64,000 bases of DNA from a virus, in the IMG/VR virus record IMGVR_UViG_3300013117_000027; one strand, 5' to 3'. A program made the translations under genes and the position numbers. Positions within the stretch are counted from its first letter, which is position 1, and every line of letters starts with the position of its first letter. Shown here in pieces: positions 1-64,000 of this stretch. The notes beneath the pieces are model-generated. The model saw only the letters and a program-made list of their open reading frames with translations. It ran no database searches and was not told where the DNA came from.

Positions 1-2
1 AT

Positions 3-3000
3 GTTCATCTTGCTCTTGATCAAAGAAATAATAAAGTTAATCCTGATGCACAGAAATTAAACCTAATGAGATCTGCTAGGAATAAGAGAGTATTAGAGTT
101 AAAAGTTATTCAAACAGCTATCAATCTCGCTCTTGCTGGATCAAAATTAGACACAGATCATGGTAAAGATAAGTATTCAGGAACTAATCAACCAGCTTAT
201 TTATCAGACGACAAATCGTTGATAAGTGATACAAGGCTAAGAAGTTCCTTAGAAGGCGCGTCGTATCAACAACTAAGGAAGATGGCAGATCTTATAAGAA
301 AATACTTTAGACATTATACTAACGAAGAACAAATGAAACACGAAGAAGTTATCAATAAAGATACACCAAGTATACGTTTTTTCGAAGAGACTGTATACAC
401 TCTTGTTACACAGTTAATAATCTTAGGAGATGCTATAGCTGAGTTCGAATCTGGTAATCTTACTGTTACGTCATTATTAACCGACATACCTGAGATGGGA
501 TTACTAGATTGGTATAACTGGAGAAATATAGATGATATCAATGATAAGAAAATATCTTTAATGAGTGACTTCTTAGAAGAAGACACTAATAGAACTCGTG
601 GGTATAACCAAAAAATGTTTCCTACATTTAAGGTATTCTTTGTAGAAGAAGATGGTAAGACTATAAGCGTAGATGACTACTACGCTTATAACGCTGTACA
701 GTCTATAGACATTATTAAGAATAAGTATTCAGCATCTTCTACCGCTGTTATAAAATTAGGTAACGTATACGGTAATCTTACTAATAAGATATCTTTAATG
801 AAAGAATCTGATCAGATTCTAGACATACTTCTTAACCAAAGAGATAATAGAATATTCTTAGGAAGTCTAGATATTAAGCCAGGTGTTAAGATAATAGTAA
901 AAATGGGATACGGAGCTAATGATAGAGATCTTAAGATAGTTTTTATCGGTAAGGTAGTAGAGATGAGTGCTGGTCCTATCACTGAGTTAGTAGCTCAATC
1001 TTACGGTGCACAATTATCACATGAGATTACTAAGATGCACTTTGGAGTTCTTAACTCTAGAAAAGAACATGGAGATATAGCATCAGCTGTTTTAGACGCT
1101 ATACCATCATTAGATGGTCTAGGTAAACCATCACTCTTAGGATTAAATCCAGTTAATTATAGTGGAAGACGTAGCGCTTTCTATGATGGAACATTGTTTG
1201 ATAGATTCTTAATGTCTAATATAACTACAAGAGTTAATACCACGTTGTTTCAAGAAGATAATCCTAGAGATGAGAACATATACCTTCCGGTGGATCTGAT
1301 ACCTGATATTACAAAGAACGTTACATTCGACTGGATAGTTTATAATCAAACAGTATGGCAAGCTTTACATGAGTTAAGTCTTTATCACGATAATACTATT
1401 CCTATTATAAGACCTTATAATGATGGTATGTTCTCTACGTTGGATGACGCAAGAGAAACTATTGTAGTAGGTAAGAAGAGTGGGTGGTATAAACACACAG
1501 ATGCATTCAGATATACTACAAGAGATATCGATAAACTAGGTAACCTTATAGATGATTGGAACACTAAGTACTGGAAGTTCTTAATGGAATTAAGACAGAA
1601 GATACAGAAAACTAGAACTTTACTAATAGATGCACCATCTGGCCAAGCAGCTCCAAAAGATGTAATTCTTGCCGAGTACCTTGTTCAAGAAGGATTAATG
1701 AAGAAGGAAGTTCAAGAAGTAAGGAAGACTGGTATTGATGTTACTGTTACTATTACTAATTACTATCCAAGAGGCAAGTTAAAGAATTTACTTGTAGGTC
1801 TGTCTAGTAAACAGTTAGCTCTCGTAGTTACTAAAGCTATAGAAGATAATGCTCCTCAGGTAGACACTAGAAATCTTGGTACTATGCAATTACTCGTAGA
1901 CACTGTAGCTAGAGTTGTTCCAGGTATATGGGAAACTACAGCTAACAAACTAAGAACTTCTATATTAAAAGTAGGATTCAATGAAGCTATAAGTGATAGA
2001 AAAGCTGACGAAGTTATCGTCATGGAAAGTAGAGTATTTCAAAGAGCTAATTCTAGTCCAGGCACACCAACTGTTACTATAAGACATTCTATATTTGATG
2101 TTATACTTAACTTTGGTAGTGTGCCTCGACGATATGAGAATTTTGTACAAAGACTTAATGATCTTAAGCCTTATCAATTCTTAGGTGTGTCTGCTAAGGA
2201 GTTAGATAATAATCAAGATAAATTTGTTAACGATCCAAGATATAGAAAGATTCAACGTCAACATTTAATAACAGATACTAGTGATATTATATCTAACGAG
2301 ATAGTCTTATCTGAAGATTTTAACAACGCCGTGAAGGTATACTATTTATCAGAACCTAAGTTTTATACAGACTTAGGAAGTATAAGTGCTGATGATCAAG
2401 AGAAGTTATCATGGGACACTGTTAAAGCTTTTGGAGATACAAGAGATACAGACGTACGACTTCTAGAAACTTATCAGAAGAACATAGATACAAACTGGTA
2501 TGAGATACGAAAGTACAATGAGGAAGTTCTTGGTAAATATAGTACTATGTATAAGAAGAATAGAGAGTCAGATAATCAAAATAATAAGAACTATAAGATT
2601 ACAATGAACGAATTACCATCTTACAAGAAAGTTGGTATTAATCTTCTTATACGAGAAGTTGAAAAGATGTATAGAGGTAATATAACTATTATAGGAAATC
2701 CAGCTATAGAACCGATGGACATTGTTCATATAGAAGATTCTATGAATAACATGGATGGACCTATAGAGATAGAAGAAGTTATACATTCATTCTCTCCCAC
2801 AACCGGGTACACGACTACACTTACTCCTTCGTTAATAACATACGATAGAGATCCTATAGCTATGAGTGATCTTAGTGTTATACATAGAATACTTACAACT
2901 GCTGAAAGTAAGAGAAGTTCTACAAGGATGTGGGCATTCGCACAAGCAACTGCGGCTGGTATAGCTTCGACGTTCGCTATTGCTGACATAGTAGGTGGAA

Positions 3001-3425
3001 CAAAAATAGGTGGTATTATGACACTTATAGGTACTGTTCCTGCTATGGCATCTTCGTTGTGGAATATGGTTGTAGGTGTAGAGAAAAGATATAACAAGTT
3101 CATATACGATCATATGGCAAATGTGTTCGGACGTGATTGTATAAACTTCTCAGCTTTACACTACAAAGATAAACCTTATATGACAGGTTTTGGTGGTGTA
3201 GACTACACTAATATAAAGACATTAATAAATCACCAATGGCAAGGTCTTGGGGTTATAGAAAGATTAGCAACATCTAATGATGTAGAAGGTAAGTGGATTG
3301 AAAACTCAACATTCTCTAAAGATTTACCAGTATTTAAATATCTTCTTCAGGAAGATGTACCAGTTGTTGGTAAACCGTTATACTATATAATGAAATTCTT
3401 TGGAAACGATTCATGGGGACAATAG
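3..3425 (+). CDS. Large virion structural protein, baseplate hub-like C-terminal region (5'-partial)
   Basis: Frame is open from the window edge. The segment MYRGNITIIGNPAIEPMDIVHIED...IEEVIHSFSPTTGYTTTL resembles gp27/gpD-type hub proteins. It lies upstream of gp25-like and J-like genes. Confidence 0.6.
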   Translation, partial: VHLALDQRNNKVNPDAQKLNLMRSARNKRVLELKVIQTAINLALAGSKLDTDHGKDKYSGTNQPAYLSDDKSLISDTRLRSSLEGASYQQLRKMADLIRKYFRHYTNEEQMKHEEVINKDTPSIRFFEETVYTLVTQLIILGDAIAEFESGNLTVTSLLTDIPEMGLLDWYNWRNIDDINDKKISLMSDFLEEDTNRTRGYNQKMFPTFKVFFVEEDGKTISVDDYYAYNAVQSIDIIKNKYSASSTAVIKLGNVYGNLTNKISLMKESDQILDILLNQRDNRIFLGSLDIKPGVKIIVKMGYGANDRDLKIVFIGKVVEMSAGPITELVAQSYGAQLSHEITKMHFGVLNSRKEHGDIASAVLDAIPSLDGLGKPSLLGLNPVNYSGRRSAFYDGTLFDRFLMSNITTRVNTTLFQEDNPRDENIYLPVDLIPDITKNVTFDWIVYNQTVWQALHELSLYHDNTIPIIRPYNDGMFSTLDDARETIVVGKKSGWYKHTDAFRYTTRDIDKLGNLIDDWNTKYWKFLMELRQKIQKTRTLLIDAPSGQAAPKDVILAEYLVQEGLMKKEVQEVRKTGIDVTVTITNYYPRGKLKNLLVGLSSKQLALVVTKAIEDNAPQVDTRNLGTMQLLVDTVARVVPGIWETTANKLRTSILKVGFNEAISDRKADEVIVMESRVFQRANSSPGTPTVTIRHSIFDVILNFGSVPRRYENFVQRLNDLKPYQFLGVSAKELDNNQDKFVNDPRYRKIQRQHLITDTSDIISNEIVLSEDFNNAVKVYYLSEPKFYTDLGSISADDQEKLSWDTVKAFGDTRDTDVRLLETYQKNIDTNWYEIRKYNEEVLGKYSTMYKKNRESDNQNNKNYKITMNELPSYKKVGINLLIREVEKMYRGNITIIGNPAIEPMDIVHIEDSMNNMDGPIEIEEVIHSFSPTTGYTTTLTPSLITYDRDPIAMSDLSVIHRILTTAESKRSSTRMWAFAQATAAGIASTFAIADIVGGTKIGGIMTLIGTVPAMASSLWNMVVGVEKRYNKFIYDHMANVFGRDCINFSALHYKDKPYMTGFGGVDYTNIKTLINHQWQGLGVIERLATSNDVEGKWIENSTFSKDLPVFKYLLQEDVPVVGKPLYYIMKFFGNDSWGQ

Positions 3426-3436
3426 AAAGGTAAGAA

Positions 3437-4252
3437 ATGGAATATTTAGAAAATAGTCAACTGAAGTTCTTTGTAGCAGAGATAGCTTCTAGTAACTACT
3501 ATAATCAAGAGCAGAATGTTATACGTATAAAACTGCCTATAGATGATACAACATATAAGTACTTTGATATGTACTTTATTCAAAGTGTCGATTTCCCTAA
3601 CCCGGACGATCATCACGCCTTAGTTGCTACAAATCCTGATGTTATAACAGGCTTAAAGAATGCTATATTAGATGGAGACGATAGACTAGAATTAATGCCT
3701 GGTTATAAAGATCAACAGACACTAAACGAACAGATAACGTTCGGGTTTGTATGGTTAATTAATAAGAGACTTAAAACTTCTACAACAGGTTCTAATGATG
3801 GTAGTGCGGGTATGCATAATCAGAACGCATCCTCTACAACAGATACATCCAAACTTAAGTATTCGATATCTCCATCGTTAGCTAGAGACTATACTACTAC
3901 ACGAGGTAGTTCAAGAGACAACTATAATAACGAGAATATAGGTCTATTTATTACTGATAATTCTGTCACATTAAAGTCTTCTGAAGCTTCTCTAGTATTA
4001 GGACCAGACGGTATGTCTTTACTAGGACCGAAATTTGAAAGTAATACAAAAGGCGGGAAAGGCATGATGGCAGACAATCCTTTCTGTGGATGGTTCCCAT
4101 CTACGATAATGACTATACCGTTAGGTATAGAGTACATACCTAACTTTAACTATATTCTGAGTATAGGAAGTGCATGTCAACGACTTAATAAAGGGATGGC
4201 TACAATAGGTAAGGTTACCAAGAATGTTACTAACTTTATAAGGAGAAAATAA
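3437..4252 (+). CDS. Putative baseplate spike/gpV-position protein
   Basis: Synteny between hub-like and gp25-like genes; short beta-strand run IGLFITDNSVTLKSSEASLVLGPDGMSLLG. Confidence 0.4.
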   Translation: MEYLENSQLKFFVAEIASSNYYNQEQNVIRIKLPIDDTTYKYFDMYFIQSVDFPNPDDHHALVATNPDVITGLKNAILDGDDRLELMPGYKDQQTLNEQITFGFVWLINKRLKTSTTGSNDGSAGMHNQNASSTTDTSKLKYSISPSLARDYTTTRGSSRDNYNNENIGLFITDNSVTLKSSEASLVLGPDGMSLLGPKFESNTKGGKGMMADNPFCGWFPSTIMTIPLGIEYIPNFNYILSIGSACQRLNKGMATIGKVTKNVTNFIRRK

Positions 4253-4761
4253 TGGATTTATTCGGAGGACGAGTAGATGTACATATGTCTTATGATGGAG
4301 ATCTAGAGTTTGAACAAGGCGATATCAAGTTGGTACGTGGTATAGATTATATAAAGCATCTTATATACAAGGTTCTTACAACAGAAAAAGGTGATTGGAA
4401 AATATATCCTCAAGAAGGTGGAAGTCCTGTAGTATTCTTAGGTGAACAAAACACTAGGGATACAGCTAAGTTACTAGAAGGACATTTAGTATCGTCATTA
4501 TCAGAATACGTTTTACCAGCTACAGTAGAAGCCAGAGTAGTTCCTATATCTCATGACTCAGTAAAGTGTTACGTTGATATTATTATATTAGGTCTTACTA
4601 TTGCACAAGTTCCATTTATGCTTGATTATATTAACGGTATAAAGTATGAAGACTTTGACGAGACAGTAGATACGGTAGTCGCATCTAAAGAGCACAGACC
4701 GAACGATAATCGTTCGCTCACAAATCCTAATCCGTATCTAGATAGAATAAGGAGACAATAA
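4252..4761 (+). CDS. gp25/gpW-like baseplate wedge protein
   Basis: 169 aa with a DLEFEQGDIKLVRG..LTTEKGDW..YP..G pattern; immediately upstream of baseplate J. Confidence 0.7.
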   Translation: MDLFGGRVDVHMSYDGDLEFEQGDIKLVRGIDYIKHLIYKVLTTEKGDWKIYPQEGGSPVVFLGEQNTRDTAKLLEGHLVSSLSEYVLPATVEARVVPISHDSVKCYVDIIILGLTIAQVPFMLDYINGIKYEDFDETVDTVVASKEHRPNDNRSLTNPNPYLDRIRRQ

Positions 4762-6026
4762 TGGCAACACGCAGAAACTTCATAGACGTACAGAATGACG
4801 CAAAGTATAGGTTAGAGAACTTCACACCTGTAACATCTTTCGAGAATCTAAGTACTTCTATGACTCTTATAAATATACTTAGTAACGAGACAGAGAAGTT
4901 GTATGATGAAGCTGAGTATCTTTTCAGTATAAATGATATAACAAGAGCTTATGGTAGAGATCTCGATAATATAGGAAGGATTATAGGATCCGAACGAGGG
5001 GATGCTACCACATCTAATGATATGACATATACTAATTTCTATTTTTATCTTGACACGAGGTTAGGAATAGATATAGGTACGTTAATCGATAGAGTTTATC
5101 CTACAAGTACTCACTATAATATTAGACAAAGATTAGAAGATCAAGGTTATATAGATAATAAAGATGTTCCTACTCAGTTAAAACTTCCTAGAGGTATGTA
5201 CGTGTCCAGCGACGATAGACGTATACTTTATACTACAGTTGAAGACGCTTATCTAACAAATGATTCTAACGAGGTATACGTTCCTGTCATAGCAACCGCT
5301 ACAGGATCCGGACAGAATGTTGGAGCTAATGTTATTATAAAGCATTCTCTTAACGAGGTTAATATTATAAAAGATCTATCTAAGTATATACTTTGTACTA
5401 ATAGATTCCCTATTACAAACGGATCGAATACTGTAAGTGATGATGACTATAGATATAATATGTCTATTAGTAGAATAAACCTTGGTGCGAACGAGGTAGC
5501 TATACGACAAGCCGCTCTTTCTGTACCAGGTGTTAGAAACGTTCTGTTTGAGCGCGCAAGATTTGGTAATGGTACATTTAATCTTATAGTAGAAGGTGTT
5601 AGTCCTCTTGTATCAGAAGGTCTTGTTACTACAGTAAAAGAGAGAGTCCAAAGTATCGTAGGTGGAGACTCAGTATATGTTCACAGACCTGAGTACATAG
5701 GCGTTGAACTGAACTTAGATCTTATTACAGAGGTAGGTACAGATACTGATCTGTTAAGAGAGACTGTTAGAAATGATATTATATCATATATAAATGATAC
5801 TACTATAGGCGGAAGACTTATATGGAACCAATTAGTAGATATTATTATAAGAGAGGGCGTTATAGACTTTGTTCTATCTTACTACAAGTTCGGAGAATAT
5901 GACATCTTTAACAAGATAAACCTTAACCAAATAGTATTAAGACCTTCTAATCAAGGTGCTAATTATAACGAGAAATTTTATATTGATGCGGGATTGTGTT
6001 CCATCTGTGTTAGGGAGCAGGGTTAA
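4761..6026 (+). CDS. Baseplate J-like protein
   Basis: Motifs RAYGRDLDNIG, VPVIATATGSGQNVGAN, NGSNTVSDDDYR, ALSVPGVRNV. Confidence 0.85.
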   Translation: MATRRNFIDVQNDAKYRLENFTPVTSFENLSTSMTLINILSNETEKLYDEAEYLFSINDITRAYGRDLDNIGRIIGSERGDATTSNDMTYTNFYFYLDTRLGIDIGTLIDRVYPTSTHYNIRQRLEDQGYIDNKDVPTQLKLPRGMYVSSDDRRILYTTVEDAYLTNDSNEVYVPVIATATGSGQNVGANVIIKHSLNEVNIIKDLSKYILCTNRFPITNGSNTVSDDDYRYNMSISRINLGANEVAIRQAALSVPGVRNVLFERARFGNGTFNLIVEGVSPLVSEGLVTTVKERVQSIVGGDSVYVHRPEYIGVELNLDLITEVGTDTDLLRETVRNDIISYINDTTIGGRLIWNQLVDIIIREGVIDFVLSYYKFGEYDIFNKINLNQIVLRPSNQGANYNEKFYIDAGLCSICVREQG

Positions 6027-6029
6027 TGA

Positions 6030-8309
6030 ATGAACGGTAAGAATGTATATTTTTCTAATAACACTGGTAGGATTATCAATGCTGTTGTTCCTGAACACTT
6101 TAAGATGGCCAGTGACAAGACCTCTAATGGGTACAAGTATGTAAATCTTCTCTACACTATAGAAGTAGATTTACTGTACGATTATCTAGATGACGCTAGG
6201 TATAGTAATAGTCTTGAATATTTTGACTACGGAACAGACTATGATTATTTCGAGGTTACTCTTAACGAGAATGTTATTAGTGATACTGTTTATGGTGACA
6301 ATATACCTATTAAGATAACTACACAACAAGAGTTTAATGACGGATTTCCTACGCGATTTAATATTGAATCTATTATACCAGTAAGTGGAGTAAGTTATGG
6401 CGCGTTAGGAATAGAGTACGTAAGAAAAACAGCTGAGGGTTCTGGTGTTCTTCTTATTAATACTGACGTAGACGCTTCTGAAATATTTCCTTCTGGTTAT
6501 CAAACTATATCAATCAATATAGATCCTGTCGGAAGAGGTGTGTATGGTTCACCTTTATCTGGTTATAACTTTTTGGTAAGAGAACAGTCTTACGATGTAG
6601 CAGGTAATGATGAGATAATAGTCCCTCCTACAAGGCAAGAACTCTTACAGTTATATCCTGAACAAAAAAAGATATGGGCCCAGTCTGGTGTAAGTGAGTT
6701 TTCTTATAACTATTGGGTTGATCATTATACTCCTAACAATGGAGCAGTGTGGAATGACACTTTAAAAACTTGGGAAGCGCGCGGATATTCAGAAGATTAT
6801 TATCTTGATATGAATAATAACAAGGTGTACTATCGTACGTTTCTTAACAATCCACATGGTACAGGTAATTATAATGAAACGTATATGCCTTTAAAGTATG
6901 TTCCTATTAGTGGGACGTTTAAACTTTATGATCTAGATATACTTCAAAGTGGACAGCTCGTCAATATAGATGCATCAGGAACTACATTGTACATACATAG
7001 TGGTATGTATGACTTTAGTCAGTTCGATGATAGAGATGAATGGTTCTCTCCTTACAAAGGTTATGATGAAAATGTTCCTCATGAATTTATTCCTAATGGT
7101 TACAAAGAGTTAAATCCTACAGGAGTTCTTCCTGCGATTCCTTACCAAGAAGTATCTTGGGAGTTACAACACGAAGGTGCAAGAGTAGGAGACGATTTTA
7201 CATGGCAAGACGACGATACAGAACCTATTACTAATATGCTTAAGATTAAGAATGGCCAGAGTAGGTATATAGCAGAGTACTTTTATAAGATAGCTAATAA
7301 GATAGGTTACCTAACAACATTAGATTCTACCAAGTATATACGTTATGGTAATGGTAACTATACTTTCTCTATACAAGATATTACTAACAATAGACAAGAG
7401 TTTGATGTATCTTTATCCAAAGATCCTACAGATAGGAAAGCAGCTTGCTTTCATGGACTTCTTGTAAGACCATTTAGTACTATTGATCAATTAAACGTTA
7501 CTTTCGACGTTGCATCAGATCCATTAGATCTTCAGGACTCTAGTATAAATATTTACGCAAGAGCACCTAAAGTTGGAACATCTTACAGCGAGATAAAACC
7601 TATTATACATGATAAACGAACTTATATGTTTAATAAACATTGGGGAGATGTTGATCTTTCTGGAGTAGTAGATCTTCATCAAGCTACAAATGATATAGTT
7701 TCTAGTGTACCATATGGTACATATAAAGGTGTATCGCTTATACACGTTGACACTAGCGAGAATACTTACTATGAAACAATAGGTCAGTATTCTGGTTATA
7801 TGGATCTTATAACAGAAACTTCTACTAATTCTAATAGATATGTTAAGATGGGATTTAAGGTAACAAAGAGAGTTGGTGATGTAGGTGAGCAAATGCTAGC
7901 AATGTCATGTAATTCAAGCGGAGAGTTTTGGGCACTAGATCTACTTCCTAATGGAAGATTTAGAGTTAGGGATAATCTTAATACACTTATAAGTTATGAC
8001 GGTATATTTGAAGAAGGAGATAACTTTGAAAGAGAACTTATTCTTGAGCGCGATACTGATTATGATTATGGTCCAGGTTTATATCCTTACCGACTTTATA
8101 CAAGATCAACAGATACTAATCAAAGAGTAGCAGATAGTAGAAAAGATATATTTACTCAACATGGATTTGACTTAAGCGTTAACGCAAATGATCCTTCTGG
8201 AATTGTTGGTGATGTGTACGACTTTACTAAGTTATTTTACAATACATGTACTGACATAGAATATGTACAAATTTATGAAGAATCAAGGGAGTTCGTAGAT
8301 GGCCAATAA
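6030..8309 (+). CDS. Virion structural protein (baseplate/tail), Ser-Gly rich
   Basis: 759 aa, directly follows baseplate J; acidic and aromatic composition; about 13 SG dipeptides. Confidence 0.55.
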   Translation: MNGKNVYFSNNTGRIINAVVPEHFKMASDKTSNGYKYVNLLYTIEVDLLYDYLDDARYSNSLEYFDYGTDYDYFEVTLNENVISDTVYGDNIPIKITTQQEFNDGFPTRFNIESIIPVSGVSYGALGIEYVRKTAEGSGVLLINTDVDASEIFPSGYQTISINIDPVGRGVYGSPLSGYNFLVREQSYDVAGNDEIIVPPTRQELLQLYPEQKKIWAQSGVSEFSYNYWVDHYTPNNGAVWNDTLKTWEARGYSEDYYLDMNNNKVYYRTFLNNPHGTGNYNETYMPLKYVPISGTFKLYDLDILQSGQLVNIDASGTTLYIHSGMYDFSQFDDRDEWFSPYKGYDENVPHEFIPNGYKELNPTGVLPAIPYQEVSWELQHEGARVGDDFTWQDDDTEPITNMLKIKNGQSRYIAEYFYKIANKIGYLTTLDSTKYIRYGNGNYTFSIQDITNNRQEFDVSLSKDPTDRKAACFHGLLVRPFSTIDQLNVTFDVASDPLDLQDSSINIYARAPKVGTSYSEIKPIIHDKRTYMFNKHWGDVDLSGVVDLHQATNDIVSSVPYGTYKGVSLIHVDTSENTYYETIGQYSGYMDLITETSTNSNRYVKMGFKVTKRVGDVGEQMLAMSCNSSGEFWALDLLPNGRFRVRDNLNTLISYDGIFEEGDNFERELILERDTDYDYGPGLYPYRLYTRSTDTNQRVADSRKDIFTQHGFDLSVNANDPSGIVGDVYDFTKLFYNTCTDIEYVQIYEESREFVDGQ

Positions 8310-10527
8310 AGATATATTTGTTAGAGCAGTAGCATCAGGAGACGGAACAGGTCTCGACTGGTATAATGCTTATACTACATTACAAGATGCTCTTACAGAG
8401 GCAATGGCTGAGCCTGCAGCTAACACAGTTAACGTATATGTTGATGATGATATTTACACGTTGGCTTCTCTTACAGTCAGTCATAACTCAATTAATCTGT
8501 ATGGTGGTAATATTCTTACTGCTGACGTTGTTGTGTCTGGATATAATGAGATACCTGTTGGTACAACTTTTAAAAGTATTGTTTACCTAGAAGACTCAGT
8601 GTACGTACAAAGTGGTGTATTTATAACAGATTCTGTTAGGTTTATTAACTCTTCTGGAGGCTACGCTATCCAAGGTGAAGATCTTACTGACATACTTCTG
8701 AAGAAAGTTAACTTTGAAACAGACTACGGTATTGATACTAGTGGTAATCTTAGATGTGAGTTCATAAATGCTATATCGTATACTCCTCAGGAGTATACAT
8801 ATGGATTTGGAGGTTCTTACATAGCAGAGTCTGGATATTCGGACGCATTGTCTGGCAACATATTTATTAATAGTGTCGGAGAAGAGACAGTAGTTAATAA
8901 TTCCTCAATGATAGGTTACTATAACACTATAGTATTTAATGGTATCAACGACAATGAATGTATTATAGACGACGTACTTATAAAGCAGGCATCTAATGGT
9001 ATAGTTTATCAATCAGTGGGCGGTAGTGGTACATTGCGTACCAATAATATCGTTATATACGATACAGATAAATCTTTCTTATTTAAAGATACTACTATAT
9101 CAGGTGGATTAAACGGAGAGATAGGTAACTGTACATTATATACACCTTATTCATTCTCTATATCTCCTATGATAACAGGTCTTATACAGATAACAGATTC
9201 TATAATGTCCGGCGAAATGATCTACGGAGACGGTTCTCTTACTCTTACTACAGAGTACACTTTATTAGATACTACTCCCAGTGGTTACGGATTTGTTCCT
9301 GGAACAGGTATAGTCTATGGAGATCCTAAGTATATAGATGTAACAAAAGGTGACTTCAGTCTTGGAATAGGTACTGCTGACGATAGAGTATCATCTGATG
9401 GTCTTAATGTGGGATCTTATACAGAGATAGGAAGAAGTATACAATTGTCTGACTCCAAAGGATTTAGATTATCAGATTCAAGTGTAGAAGGATATGATAT
9501 GTTCTTACATAAGAGCGACGAGACCGTCGTATGGTCAGATCATATGAAAGAGATTCCTATGGCCACATTTAGAGATAATAATGGTACGTTATCGTATGTT
9601 TATAATCATACTACTACAGTAGTATTGTCTGGTGTTGTTACTATTCCTGCATTTTCTAGAGAACCTTCTTTAAACGATTGGATGTACGAATGGGACTATG
9701 AGATAATGAACAGTCCTGGTATCGAGAATAATCCTAGGATCATTCCTAAGTCTATTATAGATATTACAAATATCTTACAGAATATAGACTACGGTAAGAA
9801 TAAATCTAATATAAGCGTAAGAGCATTTAAGAATATAGATAATAGAGGCATTAGTTATGACTATGACTCTTCTAACAATACAAGTAAAATCGTATGGTCT
9901 TTGGATGGAGATCAGATGTTAACAAAGACAGACTTTTGGAACGGAAACGTTATAGATAAGTATCCACTTGTTCCTCCTATTCATCCTTCTGGTGAGAAAT
10001 TATTTATTAAACCTTCTGGACTTATACCTTATGGAGTTAATAAATATGTGACAGAGGATGATCCTGATACTATCCTAGAAAGTGTAAATGATGACGGTTC
10101 GTTTGAATGGTTATCTACAGAGAAACATAGGAAGTGGGATTTAAAAGGTATTTTAACTCATAAGGGAACTATGTATGTAACAGCATCTTTTGCTGACCAA
10201 GCATCTACAACTCCTTACGTTCTAATATATCCTAGTAGAGGTTACTATGCTGATTATCAATGTCCTGATCCTACAAAGTTAGAATTACACGATGATAACA
10301 ATGATCCAAGAGGCATAACTGTTTATGAAGACGGAAGCATTCTTATTAGCAACTACGATGTTATGTCATCCGGAATTGCTAACTATGTGAATATATTTCA
10401 CTATAAGCCATGCTTTGACTATGCTTTAAAAGAAAATAATAACTATATGAATACAAAACTTATACTTCGTGAGGCTTATGACGAAGTAACATTAGAACAG
10501 GCATTAGAAGAGCCTGATACACCATAA
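8299..10527 (+). CDS. Tail-associated protein with right-handed beta-helix (pectin-lyase-like) N-terminal domain
   Basis: N-terminal IFVRAVASGDGTGLDWYNAYTTLQDAL and closing GDPKYIDVTKGDFSL are typical beta-helix caps; propeller-like C-terminus (DPRGITVYEDGSILISN). Confidence 0.6.
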   Translation: MANKDIFVRAVASGDGTGLDWYNAYTTLQDALTEAMAEPAANTVNVYVDDDIYTLASLTVSHNSINLYGGNILTADVVVSGYNEIPVGTTFKSIVYLEDSVYVQSGVFITDSVRFINSSGGYAIQGEDLTDILLKKVNFETDYGIDTSGNLRCEFINAISYTPQEYTYGFGGSYIAESGYSDALSGNIFINSVGEETVVNNSSMIGYYNTIVFNGINDNECIIDDVLIKQASNGIVYQSVGGSGTLRTNNIVIYDTDKSFLFKDTTISGGLNGEIGNCTLYTPYSFSISPMITGLIQITDSIMSGEMIYGDGSLTLTTEYTLLDTTPSGYGFVPGTGIVYGDPKYIDVTKGDFSLGIGTADDRVSSDGLNVGSYTEIGRSIQLSDSKGFRLSDSSVEGYDMFLHKSDETVVWSDHMKEIPMATFRDNNGTLSYVYNHTTTVVLSGVVTIPAFSREPSLNDWMYEWDYEIMNSPGIENNPRIIPKSIIDITNILQNIDYGKNKSNISVRAFKNIDNRGISYDYDSSNNTSKIVWSLDGDQMLTKTDFWNGNVIDKYPLVPPIHPSGEKLFIKPSGLIPYGVNKYVTEDDPDTILESVNDDGSFEWLSTEKHRKWDLKGILTHKGTMYVTASFADQASTTPYVLIYPSRGYYADYQCPDPTKLELHDDNNDPRGITVYEDGSILISNYDVMSSGIANYVNIFHYKPCFDYALKENNNYMNTKLILREAYDEVTLEQALEEPDTP

Positions 10528-10537
10528 GGAGATTAAG

Positions 10538-11797
10538 ATGGCATATCCACAAGGTAACGCATCTCAAAATATGGACTTAGGGATTTACTCGTCTGACTTT
10601 AGTCCTGATATAACCGTAGCTGGTATAGTAGATAATCATACAACTGTAAATAAGTTAGGATTACGTAATTCATTAGGTAACCAAATTTCGTTGCTACAAA
10701 ATTTTGTATGTGAGCAATATTTAGGACGTCTATCTAGTCCTGTTGGTAGTGGATATATAAACTATCTAAGAGGTGGTCAGTATAGTAATATACATTACGG
10801 TATAGATCCAACAGGTACAGGTTCTTATACTTATGCTGAACCTGGTATCCTAATGACGAAGTATGTATACGATACTTCTACAAGTGGGGTAACTATAAGT
10901 GAGAGTGATATTAACTCTTATAGAACAATAGGAACAAGAACTTATCAAAGTAAAGCAAATGGTAGTTGGATCCAATTAAACGACTACGCAACAGATGGTA
11001 CATGGTCACAATGGGGCTCTGGACTTTTAAAAATGGTTGCAGGATATGGTAACGATAGTTCTAACTTTTCTAGTTTTATAATGAAATCTACAGGAGATAT
11101 CATCTTAGATACTGGTCCAGATCCTTACACATCAGAGGTAATAATAAGTGGTAATCTTTCCCTCCCTACAGTTAATGCTACAATGACTATACATAATGAC
11201 TTCGGTAATAATCAATTATTTATGGACGGAGCCACATTCGCACTTAATAACTATTCTACAGGCAATAATACACAACTATTTCCTAGTTCAATACAGATGA
11301 CACAAAATGCATCTATATACGGATTTAATAATTTTGCTTTGAACGGTAACGGTCCTATTATACTTAACTCAGAACGAGGATCTTTCAATGAATCTTATCT
11401 TACTATGAGTGGTGAGAATATATATATTCAAGCTGATAGAATGTTCTTAGAAGGTGAAGTATATATAAGTGGTACATTGTATAGTGATGGGGATAACAAT
11501 ATAATGCTTAGACAAAATCCTTTGATATCTTTATCACAACAAGCTTATACGTCTGTAGCAGCAGGAAATATTCTTGTAGGTTCAGGTACTACAAGCTACA
11601 TGACTTTAAAATTTGAAGAAACAGAACCTGATACAATAGAGATATACGGAAGAAATCACTTAAGATTAGGCGCACTACAAAACTTACTGTTAGGATACAA
11701 TACTAATATAATCATAGAAGGTGGACTACCATCATCTGATCCATCTGTATCAGGTGCGTTGTATGAGTCATCTGGTGTAGTAATGATCTCATTATAA
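10538..11797 (+). CDS. Putative tail fibre/spike protein
   Basis: G/S/N/T-rich beta repeats; C-terminal LPSSDPSVSGALYESSGVVMISL resembles a common phage fibre-tip motif; GGAG RBS. Confidence 0.5.
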   Translation: MAYPQGNASQNMDLGIYSSDFSPDITVAGIVDNHTTVNKLGLRNSLGNQISLLQNFVCEQYLGRLSSPVGSGYINYLRGGQYSNIHYGIDPTGTGSYTYAEPGILMTKYVYDTSTSGVTISESDINSYRTIGTRTYQSKANGSWIQLNDYATDGTWSQWGSGLLKMVAGYGNDSSNFSSFIMKSTGDIILDTGPDPYTSEVIISGNLSLPTVNATMTIHNDFGNNQLFMDGATFALNNYSTGNNTQLFPSSIQMTQNASIYGFNNFALNGNGPIILNSERGSFNESYLTMSGENIYIQADRMFLEGEVYISGTLYSDGDNNIMLRQNPLISLSQQAYTSVAAGNILVGSGTTSYMTLKFEETEPDTIEIYGRNHLRLGALQNLLLGYNTNIIIEGGLPSSDPSVSGALYESSGVVMISL

Positions 11798-11806
11798 GGA
11801 GTATAA

Positions 11807-13405
11807 ATGGCTAAGCCTGTAAAAAAGAATAGATGGACTAACGTAGATGCGTTCGCATTACTTAACGGTATAAGTACTTGGGATAAGAATTATCTTAATC
11901 TTAAGTATGTTCGTATACCTGGTGAAAGTAATATAGAACTAAGACAAAAAATTTATAATAGTCATTCAAATCCAGCTGAAGATACGTCTTTACAAAGTCT
12001 TATTCGAGGTCTTTCTAACGAGTTAAATCTTACTACATATGATATAGAATCAAAGACTACGTTTGATCTTATACGAACACCATTTCCATCAGGAGATGTT
12101 GGGATTCAAGATATATGGCTTTTCTACAAGCCACCTGGTAGTGGAGAATGGTACGAGATAGCTCCACAATTATGGGGATCTGGCTATTATACTGACTATG
12201 AAGCTAGCGAGACACAGTCTTCTGGATTTATAGTGTGGGAAGAATCTTACTATAAAGATTCGTTAGGAGTTACTACTAAGACTAGTACGTATAGTACTTT
12301 ACTAAGTGTGCTTCCTAATCCTAATCTCGAAGTTCCTCTTGTTGATAAGAGTCTCATAAAGATTATATACAATGTAAGACTTTATGATAAAGATAATAAT
12401 TCTTCTACTTATCTTTACACTGATATGCCCAACGAGTATGATGTAGATGACGATAGACTCATATATAGAATACCTTATGTTGTTCAATCAGGCGATTACT
12501 ATAATTCAGTTATAGCTTATCATCTAGATGAGGTACAAAGTTTTGCATCTGGTCTTTACTATACGTCTGGCGGTCTACCTACAGGGATGCTTTATAAGTT
12601 AAGAGACATCATAGATAATAACTTTCAACATAAATGGAAGAATGTAAGAGATAAACAATCTATATGGGATGTACATAAAGATTACAGTAAAGGTACTATA
12701 CAAAGTTTCTATGATATACCTACTGTTGTTTCTCCAGAGAATTCAGGAGAAGCATTAGATGTAGAAGATCTTTTTACCGGCGGTATAGAGTATCAAGATC
12801 CAGTACTTAATATATCAGATATATATATATCAGAAGAAGACTCTGTAGAGAGATGGTATCCTATCATGTATCCTGGCAAGTTCTATATAGGTGGTCAACA
12901 ATATTACCTAATGGAGAATCCACAGTTTTCTACTATTGAGTTATTAGATAGTTACTCGGATATATATGGTACTTGTGGTTCAGGAGTTCTACCATCTGGT
13001 ATAGAAAGATGGTATAAGATTATAACACACTTTAATAGTAATCCTTCTGGTGAAAGTTTTGTGTTTGAAGACTACAATTATAAGATACCATATAGACAAT
13101 ATGATCCTAATGACGCATCAGGTCTATATAACTTTAACACTTTGATATACAGAAAAAGACCTTATATTACAGCTGCAATGGGATATCAATTAGATCTAGG
13201 TTCTGGTGAATATAATATCGACTTTGATCAATCACCTCCTGTTATACATGTTAGTGGGGTGCATAATACAGAGTTAAACATTGTATGGGATGAGGTTACC
13301 GTTCCTAGTGGACGTATATGTAGTAACGATTATGCTGATCTTAATCCTTTAAATGGAGACAATGTAGACTTTAGTAAGTATTTCTTTGTTATAGGAGATG
13401 AGTAA
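11807..13405 (+). CDS. Virion structural protein, Ser-Gly rich
   Basis: Operon context; N-terminal DAFALLNG...RIPGESNIELRQKI resembles baseplate wedge (gpI-like) segments; 15 SG dipeptides. Confidence 0.5.
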   Translation: MAKPVKKNRWTNVDAFALLNGISTWDKNYLNLKYVRIPGESNIELRQKIYNSHSNPAEDTSLQSLIRGLSNELNLTTYDIESKTTFDLIRTPFPSGDVGIQDIWLFYKPPGSGEWYEIAPQLWGSGYYTDYEASETQSSGFIVWEESYYKDSLGVTTKTSTYSTLLSVLPNPNLEVPLVDKSLIKIIYNVRLYDKDNNSSTYLYTDMPNEYDVDDDRLIYRIPYVVQSGDYYNSVIAYHLDEVQSFASGLYYTSGGLPTGMLYKLRDIIDNNFQHKWKNVRDKQSIWDVHKDYSKGTIQSFYDIPTVVSPENSGEALDVEDLFTGGIEYQDPVLNISDIYISEEDSVERWYPIMYPGKFYIGGQQYYLMENPQFSTIELLDSYSDIYGTCGSGVLPSGIERWYKIITHFNSNPSGESFVFEDYNYKIPYRQYDPNDASGLYNFNTLIYRKRPYITAAMGYQLDLGSGEYNIDFDQSPPVIHVSGVHNTELNIVWDEVTVPSGRICSNDYADLNPLNGDNVDFSKYFFVIGDE

Positions 13406-13902
13406 TGAGACGTAAAAGAAGACCAAATCTTATAATAACTAATCGTAGTGTACTTCCATATAATATAGATGGTGATACTATGAAATTCAAGATTATATAT
13501 CGCGATGATCAACAGCAAAGTTATGTTGCTGGTATTAGTGGATACGTATATGGTAATATAGGAGTTAGTGGCGCTACTATTAATATGGGTCTATTTGTGA
13601 CTGACAAGTTTGGTCAATGTGACTTCTTATATAATACCGACTTAATAGAAGATAGGAATATAAATACTGCTAAGTTTTGGGCTTCTGGAGTTCATGAAAA
13701 TTGGGGACTAGATGTTAATTCTTGTATAGCAAGAGCAGACTATATATACATAGATCAACTAAGCGGTATTATTATAACAGCTGGTACTTGTGGAGACTTT
13801 AATGATCTTGGAACAAGATATGACTTTGATGAATTTGATGGATATAGAATAACAGAATCAGGATTAAATAATATTACTGTTATAGAAAGGCCTTGGATAT
13901 AA
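13405..13902 (+). CDS. Hypothetical structural protein
   Basis: TAATG-coupled at both ends; 5 SG dipeptides in 165 aa. Confidence 0.5.
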   Translation: MRRKRRPNLIITNRSVLPYNIDGDTMKFKIIYRDDQQQSYVAGISGYVYGNIGVSGATINMGLFVTDKFGQCDFLYNTDLIEDRNINTAKFWASGVHENWGLDVNSCIARADYIYIDQLSGIIITAGTCGDFNDLGTRYDFDEFDGYRITESGLNNITVIERPWI

Positions 13903-15986
13903 TGTCAGTAAACTTCCTTAAGAAGAAAGATGGATACGATATAAGTATGTGTCCTATAGCTACAGTACGATTAGATGGATTTAGTCCTACAAAGATAACT
14001 AAACTCATAGATTACTCTAATGATGTCCACGAGAATAGTGAAAACTATGTACAGACACAAATAATATTAGCTGATAGAGATGGAGCAGAAGATACTACTC
14101 CTATCTCAGGATTTCCTCTTACATATTATGAGACAACATTCAGATATAAGTCTACATTCTTTGTAACAGATAAAGTTAACGATAACAATGATCCTTTATA
14201 CTTTTCTTACGAGTTAAAGTTTGATGTAAACGGCGTTACAGATACAGATATAATAGAAGTATTAAAGAATAATACTACACCTTTAAGACCTGATCAGTTT
14301 AAGCTACAGTTTGGACATGTATCTCTTACAGATAACTACTATGGTACCAAGGATGCAGGATTAGATAGGTATGGAAGGGATATAGTATGGGGTCCTATAG
14401 ATGGATCTAAGAATATACATAGGGTTAGAGTTTTACTGCCTATAGATGTTGTTAATAGAAGTGATTTTTACACTGTTAGATACAATAAGAGCCTGTTTAA
14501 CATCAGTTATCCTGCTCATTTTGAGTTAATAGAGTTAACAACACTGTATACAGAGACAATAGACTGGGATATACAGGAAGATAAGGTAGTCTTACCGACG
14601 ACATCCTTTATATCTAACGTTAACACTAAGCAGCTCTACATAACAAAAGATCCTAATGCACACATAGCCGTCGAAGGTGTTATAAGTATGAACGCTGAAG
14701 GATATCAAAGTGACGCTGAGTCATCGTGGAACGCACGCATATCACACGGTTCATTTCTTACTAACCTCGATGAAAGATTTTATCAAGCTAAGTTTGTACC
14801 GATAGACGTCGATAACCCTCAAGAGAAATACCAGTTGATAACGTACGTTAATCCAAAGCTTCTCGGTGGTAACATCGTTAGAATCGAAGATGCTCCTATT
14901 CATATTACCACAGTAGACGATTTAGGTTCGCCATCTGGATATGTATATCCTTACTATGACGTGACTATCTTTCCTAAAGAGTCGTTTGATAATATTATAC
15001 CTATTGGAACATTCGGTATAGACGTAGATGGTGTTGATGTTTCAAGAATAAAGATCTCATCTATAGACAGACAAAAGGGATACATACTGTTTAATAAGCA
15101 ATTTAATCCACAAGAAGATGTAGATTTCTTCTTTTATACTGATTGTTCTAGTAAGTCTTATATATATAATCTAGAACTTAATCCTAGAATTAGTGGAGAG
15201 TATGGTATATCACATATATGTGAGAATACTATAAAGAATATAGGTGTTGCAGTAAGAGAGTCCCCAGAAGTTGGTGTCGGAGATTCTTATACTAATAGAC
15301 TAAGATATCATAGTCTTTATTTCTTTGATTATGAAGCTGTTGCTGATGACGGTCAGGTCACTTTCTACAGGGGTAACCAAATTCCGGGGCTAAGTACATA
15401 TAGTGAGGTAGGATACTTAAGATGGAATCCTTTCGACGGAAAAGAAAGTTCTACGGGACAGTTTATACCTTTATCACATGTTTCTGTTAATAGAATGTTT
15501 CCAGATATACTTACAGTGAGAGATGCTAGGATCATAGCAGGCGGTTTCACATCACAAGAACAGAAAAGGCTTAATAACGAACAAAAGAATTCATACACAG
15601 ATATAGGCTATTGGGATGGTGAACCATTACCTCACGCTGGACTTATAGTTATTCACTTACCTAGCACTATATATCCTAATCTTATAACCAAGTGGAAAGA
15701 GTCAGGTCTATTTAATCCTGACATGTATACAGATATAACAAAAGAAGAGATAGAACAACTAGCTGCAGCTAGTGGAGAAGATTATGATGAATATTATAGT
15801 AAACTTCTAGAGGGTTACTCTGTTAATAACGAGAAAGTAAAAGATCCTTACGAGACTATGTTAACTTCATGGGCTAAGAAGGAAGCATCTCATTACTTAG
15901 ATCAACTTATAAAGAAGTATATACCAGCAGGAACGCAGTATATACTATTAGATGAGAACTTTAATCAAATAAAATTGGATTTATAA
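13902..15986 (+). CDS. Virion structural protein
   Basis: Long ORF in the structural operon; start placed at the TAATG overlap rather than TTG 13893. Confidence 0.5.
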   Translation: MSVNFLKKKDGYDISMCPIATVRLDGFSPTKITKLIDYSNDVHENSENYVQTQIILADRDGAEDTTPISGFPLTYYETTFRYKSTFFVTDKVNDNNDPLYFSYELKFDVNGVTDTDIIEVLKNNTTPLRPDQFKLQFGHVSLTDNYYGTKDAGLDRYGRDIVWGPIDGSKNIHRVRVLLPIDVVNRSDFYTVRYNKSLFNISYPAHFELIELTTLYTETIDWDIQEDKVVLPTTSFISNVNTKQLYITKDPNAHIAVEGVISMNAEGYQSDAESSWNARISHGSFLTNLDERFYQAKFVPIDVDNPQEKYQLITYVNPKLLGGNIVRIEDAPIHITTVDDLGSPSGYVYPYYDVTIFPKESFDNIIPIGTFGIDVDGVDVSRIKISSIDRQKGYILFNKQFNPQEDVDFFFYTDCSSKSYIYNLELNPRISGEYGISHICENTIKNIGVAVRESPEVGVGDSYTNRLRYHSLYFFDYEAVADDGQVTFYRGNQIPGLSTYSEVGYLRWNPFDGKESSTGQFIPLSHVSVNRMFPDILTVRDARIIAGGFTSQEQKRLNNEQKNSYTDIGYWDGEPLPHAGLIVIHLPSTIYPNLITKWKESGLFNPDMYTDITKEEIEQLAAASGEDYDEYYSKLLEGYSVNNEKVKDPYETMLTSWAKKEASHYLDQLIKKYIPAGTQYILLDENFNQIKLDL

Positions 15987-18190
15987 TGGTAAAGCAATAC
16001 GATATAAAAAACAATATAAAGAGTATACAAAGTGTACTTGTTAGTGAGTCTATAAAAGAACGTTCTAATCTACAGTTACTCAAATCAGAGGAAGCTATAA
16101 GAAATGTTCTACAATCGTACTCAGATAAAATGAATGCAACAGGTGATAAACTTACAAAGTTATCTCAACATCTTGTTAATTCTAAAGATATAATATCTAA
16201 AGATAAGTTCAATGATCTGTTTAATAGTCTTTACATTGATATCAAGACCTTGTATCAACACATAGACTATGTTGATGAAGTCTTATCCCTTAATCTTCAT
16301 AGAAATAGAAAGTTCTTTAATGTTCTTAAGAAAAGGATGAGAGAGTTATGGAATAAGTTAGTTCTTACAAGACTTAATATTACAGATAGTTCTCAGTTTG
16401 ACGAATCATACTTTGAAGCATTCTCTACTATTAATTCTAAACATAGATATGTAGGAGTTTTAATAGACAAGAAATCTGGCGTAATGACTCTAGAACCAAG
16501 AGAAAGTTTTATTCATAATAAGAAATACTTAATAAAAGATATACAGACCAAAACATATCCTGTTCATAACAAAGAAGGTGGAGTTATCCATACTACTAGT
16601 TATCTTAATAGTTTTGCATCGTCTTATAGAAGAGATGGACAGCGTGACATGTTAGAGAACGGATTATGGAAAGAACAGATACTTTGTAATGATATTCCTG
16701 ATATCAAGTACGATATCAAAGATGATCTAACAGAGATAGACCAACTCTTTAAGTCTGTTAACGGTATTCTATCGTTTGTAGACATAGAGTTTACACAACC
16801 TATTCAATTTAACGACATAGAGATTGACTTATTCGGTGACTACCCTATAACGTTAGTTTCTATAATGTGTAAGAGTGAAAGCGATGGTGTTTGGCAACCA
16901 GTAAAGAAGCTTGATAGTATTGAAGTTGATAATGGGTATCAGACTTATGATAACTCAAAAGAAGAGACGGCTTTCGACGTACTTTCTATCAAGAATATTG
17001 AACGTACCAATGCTAGATTTATGAGACTAGTATTCAACCAGAACAACTACGACATCCTTGATAGCAGTGAGTTTTCTATTAAAGATCTAGAGGATAAGAT
17101 TAATAATGATCTCTCTGAAAGACGTTATGAGGTTGTTAAGTTAGATGGAGGATCTGATGATCGCCCAGCGATCCCAAAGAGTTATGATAATGACTCTCTA
17201 TATTCACAGGTAACTGACGTAATAGAAGATACTAGAAGTTTAGAGGAGACTATAACTAAAATTATAAATATATTGGAACCGACACCTAAGCTTCAGTCTA
17301 TCGACTTTAAAAAGACACTTAAGTATGAAGTTGGCGCTTGGTCTATAGAACCAAGGTACCAATCTTACTCAGGAACAGGTAAGTTTAACTCAGGAGATTA
17401 TCCTATACGTGATAGGTCACTGATCTCCGTTAACTTACTTACAAAGCAAGAAGATATAAAATATAATACTTGTAACTGGTTCGTTAGTAACCGAGGATAT
17501 AATAAACATATACCTATTATAGAAAATGATAGGAGAGTTAGAAAAGAACCTGCTTATATTATAAATCCTGATTATTTTACAGATTATACTCAAGGTACAT
17601 TTATTCACTTAGACTTACCTTCTTCTAATATAGACTTTGCTGATAATACAAAGATATGGATAAATGGCGGAAGGGAGAACGGTGGAGAACCTTATCCTTT
17701 AACAGCTTTTACTTGGATAAGACTTAATTCTACTCTTATACACATAGAAGATATACAGGATATTTATAAGAATGATTATGTTATACAATATGTGCCAGCG
17801 TCATTAGATGCAGTATATATGTATACTCTAGAGAAATTAGGAGAGGAAGAAGAAGGAGATCTTCTACCTTATGAGGTTGTAGCGTCTAGAAAATCTATGT
17901 TAAGGTACTTCCTTAGTTCGATAGATAAGACTAATGAGTACGTCATAAAGACGACGAGAGCTACTACGTTAGAGGCTGAGCTATGGTTTAGAACTAATAG
18001 ACACACTTTATGTATCACGAAGGCTGTAGAAATGTTATACAGTGATAAGATACCTCCTGCTATGAGACCGACTTTAAATGTTATCACAGGTACTAGATCT
18101 AGTAAAGACCTCATAGTGTCTAGAGATATAGATAGTAATATGGACTTACCACCAATGATGCCTATAATCATCGAAAGGGACATTACATAA
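15986..18190 (+). CDS. Virion structural protein (paralogous family with N-terminal helical segment)
   Basis: KFNDLFNSLYIDIKTLY...EAFS...IDKKSGVMTL pattern shared with ORFs at 19580, 25793 and 29267. Confidence 0.5.
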   Translation: MVKQYDIKNNIKSIQSVLVSESIKERSNLQLLKSEEAIRNVLQSYSDKMNATGDKLTKLSQHLVNSKDIISKDKFNDLFNSLYIDIKTLYQHIDYVDEVLSLNLHRNRKFFNVLKKRMRELWNKLVLTRLNITDSSQFDESYFEAFSTINSKHRYVGVLIDKKSGVMTLEPRESFIHNKKYLIKDIQTKTYPVHNKEGGVIHTTSYLNSFASSYRRDGQRDMLENGLWKEQILCNDIPDIKYDIKDDLTEIDQLFKSVNGILSFVDIEFTQPIQFNDIEIDLFGDYPITLVSIMCKSESDGVWQPVKKLDSIEVDNGYQTYDNSKEETAFDVLSIKNIERTNARFMRLVFNQNNYDILDSSEFSIKDLEDKINNDLSERRYEVVKLDGGSDDRPAIPKSYDNDSLYSQVTDVIEDTRSLEETITKIINILEPTPKLQSIDFKKTLKYEVGAWSIEPRYQSYSGTGKFNSGDYPIRDRSLISVNLLTKQEDIKYNTCNWFVSNRGYNKHIPIIENDRRVRKEPAYIINPDYFTDYTQGTFIHLDLPSSNIDFADNTKIWINGGRENGGEPYPLTAFTWIRLNSTLIHIEDIQDIYKNDYVIQYVPASLDAVYMYTLEKLGEEEEGDLLPYEVVASRKSMLRYFLSSIDKTNEYVIKTTRATTLEAELWFRTNRHTLCITKAVEMLYSDKIPPAMRPTLNVITGTRSSKDLIVSRDIDSNMDLPPMMPIIIERDIT

Positions 18191-18912
18191 TGGATGAAAA
18201 ACAGACTCTTTATCCTGAGAGTGCTTTACTAACATCGACATTTATACCTTATTACTTTGAGCCAAAGAAGGTATCAACAATAGATAGTACTCTTATTAAG
18301 GATGATAATTATACTATAGAACAAGATGTTAACGGACTATCATCTATCATATCAGTAAGAGATATACCTTATATTGATATATCTAAATATGATCACCTAA
18401 GGAAGCGTTTTTTCTGGACAGATCAGTTTGATAATAGATGGAGAGTATTTCTCCCAGGAGACTGGATAGAACAAGAGCAATCATTTTGGCCAGAAGACTT
18501 CACATATAATGTTTATCAAAGTATAGAAGGATTACTTGATGGTGATCTATGGACTGTAACATCTTTAAAGTTAGAAGACTTTAATATACAACAGTTTAGA
18601 CCTATATCTGTGAGAGTTAACGGAGTTGAACTAGAGGATGTAAGTAACTACGCAGGAGATAGAAATATTATACCTAAGTTAGACAATATAGATCCTTCTA
18701 CTAATAAACAGTTTTACTACGATATGAAGAACACTATATATACTAACCAAGATTTCGATCTTTTTGAAGATGATAATATAGAGATTACTTATTTTAAGAA
18801 CATTGATAGTGTTCAGATCTATGGAAGACTGAATACTAATGTTACAAATCTCTCATCTTACACACCGGTGGTAGATTACTACATAATAAAACTGTCTAGC
18901 CAGAACCTTTAG
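18190..18912 (+). CDS. Hypothetical structural protein
   Basis: Coupled ORF; C-terminal TPVVDYYIIK resembles the ends of neighbouring structural ORFs. Confidence 0.5.
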   Translation: MDEKQTLYPESALLTSTFIPYYFEPKKVSTIDSTLIKDDNYTIEQDVNGLSSIISVRDIPYIDISKYDHLRKRFFWTDQFDNRWRVFLPGDWIEQEQSFWPEDFTYNVYQSIEGLLDGDLWTVTSLKLEDFNIQQFRPISVRVNGVELEDVSNYAGDRNIIPKLDNIDPSTNKQFYYDMKNTIYTNQDFDLFEDDNIEITYFKNIDSVQIYGRLNTNVTNLSSYTPVVDYYIIKLSSQNL

Positions 18913-18920
18913 GAGTTTAA

Positions 18921-19580
18921 ATGCATAAAATAGATATACAACAGTTAAAACTTGATTGGGATGAATGTAGAAATTTAACACAGTTAGAAAAAATATATAG
19001 TTGTTCAAGAAAGACATTAGCTAGAAGACTTAACGGTATAGGTATAGACACAAATAAAAGACTATATCCTATTATAGAAGGTAAGAAAGAGTGTAGAGAA
19101 TGTGGTAATACATTAACTATAGACAACTTTCATTCTATAAAAGTGACTATATGCAGAAAGTGTATTAAGAAGTATAATAAACAGTATCAATGTAATAATA
19201 GATCTCATATAAATGCTAGCAGGAAACAACGTTATATCAATGATACTGGATACAGAATAGAATGTAATATAAGAAGTAGATTATGTAATGTTCTTGCTGG
19301 TAAGAATAAATCTGCTTCAACTAAAGAACTTTTAGGTTGTACAATAGATGAACTCAAAACGCATCTTCAGTCTACAGCTATTATTAATGGTTACAAAGAC
19401 TTCGATATTAATAGCTACTTAGGACATGAATATCACATAGACCATATACGTCCATGTTCTTCTTTTAATCTTAAAGATGAAGAAGAACAAAGACAGTGTT
19501 TTAACTGGTCTAACTTACAAATCCTTTCAGCTAAAGAGAATTTTAAGAAGGGTAATAAACTAACAGGACAAAATCTATAA
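18921..19580 (+). CDS. Free-standing HNH homing endonuclease
   Basis: CxxC...CxxC zinc motif, YHIDHIRPCSSF...CFNWSNLQILSAKENFKK HNH core, own AGGAG RBS; interrupts the structural operon. Confidence 0.85.
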   Translation: MHKIDIQQLKLDWDECRNLTQLEKIYSCSRKTLARRLNGIGIDTNKRLYPIIEGKKECRECGNTLTIDNFHSIKVTICRKCIKKYNKQYQCNNRSHINASRKQRYINDTGYRIECNIRSRLCNVLAGKNKSASTKELLGCTIDELKTHLQSTAIINGYKDFDINSYLGHEYHIDHIRPCSSFNLKDEEEQRQCFNWSNLQILSAKENFKKGNKLTGQNL

Positions 19581-20962
19581 TGAATAGTTACGTAAGAAAA
19601 ATAAATGAGAAGTATATATCTGATTTTAAATTTAGAATACAATCTGGTATAGCAGAGCTTGTCCGTAGTACAGATGCTACAGTTTTAAAAGTTATATTAC
19701 AAGAGGTTAATAGACTTTTTAGAATAATGTCAGGAAGACTTGTTTCAAGATTAGACATTCCTATGCCTGATAGATTCCCTGATGCTGACAAGTTTAACAG
19801 TTTTATATCTGATATAGATATAGATCTTGATAAAGTATTTACTGCTCAAGAGTTAGTCTCTAACGATGTTCAGAATGTCGTTAATTTTAACTCTCTTGAA
19901 AGAGAAAAAGCTAGAAGAAATCTAGCAGACGCTCAGAAGAAAGTTTATAATGTATATATAAAGTCTAAGATGGGTTTAGATGGTGCAACTGTTATAAGAG
20001 AAGACTTTAGAGATGATAGGTTGTATGCTGAATCTAATGGTGTACAGATAAATCTTAACAAAGAGAATCTTACACTTAAAGTAGAAGAAAGTTTTGTAGA
20101 TAGAAAGTCTGTTCATAAAGATAAGGTTGATATATATTTTACGGAGTTACCAGACGAGGGTTTCAAACTTTATCCTAATAATAGAAACTTAGCTTTAGGA
20201 TCATTCTGGAAGCGCGGTACCAGTGATATTCATTTCACTGCTAAAAACGACGAAGGAAGATACAAGACTTATATGGTAGATGAGAACGATGGAGTTAACG
20301 TCGGTAGCACTCAATTCGAAGCTGTTTATACGTACGAACAAGCATCTAATCTTAGTATCAGAGATAGAGTTGAACGCGAGTTAGGTAATTATCTTAATCT
20401 TCATCCTAGCTTTATAATGATAGACGATGCTATATCTATTCGTAGAACTTATATTACTCAGAAGTCAATGGAAGGTATAGAGGAAGTTATTAACCCTAGT
20501 ATTAAACTTGTAGTACCTTTTAAAGGAGAAGCTCCGGTTGGTACAACGTTTATAGTAGACTTAGAAGGTAACGATGCTAATGTTATTCCTACGATTGATG
20601 TTGCTAAGTCTTTTGTTTACGACGAAAATAATAGGAAAGTTAAATTTCAAAAGATACCTGATTCTAAAGTGGATGAGTACGGTAAGACAGGTAGATATGA
20701 GTTAGTCTTTAACGAACCATTAAGACCTACAAGGATGGAACTTATATGTTTCTTTAACTCTAATGCTTGGGCTGATATAACAGAATATATGATTTCTGAA
20801 TATTTATTCGAGAAAATTAAAAAGATAACTTTACAGACTAATCTAGGTAATATAGAAACTATTTTAAGAAAGAAAGCATACGTGTTCGTTGATGCTGAAA
20901 GTGATCTTTTAAATGAAAGACGTAGAGCTAACGACGTAATGCAGTTTAAAGGAGTTAAGTAA
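19580..20962 (+). CDS. Virion structural protein (paralogous family)
   Basis: KFNSFISDIDIDLDKVF...EDFRD...INLNKENLTL pattern. Confidence 0.5.
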   Translation: MNSYVRKINEKYISDFKFRIQSGIAELVRSTDATVLKVILQEVNRLFRIMSGRLVSRLDIPMPDRFPDADKFNSFISDIDIDLDKVFTAQELVSNDVQNVVNFNSLEREKARRNLADAQKKVYNVYIKSKMGLDGATVIREDFRDDRLYAESNGVQINLNKENLTLKVEESFVDRKSVHKDKVDIYFTELPDEGFKLYPNNRNLALGSFWKRGTSDIHFTAKNDEGRYKTYMVDENDGVNVGSTQFEAVYTYEQASNLSIRDRVERELGNYLNLHPSFIMIDDAISIRRTYITQKSMEGIEEVINPSIKLVVPFKGEAPVGTTFIVDLEGNDANVIPTIDVAKSFVYDENNRKVKFQKIPDSKVDEYGKTGRYELVFNEPLRPTRMELICFFNSNAWADITEYMISEYLFEKIKKITLQTNLGNIETILRKKAYVFVDAESDLLNERRRANDVMQFKGVK

Positions 20963-22366
20963 ATGTTAACAGGACTACCAGGAACTAATAAAGGCACAAC
21001 AAGAGATACAAAGTACACATATATAGCTGCGATAGATGATGAGATAACAACAGGAAATTCTAATGCGGAGTTTAAAGGTTTAAGTATATATGTTAAAGAA
21101 ACTGATACCAGACTTGATAGGAATAAGACAACCGATGTTGCCGCGTGGGAAAAGCACGAAATTAATACTCCACTTCGAGCAAGAATATTTGGGATGCAAT
21201 CTTACTATCATAGAGTTTTAAAAAAGGTGAATGTTGCTAAATGGGATAATGACATAGACGAGTTTAGTGGTAAGAATGATCTATGGGTAGTAGAAAAGAT
21301 TCCAGAGATGTGGATAGATCAGAATCAACACTATGAATATCAAAAATTGTTAGAAGATAATCTTGCTAACGATATCCATTACGATAATGACTTTAACTAT
21401 ATAGTCGATTCTGATTCGTACGGTGATGATAGTAACGGGTTATATATTATTTCTAAGAGAAATACTCTTAAAGGTAATAGAACAGATCAACTCGGTGGGA
21501 ATCCATTTAATGTAAGTATACAATCTTTTAAAGATGGAAGCAAACGTAGAGTATATCTTGTATATGTTATGGAACACACACTTATACTTCCTAAAGCTTA
21601 CTTTTGTTATAGTATAAACGGTAAGATAAGCGATTATTTTAATAAGACACCTTTATATTCTGAGAATTCTTATCAAAAAGGTAGGAGTAGATATAAACGA
21701 GATATTTCTGCTAAATATTATGTACCTGTTATAATGGAATTAAGGTACGAAGATCAAAAGATGAAGTTCAAAGCTGTAGCATCTCCTGTTGCTGATACTA
21801 ATAATAAGATTGCGGCAAGTGTTGGTGATTACGCACATAACTTTAACCTTATTCCATGGAAAAGGTACGAGAAACCTTTATTAGGCGGAAGTAGTACCCA
21901 ATGCGATGGAGATCTATATCTTCCTAGTAATAATAGATGTCTTACGTCGTCTTACCTTGATTACGAAGAAGAACATCTTATGATTATAACTACATATGAG
22001 GGAGGGAAGAGTGATACATCTTTTCCTGAACATAGACTATACGTCAGTAGATATGATACTACAAGTGAGATAGATCCTCTTCCTGATAGAATGAAATATA
22101 TAGATCTTTTATCAGTTATAAAATCTGGTGGTGGATCTCATTATGGTAACGACACTAACGTATCTTATATAGATATTACTAAGTGGCAGGATAACTATAT
22201 TATATCTGTTTCTTATGATAACGGTACGGCTACTTCTCTTCAGACCGTATTATTAAAAATGCCTGTTGGTACTAGTTATAACGAGAGTGATATAGAGTAT
22301 TACACTAAGATTAAAAACTCCGGATTTGCTGGTATACAAGGTTTAACAGAAGGATGGGCAACGTAA
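20963..22366 (+). CDS. Hypothetical structural protein
   Basis: 467-aa ORF in the operon with GGAG RBS. Confidence 0.45.
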   Translation: MLTGLPGTNKGTTRDTKYTYIAAIDDEITTGNSNAEFKGLSIYVKETDTRLDRNKTTDVAAWEKHEINTPLRARIFGMQSYYHRVLKKVNVAKWDNDIDEFSGKNDLWVVEKIPEMWIDQNQHYEYQKLLEDNLANDIHYDNDFNYIVDSDSYGDDSNGLYIISKRNTLKGNRTDQLGGNPFNVSIQSFKDGSKRRVYLVYVMEHTLILPKAYFCYSINGKISDYFNKTPLYSENSYQKGRSRYKRDISAKYYVPVIMELRYEDQKMKFKAVASPVADTNNKIAASVGDYAHNFNLIPWKRYEKPLLGGSSTQCDGDLYLPSNNRCLTSSYLDYEEEHLMIITTYEGGKSDTSFPEHRLYVSRYDTTSEIDPLPDRMKYIDLLSVIKSGGGSHYGNDTNVSYIDITKWQDNYIISVSYDNGTATSLQTVLLKMPVGTSYNESDIEYYTKIKNSGFAGIQGLTEGWAT

Positions 22367-24405
22367 TGGCATATTGGAACGAGTTACTTATAACTTGCTT
22401 AGATGAAGATGGAAGACTACGTTTATATACAATGGACGATATAGGTAGTACATCTATGACACTTGTATCTGATAGGAGTGATAAATACGATAAAGAATGG
22501 AATAAAAAACGTATAAAACAAGTCGATCCATTACCTTCTAACTTTGATTTTAATGGCAAAACTGTCGATGAAGCTTATCACCTAAAGTCTGGTAAGAAAA
22601 GATTAAGATATGACCAATGTTCAAATACATGGACATCGAAACACGATAAGACTTACTATCTTACCACATACCCTACTATCTATCTAGGTAATGTTTTTAT
22701 ACATAATGTGAGATCTTACTATGAGAATAACTATAAGATAGAAGACGATTTCTTTGGACAAGGATGGTACGATGTATCTTATGGTAATTTTACACCTCTG
22801 ACTCACGGACACCAAGAATATTTAGATAGTATAGATCATGAACAAGGGATGTTTATTAATAAGATCCAAGGACCCGGAACAGATAAGACAGATAGTATTG
22901 TTTATATTAACTCTAGAACATACAATAGTCAGTCTCAACCAGGATATAACTACGTAGTTCAACCTATTGATATTCTTACTAACTACTCAGGTGTATACTT
23001 TGGTTATCCTGAGTTTGATAATGATGATCTTGGTAATAATCTGATAGTAAAACTAAAAGATTTAGATTCTGCATCAGATACGTTACGAGATATCTCTATA
23101 AAAGGATATTTTAACGTACAACCTAACTACATGGACGATGAGTATGATGGTCAATCAGCAGGAGACGGTGGGAATGAAGTGATACTTCCTCATTTGTACG
23201 GAGCTAGTCCTAGAATGGATCATGTTACGAGCATTAGTGATGAACAAGTGAAGTTTACTGTCACGTGGGAAGATAAAGAGTACAAAGATTATACTGGTGA
23301 GAACTACACCGGTCCACATATATCTGAGAATAACTATACATTAACAGGATGGATAAATCCTACTCTTTACAAGTGGAATTCTGGTGCACCGTTGGCTTCA
23401 ACTGAGTTATACGTTAGCTATACGTTTATACCTCCTTTCTCTCAAGATCCTATTCTTACATACGGTGGAGTAGAGCAATCAGGATATGTATCAGTGTCAG
23501 AACTTGTTGTATCAGGAGAGTATGAGACTCCTGAATATATAGGTACTTGGTTACAATGGAAAGATACAGATGGAACATGGATAGATTTAGAGAGTAAACC
23601 TGATAGACATTATAGATTCGATACAGATGACTCTGCTAAGCAGATTCTAGGGTCTCCTGTACGAGCTAAGGTTGGATATGAGTTCATGGGCGGTAACGTT
23701 TATAGATACTCTAAGGAAGTATGTCCTTCTTACGATAACTACTTTGATATAAGTGAGATAACTGTAGCGTTAAGTGGTGTTAAATATGATAAACAAGCAG
23801 CTTCTAATGTTCCTTACTATCAGACATGGATACAGAGTGTTGGTGAACAGGTACAGGTTAACTCTATGGGCTCTACGTTCTTCACTGTTACAGATGTATA
23901 CGCTGAGGCAGAGTTTACTTTAGACGGAAATGCTAGAAATATACAAGGCAAGACAGTAGGATATATACCTTACCCTAAGTACATATGGTTAGTAGGCGTT
24001 AACTACGATAAGATATTCGACGCCAGTGCAAATACAAAGAACACATGGATGAGAATAACAGAAAACTTTGTTAACAAGGACAGGGTTAAAAATGGATATC
24101 AGTTAGCTTATCCTAATATAACAAGTAGTAAAGCTAATGATATGATAGATGACTGCACAGGTGGTCAGAATGTAGAGAACGCTGATGGTATAGTATGGAC
24201 CAGGTACGACGCTAGTATATGGTATGACAATCACAATGACGGTAGTTTTGATTCAAATGATTATACTATGAGTGTTAAACTAGGTGGCGGAAAATATGCA
24301 TTGTTTGTTATTGTACAAGATAGTACAGGATGGGCAACAGCTTACTGTCTTACTAATCCAAAAGATAACTACTTCGACTCGCCTACAAGATTCAAGTTTG
24401 AATAG
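22354..24405 (+). CDS. Hypothetical structural protein (alternative start 22366)
   Basis: 683-aa Y/D/G/N-rich ORF in the operon. Confidence 0.45.
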   Translation: MGNVMAYWNELLITCLDEDGRLRLYTMDDIGSTSMTLVSDRSDKYDKEWNKKRIKQVDPLPSNFDFNGKTVDEAYHLKSGKKRLRYDQCSNTWTSKHDKTYYLTTYPTIYLGNVFIHNVRSYYENNYKIEDDFFGQGWYDVSYGNFTPLTHGHQEYLDSIDHEQGMFINKIQGPGTDKTDSIVYINSRTYNSQSQPGYNYVVQPIDILTNYSGVYFGYPEFDNDDLGNNLIVKLKDLDSASDTLRDISIKGYFNVQPNYMDDEYDGQSAGDGGNEVILPHLYGASPRMDHVTSISDEQVKFTVTWEDKEYKDYTGENYTGPHISENNYTLTGWINPTLYKWNSGAPLASTELYVSYTFIPPFSQDPILTYGGVEQSGYVSVSELVVSGEYETPEYIGTWLQWKDTDGTWIDLESKPDRHYRFDTDDSAKQILGSPVRAKVGYEFMGGNVYRYSKEVCPSYDNYFDISEITVALSGVKYDKQAASNVPYYQTWIQSVGEQVQVNSMGSTFFTVTDVYAEAEFTLDGNARNIQGKTVGYIPYPKYIWLVGVNYDKIFDASANTKNTWMRITENFVNKDRVKNGYQLAYPNITSSKANDMIDDCTGGQNVENADGIVWTRYDASIWYDNHNDGSFDSNDYTMSVKLGGGKYALFVIVQDSTGWATAYCLTNPKDNYFDSPTRFKFE

Positions 24406-24413
24406 GAGAACTA

Positions 24414-25793
24414 ATGCCAAAATATAGTGATATTTTTATCAAAATTATGGATCAAGGGATTGATCCTGTTCCAATGACAATGCTGTCGAAGTGGAGTAAC
24501 GAAGGTAACTCTATTGTTCATGTTGAATCTTCTGGTCTTGTTCCTGAGAATATAGAGTTAAGAACATTACTGTATCCATCAGGTGCTGGGTTATCTAGTG
24601 CTACTATACAGTACTTACTAGATAGAGATAATACTAACATCTTGTTAGGATACGTACGGAACTCTGGGTACTATTTTAATGTACAACATTTCTATGATAA
24701 TCTTAGAAAGTATAAGTATGACCATGTAATAGCTCATGATGACCAGAATGATTACTACTTCCTAGCTTACTCAGCAAGTGCCATAGGTGAAACTTCTATA
24801 TTTCAGGAGGTTATAGCCGAGGTTCCAGGTGTAGTTCTTACAAAGCCTGCTGTTCCTAACCCTAATAACATATCGGTAGAAGCACAGGTACTGTCAGAGA
24901 ATCCTGAAGTGTCAGATATACAGTTATCTTTATACCATAAGCGAGAAATTAACAACTTCTGGTTATCAGATCCAGATCCTTACAAGGTTTATATCTGGGG
25001 TAAAGAAACTAATCTTTACTACGAGCCAGATGGCACACCTATACCGTCTCCTGGCCAGGCAACAGCTAACAACTTCTTCGAAGACTCTTTAAGTGGTATG
25101 TTTCTTACTCTTCCTTTTGTTTCAGGAGATATAGGTAGTTCTAAGAAGAGAACTTATGAGATATCTATGACTTACTATGATCAAGATGGTGATCAGACAC
25201 CGGCGATAACATTTGATACTGATAAGATCAACGAAAGTTCAGACCTTTTCGACGTAGGAGAGATAGAATCTTTCTTAGATGTTAAAGCTGAAAAGGTAGA
25301 AGAAATACCTATAAAGAAAGACGTTGTTCTAAAGAAAAGACTGGCTGTAGGAGTAGAAGATCTAGGTATAATGAACGAGTTATACTCTAAAGAAGGAGTA
25401 TACGTGTCAGAGTACTATAACCTAGACGATCCATTGTATACATTTTATATGAAAGCAGGGGAAACTCTTCCTGAAACTGACGGGTACAGTATTGTTAGGT
25501 ACTACGTACAGTTTAATAACCAGGATTGGGTAAGATTCTCTCCTGTAACAAGACTAAATGAGGTAGATGATGACGGGAACTTTTTACCAAAGTTCTTTGT
25601 TCTAGATGACCTTAATATAGGACATATATCTACACAGTTAACAGAGCTAAAGTACGACTTTCCTGTTTACTCGTTTAGGATTAGAATAGAGATAGATATG
25701 TCGTTCATGGAGACTAACAACTTTATATCTCCAGCTATAGACTATTACGAATGTCATGTGACAGATCGTAATTCATTCATGAGGGTTGAATAA
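24414..25793 (+). CDS. Hypothetical structural protein
   Basis: AGGAG RBS; C-terminal SPAIDYYE resembles neighbouring structural ORFs. Confidence 0.5.
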   Translation: MPKYSDIFIKIMDQGIDPVPMTMLSKWSNEGNSIVHVESSGLVPENIELRTLLYPSGAGLSSATIQYLLDRDNTNILLGYVRNSGYYFNVQHFYDNLRKYKYDHVIAHDDQNDYYFLAYSASAIGETSIFQEVIAEVPGVVLTKPAVPNPNNISVEAQVLSENPEVSDIQLSLYHKREINNFWLSDPDPYKVYIWGKETNLYYEPDGTPIPSPGQATANNFFEDSLSGMFLTLPFVSGDIGSSKKRTYEISMTYYDQDGDQTPAITFDTDKINESSDLFDVGEIESFLDVKAEKVEEIPIKKDVVLKKRLAVGVEDLGIMNELYSKEGVYVSEYYNLDDPLYTFYMKAGETLPETDGYSIVRYYVQFNNQDWVRFSPVTRLNEVDDDGNFLPKFFVLDDLNIGHISTQLTELKYDFPVYSFRIRIEIDMSFMETNNFISPAIDYYECHVTDRNSFMRVE

Positions 25794-28700
25794 TGAGCAT
25801 AAAGATAGAACTTTTATACGAGAAGATATTTCTTAACTTTACCACAGGAGTGTACGGTGTTCCTAAGATACCTACAGAACGTGAAATAGCTAAGAAGATA
25901 GAGGAAATCACTAAGGACGATGAAGATCCTATAACAAAGAATGTCATGCTTAAAGATGTGTTCATCGATGAGATTCATGATACTTTCGATGATGTTATAG
26001 ATGACCTTGATGTTCTTTATAATGCTATTGAGAATCAATCTATTAATATATTAGAACAACTTACTAACTCATTGAAAGAACACAATGGAGTTAAACGTGA
26101 ACTTAGAAATATAAAGTCTAGAGCTGACGATATTCGTGCAGGAAAACTGGGTAAGAATTATTTACAGTATGTTCACACAGAAAACTTCACAGATATGGAC
26201 AATCTTAATGTTACTAGGACTACAAATGATCCTGATACTAAGTCTCCTGTTGTAGATATAAAAGCAGGTACTATGTACATACCTAATGTTCTTTCTAATC
26301 TTGTAGATTTAACACATTATTATCAACGAAAATTAGACATTGTTAATACTGAATTCGTAGGTACTATAAAAGAAGCAGGGTATATGGGTATAGCAGATTC
26401 GAATATTATATTCGATGTTTCAGATGATAGACGACTTGTTTATAGAGTCCAAACAGATGTTCCGTCTGCTATGAAAACTTCGTTTGTTATACAATTAGAT
26501 CCTCAAAGAGAATCTATACAGATAAATGGTATAGCTATTAATGTTGATGCTGATAATACTGTTGGTCACTTAAGAGTTCAGTATAAAAAAGATACAGGAT
26601 GGGAAAACATCCCTGAAGTACCTATTTCGGAGATAACAAGTGATAGAATTCTATTAAGATTCGAGAACATAGAGACTACTCACCTTAAGTTTCAGTTTAT
26701 CAAACAGACACCTGATATACTAGATTCTAATGAATACTTTGTAGTGATAAATAACTTGTCTATATTTCATGCGTTAACCTATAAATCGTCTACTTATCAT
26801 TCTAAGTCTATTTTATTAGAACCTTATAATAACGAGAAACCTGTTATAGGAAATGTTGCTGTAGAGGCTAATGGGTATATTCCTGAAGGATGTGCAGCAG
26901 ACGTATACGTGTCTAAAGATAAGATTATACGTGGTTATTTTGTAGATGTTAATGATGAATATGTCCTTCCTACAAGTGCCCACGTGTATAAGTTTGTAGA
27001 AGATGAAGATCAGACTTATCCTACAAGACATGTTTTACTATCAGATATTTATAACAATTTAGAGGCTCAAGATCTTGATGATTATAGAAATATTGACTAT
27101 GACTGGCAGCTTGTTAAAAGTTTTACAGATGCTGATAGTATAAAACCAGCTATTATACAATTCATCGGTTCTGTAGACAAGGTTCCTAACGATAACAGAC
27201 TTTATAACGAACTTAATGTACTATTCGGAGATCCTGCATATACCGGTGAGTATCCTCAAAATCCTCATCCAGACAATCCAGACACATGGTTTTTATCAGG
27301 AGTAATAGATGAATCAAATCCTTATTGGGATCTTTACATGTCAGGTCTTGTAGCGTCTGGATACATAGCTAGTAGTGGTACTTATGGAGATCCTACTGGA
27401 TATCCTTTTAATTACTATGATTATTCAAGTCTTAGTTACCTTAAATTTGGAGAGATAATAGAATCTTTAGATGGATGGTACCGACCTAGTGTAGATATTG
27501 TTACTCCGTCTGGTTATAACGAGGTTATTCATGGAAGAGTTACAGAAAATGTACCAGATTATTACTTTAACGGTATACGATACTATCATGTATATAAGTT
27601 CTCATTAGATAGTAATGTAGTAGAATCTACTATAAAACTATACACTTACCAGACTGGTCCTAATACAGGCACGAGAGAAAGCTATGTATCTAATAACGGA
27701 GTATGGGTATATAATACCAAAGATGTTATAAAAAGTTTAGAATATTCTACAGCAGACCCTAATCCGTTCACAGATGATGATCCAATAGGACCTCCAGCGT
27801 CAGGTGCTATCTTGATACCTATTCCTTCTGGGGATGTATTTGTTCAAGACAGCGTTAGAGAGTTACATTATACCGGATATAATAATATACTACAGCGCGG
27901 AATACATTACGACGTCGTGTTAGACTATAGTCTTAATTGGTGGGTAGATATGTGGAAATCGCAGACTACAGAATCTTACTCTCCGTTACAGAACGTCGAG
28001 TTTACATACTCTTACAGAACAGAAGATAAATACGCTTCTTACTGGGAAGGGTACATTATAACAGGTGTAGATGGATCATTAACCGTACATCAACTGGTAG
28101 ACAGTGATAACGAAAATATTGTAAATAGAATTCTAATAGAAGATCTAGAAGGTAAGAGTATATACAACGACGTTATGGATGATGTAACAAAGATTGTGAC
28201 TATACCTAAAGGTGTTTATAGATATAAATTCTTCTGTCAGACAGACAACTATACAAAGTATGCTAAGAATAACTGGTCACCTTATTCTGATCAATTTGTA
28301 AAAACTAGTAGCGAAATGAAATTAGTGTCTAAAGTTGAACCACTTAACATAGTTGATTTTGATATCTTACTTCATAGTACACCATATGAACGCGACGATA
28401 GAGCAGCGTTAGTACATAAGAGAGACGGTAAATACCTAGTTGTTAAAGAACCATCATTAAATATAGTACAAGGATACTACTTCCACGCTGGTAAAAGTAT
28501 ATATCAAAATATTCCTGCTGATAGATCTCGTAATATAGGCCATTATCAACGTAAGTTTCTACAACATGTAGGTACTACTGGGTATTACTTAGAAGAATAT
28601 ATTACAGGTTCTAGTGGTAATATAGTTAACAGTACTACAGGAAGTCACTACAATGTAACATCTGGATATCAACAAGATCTTACCTGGAATGATGGTATAC

Positions 28701-29008
28701 TATATCCTGAGGACTTCTCTAATACACGTAATGATGTACAATACGCACAGCACTCATCTTATGGTTACTCATTACACATTGATGATGTAACAGATGAGTC
28801 TACATCTAGAGGACATTTATTTTATAATACCGCTGAAAACTTAGCCGATTTCTATACTATTACATACGGCGAAGTAGACACTGATGATCCTACAGTAGAT
28901 AGATTTCTTTATAAGATAGAGTTAAAGAGTGAACATAAGATTAATACTCCTATCTTAGAATCAGTTAAGTTTACAATGAACGTAATGGAGGAAGAATATG
29001 AGGACTAA
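25793..29008 (+). CDS. Large virion structural protein (paralogous family; SG-rich C-terminal half)
   Basis: 1071 aa; FDDVIDDLDVLY...ENFTD...VDIKAGTMYI pattern. Confidence 0.5.
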   Translation: MSIKIELLYEKIFLNFTTGVYGVPKIPTEREIAKKIEEITKDDEDPITKNVMLKDVFIDEIHDTFDDVIDDLDVLYNAIENQSINILEQLTNSLKEHNGVKRELRNIKSRADDIRAGKLGKNYLQYVHTENFTDMDNLNVTRTTNDPDTKSPVVDIKAGTMYIPNVLSNLVDLTHYYQRKLDIVNTEFVGTIKEAGYMGIADSNIIFDVSDDRRLVYRVQTDVPSAMKTSFVIQLDPQRESIQINGIAINVDADNTVGHLRVQYKKDTGWENIPEVPISEITSDRILLRFENIETTHLKFQFIKQTPDILDSNEYFVVINNLSIFHALTYKSSTYHSKSILLEPYNNEKPVIGNVAVEANGYIPEGCAADVYVSKDKIIRGYFVDVNDEYVLPTSAHVYKFVEDEDQTYPTRHVLLSDIYNNLEAQDLDDYRNIDYDWQLVKSFTDADSIKPAIIQFIGSVDKVPNDNRLYNELNVLFGDPAYTGEYPQNPHPDNPDTWFLSGVIDESNPYWDLYMSGLVASGYIASSGTYGDPTGYPFNYYDYSSLSYLKFGEIIESLDGWYRPSVDIVTPSGYNEVIHGRVTENVPDYYFNGIRYYHVYKFSLDSNVVESTIKLYTYQTGPNTGTRESYVSNNGVWVYNTKDVIKSLEYSTADPNPFTDDDPIGPPASGAILIPIPSGDVFVQDSVRELHYTGYNNILQRGIHYDVVLDYSLNWWVDMWKSQTTESYSPLQNVEFTYSYRTEDKYASYWEGYIITGVDGSLTVHQLVDSDNENIVNRILIEDLEGKSIYNDVMDDVTKIVTIPKGVYRYKFFCQTDNYTKYAKNNWSPYSDQFVKTSSEMKLVSKVEPLNIVDFDILLHSTPYERDDRAALVHKRDGKYLVVKEPSLNIVQGYYFHAGKSIYQNIPADRSRNIGHYQRKFLQHVGTTGYYLEEYITGSSGNIVNSTTGSHYNVTSGYQQDLTWNDGILYPEDFSNTRNDVQYAQHSSYGYSLHIDDVTDESTSRGHLFYNTAENLADFYTITYGEVDTDDPTVDRFLYKIELKSEHKINTPILESVKFTMNVMEEEYED

Positions 29009-29267
29009 GTTTATAACTTACAGTGAGGAGTTAAATGACGCGTTTACTGAAGCTTATTCTCACTACGTATACTTACTAGGATACGATGACTACGAAGGTA
29101 ATACTACATACAGTGGTCTATACGATATACTTGAACGTGAAGTTCAGTATAATAATCAAGAGTATATAATCTTAAGAAATGACTATATCCCTGATGAATA
29201 TAGTACTAGCATTCCTAAATATTTGGGAATGATTGATTATAAAATTAAGAAACTCGGGAGACAATAA
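28998..29267 (+). CDS. Hypothetical protein
   Basis: GGAGG RBS; coupled to the next gene. Confidence 0.5.
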   Translation: MRTKFITYSEELNDAFTEAYSHYVYLLGYDDYEGNTTYSGLYDILEREVQYNNQEYIILRNDYIPDEYSTSIPKYLGMIDYKIKKLGRQ

Positions 29268-30448
29268 TGACAACCAAGATTAATAGAAGAAAAACCTTAT
29301 CAGTATACCCTGATATAACCGAGATAGAGTATGGTTCAGCGATAGAAAGTTCAGAACTTAATAAACAACTTAGGTCTATCGAAGAGTCGGCTTTAAGAGC
29401 TATCTTAAGAGGTCGTGAACTGTCTTCTGAAGTACAAAGATTACAGTTAGGGGTTATAAAATCTTATCAAGCTATGTCTAACTTTGTTGGATCATTAGAG
29501 TATCAAGAAGATGGACTTTTATACGCTAGTACCTACGATGTAGATACTAATCTTACAGCAACTAGCGACGTTTTCTACGACTCTAACTACGGGTATACGT
29601 CTCTTAATCCTATAGGTTCTTACTCAAAGATTCCTAGAGGTGAAAACTATGACGGAAGAGTATCTCCTCAGGTTGTTATAGAGTTAGACAGTGTAGAAGT
29701 AGAACCTAACTCAGAGATATACGATGCACTTGATGGAACTAACAAAAGTTTTTGGTTACAAGAGACAGATAGCTCTTCTCATACAATAGATATACATTTA
29801 CCACCAGCTTTAACCAAGAGATTTAACTATGTGGAGTTATATCCATTTCCTTTATACGGATGCACTATAGATTCTGTAGAGTATATGCCTTTTAGAGGTG
29901 GTACACTAGAAGATGTTACAAAGAATATATACGGTATGAACCCTCTACAAGATAATAAGGGACAGGCTGTTAAGTTATACCTTTCTCCTAAAGAATACAA
30001 TGGTACAGTAAGGGTTACTGTTACTCCGTTAGATGGATACATAGGATTTAGTAATATAGATATAAAATTTCTAGATTTTGATAACACATCTAAACCTGGA
30101 TATTTACTGTTTAAAGGATTAGAAGGCAAAGACGATGGATATGGTATAACTGTCAACGAACTAACAGTAGATTGGTATTTTGATGGACCAGAAACGATGA
30201 TACTTTCAGACGAAACACCGGTTAGAATGTGGCTTTCTATTGGCGAGGTTAGTGATACAGATGGTACATTTACTTACACTACATTTAGACATCCTGTAGA
30301 GCTTGCTGATATAAGAACATTAACAGTAGATAAACCTCTTACTATTAATACTGGTGAAGTATTAGCGTTAGAATTTCAACTAAAAGAACATAATGTTACA
30401 ACACCTGTTATAAGAGGCGCTAAGATTTCTTATACGGAGACACCATAA
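29267..30448 (+). CDS. Virion structural protein (paralogous family)
   Basis: N-terminal helix followed by a discoidin/CBM-like segment (DALDGTNKSFW). Confidence 0.5.
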   Translation: MTTKINRRKTLSVYPDITEIEYGSAIESSELNKQLRSIEESALRAILRGRELSSEVQRLQLGVIKSYQAMSNFVGSLEYQEDGLLYASTYDVDTNLTATSDVFYDSNYGYTSLNPIGSYSKIPRGENYDGRVSPQVVIELDSVEVEPNSEIYDALDGTNKSFWLQETDSSSHTIDIHLPPALTKRFNYVELYPFPLYGCTIDSVEYMPFRGGTLEDVTKNIYGMNPLQDNKGQAVKLYLSPKEYNGTVRVTVTPLDGYIGFSNIDIKFLDFDNTSKPGYLLFKGLEGKDDGYGITVNELTVDWYFDGPETMILSDETPVRMWLSIGEVSDTDGTFTYTTFRHPVELADIRTLTVDKPLTINTGEVLALEFQLKEHNVTTPVIRGAKISYTETP

Positions 30449-30579
30449 TGAAAAGAATATATTTCTTGTATAGAACTACTAACTTGTTAAACAACAAAAG
30501 ATATTACGGAAAACATTCTACTGTAGATATTAACGATAGACTTAAGTCTACAAATTTTAACAATTATATGTATATATAA
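30448..30579 (+). pseudogene. Truncated GIY-YIG (Seg-like) homing endonuclease remnant
   Basis: 43-aa ORF MKRIYFLYRTTNLLNNKRYYGKHSTVDINDRL... matches only the N-terminal GIY-YIG motif; not in the ORF track. Confidence 0.65.
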
Positions 30580-30595
30580 TAGAAAGGAAATGCCT

Positions 30596-31518
30596 ATGCC
30601 ACGCCGGATATTACAACTAGACGGGGGCGGATGAGAGCTAAAGGACTTATACAGATAGCTATTCTTAAAGAGATAGAGAAAGTTACTGGAAAGAGGATAC
30701 ATGAACTGTTTGACATGATTGTTGCTACTAGTGTTGGAACAATACTAGGAGGGCCGCTGGCGTGCGGCGTTTCTGCTGTTAGCCTATTCGATACAATGTA
30801 TGAAGAGGTAGACAACGTGTTCGATACGACTTTTTGGAGGAGTATAAACTTCTTCGGAAATGGAAAGTACTCTAAGAAACCTGTTGTTAAGGTGTTAAGG
30901 AAGTATATAGACAAGAATGCTAAGATGCGTTCTACTATAATAAAACTTATATCTACATCTTACTGCGTGAATGATGGACGGAATCATTACTTTAAGTCAT
31001 GGGAGATAAAAGACGGCAGTTTAAACCTAATCGACGCCATCAATAGAAGCTACGCTGCGCCATACTACTTTGACCCGATTAATGATGATAAAGAAAAGAA
31101 GACATGGTTAGATGGAGGTATAGGGGATAGTAACTGCTCAATAGATCAAGCATGGATTGAAGCCGAGAGGTTAGGTTGGTTAAAAGATGAGGAAGTTGTA
31201 ATACTTTCCATAGGAACAGGTTATAGTGCTAAACATATACCTTATAAGAAGTCCAAGAAGTATAGAAATATCCGTAGCGTTGCTAAGGTGTATCTTAATC
31301 CTGGACAGGGTGGAGCTGCTAGAGCACAGGCGGTTGCAACAAAGATGGCAGCTGCAAGGGCTGTTGAAAGAATGGTAGATAATCTTACTATCGTAAGACT
31401 TGATACAAGGATTTTATCCAAGATAGACAAGCTAGATAAGGCTAAGTACAAAGATAAGTACGTTAAGATAGGCGAGAAGCTTGCTGCGAAACTAGATTAT
31501 AGAAAGTTAGGTTTATAA
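30596..31518 (+). pseudogene. Patatin-like phospholipase, frame broken after the DGGG loop
   Basis: MPRRILQLDGGG-stop (30596-30634), then AKGLIQ...ATSVG...AAPYYF...LDGG in ORF 30631-31518. Five extra nt (TGAGA) separate DGGG from AKG. Confidence 0.75.
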
Positions 31519-31874
31519 TGAATTATTCACCAGATTTAAGTAATAAGATAAGAGCCATGGACGCTGATATAAAGGCTTTAACGAAGAGAGTTGCAGACCT
31601 TGAAAATATACTAGGTATGTCTGTTAGTTTATCACACCTTAAAACTTCAGAAGAAGCTACTAAAGTGTTAATAAATAGCAATGCTCAGAATATAAGAGAT
31701 ATTGAAGAGAAGTTATCTAAGATAACTCTTCCAGATGACACTAGGTACTATCTAGAAGAGTCTGAGGTTCAAGATTTCAGATCAAACTTTCAAAAGCTCA
31801 ACGCATTGATGGTAGATGTTAGGAATCTGTACGATCAGATGGTTGCTTACTTAGCAAACAACACTCCTACGTAA
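31518..31874 (+). CDS. Small coiled-coil hypothetical protein
   Basis: Heptad-like helical sequence; TAATG coupled. Confidence 0.5.
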   Translation: MNYSPDLSNKIRAMDADIKALTKRVADLENILGMSVSLSHLKTSEEATKVLINSNAQNIRDIEEKLSKITLPDDTRYYLEESEVQDFRSNFQKLNALMVDVRNLYDQMVAYLANNTPT

Positions 31875-32898
31875 GTCTAACGCCTTCGTCCTCAAGACAC
31901 TTTACCCTGTAGTTACAATAAGAACATTTCTTATCGCCTGAACAGGATTGTGCTACAGGTTTACCTGTTTTATAGTTTTTACCAATGTGCTTGTTATACT
32001 TAGCAGTGGTAAGCCTTCCGCAATGAAACTCTTTATAAGCTTTATTATCATCCCACAATAGTTCATAGTCTTTAGGTGGTAACACTTGTTCTCTTATGTA
32101 AGAGTATGACTCATCGAATTTCTTGAATATATCATGAACACATATACGTAGTTCAGCTATTCTAGCCTGTTCTTGAGTAGCAACTGTAGAGTTTCTTTCT
32201 AGCTCATCGAACGATGGATGCTTCTGTGTTTCTATAGTTGTATACTCTCTACCAGACATATCTATTGGTGTTATTACTGGATAACCTTCAGCATCTAAGT
32301 CTATCTTAAAGAACATTGTTGTATAGTCGCCTCTATTAATGTACGCAAGGTATATCTCATCTACACTATGACTATCAATCTCTTCATGCATTGCTTTCCA
32401 TTTATATAACATGGCTTGCATCAAGTTGTTAGGTGCTGGTAACGGTTGACACATAGGTTCTCCCCATTTTGTACCAAATATTTTGTCCGCTTTAAAGCCT
32501 TCTACAGTCTTTATTTCGATACCTTTTACTTTTCCATCGTCAGCTATTATCTCATCGATTTTTCCGCTTAAAAGCACCTTATTCAGCGTCTCAGGCATTG
32601 TATATTCTATACGAACCTGTTCAGCAATGTGTTTGTTTGTATCTTTGAACTTTTTGATGAAGTGATCTTCATACATATTTCCAGAGTCGCAGATTCTTCT
32701 GACTCTTACAGCCATTTCATTGGTTGGTGGAACGCCCAGAGCCTTGTAAAATAGCTCTCTTTGACATGAGCCTACATTGAAGCTGCCTAGATTTGCTAAA
32801 GCCTCAGAAGGCCATCCTACGTTCACCTCACGGTAGGTAGGTTTTCTATCATTTTTGATGCGATCAATATCTTCTTTGTACTGGTCTTTTATAAACAT
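31867..32898 (-). CDS. Cas4-like PD-(D/E)XK exonuclease with Fe-S cysteines
   Basis: WPSEA..GSCQRELFY, SGKIDEII, IEIKT, QAMLY and C-terminal CSYCNYRVKC. Start moved to ATG 32898 on RBS AAAGGA and promoter position. Confidence 0.8.
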   Translation of the reverse strand: MFIKDQYKEDIDRIKNDRKPTYREVNVGWPSEALANLGSFNVGSCQRELFYKALGVPPTNEMAVRVRRICDSGNMYEDHFIKKFKDTNKHIAEQVRIEYTMPETLNKVLLSGKIDEIIADDGKVKGIEIKTVEGFKADKIFGTKWGEPMCQPLPAPNNLMQAMLYKWKAMHEEIDSHSVDEIYLAYINRGDYTTMFFKIDLDAEGYPVITPIDMSGREYTTIETQKHPSFDELERNSTVATQEQARIAELRICVHDIFKKFDESYSYIREQVLPPKDYELLWDDNKAYKEFHCGRLTTAKYNKHIGKNYKTGKPVAQSCSGDKKCSYCNYRVKCLEDEGVRLT

Positions 32899-32925
32899 AT
32901 TTTCCTTTCTATATAGTACTTTATA

Positions 32926-32954
32926 AATATACGTTATTTGCATATGATTGTCAA
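32926..32954 (-). promoter_or_regulatory. Sigma70-type promoter with TGCNAAT spacer element
   Basis: TTGACA-atcataTGCAAATaacg-TATATT, 17-nt spacer. Confidence 0.75.
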
Positions 32955-32997
32955 TACATATATAGTATAGGCTAAAATAAAAAAGTCAAAATAATCC

Positions 32998-33026
32998 TTG
33001 ACATTACCTTGCTAATCAGGTATATT
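32998..33026 (+). promoter_or_regulatory. Sigma70-type promoter with TGCNAAT spacer element
   Basis: TTGACA-ttacctTGCTAATcagg-TATATT. Confidence 0.8.
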
Positions 33027-33060
33027 AAGACTGCCGGGAGCCTTTAAAAACAGATAACAG

Positions 33061-33149
33061 ATAGATTAAAGAGATTAAAGATAGATTAAAGAGATTAAAG
33101 ATAGATTAAAGAGATTAAAGATTAAGATTGGTTACCTCTTAACCAATCT
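33061..33149. repeat. 3 x 20-bp tandem repeat followed by a perfect 10-bp inverted repeat
   Basis: (ATAGATTAAAGAGATTAAAG)x3 at 33061-33120; AGATTGGTTA-cctct-TAACCAATCT at 33125-33149. Confidence 0.9.
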
Positions 33150-33161
33150 AGAAAGTAGAAT

Positions 33162-33603
33162 ATGAGATTACAGATACAACTAGTTCCAAAAGCTCTTTGG
33201 GGGACAAACTTAAGGAGTAGATAGGAAAGTCTGATTGGAGTATAGTCTCTAAGTATGTTAGAAACAGTAATGATAATACATGTTGGTACTGTGGGGGGAC
33301 ACAAAGGGAGAGATGGATTGTCATGAAGAATGGATATACGAAGTTAGTATGACCTCTAAGACTGGTATACAACATCTACATGCTTTGAGATGTGTATGTA
33401 AGATGTGTCATAGTGTCATACACTATGGTAGATCTAAGAGAACTTTATCTAAAGATCAAATGGAAACATTAAATCTACATGCTATACGTGTAAATGGTGT
33501 GATACCACAAGCTTGGTACTTTCATCTAGCGGAAGCATTTATTAACTGGCAGAAAGCCAGTGAGACAGTTAAACAATGGATACATGATCGTAGGGGATTA
33601 TAA
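33162..33603 (+). pseudogene. HNH endonuclease with two frameshifts
   Basis: Three frames join to MRLQIQLVPKALWGTNLRS / IGKSDWSIVSKYVRNSNDNTCWYCG / DTKGEMDCHEEW...CKMCHSVIH. The second shift is in a G6 run. Confidence 0.7.
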
Positions 33604-33872
33604 TGCATAGAAGAGATGGACAGGTAGAAGTAAGAATAACAATAGAAGCTTTATGCGAGCTTATACGTACAGCTCCACACCTTAACGATAAGTGGGAGAT
33701 GTCAGATGTAGAACCTTCACATGTATACTACGAACCTAAATGTGGTATAGTACATATAGTAGGAAAGAAATGTGGAGTATCTGGTCTTAAGAAAGAAAAA
33801 GTATGCGAAGGTGGAATACGTAAATGTGTTATTGCACTTATTACTACAGAAGATTTAAAGAAAAAATATTAA
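33603..33872 (+). CDS. Hypothetical protein
   Basis: Coupled ORF with GGGG RBS. Confidence 0.5.
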   Translation: MHRRDGQVEVRITIEALCELIRTAPHLNDKWEMSDVEPSHVYYEPKCGIVHIVGKKCGVSGLKKEKVCEGGIRKCVIALITTEDLKKKY

Positions 33873-33878
33873 AAACTA

Positions 33879-33907
33879 TTGACATTTCATTGCGAATGAG
33901 GTATATT
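33879..33907 (+). promoter_or_regulatory. Sigma70-type promoter with TGCNAAT spacer element
   Basis: TTGACA-tttcatTGCGAATgagg-TATATT. Confidence 0.8.
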
Positions 33908-33938
33908 ATAACAGTAACATTCAACATAAGGAGAATGA

Positions 33939-34233
33939 ATGGATTTAACAAAACTAAAAGACGATATGCCATACAAATGGAAGCCTAACAATGCAGTAGG
34001 AAAACGAATGAACTGTGTGGCGTATGTTGACTCAAGACAGGTTCAAGATAAACTTGATCAGGTTGTCGGACCTGATAACTGGCAGGATGACTATAAAGTC
34101 ATTAATGGAAATATGTATGCAGGTGTTGGTATCAACGTAAGTAGTGATTCTTCATCACCTAGATGGGTGTGGAAGTGGGACTGTGGTACAGAAAGTAATA
34201 CAGAACAAGCTAAGGGAGAAAGTAGCGATGCCT
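33939..34233 (+). CDS. Rad52/Sak-like ssDNA annealing protein, exon 1
   Basis: AYVDSRQVQDKLDQVVGPDNW...WVWKWDCG...KGESSDA; joins exon 2 to give SDAFKRAAVKWGVGRFLY. Confidence 0.85.
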
Positions 34234-34258
34234 TGGTCGACCTTTTATAACTAACCTT

Positions 34259-34369
34259 TATTTCGAAAATAGTGATAAGTTTTATATTGAACGTTGGAGT
34301 AAAATATGAAAACAAAAATATATGTAGTGTATAAACTATATTTCGAAAATAGTGATAAGTTTTATATTG
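34259..34369 (+). repeat. 31-bp perfect direct repeat (34259-34289 and 34339-34369)
   Basis: TATTTCGAAAATAGTGATAAGTTTTATATTG occurs twice, 80 bp apart. Confidence 0.9.
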
Positions 34370-35304
34370 GTAAGACTTGTAATATGAAATCTAGAATAAA
34401 TGCTCATAAGAAGGAAGCATTAGCTAGAAAGTATAGAACATATAAAATCAATTGGCTTAGAAAACATTTACTCAATGACGAAGAGTTAAAGAGTGAGATT
34501 TTATTTAGAACTAATGACGAGCGCGAAGCTTATGATGTTGAACAAAAATTTATTATTAAGACATCTAATGATAATGTTAACTGTTCATATAATCTTCAAT
34601 ATCCATCTAATAAATCAGAAGCTGGTCTTTTAAGAATGGCTGAAATATTTGGAAAAGATTATATTATCATAAATAAACAAGGCACATTTCTATATGTACA
34701 TAGTTTATCTAGATTCAGTAGAGAGAATAATCTTAACTATAAAGATCTTAATGCTTGTGCTCGTAAAAAAATAAATTCTTCACAAGGTTATAAAGTGTTC
34801 TATAAAGATGATTGGGATGACTTTTCTGAAGAAGAGAAGCAACTTGAGATAGAAAAACATAAAAAATACAATCAATATAAAACAGAGAAGTTTAAATGTA
34901 GTGGTGATAAATATAGAAAAGAATATATTATTATAGAACCAACTGGTAATGTTACCGAAATAGTTGGATTGTCTAGATATGTTAAAGATAATAAGTTAAA
35001 TGATGGTAATATGACTTCAGCTTTAACTAATAATAAACTATATAAAGGTTATCAGGTATTTTATAAGTCTGAATGGTATGAATTTGATCAAGATACACGG
35101 ACTAAACTCATATCAAACTCTAAGAACTATCTTCCTAGAGGATCAAAGAGATATAAAATAACAGATCCAAATGATAATATCGAGATAATCGTTGGACTTA
35201 GTAACTATGCTAATAAACATAAGTTACATGCACCTTCTTTATCATCTTTAGCTACTGGTAAACTAAATAAATACAAAGGTTATAAAGTAGAAGTACTTGA
35301 ATAG
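34306..35304 (+). CDS. Intron-encoded GIY-YIG homing endonuclease
   Basis: VVYKL...FYIGKT...RINAH; three C-terminal repeats (LSR/NY..N.L...GYKV) of a NUMOD1-like DNA-binding module. Confidence 0.9.
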   Translation: MKTKIYVVYKLYFENSDKFYIGKTCNMKSRINAHKKEALARKYRTYKINWLRKHLLNDEELKSEILFRTNDEREAYDVEQKFIIKTSNDNVNCSYNLQYPSNKSEAGLLRMAEIFGKDYIIINKQGTFLYVHSLSRFSRENNLNYKDLNACARKKINSSQGYKVFYKDDWDDFSEEEKQLEIEKHKKYNQYKTEKFKCSGDKYRKEYIIIEPTGNVTEIVGLSRYVKDNKLNDGNMTSALTNNKLYKGYQVFYKSEWYEFDQDTRTKLISNSKNYLPRGSKRYKITDPNDNIEIIVGLSNYANKHKLHAPSLSSLATGKLNKYKGYKVEVLE

Positions 35305-35563
35305 GGCCTTCAGGATGGAAGTCTTGAAGCAAACTCCTCTAATTCAGGGGATACCCAAACAGATAAAGCTGTGGGCAATCCTGAGCGAAGCTCTGTAAAG
35401 AGAACGTGCAACGACTAACTGTGATGAATGTAGCAGTGTAGGCCTAAGTAGGTCGAAACGGGGAGCATCCTTTGGGATGGTGATATAGTCTAGTCTGCAT
35501 GGAAACATGCAGCTGCGAGTAATGTCGCGGGATAAGATTAACGACCTTGTCTGAATATAAACG

Positions 35564-36036
35564 TTAAGAGAGCTGCAGTTAAGTGGGGAGTTGGAAGATT
35601 CTTATACACTTTAGACATGATACTCTTAGATCAGAAAGATTACAAAGGTCGACTCAAACCTTGTACAAAAGATGGTAAGATTCTTTGGAGTGGTGATGAA
35701 ATCACTAACTACATCAATAAAACTATTAAGAATAAGAATACTAGTAAAACTTCTTACAGTAATGACCATAAACCAACTGCTGGAAGATATAATCCAGATA
35801 AAGGTGGTGCAAACGTTACGTATAGCAACAGTAGTGCTTATTCGCCTAATACTATTACTAAGGTCAAGAAACTGTCTAGAGATGGTAAGAAAGGTAAGGA
35901 AGTTCTTAAGGCTTACATACCTGCTTACAATAAAGTAAAGAAGACTGACTATAACAGTATAACGCAGTTTACTACAGACGTATTAATAAATGATCTTATA
36001 TCGTTTGTTGAGAATACACCACCAGCAGACGTGTAA
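35564..36036 (+). CDS. Rad52/Sak-like ssDNA annealing protein, exon 2
   Basis: (F)KRAAVKWGVGRFLY in frame with ORF 35617-36036; spliced product 255 aa. Confidence 0.85.
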
Positions 36037-36059
36037 TATCATAGATTACTTTCCTTTAC

Positions 36060-36095
36060 AGAGAATCTCCCTAAAAAGAGGTTCTCTTTTTTTTT
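36060..36095 (+). terminator. Intrinsic terminator
   Basis: AGAGAATCTC-cctaaaaa-GAGGTTCTCT followed by a T run. Confidence 0.75.
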
Positions 36096-36098
36096 GTA

Positions 36099-36127
36099 TT
36101 GACTTTTTTATGCTAATGTGGTATATT
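36099..36127 (+). promoter_or_regulatory. Sigma70-type promoter with TGCNAAT spacer element
   Basis: TTGACT-tttttaTGCTAATgtgg-TATATT, upstream of primase-helicase. Confidence 0.8.
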
Positions 36128-36155
36128 ATAGTGTAAAATTAAAGGAAAGGAAAAT

Positions 36156-39100
36156 ATGAATTATCAAGAAGTAATAAAAGAACTTCATGGAAAACTCGAA
36201 GACTATCTTAAGTCTCAAGGAGTTGAAATAACATCAAATGGATTCTTCTGCTGTATTCATCCGGATCATCCAGACAGATATCCTTCTGCTTCTCTTAACT
36301 ACGGTAACGAGTTAAAAGGAAAGGTATTCCACTGCTTTAGTGGTAGAAGTCATGATGGAAACATATTTACTGCTGCTCATTGGTTAGAAGGTCTACCTTT
36401 ACAAGGACATGACTTTTGGGAGCATACAATGGTAGAGCTATGTAAAAGATATAACATAGACTATGAGCCATTGGAAGTAGATGAAGGCACAAGAAGACAG
36501 TATCAAGCTTATAAAGCCACAAGAGATGCTGCTAAGATTATACATAACATGATCTATGATGGTGATGATCTGAAAGATCACGTAGGTATACGTCATCTTC
36601 TAGAAAGAGGAGTAACAAGAGAAAGTATAGAGAAGTGGGGTATAGGTGTCCTTACATCTTTCAAAGACTATAAGCACGGTATTCAACAGCTAGGCCACAA
36701 TGATGAGAACTTCCTGTACTCTAAGGACTTGATGAACAAGAATCTGTTCAACAGAGACAGCTTCATCATACCTATACATGACCACTCTTCAAGAGTTGTA
36801 GGGTTTGTTACAAGGAACTGTAGGATTAATCCTAATGATCATGTGACAAGAAAGTATATTAATACTATTAATACTGACATCTATGAGAAGGGTAGCATAC
36901 TCTTTGGATATCATAGAATAAAGAACATGAGCGGGCCTCTCTACATAGTAGAAGGTTACTTAGATGCTATCATGTTAGAGCAAGCTGGTCTACAAAAAGT
37001 TGTAGCAATAGGTGCTACTGTTCTTACTAACCATCACATTACAGAAACTTTGTTTAATGATCAGACAGATATAATACTATGTCTAGATGCTGACAAGGGT
37101 GGTGAGGATGGAGTTAAGTTAGCATTAGAAAGAATGGCGTGCTACCGTAAGTTCAACGTTACTATCATAGATCTACCTAGAGACTACGATCCTGACACAT
37201 ACGTTAGAGAGTTTGGAATAGAAGCTTTCCAAGCGTTAGAAAAGTTGTCTCCATTTGCATGGTCTTTAAAGCACAGTGAGTACAGTGACGACATGACAAT
37301 TGTAGCAGAAAAGATGATACCTATCATCGCAGCAGAAGAGTCTTCTATCACTAGACTTAGAATGATAAGAGATTTGTCTAACTATACAGCTATACCTGAA
37401 CTAGATATCAGAAGAGATGTAGACGCATTAGTATCTAAAGAAGATGATAAGTACTTACAAGGTATACGTGATATTAATCAGTATGCTGGTGCTCAGTTAT
37501 CTAGACGTAAGGTCAGTGACACTAAGAGTATTCTAAGAGATGCTCTTAATAAAGTAGAGATCTTAGACGAGAAACACAATAGTGTAAAAGATATGCAGAA
37601 TGAGTATATGAATAAGTTACAACATCTAGATAATAAGTTACAAGAAGGTGACTTTAAGTACGGACTTCTATGTCCAAAACATAAAGGTATTGAGACTACA
37701 TTAGATGGTATACCTTACTGGACTTGTATGACACTGTTCGGCGGAAGACCATCGGCAGGAAAAAGTTTGAGACCTGGAACACAGGTATTAATGTACAATG
37801 GTAATATAAAAAAGATAGAAGATGTTAAAGTAGGTGATCAATTAATGGGACCAGACTCTAATCCTAGAAACGTTCTTGCATTAGGTACAGGTGAAGAGGA
37901 GATGTATGATATCATACCTAAACGTGGCATGAAGTGGGGATGTAATGAACCACATATACTGTCTCTTCGTATGAGTTCTGATAATGGTGATGTATATAAA
38001 AAAGATGATATTATTAACTTACCAATAAAGGATTATATGTGTAAAAATACTAAGTTTAAACATCATGCTAAACAATGGAGAACTGGTTGGGAGTTACCAA
38101 CTAAACGTATACCATATGATGCATATTATATAGGTAGTTGGTTAGGTGATGGTAGTAAAGATAGTGCTGAGATAACAACTGGTGATCCAGAGTATGTAGA
38201 ATCTTACTATAAAGCGTTTGCTAATAAGTTTGGATTTAGAATGTCTAAATATCATCAAGAACGTAATACATACGTATATAGAATGTGTAAAACTTCTGGT
38301 AAAACTAATCCGCTCTTAAATTATTTAAGAGATAAGTGTTTGGTTAATAATGAGAAACGTATACCTAAAGAATACTTACATAACTCAAGAACCATAAGAC
38401 TAGAACTATTAGCTGGACTTATAGATACTGATGGATATCTTGTAAGAAAAGATTCTGGAACATATGAAATTACTACAAAATACGCACGTCTAAGAGATGA
38501 TATACTTTACCTTGGAAATTCATTAGGATTCTTATCTACATATAGTGATAAGAAAGTAACCATAAAAGAAGGAGATGTTAGAACTTACTATAGAATACAT
38601 ATATCAGGTAATATACGTGAAGTTCCAGTTAAGATAGAACGTAAGAAGTCTATAACTTCTAATAGAAGAACTAATCATCAAAACGTTGGCTTTGATATAA
38701 AACATACTGGAAAAGGTAAGTACTACGGAGTTGTTCTTGATAATGATCATCTATTCTTACTAGCAGATGGTACCGTGACACATAATACGGCTTTCATGAC
38801 AGACTTGTCTCTAGATATAGTAGAAGCTAACGACGACGCTGCTATCTTTTACATGTCTATAGACGATAACATGGATTTACTAACAACCAAGATGTTAGCT
38901 GTAAGAAGTGGTCTATCTACTACTGAGATAAAAGGTTACAAAGATCTTAGAGGTGAAGACAGAGATTCTTACCATGAAGCTATGCAGTTCTTAAAGAACA
39001 ATGCTGACAGGTTTATCATAGCTGACGCTATACAAGGAAACAGTGTAGACGCATTAGAGAATCATGTAAGATGGTTTTGTAGAGAGTTCAAAGACCAGAA

Positions 39101-39575
39101 GAAAGTGTTCTTACTAGATAACTTTCACAAACTTAGGATGGAGATAAGAGGTCAGACAAGAAAGAGCGACGCTATCAGTGATACGTCTCAACAGATTAAA
39201 GAGATTACTCAGTTAAATGACATACATATAATGTCTACAGTAGAGCTTAGAAAGCTTCAGACTAATACTGATAGACCTACAAGGAATGATATGCAAGGTA
39301 GTGCTAAGCTAGACTACGATGCAGATGTTATAGGACTTGTTCACAATGATATGCAGGTGAATAGGAATACAAGACTTGTTCACTACCAAGATGTTCACGG
39401 AAAATCGAGAGCGATGCCATGGATAGAGTTATCAATAGATAAGAACAAGATAAACGGTAAGGACTCACAGATAGTGTATAAGTACAATAAGCACAACATG
39501 CAGTTCTCCGAAGGTAGTACTAAAGACTTTTATAAGTTAAAAGATCAGATGAAACAACGTAACATAAACTTCTAA
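36156..39575 (+). CDS. DnaG-type primase / DnaB-type helicase fusion, intein-containing
   Basis: Zn finger (CCIHPDH..FHCF), TOPRIM (VEGYLD, CLDADKGG, DPD), Walker A GRPSAGK/T, helicase motifs LLDNFH, DMQGSAKLDYDAD, KNK. Confidence 0.92.
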   Translation: MNYQEVIKELHGKLEDYLKSQGVEITSNGFFCCIHPDHPDRYPSASLNYGNELKGKVFHCFSGRSHDGNIFTAAHWLEGLPLQGHDFWEHTMVELCKRYNIDYEPLEVDEGTRRQYQAYKATRDAAKIIHNMIYDGDDLKDHVGIRHLLERGVTRESIEKWGIGVLTSFKDYKHGIQQLGHNDENFLYSKDLMNKNLFNRDSFIIPIHDHSSRVVGFVTRNCRINPNDHVTRKYINTINTDIYEKGSILFGYHRIKNMSGPLYIVEGYLDAIMLEQAGLQKVVAIGATVLTNHHITETLFNDQTDIILCLDADKGGEDGVKLALERMACYRKFNVTIIDLPRDYDPDTYVREFGIEAFQALEKLSPFAWSLKHSEYSDDMTIVAEKMIPIIAAEESSITRLRMIRDLSNYTAIPELDIRRDVDALVSKEDDKYLQGIRDINQYAGAQLSRRKVSDTKSILRDALNKVEILDEKHNSVKDMQNEYMNKLQHLDNKLQEGDFKYGLLCPKHKGIETTLDGIPYWTCMTLFGGRPSAGKSLRPGTQVLMYNGNIKKIEDVKVGDQLMGPDSNPRNVLALGTGEEEMYDIIPKRGMKWGCNEPHILSLRMSSDNGDVYKKDDIINLPIKDYMCKNTKFKHHAKQWRTGWELPTKRIPYDAYYIGSWLGDGSKDSAEITTGDPEYVESYYKAFANKFGFRMSKYHQERNTYVYRMCKTSGKTNPLLNYLRDKCLVNNEKRIPKEYLHNSRTIRLELLAGLIDTDGYLVRKDSGTYEITTKYARLRDDILYLGNSLGFLSTYSDKKVTIKEGDVRTYYRIHISGNIREVPVKIERKKSITSNRRTNHQNVGFDIKHTGKGKYYGVVLDNDHLFLLADGTVTHNTAFMTDLSLDIVEANDDAAIFYMSIDDNMDLLTTKMLAVRSGLSTTEIKGYKDLRGEDRDSYHEAMQFLKNNADRFIIADAIQGNSVDALENHVRWFCREFKDQKKVFLLDNFHKLRMEIRGQTRKSDAISDTSQQIKEITQLNDIHIMSTVELRKLQTNTDRPTRNDMQGSAKLDYDADVIGLVHNDMQVNRNTRLVHYQDVHGKSRAMPWIELSIDKNKINGKDSQIVYKYNKHNMQFSEGSTKDFYKLKDQMKQRNINF
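37764..38786 (+). mobile_element. Intein (341 aa, LAGLIDADG) in the helicase Walker A motif
   Basis: GK|SLRPGTQV...LLAGLIDTDG...VTHN|T. Confidence 0.92.
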
Positions 39576-40243
39576 TGCCATATAATCAAATAAAATGTGA
39601 GACATATTGTAATAGAGCATTCGGTTGCTCTTTTTACAAGAAAGGAAATAACTATGATAAGTATATTGGGAATGGGCTTAAGAGCATTCTTATTGAATAT
39701 AAGTCAGATCGCGAAGGTGGTAACGACAGCAGTCTCTTTGATATTCTTAGTAGACAATATAAGCCACGGTACTTTGCTAAGATAGCATACAAAGAAGATA
39801 GAAAGAGAATAGAGTCTGTGTTCATTGATTGTATCAAGAACCTAGACCAGTTCTTCTCCAAGTATGAAGTGTCAGATATCTCTGGCACTTACTTGTACAG
39901 AGGAAGGATCAGAGGACAGATAGGTGCACGAGCTATCATTAAAGGTAAGGAGTACAATGTAGACTTCTCTTATAGTGATACCAAGGAGACATTTTATAAC
40001 CTCTTCTACCATTCATTCAACTCGTACCTTTATAATGTTTGTAACAATACTGAGAATGACTTACTAGTGTATATGCCTCGTACGGATACATATTACTCTA
40101 TAAAGAATAAGAACTATACTATTAAGTATGGGTTCTTGCAAGGTACTATTCAACGCAAGACATATAGACCTGGGCACCAGTGCCTTACTTGTTCGGTAAG
40201 AGGCTGTACTCCACGTCTTATAACTAATATAGAAAGGATATAA
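39575..40243 (+). CDS. Degenerate Cas4/AddB-like PD-(D/E)XK-fold protein
   Basis: N-terminal YNQIKCETYCNRAF and C-terminal RPGHQCLTCSVRGC; catalytic motif not evident. Confidence 0.45.
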   Translation: MPYNQIKCETYCNRAFGCSFYKKGNNYDKYIGNGLKSILIEYKSDREGGNDSSLFDILSRQYKPRYFAKIAYKEDRKRIESVFIDCIKNLDQFFSKYEVSDISGTYLYRGRIRGQIGARAIIKGKEYNVDFSYSDTKETFYNLFYHSFNSYLYNVCNNTENDLLVYMPRTDTYYSIKNKNYTIKYGFLQGTIQRKTYRPGHQCLTCSVRGCTPRLITNIERI

Positions 40244-40244
40244 C

Positions 40245-40433
40245 ATGAGTTGTGAAATCAGATCAAAAGGTGGAAAACTCTTAGGTCATCTATCAGATTC
40301 GTTAGACGGTGAAGATTATCTTATTGTTGATAACAAGAAGGTTCCTCTAGCAGAGGTTCAATCCAACAAGAAGCTAAAAGACGCGTTTAATGACAGTGTG
40401 AAAGATGATACTGAGGTAAAAGATGAAGAATAA
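40245..40433 (+). CDS. Hypothetical protein
   Basis: AAGGA RBS; operon context. Confidence 0.5.
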   Translation: MSCEIRSKGGKLLGHLSDSLDGEDYLIVDNKKVPLAEVQSNKKLKDAFNDSVKDDTEVKDEE

Positions 40434-40677
40434 CATCATCAATAATATAAGTATAGACAAGCTTCCTCCTGAAGTACAAGATGCTATATTGAGAGAGTTT
40501 TCAACTCTCTCGTTAAAGCATAAAGTTATTGTCTATTCTAAACTTGTACACGGACATATGTTTAAGGTGACTTCTAATGACTTTTTCAACATTAACAAGC
40601 AGACACCTAGTGTAGTGTACAGAACGTTTTTAAGGAACGTTACAGATAGAGTGAGAGGTGAATATGAATCATGTTAA
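40423..40677 (+). CDS. Hypothetical protein
   Basis: GAGG RBS; overlaps the previous stop. Confidence 0.5.
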   Translation: MKNNIINNISIDKLPPEVQDAILREFSTLSLKHKVIVYSKLVHGHMFKVTSNDFFNINKQTPSVVYRTFLRNVTDRVRGEYESC

Positions 40678-40750
40678 AGAAATTCCTAAGATAGTGAAGT
40701 ACGGGAAAAGAATACCTGTTGCAATAAATAATACTATTCCGAAAAAACAC

Positions 40751-40779
40751 TTGACTTCTGTATGCGAATCAGGTATATT
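40751..40779 (+). promoter_or_regulatory. Sigma70-type promoter with TGCNAAT spacer element, heading the glycan operon
   Basis: TTGACT-tctgtaTGCGAATcagg-TATATT. Confidence 0.75.
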
Positions 40780-40796
40780 AGAAGGGAAGATACAAG

Positions 40797-41051
40797 ATGA
40801 ATCTAAGACTAGATATAGACAAGTCAGATCTGGAACTGATGAAAGACAGAGCAATACTAGAACTAAATCCAAGCAGAAGAGAAAGAATACAGATAGCAAC
40901 AGTTCAAACGTTTCAACAACTAAAGGATACGATAGACTTCATAAGGAAGGAAAGGGAACTAAAGACGAACCTGCTTCAAAGTCTAGGAAAAAGAAAGTTA
41001 GATCCAACCAAACCAGTGATTAGTTCAACAACGTTTATAGAATTAATATAG
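40797..41051 (+). CDS. Hypothetical protein
   Basis: Downstream of the 40751 promoter, with GGGA RBS. Confidence 0.5.
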   Translation: MNLRLDIDKSDLELMKDRAILELNPSRRERIQIATVQTFQQLKDTIDFIRKERELKTNLLQSLGKRKLDPTKPVISSTTFIELI

Positions 41052-41059
41052 GAAATAAT

Positions 41060-43681
41060 ATGAAGAAAAAACTACTAATAATAGCGGACAGTATCAAGCG
41101 ACAAACTGGCTATTCTACTGTCGCTACTAACATAATCAATAACATAGACCATTCGAAGTTTGAGGTAGCCCAACTAGGTCTTGCTGATATACCTGTTGAC
41201 TATACTAAGACTAAGTTACCAGTACATCACTACTCTGTGATGAAAGATCATTCTCAGTGTTGTAAACGTGGTCACTTAATAGAATACTATAATAAAGATA
41301 CAGGTGAGCTAACTAATATTGTTCCTAACCTTACTGTAGACAATCATCCACAACAAGGTATATGTCCAAGAGGAACTAATTTACCAGGAGATGTGTTCGC
41401 ACAAGAATCAGCATTCTTTGTTATACAACACTATAAACCTGATATAGTAATAGCTATCAATGATGTATGGGCGTTGTATCATTATAATTTTCTACGTAAC
41501 AGAAAAGACTTTGTGTATGTACCTTACCTAGCAGTCGATAGTGAGTGTTTTCCAATGCACATCCATGCTCAGAAACCAGGAATGCCACCTATAGATACTT
41601 TAAAGTTTCTTGGACTGAACGATGAGACTGTAGTATTTACCAACTTCGCTAAAAAAGAGGTAGATAAAACAGTAGAACTTGCTACAGACGGTGGAAAACT
41701 TGCTAAAGATATTAAGATTATACCTCATGGTGTTGATATTTCATCTTTTAAACCTCTTGATAACAAGAAAGAACTAAGGAAGAAATATTTTCAGATAGAA
41801 GATGATAGTGTATTCTTGATAGGATGTGTTCAACGTAATCAACCTAGAAAAAGAATGGATGCTATCTTTCAAACTTTAAAGATACTTAAAGATAAGTATG
41901 AAGAAAAAGGAAGAAAGATAATGGTTCACTTTCACTGCGCTATGAATGATAACCTCGGATGGGATCTTCCGCACTTAGGAAAAGTATACGGAGTACTAGA
42001 TTCGTGTGTGTTTGATAATAAGTTATCTCCAGGAATGGGTGTACCAGTTGATGTTCTAAACGAGATTATTAATTGTTATGATATGCACTTAACTTTAACA
42101 AATTCGGAAGGATGGTGTAGTTACGGTCATACCAATGTCTTAACGGAAAGTTGTATTAAAAGATTAGATGAGATAACTGATAATGATAAAGTTATTACTC
42201 ACACAGGTAAGATAAAGAAAGTTCTTAAGCCGTTATCTAGACATTATAGTGGTGATATGATAAAAATTAAATATACTGGTGCGACAAGAGAAGTGTCTTT
42301 CACGCCTAATCATAATGTGTTAGTTCGTAGAAATGATACTAATGCGTGGGTAAGATCTGATGAGTTAACTATATCAGATAGGTTATGTTTACCTATTCCT
42401 AAATTTGAAAAACAAGATTCAATATTACATATAAAAGATCTTATTCAAGGTATAAATGTAGTCAATGAAGATGATCAACTGTTAATATTGACTGATTATA
42501 ATAAGAAAGACGGAACATATGTATCACACATTAATAAAAAGACAGTTCCCATTAAAGCTGTATGGAACATAGATGAACAAATGGCCACACTATTTGGAAA
42601 CTTTATAGCAGAAGGATCAACTAATAGTAGTCAAATAACATTTTCTATTAATGCTCAAAGAGATAATATTATTAGAAAAAATGTTATAGACTTTGCAACA
42701 AAGTTTAAACTTAAGTATAATCAATATATCATGGAAAGAAACAGAGAAAATATATCTGTAAGTTCGACGATATTATCGCATATGTTTAAATCTTTTGGAC
42801 AAGGTGCTAAGAATAAAGTAATACCTCATGAAATATTTAATATAGTTTCAGGAAATAGTAAGTTAACCAAAGCGTTATTAAACGGATTAATAGAAGGCGA
42901 TGGATGTTTTAATACACAGAATGCTATTACTTATACAACTATATCAAAAACACTGGCATACCAAGTGAAGACTTTATTTCTTAGTCTTGGCATATTTGCG
43001 AGAATATATGAACACAAAGAACGAAAATCATTTGATGTTTGGGTGCAAGGTGGAAATAATATTAATGAAATGTCTAAATGGATAGATAAGATACCTAATA
43101 ACATAAATCTTCCACAACAAAAACGTAATATTCAAACAAAACAAGATAATGATTATTTCTATCCTAAGATTAAAGGAATCATAAAAGAAGAATATAACGG
43201 TGTAGTGTATAATATAAGTGTGGAAGACGATGAGTCATATATAACTGAAGGATTTGCTGTTCACAACTGTCTTCCTATCTTAGAGACAATGAGCGCAGGA
43301 ATACCTAATGTTATAACTGACTACTCAGCTCATGGAGACTGGGCATCTGGAACAGCATTAAAGGTAAAGCTAGCGGCTAAGATACATGAAGTTAAAACTA
43401 ACCACATCAAAGGTATAGCTGACATCAACGACGCAGCTAAAAATGTGTCACTACTATATAAGTCAAAGAAACTATTGAAAGATTATCAGAAGAGATCATT
43501 AAAGCTTGCTAACAAGTTAGAATGGTCAAAGGTTTGCACTCAATGGAACAAGCTTCTAGATGAACTAGACTTAAGTAAGTTAGAAGATGGAAGATATGAT
43601 CTTACAGTAATAGAACCTGCTAACGAAAGCATTATCCCTGATAACCCAGTAACAACACCTTTTACCCTAGTGGAGGTATAG
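41060..43681 (+). CDS. GT4-family (GT-B) glycosyltransferase, intein-containing
   Basis: TGYSTV, IIPHGVD, RNQPRKR; spliced motif EGWCLPILETMSAGIP. Confidence 0.9.
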   Translation: MKKKLLIIADSIKRQTGYSTVATNIINNIDHSKFEVAQLGLADIPVDYTKTKLPVHHYSVMKDHSQCCKRGHLIEYYNKDTGELTNIVPNLTVDNHPQQGICPRGTNLPGDVFAQESAFFVIQHYKPDIVIAINDVWALYHYNFLRNRKDFVYVPYLAVDSECFPMHIHAQKPGMPPIDTLKFLGLNDETVVFTNFAKKEVDKTVELATDGGKLAKDIKIIPHGVDISSFKPLDNKKELRKKYFQIEDDSVFLIGCVQRNQPRKRMDAIFQTLKILKDKYEEKGRKIMVHFHCAMNDNLGWDLPHLGKVYGVLDSCVFDNKLSPGMGVPVDVLNEIINCYDMHLTLTNSEGWCSYGHTNVLTESCIKRLDEITDNDKVITHTGKIKKVLKPLSRHYSGDMIKIKYTGATREVSFTPNHNVLVRRNDTNAWVRSDELTISDRLCLPIPKFEKQDSILHIKDLIQGINVVNEDDQLLILTDYNKKDGTYVSHINKKTVPIKAVWNIDEQMATLFGNFIAEGSTNSSQITFSINAQRDNIIRKNVIDFATKFKLKYNQYIMERNRENISVSSTILSHMFKSFGQGAKNKVIPHEIFNIVSGNSKLTKALLNGLIEGDGCFNTQNAITYTTISKTLAYQVKTLFLSLGIFARIYEHKERKSFDVWVQGGNNINEMSKWIDKIPNNINLPQQKRNIQTKQDNDYFYPKIKGIIKEEYNGVVYNISVEDDESYITEGFAVHNCLPILETMSAGIPNVITDYSAHGDWASGTALKVKLAAKIHEVKTNHIKGIADINDAAKNVSLLYKSKKLLKDYQKRSLKLANKLEWSKVCTQWNKLLDELDLSKLEDGRYDLTVIEPANESIIPDNPVTTPFTLVEV
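42116..43267 (+). mobile_element. Intein (384 aa) in a GT4 glycosyltransferase
   Basis: EGW|CSYGHTNV...TPNH...GNFIAEG...GLIEGDG...AVHN|CLP. Confidence 0.92.
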
Positions 43682-43682
43682 A

Positions 43683-43925
43683 ATGGTATTTCCTAAAGAA
43701 TGGAAGAACTCAACATCCGAAGAAGGTAAGTATACATTTGGTAATAATGACTCACAGATAGTAAACGTTAACGACCTTGAGATAGGAGATCTATTCTTCG
43801 CAACAGACGAAGACGGAAATCTTATCGAGGATGATGATGGTAATACATTGTTTAGACTAGACGGTGATATGGATAAAGATAGATGTGGAGATTACTTACC
43901 ATGTATTCCAGTAGGAAAGGTGTAA
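43683..43925 (+). CDS. Small acidic hypothetical protein
   Basis: GGAGG RBS; operon context. Confidence 0.5.
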   Translation: MVFPKEWKNSTSEEGKYTFGNNDSQIVNVNDLEIGDLFFATDEDGNLIEDDDGNTLFRLDGDMDKDRCGDYLPCIPVGKV

Positions 43926-43926
43926 T

Positions 43927-44226
43927 ATGAGCACACAAGATTTATATAACTATGTTGCTAAAATAGAAAAGATATCCCCACGAGACGGGGATATCATAGC
44001 ACTGAAACTTAATATAAGCGAGACACAAATGAGTGAAACACTTGTTCAAAGTATAGGAGAGCTTGCTGGTTTGCTAGAAGACTATGGTATTCAAAATCCT
44101 TTACTGGTGTTAGGAAAAGATTCTTCTATAGAATCTATAGACGATAAGACTTTAGCACACCTAGGACTTGCACGTATACCTAAGACAACAGAAACAGACT
44201 CAATCGTAGACGATTTATACCAATAG
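43927..44226 (+). CDS. Hypothetical protein
   Basis: AAGG RBS; operon context. Confidence 0.5.
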   Translation: MSTQDLYNYVAKIEKISPRDGDIIALKLNISETQMSETLVQSIGELAGLLEDYGIQNPLLVLGKDSSIESIDDKTLAHLGLARIPKTTETDSIVDDLYQ

Positions 44227-44235
44227 GATATATAG

Positions 44236-45372
44236 ATGAAGATACTTGTAAGAGGACCTTACTCACAATCAGGTTTCGGCGTTGCCTGTATAGGACTTAT
44301 CAAAGTCCTGTTAAACGCTGGTCACGACGTTCAGTTTATCCCACTTAATACTAACCCAGGACAACATAAGATAGGATTCTCTCAAGAGCTTGCTACACTT
44401 ATAGATAGTCTCGTGGTAGATGAGGACGCAAAGAAACATACTGAAGTAGGAATAGATGTAGGAAGTCTTATCTATGGGCTTTCTGTTCCGCCTTTAGAAG
44501 TTGATAAGAATATACTGTACTGCACAACAGAGACAACAGACATACACGAAGACTACGTTGCTATGATGAACGAAAAGTATGATGAAATATGGACAGCTAC
44601 TAATTTTAATAAGATAGGTTTCATGTCATCTGGCGTTAGTAATACTATTAAAGTACTACCTCACGTCATAGATACTGATCACTTCAATCCGGAAGCATTG
44701 CCACTGAACATAGCTAATAAAAGAGAGTTTAACTTTGTTGCTAACTTTGATCTATCATATAGAAAAGGATTACACTTACTACTCCCAGCATATACGGAAG
44801 TATTTGATGCGGATGATGATGTTGCGTTGATACTTAAGATTACTAACAATAACTTTAAGGATAGAAATGCTGCTGTTCAAAAACTGAATGAGTTATTCTT
44901 TATGATGGATATTAATAGTAAAAAACATGCACCTATACTGTTCATGTTTGATATGTTACCAGATAACTATCTACCAGGACTTTATACAACAGGTGATGTT
45001 TATGTGGCACCTAATCTAGGGGAAGGATTCGCACTTCCTATTGCTGAGGCAATGGCGTGTGGTATTCCACCTATTGTGACAAGATGTGGTGGACCATTAG
45101 ACTATGTTAATAGTAAGAGTGGATTCCTTGTATCATTAGATAAAGAGAAATCTACTATACCTATTCAAGATCAATCATTACTACAACGTGACCCTCGATA
45201 CAGAGGAAGAAGCATCTTTAACATAGACATAGAATCTTTAAAAGAGAAGCTAAAAGATGCACACTTAAACGCAACAGAGACAAAAGAAAAAGGATTAAAA
45301 GCTAGAGAGCGTGTGCTTTCAAAGTTATCCCTAGAAGCAGTCACTAAGAAACTAGAGAAGATACTATGTTAA
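44236..45372 (+). CDS. GT4-family glycosyltransferase (no intein)
   Basis: SGFGVA, ETT, YRKG, GEGFALPIAEAMACGIP. Confidence 0.9.
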   Translation: MKILVRGPYSQSGFGVACIGLIKVLLNAGHDVQFIPLNTNPGQHKIGFSQELATLIDSLVVDEDAKKHTEVGIDVGSLIYGLSVPPLEVDKNILYCTTETTDIHEDYVAMMNEKYDEIWTATNFNKIGFMSSGVSNTIKVLPHVIDTDHFNPEALPLNIANKREFNFVANFDLSYRKGLHLLLPAYTEVFDADDDVALILKITNNNFKDRNAAVQKLNELFFMMDINSKKHAPILFMFDMLPDNYLPGLYTTGDVYVAPNLGEGFALPIAEAMACGIPPIVTRCGGPLDYVNSKSGFLVSLDKEKSTIPIQDQSLLQRDPRYRGRSIFNIDIESLKEKLKDAHLNATETKEKGLKARERVLSKLSLEAVTKKLEKILC

Positions 45373-45809
45373 GACTTAACTTAGGATGTGGATCCGTCAA
45401 ACATGACGGGTTCACTAATGTAGATATACTAGACAATGATAATGTAGATATTGTTCATGATCTCAATCAGATACCATGGCCGTTCGAAGATGAATCTATA
45501 GAGGAGATAATAGCAGAGGATGTGTTAGAACATTTACAGGATACACCAGCTATTATGAATGAAATGTGGAGAATATTAGAAGACGGTGCGACAGCAACCA
45601 TTCAAGTTCCCGACGTAATAAGAAATCCTCAATCAGCATACACCGACCCAACACATATACGTTTCTTCACCGATAGAACATTTGATTATTGGGATGAGAA
45701 TACAGAGTTTGGTGAGAAGTATGGATACTATTATGATAATAAATACTCAATTATACATAAGTCATTCCCTTACGGTAATGTAAAAGTAGTGATGCAGAAG
45801 GTGACATAA
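45366..45809 (+). CDS. Class I SAM-dependent methyltransferase
   Basis: RLNLGCG, DIVHDL, VLEHL, DPTH. Confidence 0.85.
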   Translation: MLRLNLGCGSVKHDGFTNVDILDNDNVDIVHDLNQIPWPFEDESIEEIIAEDVLEHLQDTPAIMNEMWRILEDGATATIQVPDVIRNPQSAYTDPTHIRFFTDRTFDYWDENTEFGEKYGYYYDNKYSIIHKSFPYGNVKVVMQKVT

Positions 45810-46519
45810 TGAAAACTATTACACTACCAGTAGCTACAAGACCACACTATCTTAGACAAATGCTTGACACTCTTAAAGAGAATAACCTCGAAGGTTATAA
45901 GCTATACGTTAATGCAGAACCTAATCAAGCTGTTATAGATGTTATTAGATCTGTAGACTTTATACCTACTACTGTTATAGTTAATAGAGACAGACTAGGT
46001 GTAAGACAAAATCCTTACAACTGTATCCAACGAGCGTTTGATGATGGTAGTACGTTTAATGTACACTTAGAAGATGATATAATATTATCACCAGATACAT
46101 TACAGTTAGCTTCATGGTACTATAAAGAGTACAAAGATAAACCTTTGACTCATCTTAACTATGGTATGTTTAACTATAAAAGCAATCCGGATGAACCTGA
46201 TAAGATTCAAGTTATAGAAGGTAAGTTTATAGGACTAGGATGGTGTACTTTTAAGGAGTGTTGGAATAAATGGTATAAGCCTTACTGGTTTGACGATAAG
46301 ATTAACGCAGAGGTATGGTCACCACAGACTGTTGGATGGGATTGGTCTATAGCTGCCATAGCTAAGACAGATAACCTTACATCTCTACAACCTTTAACCT
46401 CTAGGACTAACCATATTGGAAGAGTAGGTGGTACTTATTGTGGAGCAGACTTTCACGATAAAACTTTTCCGCAGATAATTATTAACGACGAAGAAGTAGA
46501 CACATTCGAGGTAATATAA
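45809..46519 (+). CDS. GT-A fold glycosyltransferase
   Basis: TRPHYL, HLEDDII, GWDWS, SRTNHIG. Confidence 0.7.
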   Translation: MKTITLPVATRPHYLRQMLDTLKENNLEGYKLYVNAEPNQAVIDVIRSVDFIPTTVIVNRDRLGVRQNPYNCIQRAFDDGSTFNVHLEDDIILSPDTLQLASWYYKEYKDKPLTHLNYGMFNYKSNPDEPDKIQVIEGKFIGLGWCTFKECWNKWYKPYWFDDKINAEVWSPQTVGWDWSIAAIAKTDNLTSLQPLTSRTNHIGRVGGTYCGADFHDKTFPQIIINDEEVDTFEVI

Positions 46520-48594
46520 TGAAAGATAAGAAACTGCTTATTACTGGAGGCACAGGTTCCTTTGGGAACGCTGTGCTAGACTTGTTCTTGCCTACTGACA
46601 TAGGTGAGATAAGAATCTTCTCTAGAGATGAGAAGAAGCAACATGATCTTAGAATGAAGCATCAGAATGATAAGATAAAGTATGTCATAGGTGATGTAAG
46701 AGACTATCAAAGTGTTAACGCTGCTATGGTAGGAGTAGACTACGTGTTCAGTGCTGCTGCTTTAAAGCAAGTACCTTCGTGTGAGTTCCATCCTATAGAA
46801 GCGGTTAAGACTAACATTCTTGGCACAGAGAACGTTCTAAATGCTGCTGTTCATAACGGCGTGAAGAAGGTTGTTTGTTTATCAACAGATAAGGCATGTC
46901 TTGATTTTCATTCACCTATTGAATTAGACGATGGTACAACTGTTAAAATATCAGATATTGTTAGAGATAAAAAATGTGTCTCAGTAAAAACATTTGATGA
47001 AGATTCTAAAAAGTTTAAGATATCGGAGACAGTTGGATGGTATAAAACTAAACTTAATGGAAGAAAAATGATTTCTATTTCTTATGAAAATGGATTAGTC
47101 CATGGTAGATATCATCAGCGCGTTTTAGCTACAGAAGATCATGATATTTTAACAAGTAAAGGTTGGAAAAGTGCTGGAACTTTATCAAATAAAGATATGA
47201 TAGTTACTAACGAATATAAACCAAATGATAAACAAAAGTGTGTTCTTCTTGGGACTATTTTAGGAGATTCATCTTTAGTTAAATCTAATAGTAATAGAGC
47301 TTATCTGAAAATGGGACATGCTAAAGATCAACTACAGTGGTTAAGACTAAAAGCGGACGCTCTAGATATGAACTATAGAAAAGATACTGTTAATATAAAT
47401 AAAGATAATAGACAAGATTTTTACAATGTATATAGCAAAAGTAGCGCATATTTAACAGATATTTACGATGATATCTATATTAATAAAGTGAAAATTATTC
47501 CAAGAAAAATGTTTGCTGAATGTTTTAATATAGATAGTAAGCTATTATTATCTACATTATTACAAGATGATGGTTGTATTACACGAGATAACTTAATAAG
47601 ACTTGCTACACATAGTTTTACAAAAGATGATGTTGAATGGTTAACAAAATATTTAACAAAGAATGGATATGAATGTAGTCCGTATAAATGTGTTGTTAAT
47701 AATGAAAAATATAATACTGTTTATTATGAAACAAGATTTACAAGACGTGGATCTAATAAACTAATCAAAGATTTACGTGGATATTTTATATTAGACTATA
47801 AGATTAACTGTGTAGATTCATTTGATAAAACTATATGGAATATAAATAATGTTAAAGAAATATATTATGGTAAAGCTATTGTTAATAATCATAAATATAT
47901 ATCAAAAGATGTATATTGTTTAGATATTAAAGATACACATAACTTTATTGTTAATAATGTAGTTGTTCACAATTGTTATCCTATCAACGCTATGGGAATG
48001 TCTAAAGCTTTGATGGAAAAGGTATCTATAGCTAAGGCTAGAACTAACATAGATACTATTATTTGTAATACAAGATATGGTAATGTAATGGGAACTAGAG
48101 GATCTGTTCTTCCTGTGTTCATTGAACAGATAAAGAGCGGTAAACCTATAACTATCACTGATCCATTGATGACAAGGTTTATGATGTCACTACAAGAGGC
48201 TGTAGAGTTGGTACTGTATGCGTTTAACCACGGATTACAAGGAGATACCTTTGTACAAAAATCACCAGCTGCGACAATAGCAGACATAACTGTGGCCATG
48301 GCTGAGATATTTAATGTTAATCCTATGTACAAGGTTATAGGCACTAGACATGGTGAGAAAAAGCATGAAGTGTTAATAGGTAAGGAAGAGATTTTGGTAG
48401 CTTCAGACCGTGGGGCTTACTACAGTGTTCCTATGAACAATAAGTCTATTAACTACCACAACTACTGTGCAGGTGATGACAGACTTACTCAAAATGAATA
48501 CTACGGTTCAGATAACACTAACAGACTTAGTGTTAAAGAACTAGTGGAGTTACTTAGTAAACAAGACTTTGTTAAGGAGGCACTAAGTGCGTAA
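46519..48594 (+). CDS. fnlA: UDP-GlcNAc 4,6-dehydratase/5-epimerase (FnlA/WbjB/CapE type), intein-containing
   Basis: GGTGSFG, FSRDEKKQ, AALKQVPSCE, STDKA, AMGMSK (Met replaces the SDR Tyr, as in FnlA/CapE), TRYGNV; spliced length 332 aa. Confidence 0.9.
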   Translation: MKDKKLLITGGTGSFGNAVLDLFLPTDIGEIRIFSRDEKKQHDLRMKHQNDKIKYVIGDVRDYQSVNAAMVGVDYVFSAAALKQVPSCEFHPIEAVKTNILGTENVLNAAVHNGVKKVVCLSTDKACLDFHSPIELDDGTTVKISDIVRDKKCVSVKTFDEDSKKFKISETVGWYKTKLNGRKMISISYENGLVHGRYHQRVLATEDHDILTSKGWKSAGTLSNKDMIVTNEYKPNDKQKCVLLGTILGDSSLVKSNSNRAYLKMGHAKDQLQWLRLKADALDMNYRKDTVNINKDNRQDFYNVYSKSSAYLTDIYDDIYINKVKIIPRKMFAECFNIDSKLLLSTLLQDDGCITRDNLIRLATHSFTKDDVEWLTKYLTKNGYECSPYKCVVNNEKYNTVYYETRFTRRGSNKLIKDLRGYFILDYKINCVDSFDKTIWNINNVKEIYYGKAIVNNHKYISKDVYCLDIKDTHNFIVNNVVVHNCYPINAMGMSKALMEKVSIAKARTNIDTIICNTRYGNVMGTRGSVLPVFIEQIKSGKPITITDPLMTRFMMSLQEAVELVLYAFNHGLQGDTFVQKSPAATIADITVAMAEIFNVNPMYKVIGTRHGEKKHEVLIGKEEILVASDRGAYYSVPMNNKSINYHNYCAGDDRLTQNEYYGSDNTNRLSVKELVELLSKQDFVKEALSA
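46897..47973 (+). mobile_element. Intein (359 aa) in the FnlA-like dehydratase
   Basis: STDKA|CLDFHSPI...ATEDH...GTILGDSS...LQDDG...VVHN|CYPINAMG. Confidence 0.92.
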
Positions 48595-49693
48595 AGTAAT
48601 GACGGTTGTAGGAACGCGACCTGAGATCATTAAACTGGCTGAGGTTATTAAGAAGTTAGATGAACACTTTGAACATATCCTTGTCCACACTGGACAGAAC
48701 TATGACTATGAACTCAATGAAGTATTCTTTAAAGACTTAGGTATACGTGAACCAGATGTCTTTCTTGATGCTGCAAGAGATACAGCTATAAGAACTATTG
48801 GGAATATTATGATGGAGATAGAAGCTCAGTTTGAAGAACATAAACCTGATGCGTTACTTATATACGGTGATACCAATAGTTGCTTATGTGCATACGTAGC
48901 TAAGAGAATGAAGATACCTGTGTTTCATATGGAAGCTGGTAATCGCTGTTTTGATCAGAGAGTTCCAGAGGAACTTAATAGGAAGGTTATAGATCACATC
49001 AGTGACATAAATATGACTGTAAGTGAGCACGCTAGGCAGTACCTTATCCAAGAAGGTATACGTCCTGAGACAGTTATAAAGGTGGGTTCATCTATGAGAG
49101 AAGTAATGTCTAAGAATATGAAACTCTTAGACTTAAATAGTACACTAAGTGATAACAGCCTAATAGAAGGAAAGTACTTCCTTGTGTCTCTTCATAGAGA
49201 AGAGAACGTAGATAGTGATAACTTCGAGAAGACTATCGATGCTTTGAACGGACTAGCGGAAAAGTACAGTTATCCTATCATTGTTAGTACCCATCCTAGA
49301 ACTAGAGCAAGACTAGATAAGAGTGGGGTAAAGTGTAACGAACTTATAAACTTTAGTAAGCCTTTCGGATTTTATGCTTACCAAGAACTACAAATGAACG
49401 CAGCGTGCGTAATATCTGACAGTGGAACTATAACAGAAGAGTGTTCTTTACTGGAGTTCCCAGCGGTTACTATAAGAGAAGCACATGAAAGACCAGAAGG
49501 AATGGACAACGGAGTACTTATAATGTCTTCCCTTGATAAGGAAAGCTTATTAGACTCAGTTAAGATAGCAACGGAGATTCCTCAAGCGCAGGAATACGTA
49601 GATGATTACTTTGTAGATGACGTGTCTTGTAAGGTGGTAAAGATTATATCTAGTTACATAGATTATGTTAATAGAACAGTATGGAGGAAGTAG
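48587..49693 (+). CDS. fnlC: UDP-sugar 2-epimerase (FnlC/WbjD/QnlB type)
   Basis: VGTRPEIIK, HTGQNYDYELN, HMEAGNRCFD, SDSGTITEE, ERPEG. Confidence 0.88.
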   Translation: MRKVMTVVGTRPEIIKLAEVIKKLDEHFEHILVHTGQNYDYELNEVFFKDLGIREPDVFLDAARDTAIRTIGNIMMEIEAQFEEHKPDALLIYGDTNSCLCAYVAKRMKIPVFHMEAGNRCFDQRVPEELNRKVIDHISDINMTVSEHARQYLIQEGIRPETVIKVGSSMREVMSKNMKLLDLNSTLSDNSLIEGKYFLVSLHREENVDSDNFEKTIDALNGLAEKYSYPIIVSTHPRTRARLDKSGVKCNELINFSKPFGFYAYQELQMNAACVISDSGTITEECSLLEFPAVTIREAHERPEGMDNGVLIMSSLDKESLLDSVKIATEIPQAQEYVDDYFVDDVSCKVVKIISSYIDYVNRTVWRK

Positions 49694-50505
49694 TGAAAGT
49701 ATTAGTTTTCGGAGCAAAAGGTATGGCTGGTTATATGATATCTAAGTACCTTAGAAGTAGAGGTCATTATGTTGTTACAGTATCAAGAGACGACGATACA
49801 GACTATACGTTCAGTATAAGATATTCTAATATCTTAGCTCATCCTTTACCAGAGTCTATCATTCAGAAAGAAGAACCTGACGTGGTTATAAATGCTGTCG
49901 GACTACTTGTGCAAGGTTGTAAAGATGATATACTATCTGGTATCCTTGTCAATACAGCGTTTCCACACATGTTAGAATACTTATCTGGATTCTATAAGTT
50001 CAAACTTATACATATAAGTACTGACTGTGTATTCTCTGGTAAGGTAGGTAACTATAAAGAGACTGACCAAACAGATGGTGAGGATAACTATGCTAAGACT
50101 AAAGCGCTAGGAGAGGTTACTGGGGAACATTCTCTTACCTTAAGAACGTCTATCATAGGTCCAGAGTTAAAAGATGGTACAGGCCTATTACATTGGTTTC
50201 TAAAACAAGATGAATGTGAAGGATGGGTCAACGCTTTCTGGTCTGGAGTTACTACACTAGAGTTAGCTAAAGCTATAGATTTCTTTATGCAATCAGATAA
50301 GACCGGATTTTATCATCTTACTTCAGACGAAAAGATATCTAAGTACGACCTACTTAAGTTAATAGCAGAGGTGTACGGCAAAGATACAAAGATATCAAGA
50401 ATAGCGGCACCTAAGTTCTGCGATAAGTCATTGTTAGATACTATCGGGACTTATACGCCACCTAGTTACTATGATATGTTAACGGAGTTAAGAGACTATG
50501 AATAG
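49693..50505 (+). CDS. RmlD-like NDP-4-keto-6-deoxysugar reductase (QnlA/WbvR type)
   Basis: GAKGMAG, HISTDCVFSG, YAKTK, RTSIIGPE; about 270 aa with no cupin domain; GTG start after GGAGG. Confidence 0.8.
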   Translation: MKVLVFGAKGMAGYMISKYLRSRGHYVVTVSRDDDTDYTFSIRYSNILAHPLPESIIQKEEPDVVINAVGLLVQGCKDDILSGILVNTAFPHMLEYLSGFYKFKLIHISTDCVFSGKVGNYKETDQTDGEDNYAKTKALGEVTGEHSLTLRTSIIGPELKDGTGLLHWFLKQDECEGWVNAFWSGVTTLELAKAIDFFMQSDKTGFYHLTSDEKISKYDLLKLIAEVYGKDTKISRIAAPKFCDKSLLDTIGTYTPPSYYDMLTELRDYE

Positions 50506-50697
50506 AATAATAGGACTAACACATAACTATCTCCCTCAAAATGGTAGCCTTCTTTGTGGTGCTATGGAAATGAATACGATATACATAAAAGTTTATGGGG
50601 ACCAGAAGACTTTTTTGATTGGAAACAAATAACTGAAACATTATTCCCTGGTTCTAACCAATACTTTATAGGAGTATGGAATGCAACAAATACCTAA
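50498..50697 (+). pseudogene. Internally deleted methyltransferase-like remnant
   Basis: MNRIIGLTHNYLPQNGSLLCG in one frame, then YGNEYDIHKSLWGPEDFFDW... in another. Confidence 0.4.
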
Positions 50698-51511
50698 GAT
50701 TATGCACCTTTATTGGGGCAGGAACAAACCGCTCAGTTTTATGAGATACCTAACTCCTTACTCGTTTGCTAAATATAATTCTGATTGGACGATTAAGATA
50801 TATTCCCCCTTGGCCCCCGGCAAAGAACCCACATGGACTAACACAACAGAAAACAAAGCTGAGTTAGATGTTGAATGTTACTTTAATCGTCTTAAAGATA
50901 TATCTAATGTTGAGATGATAGAGATAGACTTCAAGAACGATACTAATGACGTCTTTAGGTCTGATAAACTCAGGTTAGAGTTGTTGTCCACTGAAGGTGG
51001 ACTATGGTCTGACTTCGACATTTTGTACTTCAAACCTATAACACAGATGTGTGTCATAGACGCTAGTACACAGATGTGTGTCATAGACGCTAGTACATAC
51101 ATGTCTTACAATAAATGGTCAAGAGATCCTAATGATTGGTACCACTCTATCGGATTCTTACTAGCTTCTGCTAACAATAAGACTTTTAAAAAGTTAAAAG
51201 ACAAAGTAGATGAATATTTCGATGAAACTAACTATCAATGTATAGGTAGTCACATGTATAATAAAGAATTACAAGAAGGTGAGTTCTTTAATATACCTTT
51301 CGAAACTGTGTATCCTGTTCCATGGAATGCTGTTGTTAAGTTCTACACTTCTCAAATGAGATTTAAGTTAGGAACAATAGGTATACATTGGTTCGCAGGA
51401 TCTTCATTCTCTCACTCTGTAGAAGAAATATTAACAGAAGATACAATAGACGAGTATATGTATCCTGATGCAACCTTTATCAAGATAGTGAAAAAAGTAT
51501 GTTCTCAATAA
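50681..51511 (+). CDS. DXD-motif glycosyltransferase (GT32-like)
   Basis: IPKIMHLYW, SDKLRLELLSTEGGLWSDFD, IHWF. Confidence 0.85.
   Translation: MQQIPKIMHLYWGRNKPLSFMRYLTPYSFAKYNSDWTIKIYSPLAPGKEPTWTNTTENKAELDVECYFNRLKDISNVEMIEIDFKNDTNDVFRSDKLRLELLSTEGGLWSDFDILYFKPITQMCVIDASTQMCVIDASTYMSYNKWSRDPNDWYHSIGFLLASANNKTFKKLKDKVDEYFDETNYQCIGSHMYNKELQEGEFFNIPFETVYPVPWNAVVKFYTSQMRFKLGTIGIHWFAGSSFSHSVEEILTEDTIDEYMYPDATFIKIVKKVCSQ
51041..51094 (+). repeat. 27-bp perfect in-frame tandem duplication
   Basis: (ACACAGATGTGTGTCATAGACGCTAGT)x2 encoding TQMCVIDAS twice. Confidence 0.95.
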
Positions 51512-52221
51512 TAATGCCTTACTACAACAGATTCAAACATCTTAGTAATACTTTAGTATCTTTTAAGGAACACTATAGTGACTTAGAATATGAGGTATTG
51601 ATAGTAGAAGACTTTAAAAATCAAATGGATAGTGTAGAACATATAAATCTACACTCTCTTATAGAAGAGTATGAAGATGACTGTAATATAAAAGTGATTT
51701 CTTACGATAAGAATCCGTGTTACAATCCTGCTGAGATGTTTAACATAGGAGTTGAAGAAGCAAAATATGATAGAATAGTACTAACTAATCCTGAATGTTT
51801 CCACGAAAGTAATATACTAAAAGGACTAGAGAGTTACTCAATGAGTGACTACATTGTATGTGCATGTGCTTCTGTTGTAAAACAGAATCAGGTCACTAGT
51901 ATAAAAGATTTTAAGTCAATGTTTCACATGTGGTACATTCATAGCCAACACTACCCAAGGAAGTTACACTTTTGTTCTTGTATATCTAAGGATAACTATA
52001 AAGCTATTGGAGGTTTTGATGAAGAATACCTCAAAGGGATAGCATACGAAGATGACGACTTCGCGTTAAAAGTAGAGCAGGGTAAGATTAACATAGTACA
52101 TGCCGATGAACTTATAGTTCTTCATCAAGATCATTCAAGACAGTATGGTAACAGTAACTATATGCAACTTCTTAATGTTAACAAAGCCTACTTTAACAAA
52201 AAATGGGGAAGAAATGATTAA
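51499..52221 (+). CDS. GT2-family glycosyltransferase with GT7C-like C-terminus
   Basis: FSIIMPYYNR, EVLIVED, FNIGV, IGGFDEEY..GIAYEDDDF. Confidence 0.85.
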   Translation: MFSIIMPYYNRFKHLSNTLVSFKEHYSDLEYEVLIVEDFKNQMDSVEHINLHSLIEEYEDDCNIKVISYDKNPCYNPAEMFNIGVEEAKYDRIVLTNPECFHESNILKGLESYSMSDYIVCACASVVKQNQVTSIKDFKSMFHMWYIHSQHYPRKLHFCSCISKDNYKAIGGFDEEYLKGIAYEDDDFALKVEQGKINIVHADELIVLHQDHSRQYGNSNYMQLLNVNKAYFNKKWGRND

Positions 52222-52417
52222 GACGTATACGTGTACAGGATGTAAGAAAGACAACGCTAAGGTATCTATAGATCAAGGTAGTACTGATAGCAAATATGGT
52301 ATACTAGGATTAGTAGACCTGTACGACGCCAGACTTACAAAAGATATGGTTGTTTGTAACAAGTGCAAAGAAGTTATTTATAAGTATGAAGATACAAGAC
52401 ATACAAAGGACAGATAA
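52214..52417 (+). CDS. Small zinc-finger-like protein
   Basis: CTGC...CNKC; start at ATG 52214 overlapping the previous gene end. Confidence 0.5.
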   Translation: MIKTYTCTGCKKDNAKVSIDQGSTDSKYGILGLVDLYDARLTKDMVVCNKCKEVIYKYEDTRHTKDR

Positions 52418-52542
52418 TGAAAGTTAAAGTTGGAGATAAAGTATACGATGCCAAGAAAGAACCTGTGATGGTTATCTTGGAAGGCAATGATAAAGAAAAT
52501 ATAGCTAAAGAGAATCTCGAGAAATCAGATAAATATTTATAA
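52417..52542 (+). CDS. Small hypothetical protein (41 aa, possibly truncated)
   Basis: TAATG coupled, AAGGA RBS; MKVKVGDKVYDAKKEPVMVIL... Confidence 0.4.
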   Translation: MKVKVGDKVYDAKKEPVMVILEGNDKENIAKENLEKSDKYL

Positions 52543-52553
52543 AGGAACAACAT

Positions 52554-54914
52554 ATGATAAACATATATGGTCCAGTTAATAACTTGGGTTATGGGATACA
52601 TAACTCGAATATGATCAAAGCGTTACAAGATAATAACGTTGACGTTAACTTGACCCAAATAGGACAAGTACAACAGTGTAACTATTATAAAGAGTATGTA
52701 ACAAAAGCACACAATAACTATAGATCATTTGATAAGAATAATCCTAGTTTGGTAATATTTCACGATGAATATTTACATCAATCTTGCGGTAATCCTATAA
52801 TAGCTTACTCTATATTTGAAACTACCAAACTTTCAGAAAGAGCATTGTATAATCTTAACAATGTTGCTGATAGGGTGTTTACTACTACCAAGGAACACAA
52901 AGAGATCCTAATAGATAACGGTGTGACAACACCTATCTTTGTGGTACCAGAAGGTGTAGATCCTGAGTTATATAATACATCAGGCAATAAGTATATAGAA
53001 ACAGGTAAGCCTACTTATATAACAGTAGGTAAGTGTGAAGAACGTAAAAATACTGACATGATCATACGATCATTCGTAGAGACAATGCAGTACAAAGAAT
53101 GTGCACTTATAGCTCATACTTATAATGTATTTACCACTAGATTTATGTGTGAAAAGTTTAACTTCGAAGCCCTCGGATTTAAACGCACAGAGAATGGTAA
53201 TTGGATGCTTTGGAGTAATGGTATATGTGACATATATTTTACCAAACCTATAAGCGATATCAAAAAGATGAAAAGTCTCTATCTCTCAGCCAATGTGGGC
53301 ATTGCTTATTCACGTGCCGAAGGATGGGATCTACCTTGTCATTTATCTGGTACTAAAATAATAACTAATACTGGAGTTAAGAATATAGAAGATGTTACAA
53401 CTAAAGACAAATTACTAACACACAAAGGTAACTTCAAAAATGTTCTTATACCTATGAAAAAGAAAAATAAACATGATATTTATAATATCAAATGTTTTGG
53501 AAATGTATCTACTATTAATGCAACACAAGATCATCCAATATATTGTATAAAGAAATCAAATATTGATAAATATAGAGATATGTATTATATTGAGCCTGAA
53601 TGGGTGAAAGCTAAAGATATAAGAAAAGGTGATGTTATTATTAAATCTATTCCAAAAGAAATAGATACAAATACTATAATAGATCTAACAATGTTAGATA
53701 AGAATCTTTGTTATAATAATGAACATGTGTGGTATAAAGAAAGTTATAATACATCTAATAACCAATCGTATACTTCTTTATCGTCTAAATATAATACAAC
53801 CAAAGGTATATTAGAGAAAGCTTTTAAACATATATGTTTAAAAACTAATCCTAAAAAAGGTTATGAAACAGAAAAGATTTATAATCTTCTTATAAAAGAT
53901 AAGGTACAACCAAAAGAAAATATTAAATTTAATAGATACATAGATATTAAAGATATATCAAAACTTATAGGTCTTTATATAGCAGAAGGATCAAAAGATA
54001 AATCTAAAATTGTATTTACTATACATGAGAAAGAAGAACAAGAATGTCTTTCTATGATAACAAAACAAAACTGTTTCCTCTCAGATGACAATAATATATG
54101 GACCAAAAAACACAAAGACTCCAAAGCAGTAGATATATGTATTAGTGGTAAGATACTAAGTATACTTATGTGTTCTTTATGTGGAGAAAATGCACATACT
54201 AAACGTATACCTTATCAGTTATTATATGGAGATATTAGTTCTTTAAAGAATCTTACTGATTGGGCAGTGTATGGTGATGGTTATATTAACAATAATATTG
54301 TATCATATACTACTGTATCTAAACAACTTCGCGATGAAATTACAATAGCATTTGAAAGATTCGGTTACATACCTAAAATATCATATGATAATAGAGGTGT
54401 ATATACTATATGGTATAATTCTAATATTAATAATATGTCTAAAAATATCAAATGTTGGTATCATAAGTATGGAATAGCTAAGCTTGTACATAGAGTTACT
54501 AAAAATAGTGAATATAATGGGTATGTCTATAACTTTTCAGTAGATACTGACAATTCTTATACATTATGTAATGGAACTACTCACAATTGTATGGAGTTAA
54601 TGGCGTGCGGTATACCTACTATCGCCTCTAACGTTATTGGACACTCAGAGTATCTCCCTGGCTCTCCTAAGATACAACAAGATCTTATAGTAGAACCTAT
54701 TGGTAAGGAACTTGCTCAAGATGGAGTGTGGTTCCATGGAGATAAAGGAGACTGGTACACTATGAATAAAGACGATCTTTCAGAAAAACTTGAAGAAACA
54801 TTCGATGATATAGAATTATACTCTGAGCCAAGTGTAGAATTATCAGAGTATTACCATACAAATTACAACTGGTCTCTAGCTGCATTAAAAATCAGAGAGA
54901 TATTGGAAGTGTAG
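52554..54914 (+). CDS. GT4-family glycosyltransferase, intein-containing
   Basis: LGYGIH, IFETT, VPEGVD, EERKN; spliced motif AEGWDLPCMELMACGIP. Confidence 0.9.
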   Translation: MINIYGPVNNLGYGIHNSNMIKALQDNNVDVNLTQIGQVQQCNYYKEYVTKAHNNYRSFDKNNPSLVIFHDEYLHQSCGNPIIAYSIFETTKLSERALYNLNNVADRVFTTTKEHKEILIDNGVTTPIFVVPEGVDPELYNTSGNKYIETGKPTYITVGKCEERKNTDMIIRSFVETMQYKECALIAHTYNVFTTRFMCEKFNFEALGFKRTENGNWMLWSNGICDIYFTKPISDIKKMKSLYLSANVGIAYSRAEGWDLPCHLSGTKIITNTGVKNIEDVTTKDKLLTHKGNFKNVLIPMKKKNKHDIYNIKCFGNVSTINATQDHPIYCIKKSNIDKYRDMYYIEPEWVKAKDIRKGDVIIKSIPKEIDTNTIIDLTMLDKNLCYNNEHVWYKESYNTSNNQSYTSLSSKYNTTKGILEKAFKHICLKTNPKKGYETEKIYNLLIKDKVQPKENIKFNRYIDIKDISKLIGLYIAEGSKDKSKIVFTIHEKEEQECLSMITKQNCFLSDDNNIWTKKHKDSKAVDICISGKILSILMCSLCGENAHTKRIPYQLLYGDISSLKNLTDWAVYGDGYINNNIVSYTTVSKQLRDEITIAFERFGYIPKISYDNRGVYTIWYNSNINNMSKNIKCWYHKYGIAKLVHRVTKNSEYNGYVYNFSVDTDNSYTLCNGTTHNCMELMACGIPTIASNVIGHSEYLPGSPKIQQDLIVEPIGKELAQDGVWFHGDKGDWYTMNKDDLSEKLEETFDDIELYSEPSVELSEYYHTNYNWSLAALKIREILEV
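53337..54587 (+). mobile_element. Intein (417 aa) in a GT4 glycosyltransferase
   Basis: EGWDLP|CHLSGTKI...TQDHP...GLYIAEG...YGDG...TTHN|CME. Confidence 0.92.
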
Positions 54915-54965
54915 ATGTATACTATTAAGTAACTAGGTCTCATTCACCCTTATCAAGGAGCAAAC

Positions 54966-55250
54966 ATGGAAAAGAAGACCTCAAAACTATCTACAAGCAT
55001 CCAAGATAAACGCTTAGAGATACACTATGATGAGAAGGTAATCAATACCTTTAAAGGTGACATCAAGGTTAAGCTTAAAGGAAAGATTAACTGTCCTGTA
55101 CTTAACTGTAAGATTACATCCCTTGTGTGTTCTAAACTCATGGAATCCAACGGATGGCCTCGCGGAATACACCCTCATATCTGTGCTAACTTTAGATGCT
55201 ATATCAATAAAGTTATAGCTAAAAACAAAGACAAAAGAAGGAAGGGTTAA
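54966..55250 (+). CDS. Cys-containing hypothetical protein
   Basis: AAGGAG RBS. Confidence 0.5.
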   Translation: MEKKTSKLSTSIQDKRLEIHYDEKVINTFKGDIKVKLKGKINCPVLNCKITSLVCSKLMESNGWPRGIHPHICANFRCYINKVIAKNKDKRRKG

Positions 55251-55251
55251 T

Positions 55252-55776
55252 ATGAACACAAAGACAAAGAACGTATACATAATCGGCGACATCACTACAG
55301 ACACTATCAAAGAGATAGTACTAGACCTTAATGAAGATAAGAAGATAGCAGAGTTAGAAGAACTTAATATCTATATATCTTCTGCTGGAGGTGATCTCTA
55401 TGCATGTTTAGGTATGATCGACTTTATTAATTATCAACGTAAAAAGTATGGGTATAAGATTAACACATATGGACTAGGCGAAGTAGCATCAGGAGGATTC
55501 TTTATGTTCGTCTTAGGAAACAATAGGTATATGTCTCCTATGTGTAGAATATTTGTCCACGAACATATAGTGGTAGACGATGAGTGCTGGACCTATAGTG
55601 AAAAAATAAAAGAACTTAAAGAAGAAAAAATACTTAATAGGTACTATATAAAGTCTGTAGCAGACAGTCTTGATCTTAGTATAAAAGATGCAACTAAACT
55701 TCTTAGAAAAGATAAATGGCTTACTAAGAAAGAGATAGATAGGTATAATATTGTTACAGGAGACATATATGAGTAG
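55252..55776 (+). CDS. ClpP-like protease
   Basis: IYISSAGGD, GEVASGG (catalytic Ser), FVHEH. Confidence 0.8.
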   Translation: MNTKTKNVYIIGDITTDTIKEIVLDLNEDKKIAELEELNIYISSAGGDLYACLGMIDFINYQRKKYGYKINTYGLGEVASGGFFMFVLGNNRYMSPMCRIFVHEHIVVDDECWTYSEKIKELKEEKILNRYYIKSVADSLDLSIKDATKLLRKDKWLTKKEIDRYNIVTGDIYE

Positions 55777-55987
55777 CCAAGATATTAAAGAACTAATAGA
55801 ATCAATAGATGATACTCTTGTAGACGAGACAGTAGATGCTTCTCTTATTCCTACGAGGTGTTTAACATGTCTTAATAACCCTATATGTCATGGCCTGACT
55901 TCGACATTAAGTCTTGTTAAAATAGGTATAAAGGTTCAGGTAGATAGATGTAGATACTATAGGAAATCAATTGATCAGTCAGCCTAA
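55769..55987 (+). CDS. Small Cys-containing hypothetical protein
   Basis: AGGAG RBS before ATG 55769; CLTC..C...C. Confidence 0.5.
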   Translation: MSSQDIKELIESIDDTLVDETVDASLIPTRCLTCLNNPICHGLTSTLSLVKIGIKVQVDRCRYYRKSIDQSA

Positions 55988-56297
55988 ACTCACGAAACTT
56001 TTACAAGAAAAAGCTCAAGATTATAGAACATCTATAGACTTTGTTAATGCTATACATAAAGCAGGACTGAGTCAACCTTGTTGTATGATAGTAGAGCTTC
56101 TCTTTTTAAACAAGACTTACGATAGGATTAAGTTTGTTCTACTGTTCACAGACAAAGCGTTTGAGAAATACGTAGATGAACTGTACGAGTTCTTACTACA
56201 GTATGACTCTAATAAGAATACTGAACTTCTAAGATTTAAGAAAAAAGAGTCTTGGTGGACTAGACTTCTTAACTTGTTCTATAAAAAAAGGACTTAA
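55971..56297 (+). CDS. Hypothetical protein
   Basis: TTG start with AGGA RBS; last gene of the + strand block. Confidence 0.45.
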   Translation: MISQPKLTKLLQEKAQDYRTSIDFVNAIHKAGLSQPCCMIVELLFLNKTYDRIKFVLLFTDKAFEKYVDELYEFLLQYDSNKNTELLRFKKKESWWTRLLNLFYKKRT

Positions 56298-56301
56298 AGT
56301 C

Positions 56302-56487
56302 CTAATGTATTACATGTACCATTATCTTATACTTATAAGGTAACTTAGAGTACCATTGTACAAAGTCTACAATACTTTTTAGGTCTCCTCGTTCTGAACA
56401 GTCACCTGCATGTACAACGACGTCGCCGTCAGGCATCTTAAGTTTATCATGCATGCCATGTGTATCACTAATCGCTACTATCTTCAT
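56302..56487 (-). pseudogene. Truncated calcineurin-like metallophosphoesterase
   Basis: ISDTH and HAGD motifs present; stops just before the expected GNHD motif. Confidence 0.75.
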
Positions 56488-56689
56488 CGTCTGTCTCCGT
56501 ATTATACTCTGCCCAAGCTAGTAACATCTCCATCCATTCTTCTGGATACTTATCTTCATCTAGATCTATATTAAACGAAAAGTGTTGTAGATCATCTATA
56601 AGTTTATGTATAAATAGATCTAATGTTATCTTTTCTGGATGACATATCTCTGCTAACTTGCTAAGTTTTTTTCCTTTAAATGTTCTCAT
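56468..56689 (-). CDS. Hypothetical protein
   Basis: Coupled ORF. Confidence 0.45.
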   Translation of the reverse strand: MRTFKGKKLSKLAEICHPEKITLDLFIHKLIDDLQHFSFNIDLDEDKYPEEWMEMLLAWAEYNTETDDEDSSD

Positions 56690-57036
56690 TAGAATGGTAA
56701 CTCACGAGCTGTGCCACTTTCTTGCGAAGCACCTGTTACTTGGTTCTCATGATTTTGTCTGAATACTTCTTCTGGATCCATATTTTTATATTTGTTAGCG
56801 AATCCTTTTCCAACTTCTTTTATGAGTTCATCACTTAAAGAACCCATTACATTAGCGAACGCTTTCCTGGCGTCTTCCATACTCTTCTTAGATGTGTACT
56901 CATGTACAACCGAGTCATATTCATAAGTGTTAATCTTGGTATCTACTTTAATAGTAGAACTCTTTACTAACTTTATTGTGTACTCTGTCTTATTAGTGCC
57001 GAGTGTCTTCGTTGTTGTTTCTATTAACTTAAACAT
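56689..57036 (-). CDS. Hypothetical protein with ELPF C-terminus
   Basis: GGAG RBS; ends ...ARELPF. Confidence 0.5.
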   Translation of the reverse strand: MFKLIETTTKTLGTNKTEYTIKLVKSSTIKVDTKINTYEYDSVVHEYTSKKSMEDARKAFANVMGSLSDELIKEVGKGFANKYKNMDPEEVFRQNHENQVTGASQESGTARELPF

Positions 57037-57044
57037 CTTATCTC

Positions 57045-57893
57045 CTAGTAGTTTAAATATATACGTGTTATATCTTTGTACTCTTCAACAGTAGAATCAT
57101 TCATCTCTCTTAAGAGTTTTATCTCTGGGATAGAGTAAGGTCTATCGTATTCTATCCCGAATCTCATCTTGATAGTGTCTACTATATCTTTATCTAGATG
57201 TGATAACTCGTTTGTTATCATTGTTCTCATGACTGTCATTATCTCATGAGATCTATCTTCTGATGCTATGTCTTCTGTAACACCTACTATGAATGTTTCA
57301 TCTGACGCTCCAGAGTTAAGATCTATAAGTTTCATTATACTTTCTATCATATTTACTTTAAGATCAACCGCTTTATTCTTCATGACTCTGACTTTGATCT
57401 CTTCTGCTGTAGGAAGATTACCTTGAAGTTCTGTTAAGAGTTCTGAAGAAGCTTCTAGTACATTCTTGATGTTCCTTGCCATTTCTCTAGGAGCCTTAAC
57501 AAGTTTGTTCTCTTTTATAAGATCTATGATGTTCTTAAGAACGTAGTGAAAAGCAAACGTAGTGAAGTTAACTCCTACCTCAGGATCGAATCTGTCTACA
57601 GCTTCTATGATCCCTACCTGGGCTTGCTGAAAGACATCGTCTATGATAGTGTTGTTATTGATTTTCCTACAGTACTTAATAGCGTACTTCATGCCAAAGC
57701 CACCGTTAGAGATTATGATTCTATCTCTTAAAGCTTTGTACTTTTTGAACAGCGAGGGATTACCAGGCAGAAGTGTCTCCATTAAGCGGAGTTGCCTGAA
57801 GTTATCTATATTTTCTGCTTTAGGTGGGAGAGGATACTTATTTATGTATGCCTCTATTCTTTTGCGAAGTCTAGCGTATGGGTCTTTTTTCAT
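57045..57893 (-). CDS. Sigma70-family RNA polymerase sigma factor
   Basis: Region 2 DVFQQAQVGIIEAVDRFDPEVGVNFTTFA, region 3 PTAEEI, region 4-like IKMRFGIE...YSIPEI. Confidence 0.85.
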   Translation of the reverse strand: MKKDPYARLRKRIEAYINKYPLPPKAENIDNFRQLRLMETLLPGNPSLFKKYKALRDRIIISNGGFGMKYAIKYCRKINNNTIIDDVFQQAQVGIIEAVDRFDPEVGVNFTTFAFHYVLKNIIDLIKENKLVKAPREMARNIKNVLEASSELLTELQGNLPTAEEIKVRVMKNKAVDLKVNMIESIMKLIDLNSGASDETFIVGVTEDIASEDRSHEIMTVMRTMITNELSHLDKDIVDTIKMRFGIEYDRPYSIPEIKLLREMNDSTVEEYKDITRIYLNY

Positions 57894-58207
57894 TAAAGTT
57901 TCTCCACGACATTACCAGGGATCCCTTGATTATTAAACTTGTTAACAAGCTTAGCACTTTGGTCTATAACAAAGTCTGGACATTGGTAATTTCGTGAGTC
58001 TTTTATCTTGTAATCCCATATATAGTCATATAGATCGTTTTCAATACACCATACAACCATGTCTTCCTGAGTTAATTCAGAATCCCATAAGTATATATGT
58101 TTGCCAACATCTATAAGTAGTTTCAGTTCTTGTTTTAATCTTTTAATATCACTATTGAGTATTACTTTAAAGTCTATGTAAATATCTACTGCATTCTTTA
58201 TGTTCAT
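57893..58207 (-). CDS. Hypothetical protein (possible degenerate HAD-like fold)
   Basis: IYIDF...IYLW...PDFVID pattern. Confidence 0.4.
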   Translation of the reverse strand: MNIKNAVDIYIDFKVILNSDIKRLKQELKLLIDVGKHIYLWDSELTQEDMVVWCIENDLYDYIWDYKIKDSRNYQCPDFVIDQSAKLVNKFNNQGIPGNVVEKL

Positions 58208-58209
58208 GC

Positions 58210-58368
58210 TTACCTTTGTAGTTCGTTATCGAGTTGTTCTACTAAAGACATGAAGTCCTCGAAGTGTAAAGCACAGTACACGTCACTACGGTTATGTTTA
58301 AAAACAAGTAGCGGTGTAAGGTCCCTATTATCTCTAGCGCTCTGCTCCAAGGAACTCCATGTATTATT
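58210..58368 (-). pseudogene. C-terminal half of a phage Holliday-junction-resolvase-like gene
   Basis: Unlisted frame NNTWSSLEQSARDNRDLTPLLVFKHNRSDVYCALHFEDFMSL...stop; no N-terminal half nearby. Confidence 0.6.
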
Positions 58369-59159
58369 TATCTTAGTCCACCAGCTAGTCTTATACGAAT
58401 ATCTTTTTTAAAAGATTCTTCTTGAGCATCTAACCATTCTAACAACTTTATTAAACTTTTTTCTTCTAATGAACCTTTTATACTATTAGATGATTTAGAT
58501 ATCATCTGAATATTATCTTTATTAGACGGCCCACCTTTTGACACCGGAATTATATGATCAAATACCATATTTTTATATGTTACTATTCTATTAGAATCGT
58601 ACTTACATGTTTTACCATATGAATCTAATATAATCTGTCGTATATCATCTAATGTGATATTACATTCTGTGTTATACTTTTTTGATCTAGCTACCATACA
58701 TGTTTTAGCGTTAATAGATTTCTTTAATAGTTTATCAGCTATTTTATCTATATTACGTTTATGATATAACTTCAACATAGATATATATTTCTCTTTCCAT
58801 ATATCTTTGCTATGTTTCTTTCTTTTTCGTACTCGTCTTCTTTCATTCTTAACTTTTATATATTCTTTAGAAGGTGGATTTCTTTTGTTCCATGCTTTCT
58901 TTATACATTTATTTGAACAGTATTTTCGTTTATGCTTACTTTTAAACGAACCATTACAATGTGAACATATACCTGTATATAATGAACGTTCGGTTTTGTT
59001 CTTCAGTATGTTATCTTTTGAAAGTTGTTTATGTTTATCCCAATTGCCAATCTTTTTAAGATTGTTTAATATAGTTGATTTAGAGATGTTATATTTTTTT
59101 GATAACTCTCTAGTGGACTTCCCACTTATGTATTCTTTAAGAATATCATTATATAGCAT
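58368..59159 (-). CDS. Free-standing HNH homing endonuclease
   Basis: N-terminal HTH, CSHC..YCSNKC, FDHIIPVSKGGPSNKDNIQMISKSSNSIKG; own promoter and AGGAG RBS. Confidence 0.85.
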   Translation of the reverse strand: MLYNDILKEYISGKSTRELSKKYNISKSTILNNLKKIGNWDKHKQLSKDNILKNKTERSLYTGICSHCNGSFKSKHKRKYCSNKCIKKAWNKRNPPSKEYIKVKNERRRVRKRKKHSKDIWKEKYISMLKLYHKRNIDKIADKLLKKSINAKTCMVARSKKYNTECNITLDDIRQIILDSYGKTCKYDSNRIVTYKNMVFDHIIPVSKGGPSNKDNIQMISKSSNSIKGSLEEKSLIKLLEWLDAQEESFKKDIRIRLAGGLR

Positions 59160-59187
59160 ACTACTCCTAGTTTAGTTAGTATACTAT

Positions 59188-59216
59188 AATGTAGTACATT
59201 CACATACAAATGTCAA
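59188..59216 (-). promoter_or_regulatory. Sigma70-type promoter with TGYNAAT spacer element and A-rich UP tract
   Basis: TTGACA-tttgtaTGTGAATgtac-TACATT. Confidence 0.65.
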
Positions 59217-59302
59217 TAGATATTTACTTTTTTTTTTTATTTTTTAGTCTATGTGGTCCGCATCCATCGTTCTCATATGAGTGAATAGTTATCGTATATG
59301 TA

Positions 59303-59617
59303 TTAGGTTGTAGTTGCATTCTTATCCTCTATATATTCTATTGATCCACTCATGTCTTCATACTCTAAGACTCTCGATCCGAATGTGCATTGGAGCCACC
59401 TTTTAAGTATGATCGAATCATCTCCTTTGATACTATGTTTACTACTACTGCTAGCAGTAGGAACATATATCCTAGCATGGTGATTAGGACATAAAAAAAC
59501 CCTGTTAAACTCTTTATTACTTCCACCATCAGATTGTTGCTCGATGTGGTGGGACTCGATCTGTGTCCTGTGTTCTGTTTCATAGTCACATCCTGGAAAG
59601 TTACATTTATAATTCAT
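59303..59617 (-). CDS. Small HNH endonuclease
   Basis: CNFPGC, HHIEQQSDGGSN...LCPNHH. Confidence 0.75.
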   Translation of the reverse strand: MNYKCNFPGCDYETEHRTQIESHHIEQQSDGGSNKEFNRVFLCPNHHARIYVPTASSSSKHSIKGDDSIILKRWLQCTFGSRVLEYEDMSGSIEYIEDKNATTT

Positions 59618-59861
59618 CTAAAAGTTCCTGTGGTATATCTTCGTCGCAATCATTTATTTTTATTGTCATAGGTATGTTTTTAATACAGTCAAGACATATA
59701 ACATTCGTCGTATATGTAGTCATCTCATCAACATCTTCGTATACTAGTACACCTAAATGTTTATTACATATAGGACAATGTACTTGTCTTTCTACTCTTG
59801 TAAATTTGTGACTATATGCTTCTCCATGTATAAATATATGTCTAAAAGTATTAAAGATCAA
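59607..59861 (-). CDS. Small zinc-ribbon protein
   Basis: CPIC...CLDC; start uncertain. Confidence 0.4.
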   Translation of the reverse strand: MIFNTFRHIFIHGEAYSHKFTRVERQVHCPICNKHLGVLVYEDVDEMTTYTTNVICLDCIKNIPMTIKINDCDEDIPQELLDEL

Positions 59862-59903
59862 TATGTCAAATCTATTGTAAATATAATAAAATCAAGGAGT
59901 TAG

Positions 59904-60046
59904 AACGGGGGGTAGGATTCGAACCTACATACTACACATATCCTTGATGAATACCCATGTTTGGTAGCGGCGCTTCACCCGTTAGGGATCCTTTTAAGTA
60001 GGGAATTTAGAGTTCCCCGTGTCTACCATCATTCCACCACCCCCGC
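59904..60046 (-). tRNA. Amber (CUA) tRNA-like gene with 72-nt variable region
   Basis: Acceptor GCGGGGG/CCCCCGT, class II-type D arm GTGGAATGATGGTAGACAC, anticodon arm GGGAA-CTCTAAA-TTCCC, T arm GTAGG-TTCGAAT-CCTAC; no encoded CCA. Confidence 0.8.
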
Positions 60047-60051
60047 ATAAG

Positions 60052-60118
60052 TCGCACTAGCAGGAATCGAACCTACGAAACAGGACAAGAACATCCCTGT
60101 TCCCAACTCCATGGTGCA
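60052..60118 (-). ncRNA. D-armless tRNA-like element
   Basis: TGCACCA/TAGTGCG acceptor-like stem, one hairpin AACAGGG/TCCTGTT, canonical T arm GTAGG-TTCGATT-CCTGC. Confidence 0.5.
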
Positions 60119-60129
60119 AAAAAAAAAAA

Positions 60130-60256
60130 AAGACATGCTGGATTTTCACCAGCTCCACACTTACTTCGGGACCTGTTTTTCATACGTATACGATCCTCAC
60201 ATTCCACGTTACACGCGCGGTGTGGCCTAGCAGCATGAATAACATGCTTATGTCTT
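60130..60256 (-). ncRNA. Expanded tRNA-like structured RNA
   Basis: AAGACAT/ATGTCTT closing stem, GCATG-TTATT-CATGC hairpin, CCACAC/GTGTGG branched domain, T-arm-like GCTGG-TGAAAAT-CCAGC. Confidence 0.45.
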
Positions 60257-60303
60257 TTCCCAATGTATGTTACTCGTGTAAAGTACATACTATTGATAAC
60301 TGA

Positions 60304-60468
60304 TTAACCTGATCTCTCAGTGGAACATACCGTACATCTATATGATGTAGATGCTGTTGTACCTTTTAATGTAGAGTTCATTACTCGCATATTTTGGCCA
60401 TACTTACCGTCTTGGTACTGGTTAATACATTTAGGTCCGCCGTTACATTTTAAAACTTTAGCTGCCAT
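60304..60468 (-). CDS. Small Cys-rich (zinc-binding) phage protein, 54 aa
   Basis: MAAKVLKCNGGPKCINQYQDGKYGQNMRVMN...YRCTVC; below the ORF-track cutoff; overlaps the previous gene end. Confidence 0.55.
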   Translation of the reverse strand: MAAKVLKCNGGPKCINQYQDGKYGQNMRVMNSTLKGTTASTSYRCTVCSTERSG

Positions 60469-60676
60469 CTTTTTTCTTCCTTAATTTTATTGTTTTACCA
60501 CGTTTAGATTTTCTTACTACCTCTTTTATAGATAGTTTTGAGTCTCCACCACAGTCCATTGTGTCAGCAATGTCATCTGGTAGACCACAACAATCAGCAG
60601 ATAAGAAGTCACATCCACTGCAACCATACTCATCTGGTTCTTTTACTACATGAATACTATACTTTTCTGATTTCAT
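60458..60676 (-). CDS. Small Cys-rich hypothetical protein
   Basis: CSGCDF..CC...C; start at ATG 60676 after AAAGG. Confidence 0.5.
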   Translation of the reverse strand: MKSEKYSIHVVKEPDEYGCSGCDFLSADCCGLPDDIADTMDCGGDSKLSIKEVVRKSKRGKTIKLRKKKDGS

Positions 60677-60791
60677 ATATACCTTTAAGTTAGCCATGGT
60701 ACCAAGATAGTTGTCGAGCTGTGCTCCCATACACAGCGATTTAATTCAGATTGCCAGTTCACTCTGCGATAGGTTTTATTTATTTGTTCGA

Positions 60792-61625
60792 CTATAGGTT
60801 ATGTTTAAGAAGGAACTCAGGATTGATACTACCATCGTATAAGAACTTAAGTTCTAATACTTCGCTTGGTTTAATATCGATCTCATCAATATTACGTTTA
60901 GCGTTAAGTTTAGACTCGTCTAAAAGTTCATGATATGAGTATAGTTTCTTTCCTTTTCTTCCAGTTTTTTGTCTCTTACTAAATTGTTCCATAAATAGTT
61001 CTAAGTCTTCTTTAAGATAGTTTTGTCTTTCGTCTTCGAAGTTTAAAGTTGCATCGTCTCCATATAGATATAATGCTAATCTATCATATGACTTAGCAGC
61101 CTCAATCTCATCGTCATAACATTTACGATATCGTTTACCCATATATGTTATATGAGTCTCGTATGTATTAAATTTTGTAGGAAATACTCCACAATATTTG
61201 TGTGTAGTTTTTCGTTTACCTTGATGTGATATAGCTGATCTACCGTAAACTTTCTTTTTCTCTTCTTTAGACATTTCCTTAAATCTTTTAACTTGAGATT
61301 TAGACATCTTTTCACGGACTTCTTTTGAGAATACTTTTAACCCATCTTCTTGGTTTATCATGTTATAACCTATTGTAGGATCCATACTATTTAAAGTATC
61401 TATCCATCTCGCTTCAGCACGTATAAGTTCTTTTTCACATGAAACTTTTTCTACAACTTGAAACTCAAAGTTTTCAAAACCGTATTTTCTTAATGCTCTA
61501 TGAAATGCATATTCAGTATGTTTATAAGCTCTTTTATGAGTGCTTATCCGTTCTTCTAAAGACTTAGTGGTAAGACCTATATAGATCTTACTATTTACTT
61601 TGTTAGTAGCCTTATAAATATTCAT
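60792..61625 (-). CDS. Free-standing GIY-YIG homing endonuclease with AP2-like DNA-binding domain
   Basis: NIYKATNKVNSKIYIGLT..R..H, GYN, YCGV...EAAKSYD...YGDDATLNF; AAAGGA RBS. Confidence 0.88.
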   Translation of the reverse strand: MNIYKATNKVNSKIYIGLTTKSLEERISTHKRAYKHTEYAFHRALRKYGFENFEFQVVEKVSCEKELIRAEARWIDTLNSMDPTIGYNMINQEDGLKVFSKEVREKMSKSQVKRFKEMSKEEKKKVYGRSAISHQGKRKTTHKYCGVFPTKFNTYETHITYMGKRYRKCYDDEIEAAKSYDRLALYLYGDDATLNFEDERQNYLKEDLELFMEQFSKRQKTGRKGKKLYSYHELLDESKLNAKRNIDEIDIKPSEVLELKFLYDGSINPEFLLKHNL

Positions 61626-61700
61626 TATAATCCTTTCATTATACAATATCTAGACTTGTTATCCAAGTCTTATACGTTATACTATACTATAATGTTCGGA

Positions 61701-62792
61701 TTAAAGCGACCATTTTAACAAGAATTCTGGGTTCACGCATTTAAAACTGATTCTACTGTCAGTCTTAAGTCTCCATACATCTCCTTCTTGTTTAATATCT
61801 GCTAACGTACTTCTTGATTTAGAAAGTTCTACAATGTCTGTCATCGAACCAGGAAGTCTTATATCTTCATCACGTATAGGTACGTGTTGTAGATCTACCT
61901 TGGCGCACATTGTTATAAACTTATCATAAGGTACATTCTCACCTTTATCTATATCATATATGTTGAAGGCATAGAAATCTAGTTCATTAAGTCTATACTT
62001 ATTTTTTTGAATGGCAGGTCCTACTATCTCACCTTGGATAGCATAGTTGCCACCAAGACGTCTTAACTTAGATCTTATGTTCTTCTTATAAAATATTGAC
62101 CAATAGTTATTTGTTGTTGGTCTCTTGAGCCATATGTTTCTAGAACATACAAACTCTTCAGTCTTATATGTGATACCTAAGAACTTCTTACGTACCATAG
62201 CAAATGTTGCTGATTGACCGTCTAACTTTTCTGTACGATAGAATATCAAATCTTTAAAGCGTCTCACAATAGATGGAGAAGATTGTATTCTTGTTTCATC
62301 TGTCTTCTTAAGGAAGTCTGGCCATCCACCCTTACGTTTTGTTGTAAGTTTTCTGAACCATTTATACCTAAGGAAGTATTTATATATACGTCCATGTTTA
62401 GCAGCTTCTGCAGCTTGTGCAGCCATTGCTTTTTCTGTAGCAAGTTCTGGATCATGCTTAACGACGTCTAAGATATCTGTTACGTCATCACCTTCTTTAA
62501 CAGACTCTTTTAATTTATTAGGGAAAGCAGTTATTGGTAATGCTAATCCCTGAGCGGCGAATCCCATAAACTTTGCTGTCTTAACACGGTACTTTCTTGA
62601 TTCCATGAACTCAAACTGTTCCCATGGAGGAAGTATACTGTCTATTTCAAAGTATACACAACGATCACCTTCTTTAAATTCGCCCTTTTTTACTATACAT
62701 TGCCAGCCAAGTATGTATGCCTTCTCGATAGTCTTAGCGCCTTTAATAGACTCTATCTGTTTGACTATCTGTATTGATGCTAGTTTTCTCAT
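61701..62792 (-). CDS. RNA ligase (Rnl2/DRB0094-like with N-terminal OB-like domain)
   Basis: RKLASIQ, YFEIDS, motif I TEKLDGQS, QGEIVG, FYAFNI, EGDVWR, SFK. Confidence 0.88.
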   Translation of the reverse strand: MRKLASIQIVKQIESIKGAKTIEKAYILGWQCIVKKGEFKEGDRCVYFEIDSILPPWEQFEFMESRKYRVKTAKFMGFAAQGLALPITAFPNKLKESVKEGDDVTDILDVVKHDPELATEKAMAAQAAEAAKHGRIYKYFLRYKWFRKLTTKRKGGWPDFLKKTDETRIQSSPSIVRRFKDLIFYRTEKLDGQSATFAMVRKKFLGITYKTEEFVCSRNIWLKRPTTNNYWSIFYKKNIRSKLRRLGGNYAIQGEIVGPAIQKNKYRLNELDFYAFNIYDIDKGENVPYDKFITMCAKVDLQHVPIRDEDIRLPGSMTDIVELSKSRSTLADIKQEGDVWRLKTDSRISFKCVNPEFLLKWSL

Positions 62793-62798
62793 TGTTCT

Positions 62799-63059
62799 CT
62801 ACTTGTATTCGTTAATCGTTTTTATGATAATATCTTCACGATTAATACCAGCCCATCTAGTGTGCTCGTTACCTTCATCATCTATAAGAATGATTGTAGG
62901 TGTGCGTGTTATATTATACTTAGTTCTTTCCTGCGAGTCTTTCTTCGCAGCATTTACCTTTGTTACAGGTATCTCGGTCTTTGTAGATACGTTATTTAGT
63001 ATCGATTCCATTAGCCGACATGGACTACATGTGGCCTGTGAAAAGAATAATAGTCTCAT
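62799..63059 (-). CDS. Thioredoxin-like protein
   Basis: FSQATCSPC, ITRTPTIIL. Confidence 0.8.
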   Translation of the reverse strand: MRLLFFSQATCSPCRLMESILNNVSTKTEIPVTKVNAAKKDSQERTKYNITRTPTIILIDDEGNEHTRWAGINREDIIIKTINEYK

Positions 63060-63637
63060 AGTTTCTCTTTCATATGTTTTAAACATTCTTTTACTCTATC
63101 ATCCATTGTTACAGATGTTATCTCAATGAAGTTCTTACAAGGAAATAACTCTTTTAATATGAATGTTATCTTAGCATCAGCTGCAGCTCTCCACTTCTCA
63201 TCGAAGTCTCGTGCAGGTCTTACTCCATCACTCACTGGTTTTATAACAGGAGGTAGATGAAATATGATGTCGTATCTCTGAGGAGTATTTATACGTGTTA
63301 GTTTTTTAAAGGTGTCATTCATCCATATAATATGCCTGGGATCGTTAACATCCCTAAGTTCCAGAGCGTATAGATACCCTAGATGCACGGGACTGTCTGT
63401 GATAATAATGTCTACATCTTTGCCCACAGAGTCTTCCCAATCTATCTGCTTTTCCATTATTCTAAATTGGTCTAGTAAGTTTTCTACAGGACCATACTTT
63501 ACTTGGTACCTTCTAGCGTACTCTTGTATAAGTTCTATGTTCTTGTAGTCTTTTATACCTCTACATGTTCCGGAGAGAACCCTAGCTGTTGATGTCTTAC
63601 CAGAGCCAGGAGTTCCTACAAATCCTATTCTTTTCAT
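63056..63637 (-). CDS. NadR/AAA_28-like P-loop kinase/ATPase
   Basis: GFVGTPGSGKTS, EYAR, IITDSP, DGVR; start at MKRIG. Confidence 0.8.
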   Translation of the reverse strand: MKRIGFVGTPGSGKTSTARVLSGTCRGIKDYKNIELIQEYARRYQVKYGPVENLLDQFRIMEKQIDWEDSVGKDVDIIITDSPVHLGYLYALELRDVNDPRHIIWMNDTFKKLTRINTPQRYDIIFHLPPVIKPVSDGVRPARDFDEKWRAAADAKITFILKELFPCKNFIEITSVTMDDRVKECLKHMKEKL

Positions 63638-63638
63638 C

Positions 63639-63989
63639 TTATTCCTTATCGTTAAACACGATAGTCTGGTGTTTATACATTCTTCCGACAATGTTTTGTG
63701 GACCAAGATAAGTTTTATCAGTTGCTTGAGGAACTGTTTCAGCGTCGACTTGGTTAAACGTATATATCTTAGTTTTATCGTTTATACGTCTTTCCGGTGC
63801 GTTTCCACACGAAACAACTGTTACTTTGTTACTTCCTGGCGTTATAACATCTGTTGCATCTACTGTAGTATCTACTACAAGGTAGTATCCACGTCTCATC
63901 TTTTCATTGTTATGAAGTTCTGTCATTGATTCTAAGTGAAATACATCACCGGTTTCTACTTTTGATTTTCTTGGTGCTACGTGTATCAT
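63639..63989 (-). CDS. Hypothetical protein
   Basis: AAGGA RBS at the window edge. Confidence 0.5.
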   Translation of the reverse strand: MIHVAPRKSKVETGDVFHLESMTELHNNEKMRRGYYLVVDTTVDATDVITPGSNKVTVVSCGNAPERRINDKTKIYTFNQVDAETVPQATDKTYLGPQNIVGRMYKHQTIVFNDKE

Positions 63990-64000
63990 TACGTTTCCTT

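Follow-up and report, generated by a model that had tools for sequence, protein, structure and literature searches.

A GIY-YIG endonuclease gene at the duplicated 3′ end of a phage RNA ligase gene: a candidate mobile cassette with C-terminal replacement

Introduction

Phage homing endonucleases are known from introns, inteins, intergenic positions, and genes split in two. Certain integrating elements (e.g. prophage 21 in icd and the integrants of tRNA genes) displace the 3′ end of the gene they target, and a diverged substitute end keeps that gene functional.

Among the closest described systems are the mobile ORFs (mORFs) with C-terminal replacement of fungal mitochondria, reported from atp6, atp9 (GIY-YIG), cox2, and nad3 of Glomus sp., atp9 of Rhizopus, and cox2 of Mortierella (PMC3630166 and work cited there); the atp6 mORF of Allomyces macrogynus is an earlier case, as cited in the same paper. 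T4-like phages carry free-standing GIY-YIG and HNH endonucleases (SegA–G and MobA–E) that undergo intronless homing (PMC2988022; PMC2330249). A cassette replacing the end of a gene, known from fungal mitochondria, was not reported in the phage literature that we searched.

Here, we describe a GIY-YIG endonuclease ORF (HEG) and the RNA ligase gene preceding it in a 64,000-nucleotide stretch of DNA from an uncultured marine phage (IMG/VR record IMGVR_UViG_3300013117_000027, hereafter ‘the window’). We consider it probable (roughly 0.6), judging from sequence comparison, that the 3′ end of the ligase gene houses a mobile homing-endonuclease cassette of the kind called ‘mobile ORF with C-terminal replacement’. 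The features of the locus are listed in Table 1.

Table 1. Features of the ligase–endonuclease locus (positions in the window).
Feature	Position	Strand	Basis
RNA ligase gene, 363 aa, Rnl5 type, intact	61701..62792	-	Pfam PF21189 (5e-25), PF09414 (3e-21)
tail1 (upstream copy): last 11 ligase codons, VNPEFLLKWSL, and TAA	61701..61736	-	read from sequence
CGAACA, 2 nt past the ligase stop, part of the duplicated unit	61693..61698	-	read from sequence
Spacer of 75 nt from ligase stop to HEG ATG	61626..61700	-	promoter-like site, 7-bp hairpin, ribosome-binding site
GIY-YIG endonuclease ORF (HEG), 277 aa, 75 nt downstream of the ligase	60792..61625	-	ORF and Pfam
HEG body, residues 1-266, ending ..KFLYDGS, without a stop codon of its own	60828..61625	-	Pfam PF01541 (4e-12), PDB profiles, AF2 model
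tail2 (downstream copy): INPEFLLKHNL and TAG, in frame as the last 11 HEG residues	60792..60827	-	read from sequence
Conserved right flank: T CGAACAAAT...ATCGCAGAGTGAACTGG... and hairpin GCTGTG..CACAGC	60714..60791	-	91% identity to L036

Results

The ligase, the endonuclease, and the spacer between them

The ligase aligns over its full length with the Naegleria gruberi RNA ligase 5cot (E = 2e-47), in an alignment that includes SFKCVNPEFLLK against SFKAISNAYLEK, and it has the layout of the Rnl5 enzymes NgrRnl and DraRnl: an N-terminal OB domain followed by a C-terminal nucleotidyltransferase domain ending in motif V (SFK). Among 233 homologues, the terminus of the family is near-invariant and consists of [IV]NP[DE]FLLK plus three residues; exactly 11 residues follow FKx in 171 of the 233.

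The most likely start of the HEG is ATG 61625, which has a ribosome-binding site (AAAGGA) 5 nt ahead of it in the spacer; the program-made ORF list had given TTG 61646. In searches of PDB, the HEG profile matches I-TevI (1mk0) at 3e-9, and in an alignment of 12 sequences the catalytic GIY-YIG residues R26, H30, E71, and N88 are invariant, with Y4 and Y15 at least 90% conserved. An AP2/ERF-type DNA-binding domain occupies approximately residues 140-200 (PDB profile matches of 4e-9 to 3e-3), and the AF2 model of this region is confident, with three strands and one helix. The last 55 residues have pLDDT values of 43-60, and the structural role of the tail is not readable from the model. Compared with L036, a close relative, the HEG has a dN/dS of 0.10 over 161 codons, a sign of purifying selection. 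The spacer additionally holds a promoter-like site (TGGATA, 16 nt, TATAAT; 61665-61638) that matches a promoter at 10/12 positions, and its predicted fold (z = -2.0) pairs UAAUCC at the ligase stop with GGAUUA at the ribosome-binding site.

The two tails compared

On the minus strand, tail1 reads GTG AAC CCA GAA TTC TTG TTA AAA TGG TCG CTT TAA and tail2 reads ATC AAT CCT GAG TTC CTT CTT AAA CAT AAC CTA TAG. The two share 8 of 11 residues and use different codons at six of these eight; within the common NPEFLLK, five of seven codons differ, and CGAACA recurs 1 nt past the HEG stop (60785-60790). The original prediction had described the tail sequences, the 5/7 codon differences, and the hexamer past both stops in just these terms. 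The likeness of the two genes begins exactly at the V/I codon, the preceding SFKC and YDGS being unrelated. When codon choice at shared residues is pooled, 12 of 14 differ, compared with 7.6 expected from random codon draws (P = 0.012), as the earlier notion of recoded copies would have it; at L037, an independent locus, taken alone, all six shared residues (6/6) have different codons.

Stop-anchored identity over the last 11 residues was scored for the 3003 pairs formed by all window ORFs of at least 80 aa. The ligase/HEG pair reaches 8, the pair 18190-18912/18921-19580 reaches 5, and the other 3001 pairs reach at most 4; both top-scoring pairs consist of an adjacent gene and a nuclease or HNH-like ORF. 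Given this pair statistic, and since ligases throughout the family end in this conserved motif, the match of the tails is real and chance is excluded. The DNA of the last 11 codons of the nuclease is ligase DNA, as read from sequence, because the motif is the near-invariant end of the ligase family; the prediction that the tail of the endonuclease ORF copies the ligase 3′ end is thereby upheld.

Relatives of the endonuclease and of the ligase

The HEG lineage is small (about 20 proteins, forming 10 clusters at 50% identity), and the same database holds more than 7000 ligases. At all three loci for which upstream DNA is available (the window, L037 from JGI, and L010/L038 from IMG/VR), the HEG directly follows an Rnl5-type ligase, with a gap of 46-75 nt, and in the window, L037, and L010 both tail copies flank the HEG, the upstream copy completing the ligase in frame. 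Additionally, a ligase (P0002, 82% identical) and an HEG (P0122, 85%) are listed on one 2562-nt contig. In nine HEG relatives (50-85% identity), the terminus is YDG[STK]-INPxFLLKxxx. Other HEG clusters have a tail that is partly deleted or decayed (..YDGTLKYGE, ..IENSDFLLKWGE, IPYNFFIT, and VPYNFFIKYDEQFA). The L010 HEG keeps its catalytic residues despite its degraded tail, and the tail peptide is therefore dispensable. In L036, a 65-aa ORF is inserted between the HEG and tail2, and tail2 stays attached to the right flank, outside any ORF.

In a tree built without the tails, the carrier ligases form three separate, well-supported (starred) clades. Between these loci, HEG identity (44-53%) is higher than ligase identity (38-47%); the window and L010, for example, are 52% identical in the HEG and 41% in the ligase. 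Among the close relatives (the window, the P0002 contig, and L036), the HEG is present in 3/3. The remaining ligases appear to be HEG-less, judging from the rarity of HEGs and the non-matching lengths of the contigs. These comparisons support the view that the tie of the HEG lineage to ligase ends recurs across unrelated phage backgrounds.

Further searches covered several collections. A megablast search with the region as query found no match among 50,697 phage records, and tblastn found ligases at no more than 33% identity and no full-length HEG relative. When genome contigs were scanned with the ligase alignment, only ligases of at most 40% identity were found, in bacterial MAGs and without an HEG. 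A second tail-like match in L016 lies within a bacterial gene and is a chance match. Two marine runs sharing about 5% of the region's words, over 56000-64000, yielded 151-nt scraps with no joints and are uninformative on HEG-less variants. Scans of IMG/VR for a 20-mer of the conserved right flank and for the back-translated DG-x-INP-x-FLLK junction found nothing. For a tRNA-like region, ARAGORN with introns allowed returned only a tRNA-SeC call, which is unconvincing.

Which copy is the native ligase end

When scored among the 233 family tails, the window's tail1 falls at the 34th percentile and its tail2 at the 55th; across the four carrier ligases, tail1 falls at the 34th, 17th, 0th, and 5th percentiles. 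At L037, tail1 (VNPDFLMIYDS) has a lower score than any of the 233 family tails. Without exception, relatives of the ligase at this locus, at up to 72% identity, end in [VI]N[PST]DFLLKY[GSEQ]E, which resembles the L037 tail2 (INPDFLLKYGD). The changes in tail1 affect near-invariant positions, with E replaced by L in P0002 and LK by MI in L037. For the window, the nearest other relative, P0003 (VNPTFLLKHNE), matches tail2 at 8/11 and tail1 at 7/11 positions, which does not decide the matter.

Between the window and L036, tail2 has changed at 3 of 26 non-synonymous sites and at all synonymous sites (7/7); the corresponding synonymous figure for the HEG body is 0.515 per site. The tail2 peptide being thus kept, its survival as a neutral relic needs an added assumption, either refreshment by homing or selection for homology to the target. 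Moreover, CGAACAAA follows tail2 in the window and in L036 and follows the HEG stop in L010, and its recurrence in the window and L010 suggests that tail2 and the flank can travel with the HEG.

Tail1 is probably the replacement end brought by the cassette and tail2 the displaced native end of the ligase, a call based on the tails as protein sequences and clear at a single locus (L037). It reverses the original prediction, in which the endonuclease carried the duplicate.

Discussion

The proposed cassette

The insertion point would lie two codons past the motif V lysine (..SFKC | [V/I]NPEFLLK..). From upstream to downstream, the cassette would comprise tail1, as a substitute for the last 11 ligase codons with the stop and a few flanking bases; the 75-nt spacer with its promoter-like site and ribosome-binding site; and the GIY-YIG/AP2 endonuclease gene without its own stop codon. 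The ligase would be kept whole by ending in tail1, and the endonuclease frame would continue through tail2, the 11 native codons now displaced, and terminate at the old ligase stop. In mixed infection, the enzyme may cut cassette-less ligase alleles near the conserved DNA coding for NPxFLLK, and repair would then copy the cassette, with the ligase body as left homology and tail2 plus the flank as right homology. The differing codons and odd residues of tail1 could shield the carrier from its own enzyme, and this divergence may also lower both the loss of the cassette by recombination between the repeats and unproductive repair on tail1. An HEG-less allele would be expected to read ..SFKx followed directly by a tail and flank like tail2 plus TCGAACAAAT...

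The layout agrees with homing, without splicing, into the conserved end of a gene. To that extent the homing mode proposed earlier for this locus stands; the strategy is not new in kind, having been described for fungal mitochondrial mobile ORFs (PMC3630166).

Other readings of the locus

The ligase and its tail1 could instead be native and untouched, with the HEG intergenic like the T4 seg and mob genes and with a captured ligase end (tail2, its stop, and CGAACAAA) in the mobile unit, either as a C-terminal peptide or as a right homology arm left by an old imprecise event. We regard this as unlikely, though several observations speak for it: CGAACAAA stands after tail2 in the window, in L036, and in the distant L010; within the PYNFFI clade (L010, L039, and P0130-P0132), tail2 and the HEG have been passed on as a unit; tail2 is conserved at the peptide level between the window and L036; and the direct repeat makes the element boundaries formally ambiguous. 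It sits badly with L037, where tail1 is aberrant and tail2 is like the tails of the ligase relatives, and with the expectation that a native tail should be the better conserved one, whereas tail1 is altered at near-invariant positions in P0002 and L037. Nor would it lead one to expect that tail2 is decayed or partly deleted in several otherwise intact HEGs and lies outside any ORF in L036. Synonymous change is higher in tail2 than in the HEG body, which is a better fit to separate origins than to co-inheritance.

The insertion might also be old, immobile, and vertically inherited, the endonuclease being kept for another role (phage exclusion or regulation) and the duplication being a functionless fossil. 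Presence/absence polymorphism was not seen directly, the two public runs with shared words having given 151-nt scraps only, and the window, the P0002 contig, and L036 all have the HEG; both points count in favour of this reading. We nevertheless hold it improbable: the carrier ligases fall in three distant clades among thousands, in a database with very few HEGs; the HEGs resemble each other more than their host ligases do; and neither the excess of codon differences between the copies nor the ligase-like conservation of tail2 would be expected of a fossil. A negligible share goes to the remaining suggestion that the similarity arose by chance or convergence, or that a group I intron is present with tail2 as the true second exon. 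Only the shortness of the repeat (33 nt) speaks for it. The 8/11 stop-anchored identities compare with a maximum of 4 in 3001 other pairs, with the pair scoring 5 set aside, and the motif is a ligase family signature that recurs across the whole HEG lineage. As for an intron, the Rfam search of 59600-61800 gave no intron model at E up to 0.1, the HEG body and tail2 are 0 nt apart and leave no RNA to form an intron core, and the ligase is already complete with tail1 and the stop of that copy, without splicing.

A wider class of elements

Somewhat doubtful, in our estimate, is a broader proposal in which the mobile cassette would represent an unrecognised class of phage homing elements invading the last codons of conserved genes with neither intron nor intein. 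The upstream copy would be driven away from the target, giving self-immunity and avoiding repeat deletion, and the downstream copy would be held near the target consensus as the right homology arm. Selection of the downstream copy as a homology arm would explain how the displaced piece has retained the peptide of the ligase through changes at every synonymous site. The HNH-like ORF at 18921-19580 would count as another, independent example. For this ORF, Pfam gave no HNH match at E below 0.01, and the gene upstream of it (18190-18912) has no Pfam match and no relatives in IMG/VR or the phage records; with these results and only 5/11 identities in that pair, it is not established that two nuclease families share a general mode.

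If the proposed cassette is real, the conserved ends of phage genes would be open to invasion at no cost to the phage. Such elements would have a signature usable in annotation, namely a nuclease ORF with final residues that match the terminus of the gene upstream, and the C-terminal residues of these ORFs, like odd C-termini of the host genes, would be scars of mobile elements and not protein features. The locus would also offer a compact test system, with a 33-nt target region and a natural immune allele beside it, for the co-evolution of target recognition, self-immunity, and homology arms.

Comparison with known systems

As in the Seg and Mob systems of T4-like phages, by analogy, a phage-borne free-standing GIY-YIG gene adjoins the conserved gene that it presumably cuts, and it would spread by double-strand-break repair with co-conversion of the flanks. 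The hairpin and internal promoter, with possible control of translation, are likewise reminiscent of T4 endonuclease genes. Seg and Mob genes occupy intergenic positions or divide a gene so that it yields two polypeptides (nrdA of Aeh1, gene 60/39 of T4, gene 43 of phage 25), whereas here the ligase end is duplicated and apparently replaced, with the nuclease frame running on into what would be the former end; the word stem ‘duplicat’ is absent from the text of the 2010 T4 review. With I-TevI, the endonuclease of the T4 td intron, the HEG shares an alignable N-terminal GIY-YIG catalytic domain and a modular build of nuclease domain, linker, and DNA-binding domain. It differs in not being intron-encoded and in having an AP2-type module in place of the zinc finger, minor-groove helix, and helix-turn-helix of I-TevI. 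The integrants of icd and tRNA genes use site-specific integrases and attachment sites, with no homing endonuclease or recombinational repair, and are in this respect unlike the proposed cassette.

In the fungal mORFs, an endonuclease ORF lies towards the 3′ end of a conserved gene, with an inserted upstream C-terminus that keeps the gene whole in frame and the native C-terminus downstream of the ORF, and the phage locus appears to have the same parts, the last of them recognisable in the phages from protein sequence at a single locus (L037). In both, the two copies resemble each other as proteins and differ in their DNA (64-81% in Glomus), and no intron or intein is involved. Unlike the fungal cases, the host is a tailed phage and the target an RNA ligase, and the duplicated piece measures 11 codons plus about 8 nt, compared with roughly 50 to 280 nt in Glomus. 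The phage HEG, moreover, is not fused to the host gene and has a promoter-like site and ribosome-binding site of its own, and its lineage occurs in at least three ligase clades.

The ligase gene end is present twice

Gene orientation is minus strand throughout 57-64 kb of the window, where an RNA ligase gene, whose product can be aligned over its full length to the Naegleria gruberi ligase 5cot (E 2e-47), is followed directly by a GIY-YIG homing endonuclease gene (HEG). The GIY-YIG domain is I-TevI-like (Pfam 4e-12; 1mk0 at 3e-9), and the DNA-binding domain is of the AP2 type by profile match. The ligase ends ..ISFKC VNPEFLLKWSL-TAA, then TC CGAACA; the HEG body lacks a stop after ..KFLYDGS, and its frame runs on as INPEFLLKHNL-TAG, then T CGAACA AAT. 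Similarity between these upstream and downstream tails begins precisely at the V/I codon, two codons past the SFK lysine, which aligns with SFK of NgrRnl and which we take to be the motif V lysine. The original prediction described the downstream tail as a recoded duplicate of the ligase C-terminus (5 of 7 codons different); rereading of the window sequence bore out its sequence statements, coordinates and codon count.

Features of the ligase-HEG region, the second ORF pair and related loci (L036; L037, JGI; L010/L038, IMG/VR)
Feature	Coordinates	Strand	Remarks
RNA ligase	61701-62792	-	363 aa; PHA02142 OB fold + RNA_ligase domain
Upstream tail	61701-61736	-	last 11 ligase codons + stop
Spacer		-	75 nt between ligase and HEG; promoter-like site TGGATA, 16 nt, TATAAT; small hairpin; AAAGGA ribosome-binding site
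HEG ORF	60792-61625	-	start ATG 61625; 277 aa; GIY-YIG + AP2-type domains
Downstream tail	60792-60827	-	last 11 HEG-ORF codons + stop
Two small cysteine-rich ORFs	within 60111-60713	-	90 aa, 54 aa; no Pfam hit; between conserved flank and tRNA-like region
Second T-arm-like piece	60051-60125	-	adjoins tRNA-like region
tRNA-like region	59904-60046	-	Rfam tRNA model end to end over 143 nt, 41.6 bits, E 7e-7
HNH endonuclease ORF	59303-59617	-	Pfam HNH 1e-4; just past tRNA-like region
HNH endonuclease ORF	58368-59159	-	Pfam HNH 5e-5; just past tRNA-like region
Second ORF pair	18190-18912 and 18921-19580	+	tails KLSSQNL-stop vs KLTGQNL-stop, 5/11
65-aa ORF in L036	531-728 (region 502-736)		no Pfam match; exactly between HEG body and ligase-tail remnant
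L037 locus			ligase end ..SFKIVNPDFLMIYDS-stop; 46-nt spacer; HEG end INPDFLLKYGD-stop
L010/L038 locus			ligase end ..INPNFSLKYNE-stop; HEG end IPYNFFIT-stop, then TGG CGAACAAAA

When the last 11 residues of all 3003 pairs of window ORFs of at least 80 aa were compared, anchored at the stop, the HEG/ligase pair gave 8 identities, the second ORF pair 5 and every other pair at most 4, so that the match stands above chance frequency in this window-wide scan. Both above-background pairs consist of a nuclease-like ORF and the gene directly upstream. Since the ligase family ends near-invariantly in [IV]-N-P-[DE]-F-L-L-K (among 233 homologues: I/V 232, N 220, P 211, F 224, L 231, L 218, K 193), with exactly 11 residues after FKx in 171, the final 11 codons in the nuclease ORF are identified as a ligase gene end. 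A second tail is absent from 27 of 27 ligase loci lacking this HEG.

A search of 5.8 billion proteins returned, besides the window HEG itself, P0122 at 85% identity and roughly ten further relatives at 43-54%; eight relatives (P0122-P0129) end YDG[STK]-INP[EDN][FL]LL[KH]xxx. Ten clusters with full-length similarity to the HEG emerged when 1.84 billion cluster representatives were searched with a profile, and their tails range from intact (INPDFLLKYSE; also STINPEFLLKNGD attached to a truncated HEG) through those with partial deletions (..YDGTLKYGE, ..DGTLIKYNLN, ..IENSDFLLKWGE) to unrecognisable. At every locus with upstream DNA obtained, the HEG lies directly 3' of an Rnl5-type ligase; P0122 and the ligase P0002 (82%) are each listed on a 2562-nt contig. 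The genes around ligase and HEG in L010 appear, by eye, unrelated to those of the window. P0115, a relative of the L010 ligase, shares with it a rare FSL in the tail, in place of the FLL of same-clade P0113, and may be another nuclease carrier.

In the predicted RNA fold of window 61626-61703 (minus strand), weakly supported (z = -2.0; equally good folds in 9/200 shuffles), UAAUCC, which spans the ligase stop and the next 3 nt, forms a helix with GGAUUA at the ribosome-binding site of the HEG; the promoter-like site sits between the two arms. Pairing and promoter together resemble the way T4 blocks translation of its endonuclease genes on read-through transcripts.

The original prediction also held that a different nuclease family in this genome uses the same tail strategy. 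In the second ORF pair, the only other one above background, codons differ for 4 of the 5 common residues; HNH-like motifs can be picked out by eye in the downstream ORF, which matches no Pfam family at E below 0.01, and no relatives of the upstream gene were found in IMG/VR or phage records. The pair would be a candidate second case, resting on the 5/11 match.

Recoding and the probable native copy

Residues common to both tails have different codons at 6 of 8 positions in the window and 6 of 6 in L037, or 12/14 against 7.6/14 expected from random draws on window codon usage (P 0.012); L037, which played no part in raising the hypothesis, gives P about 0.014 on its own. The copies are thus more diverged than saturation would give, which fits, in this small sample, selection against nucleotide identity of the tails; self-immunity, avoidance of repeat deletion or avoidance of repair on the wrong copy would each fit as its reason.

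A direct repeat leaves two ways to delimit the element: upstream tail, spacer and HEG, or spacer, HEG and downstream tail. We favour the former, set into the ligase 3' end with the downstream tail as the displaced native end (probability roughly 0.6), on five observations, with two pointing the other way. Every one of the L037 ligase's closest relatives, at 58-72% identity, ends [VI]N[PST]DFLLKY[GSEQ]E, which the L037 downstream tail, INPDFLLKYGD, resembles with the top score; the aberrant L037 upstream tail, VNPDFLMIYDS, has a lower score than any of the 233 family tails. The tails of the four carrier ligases all fall below the median (34th, 17th, 0th and 5th percentile), with changes at near-invariant positions. 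In L036, whose HEG is 85% nt-identical to the window's and ends LYDGTIKE-stop, the 65-aa ORF is followed by an untranslated INPEFLLTHNI-stop still attached to a flank that shares 91% identity with window 60714-60791, and the downstream copy therefore belongs with the flank. The nuclease can do without the downstream tail, since catalytic residues are retained in HEGs whose tails have decayed. The documented fungal elements likewise have the inserted C-terminus upstream and the native one downstream (PMC3630166).

The less favoured version, in which the downstream tail travels with the HEG, draws on CGAACAAA after that tail in both the window and distant L010, and on conservation of its peptide between window and L036 (3/26 non-synonymous vs 7/7 synonymous sites changed); the L037 tails speak against it. 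Synonymous change is higher in the downstream tail (7/7) than in the HEG body, at 0.515 per site (P about 0.01), which suggests that the downstream tails of window and L036 come from different native alleles, or that element-level selection keeps the tail matched to targets. A native downstream tail, and with it the direction of the swap, would follow from one locus at the protein level.

Probable mobility and neighbouring insertions

In a ligase tree built without the tails, the four carrier ligases are distributed over three separate clades (SH-aLRT at least 98 each), every one also containing other ligases, which would be HEG-less judging from HEG rarity and from contig sizes that match no HEG contig. 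Between carrier loci, HEG identity is 44-53% and ligase identity 38-47%; the same database holds more than 7000 ligase homologues and about 20 HEGs; and dS 0.87 against dN 0.087 over 161 codons (window vs L036) shows purifying selection on the HEG. Taken together, these observations make recurrent horizontal invasion of ligase genes more likely than a single ancient insertion.

The position of the insert in L036, a close relative, implies that the same junction was struck a second time; its ORF is bordered by GGAACAATAA and GGAGAAATAA and supplies the HEG with its own stop (..YDGTIKE-stop). The end-to-end model match of the tRNA-like region implies a tRNA carrying an insert of some 70 nt, and with the T-arm-like piece it may form an interrupted tRNA gene cluster; default ARAGORN called no tRNA anywhere in the window and, with introns allowed, one odd SeC only. 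A similar region occurs in L036, as do counterparts of both HNH ORFs (76-80% nt identity), whose tails in the window do not match their upstream neighbours. A different 224-nt stretch (L036 857-1080) replaces the cysteine-rich ORFs, and 60111-60713 is a further variable spot beside the cassette.

Comparison with known systems

Free-standing phage endonucleases have been described between genes or splitting genes; unlike these, the window HEG has a copy of the ligase end on either side. The word stem 'duplicat' is absent from a T4 review (PMC2988022), and full-text searches found no phage case, which in a limited library is absence of evidence only. The interest is moderate and lies mostly in a clean natural system and a signature for annotators. 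The architecture is a known type in a new setting, a phage: it matches the fungal mitochondrial 'mobile ORF' elements of Allomyces atp6 and Glomus atp6, atp9, cox2 and nad3 (PMC3630166), which include one GIY-YIG enzyme and some ORFs in frame with the native copy. Site-specific cleavage and homing by the window HEG are predicted.
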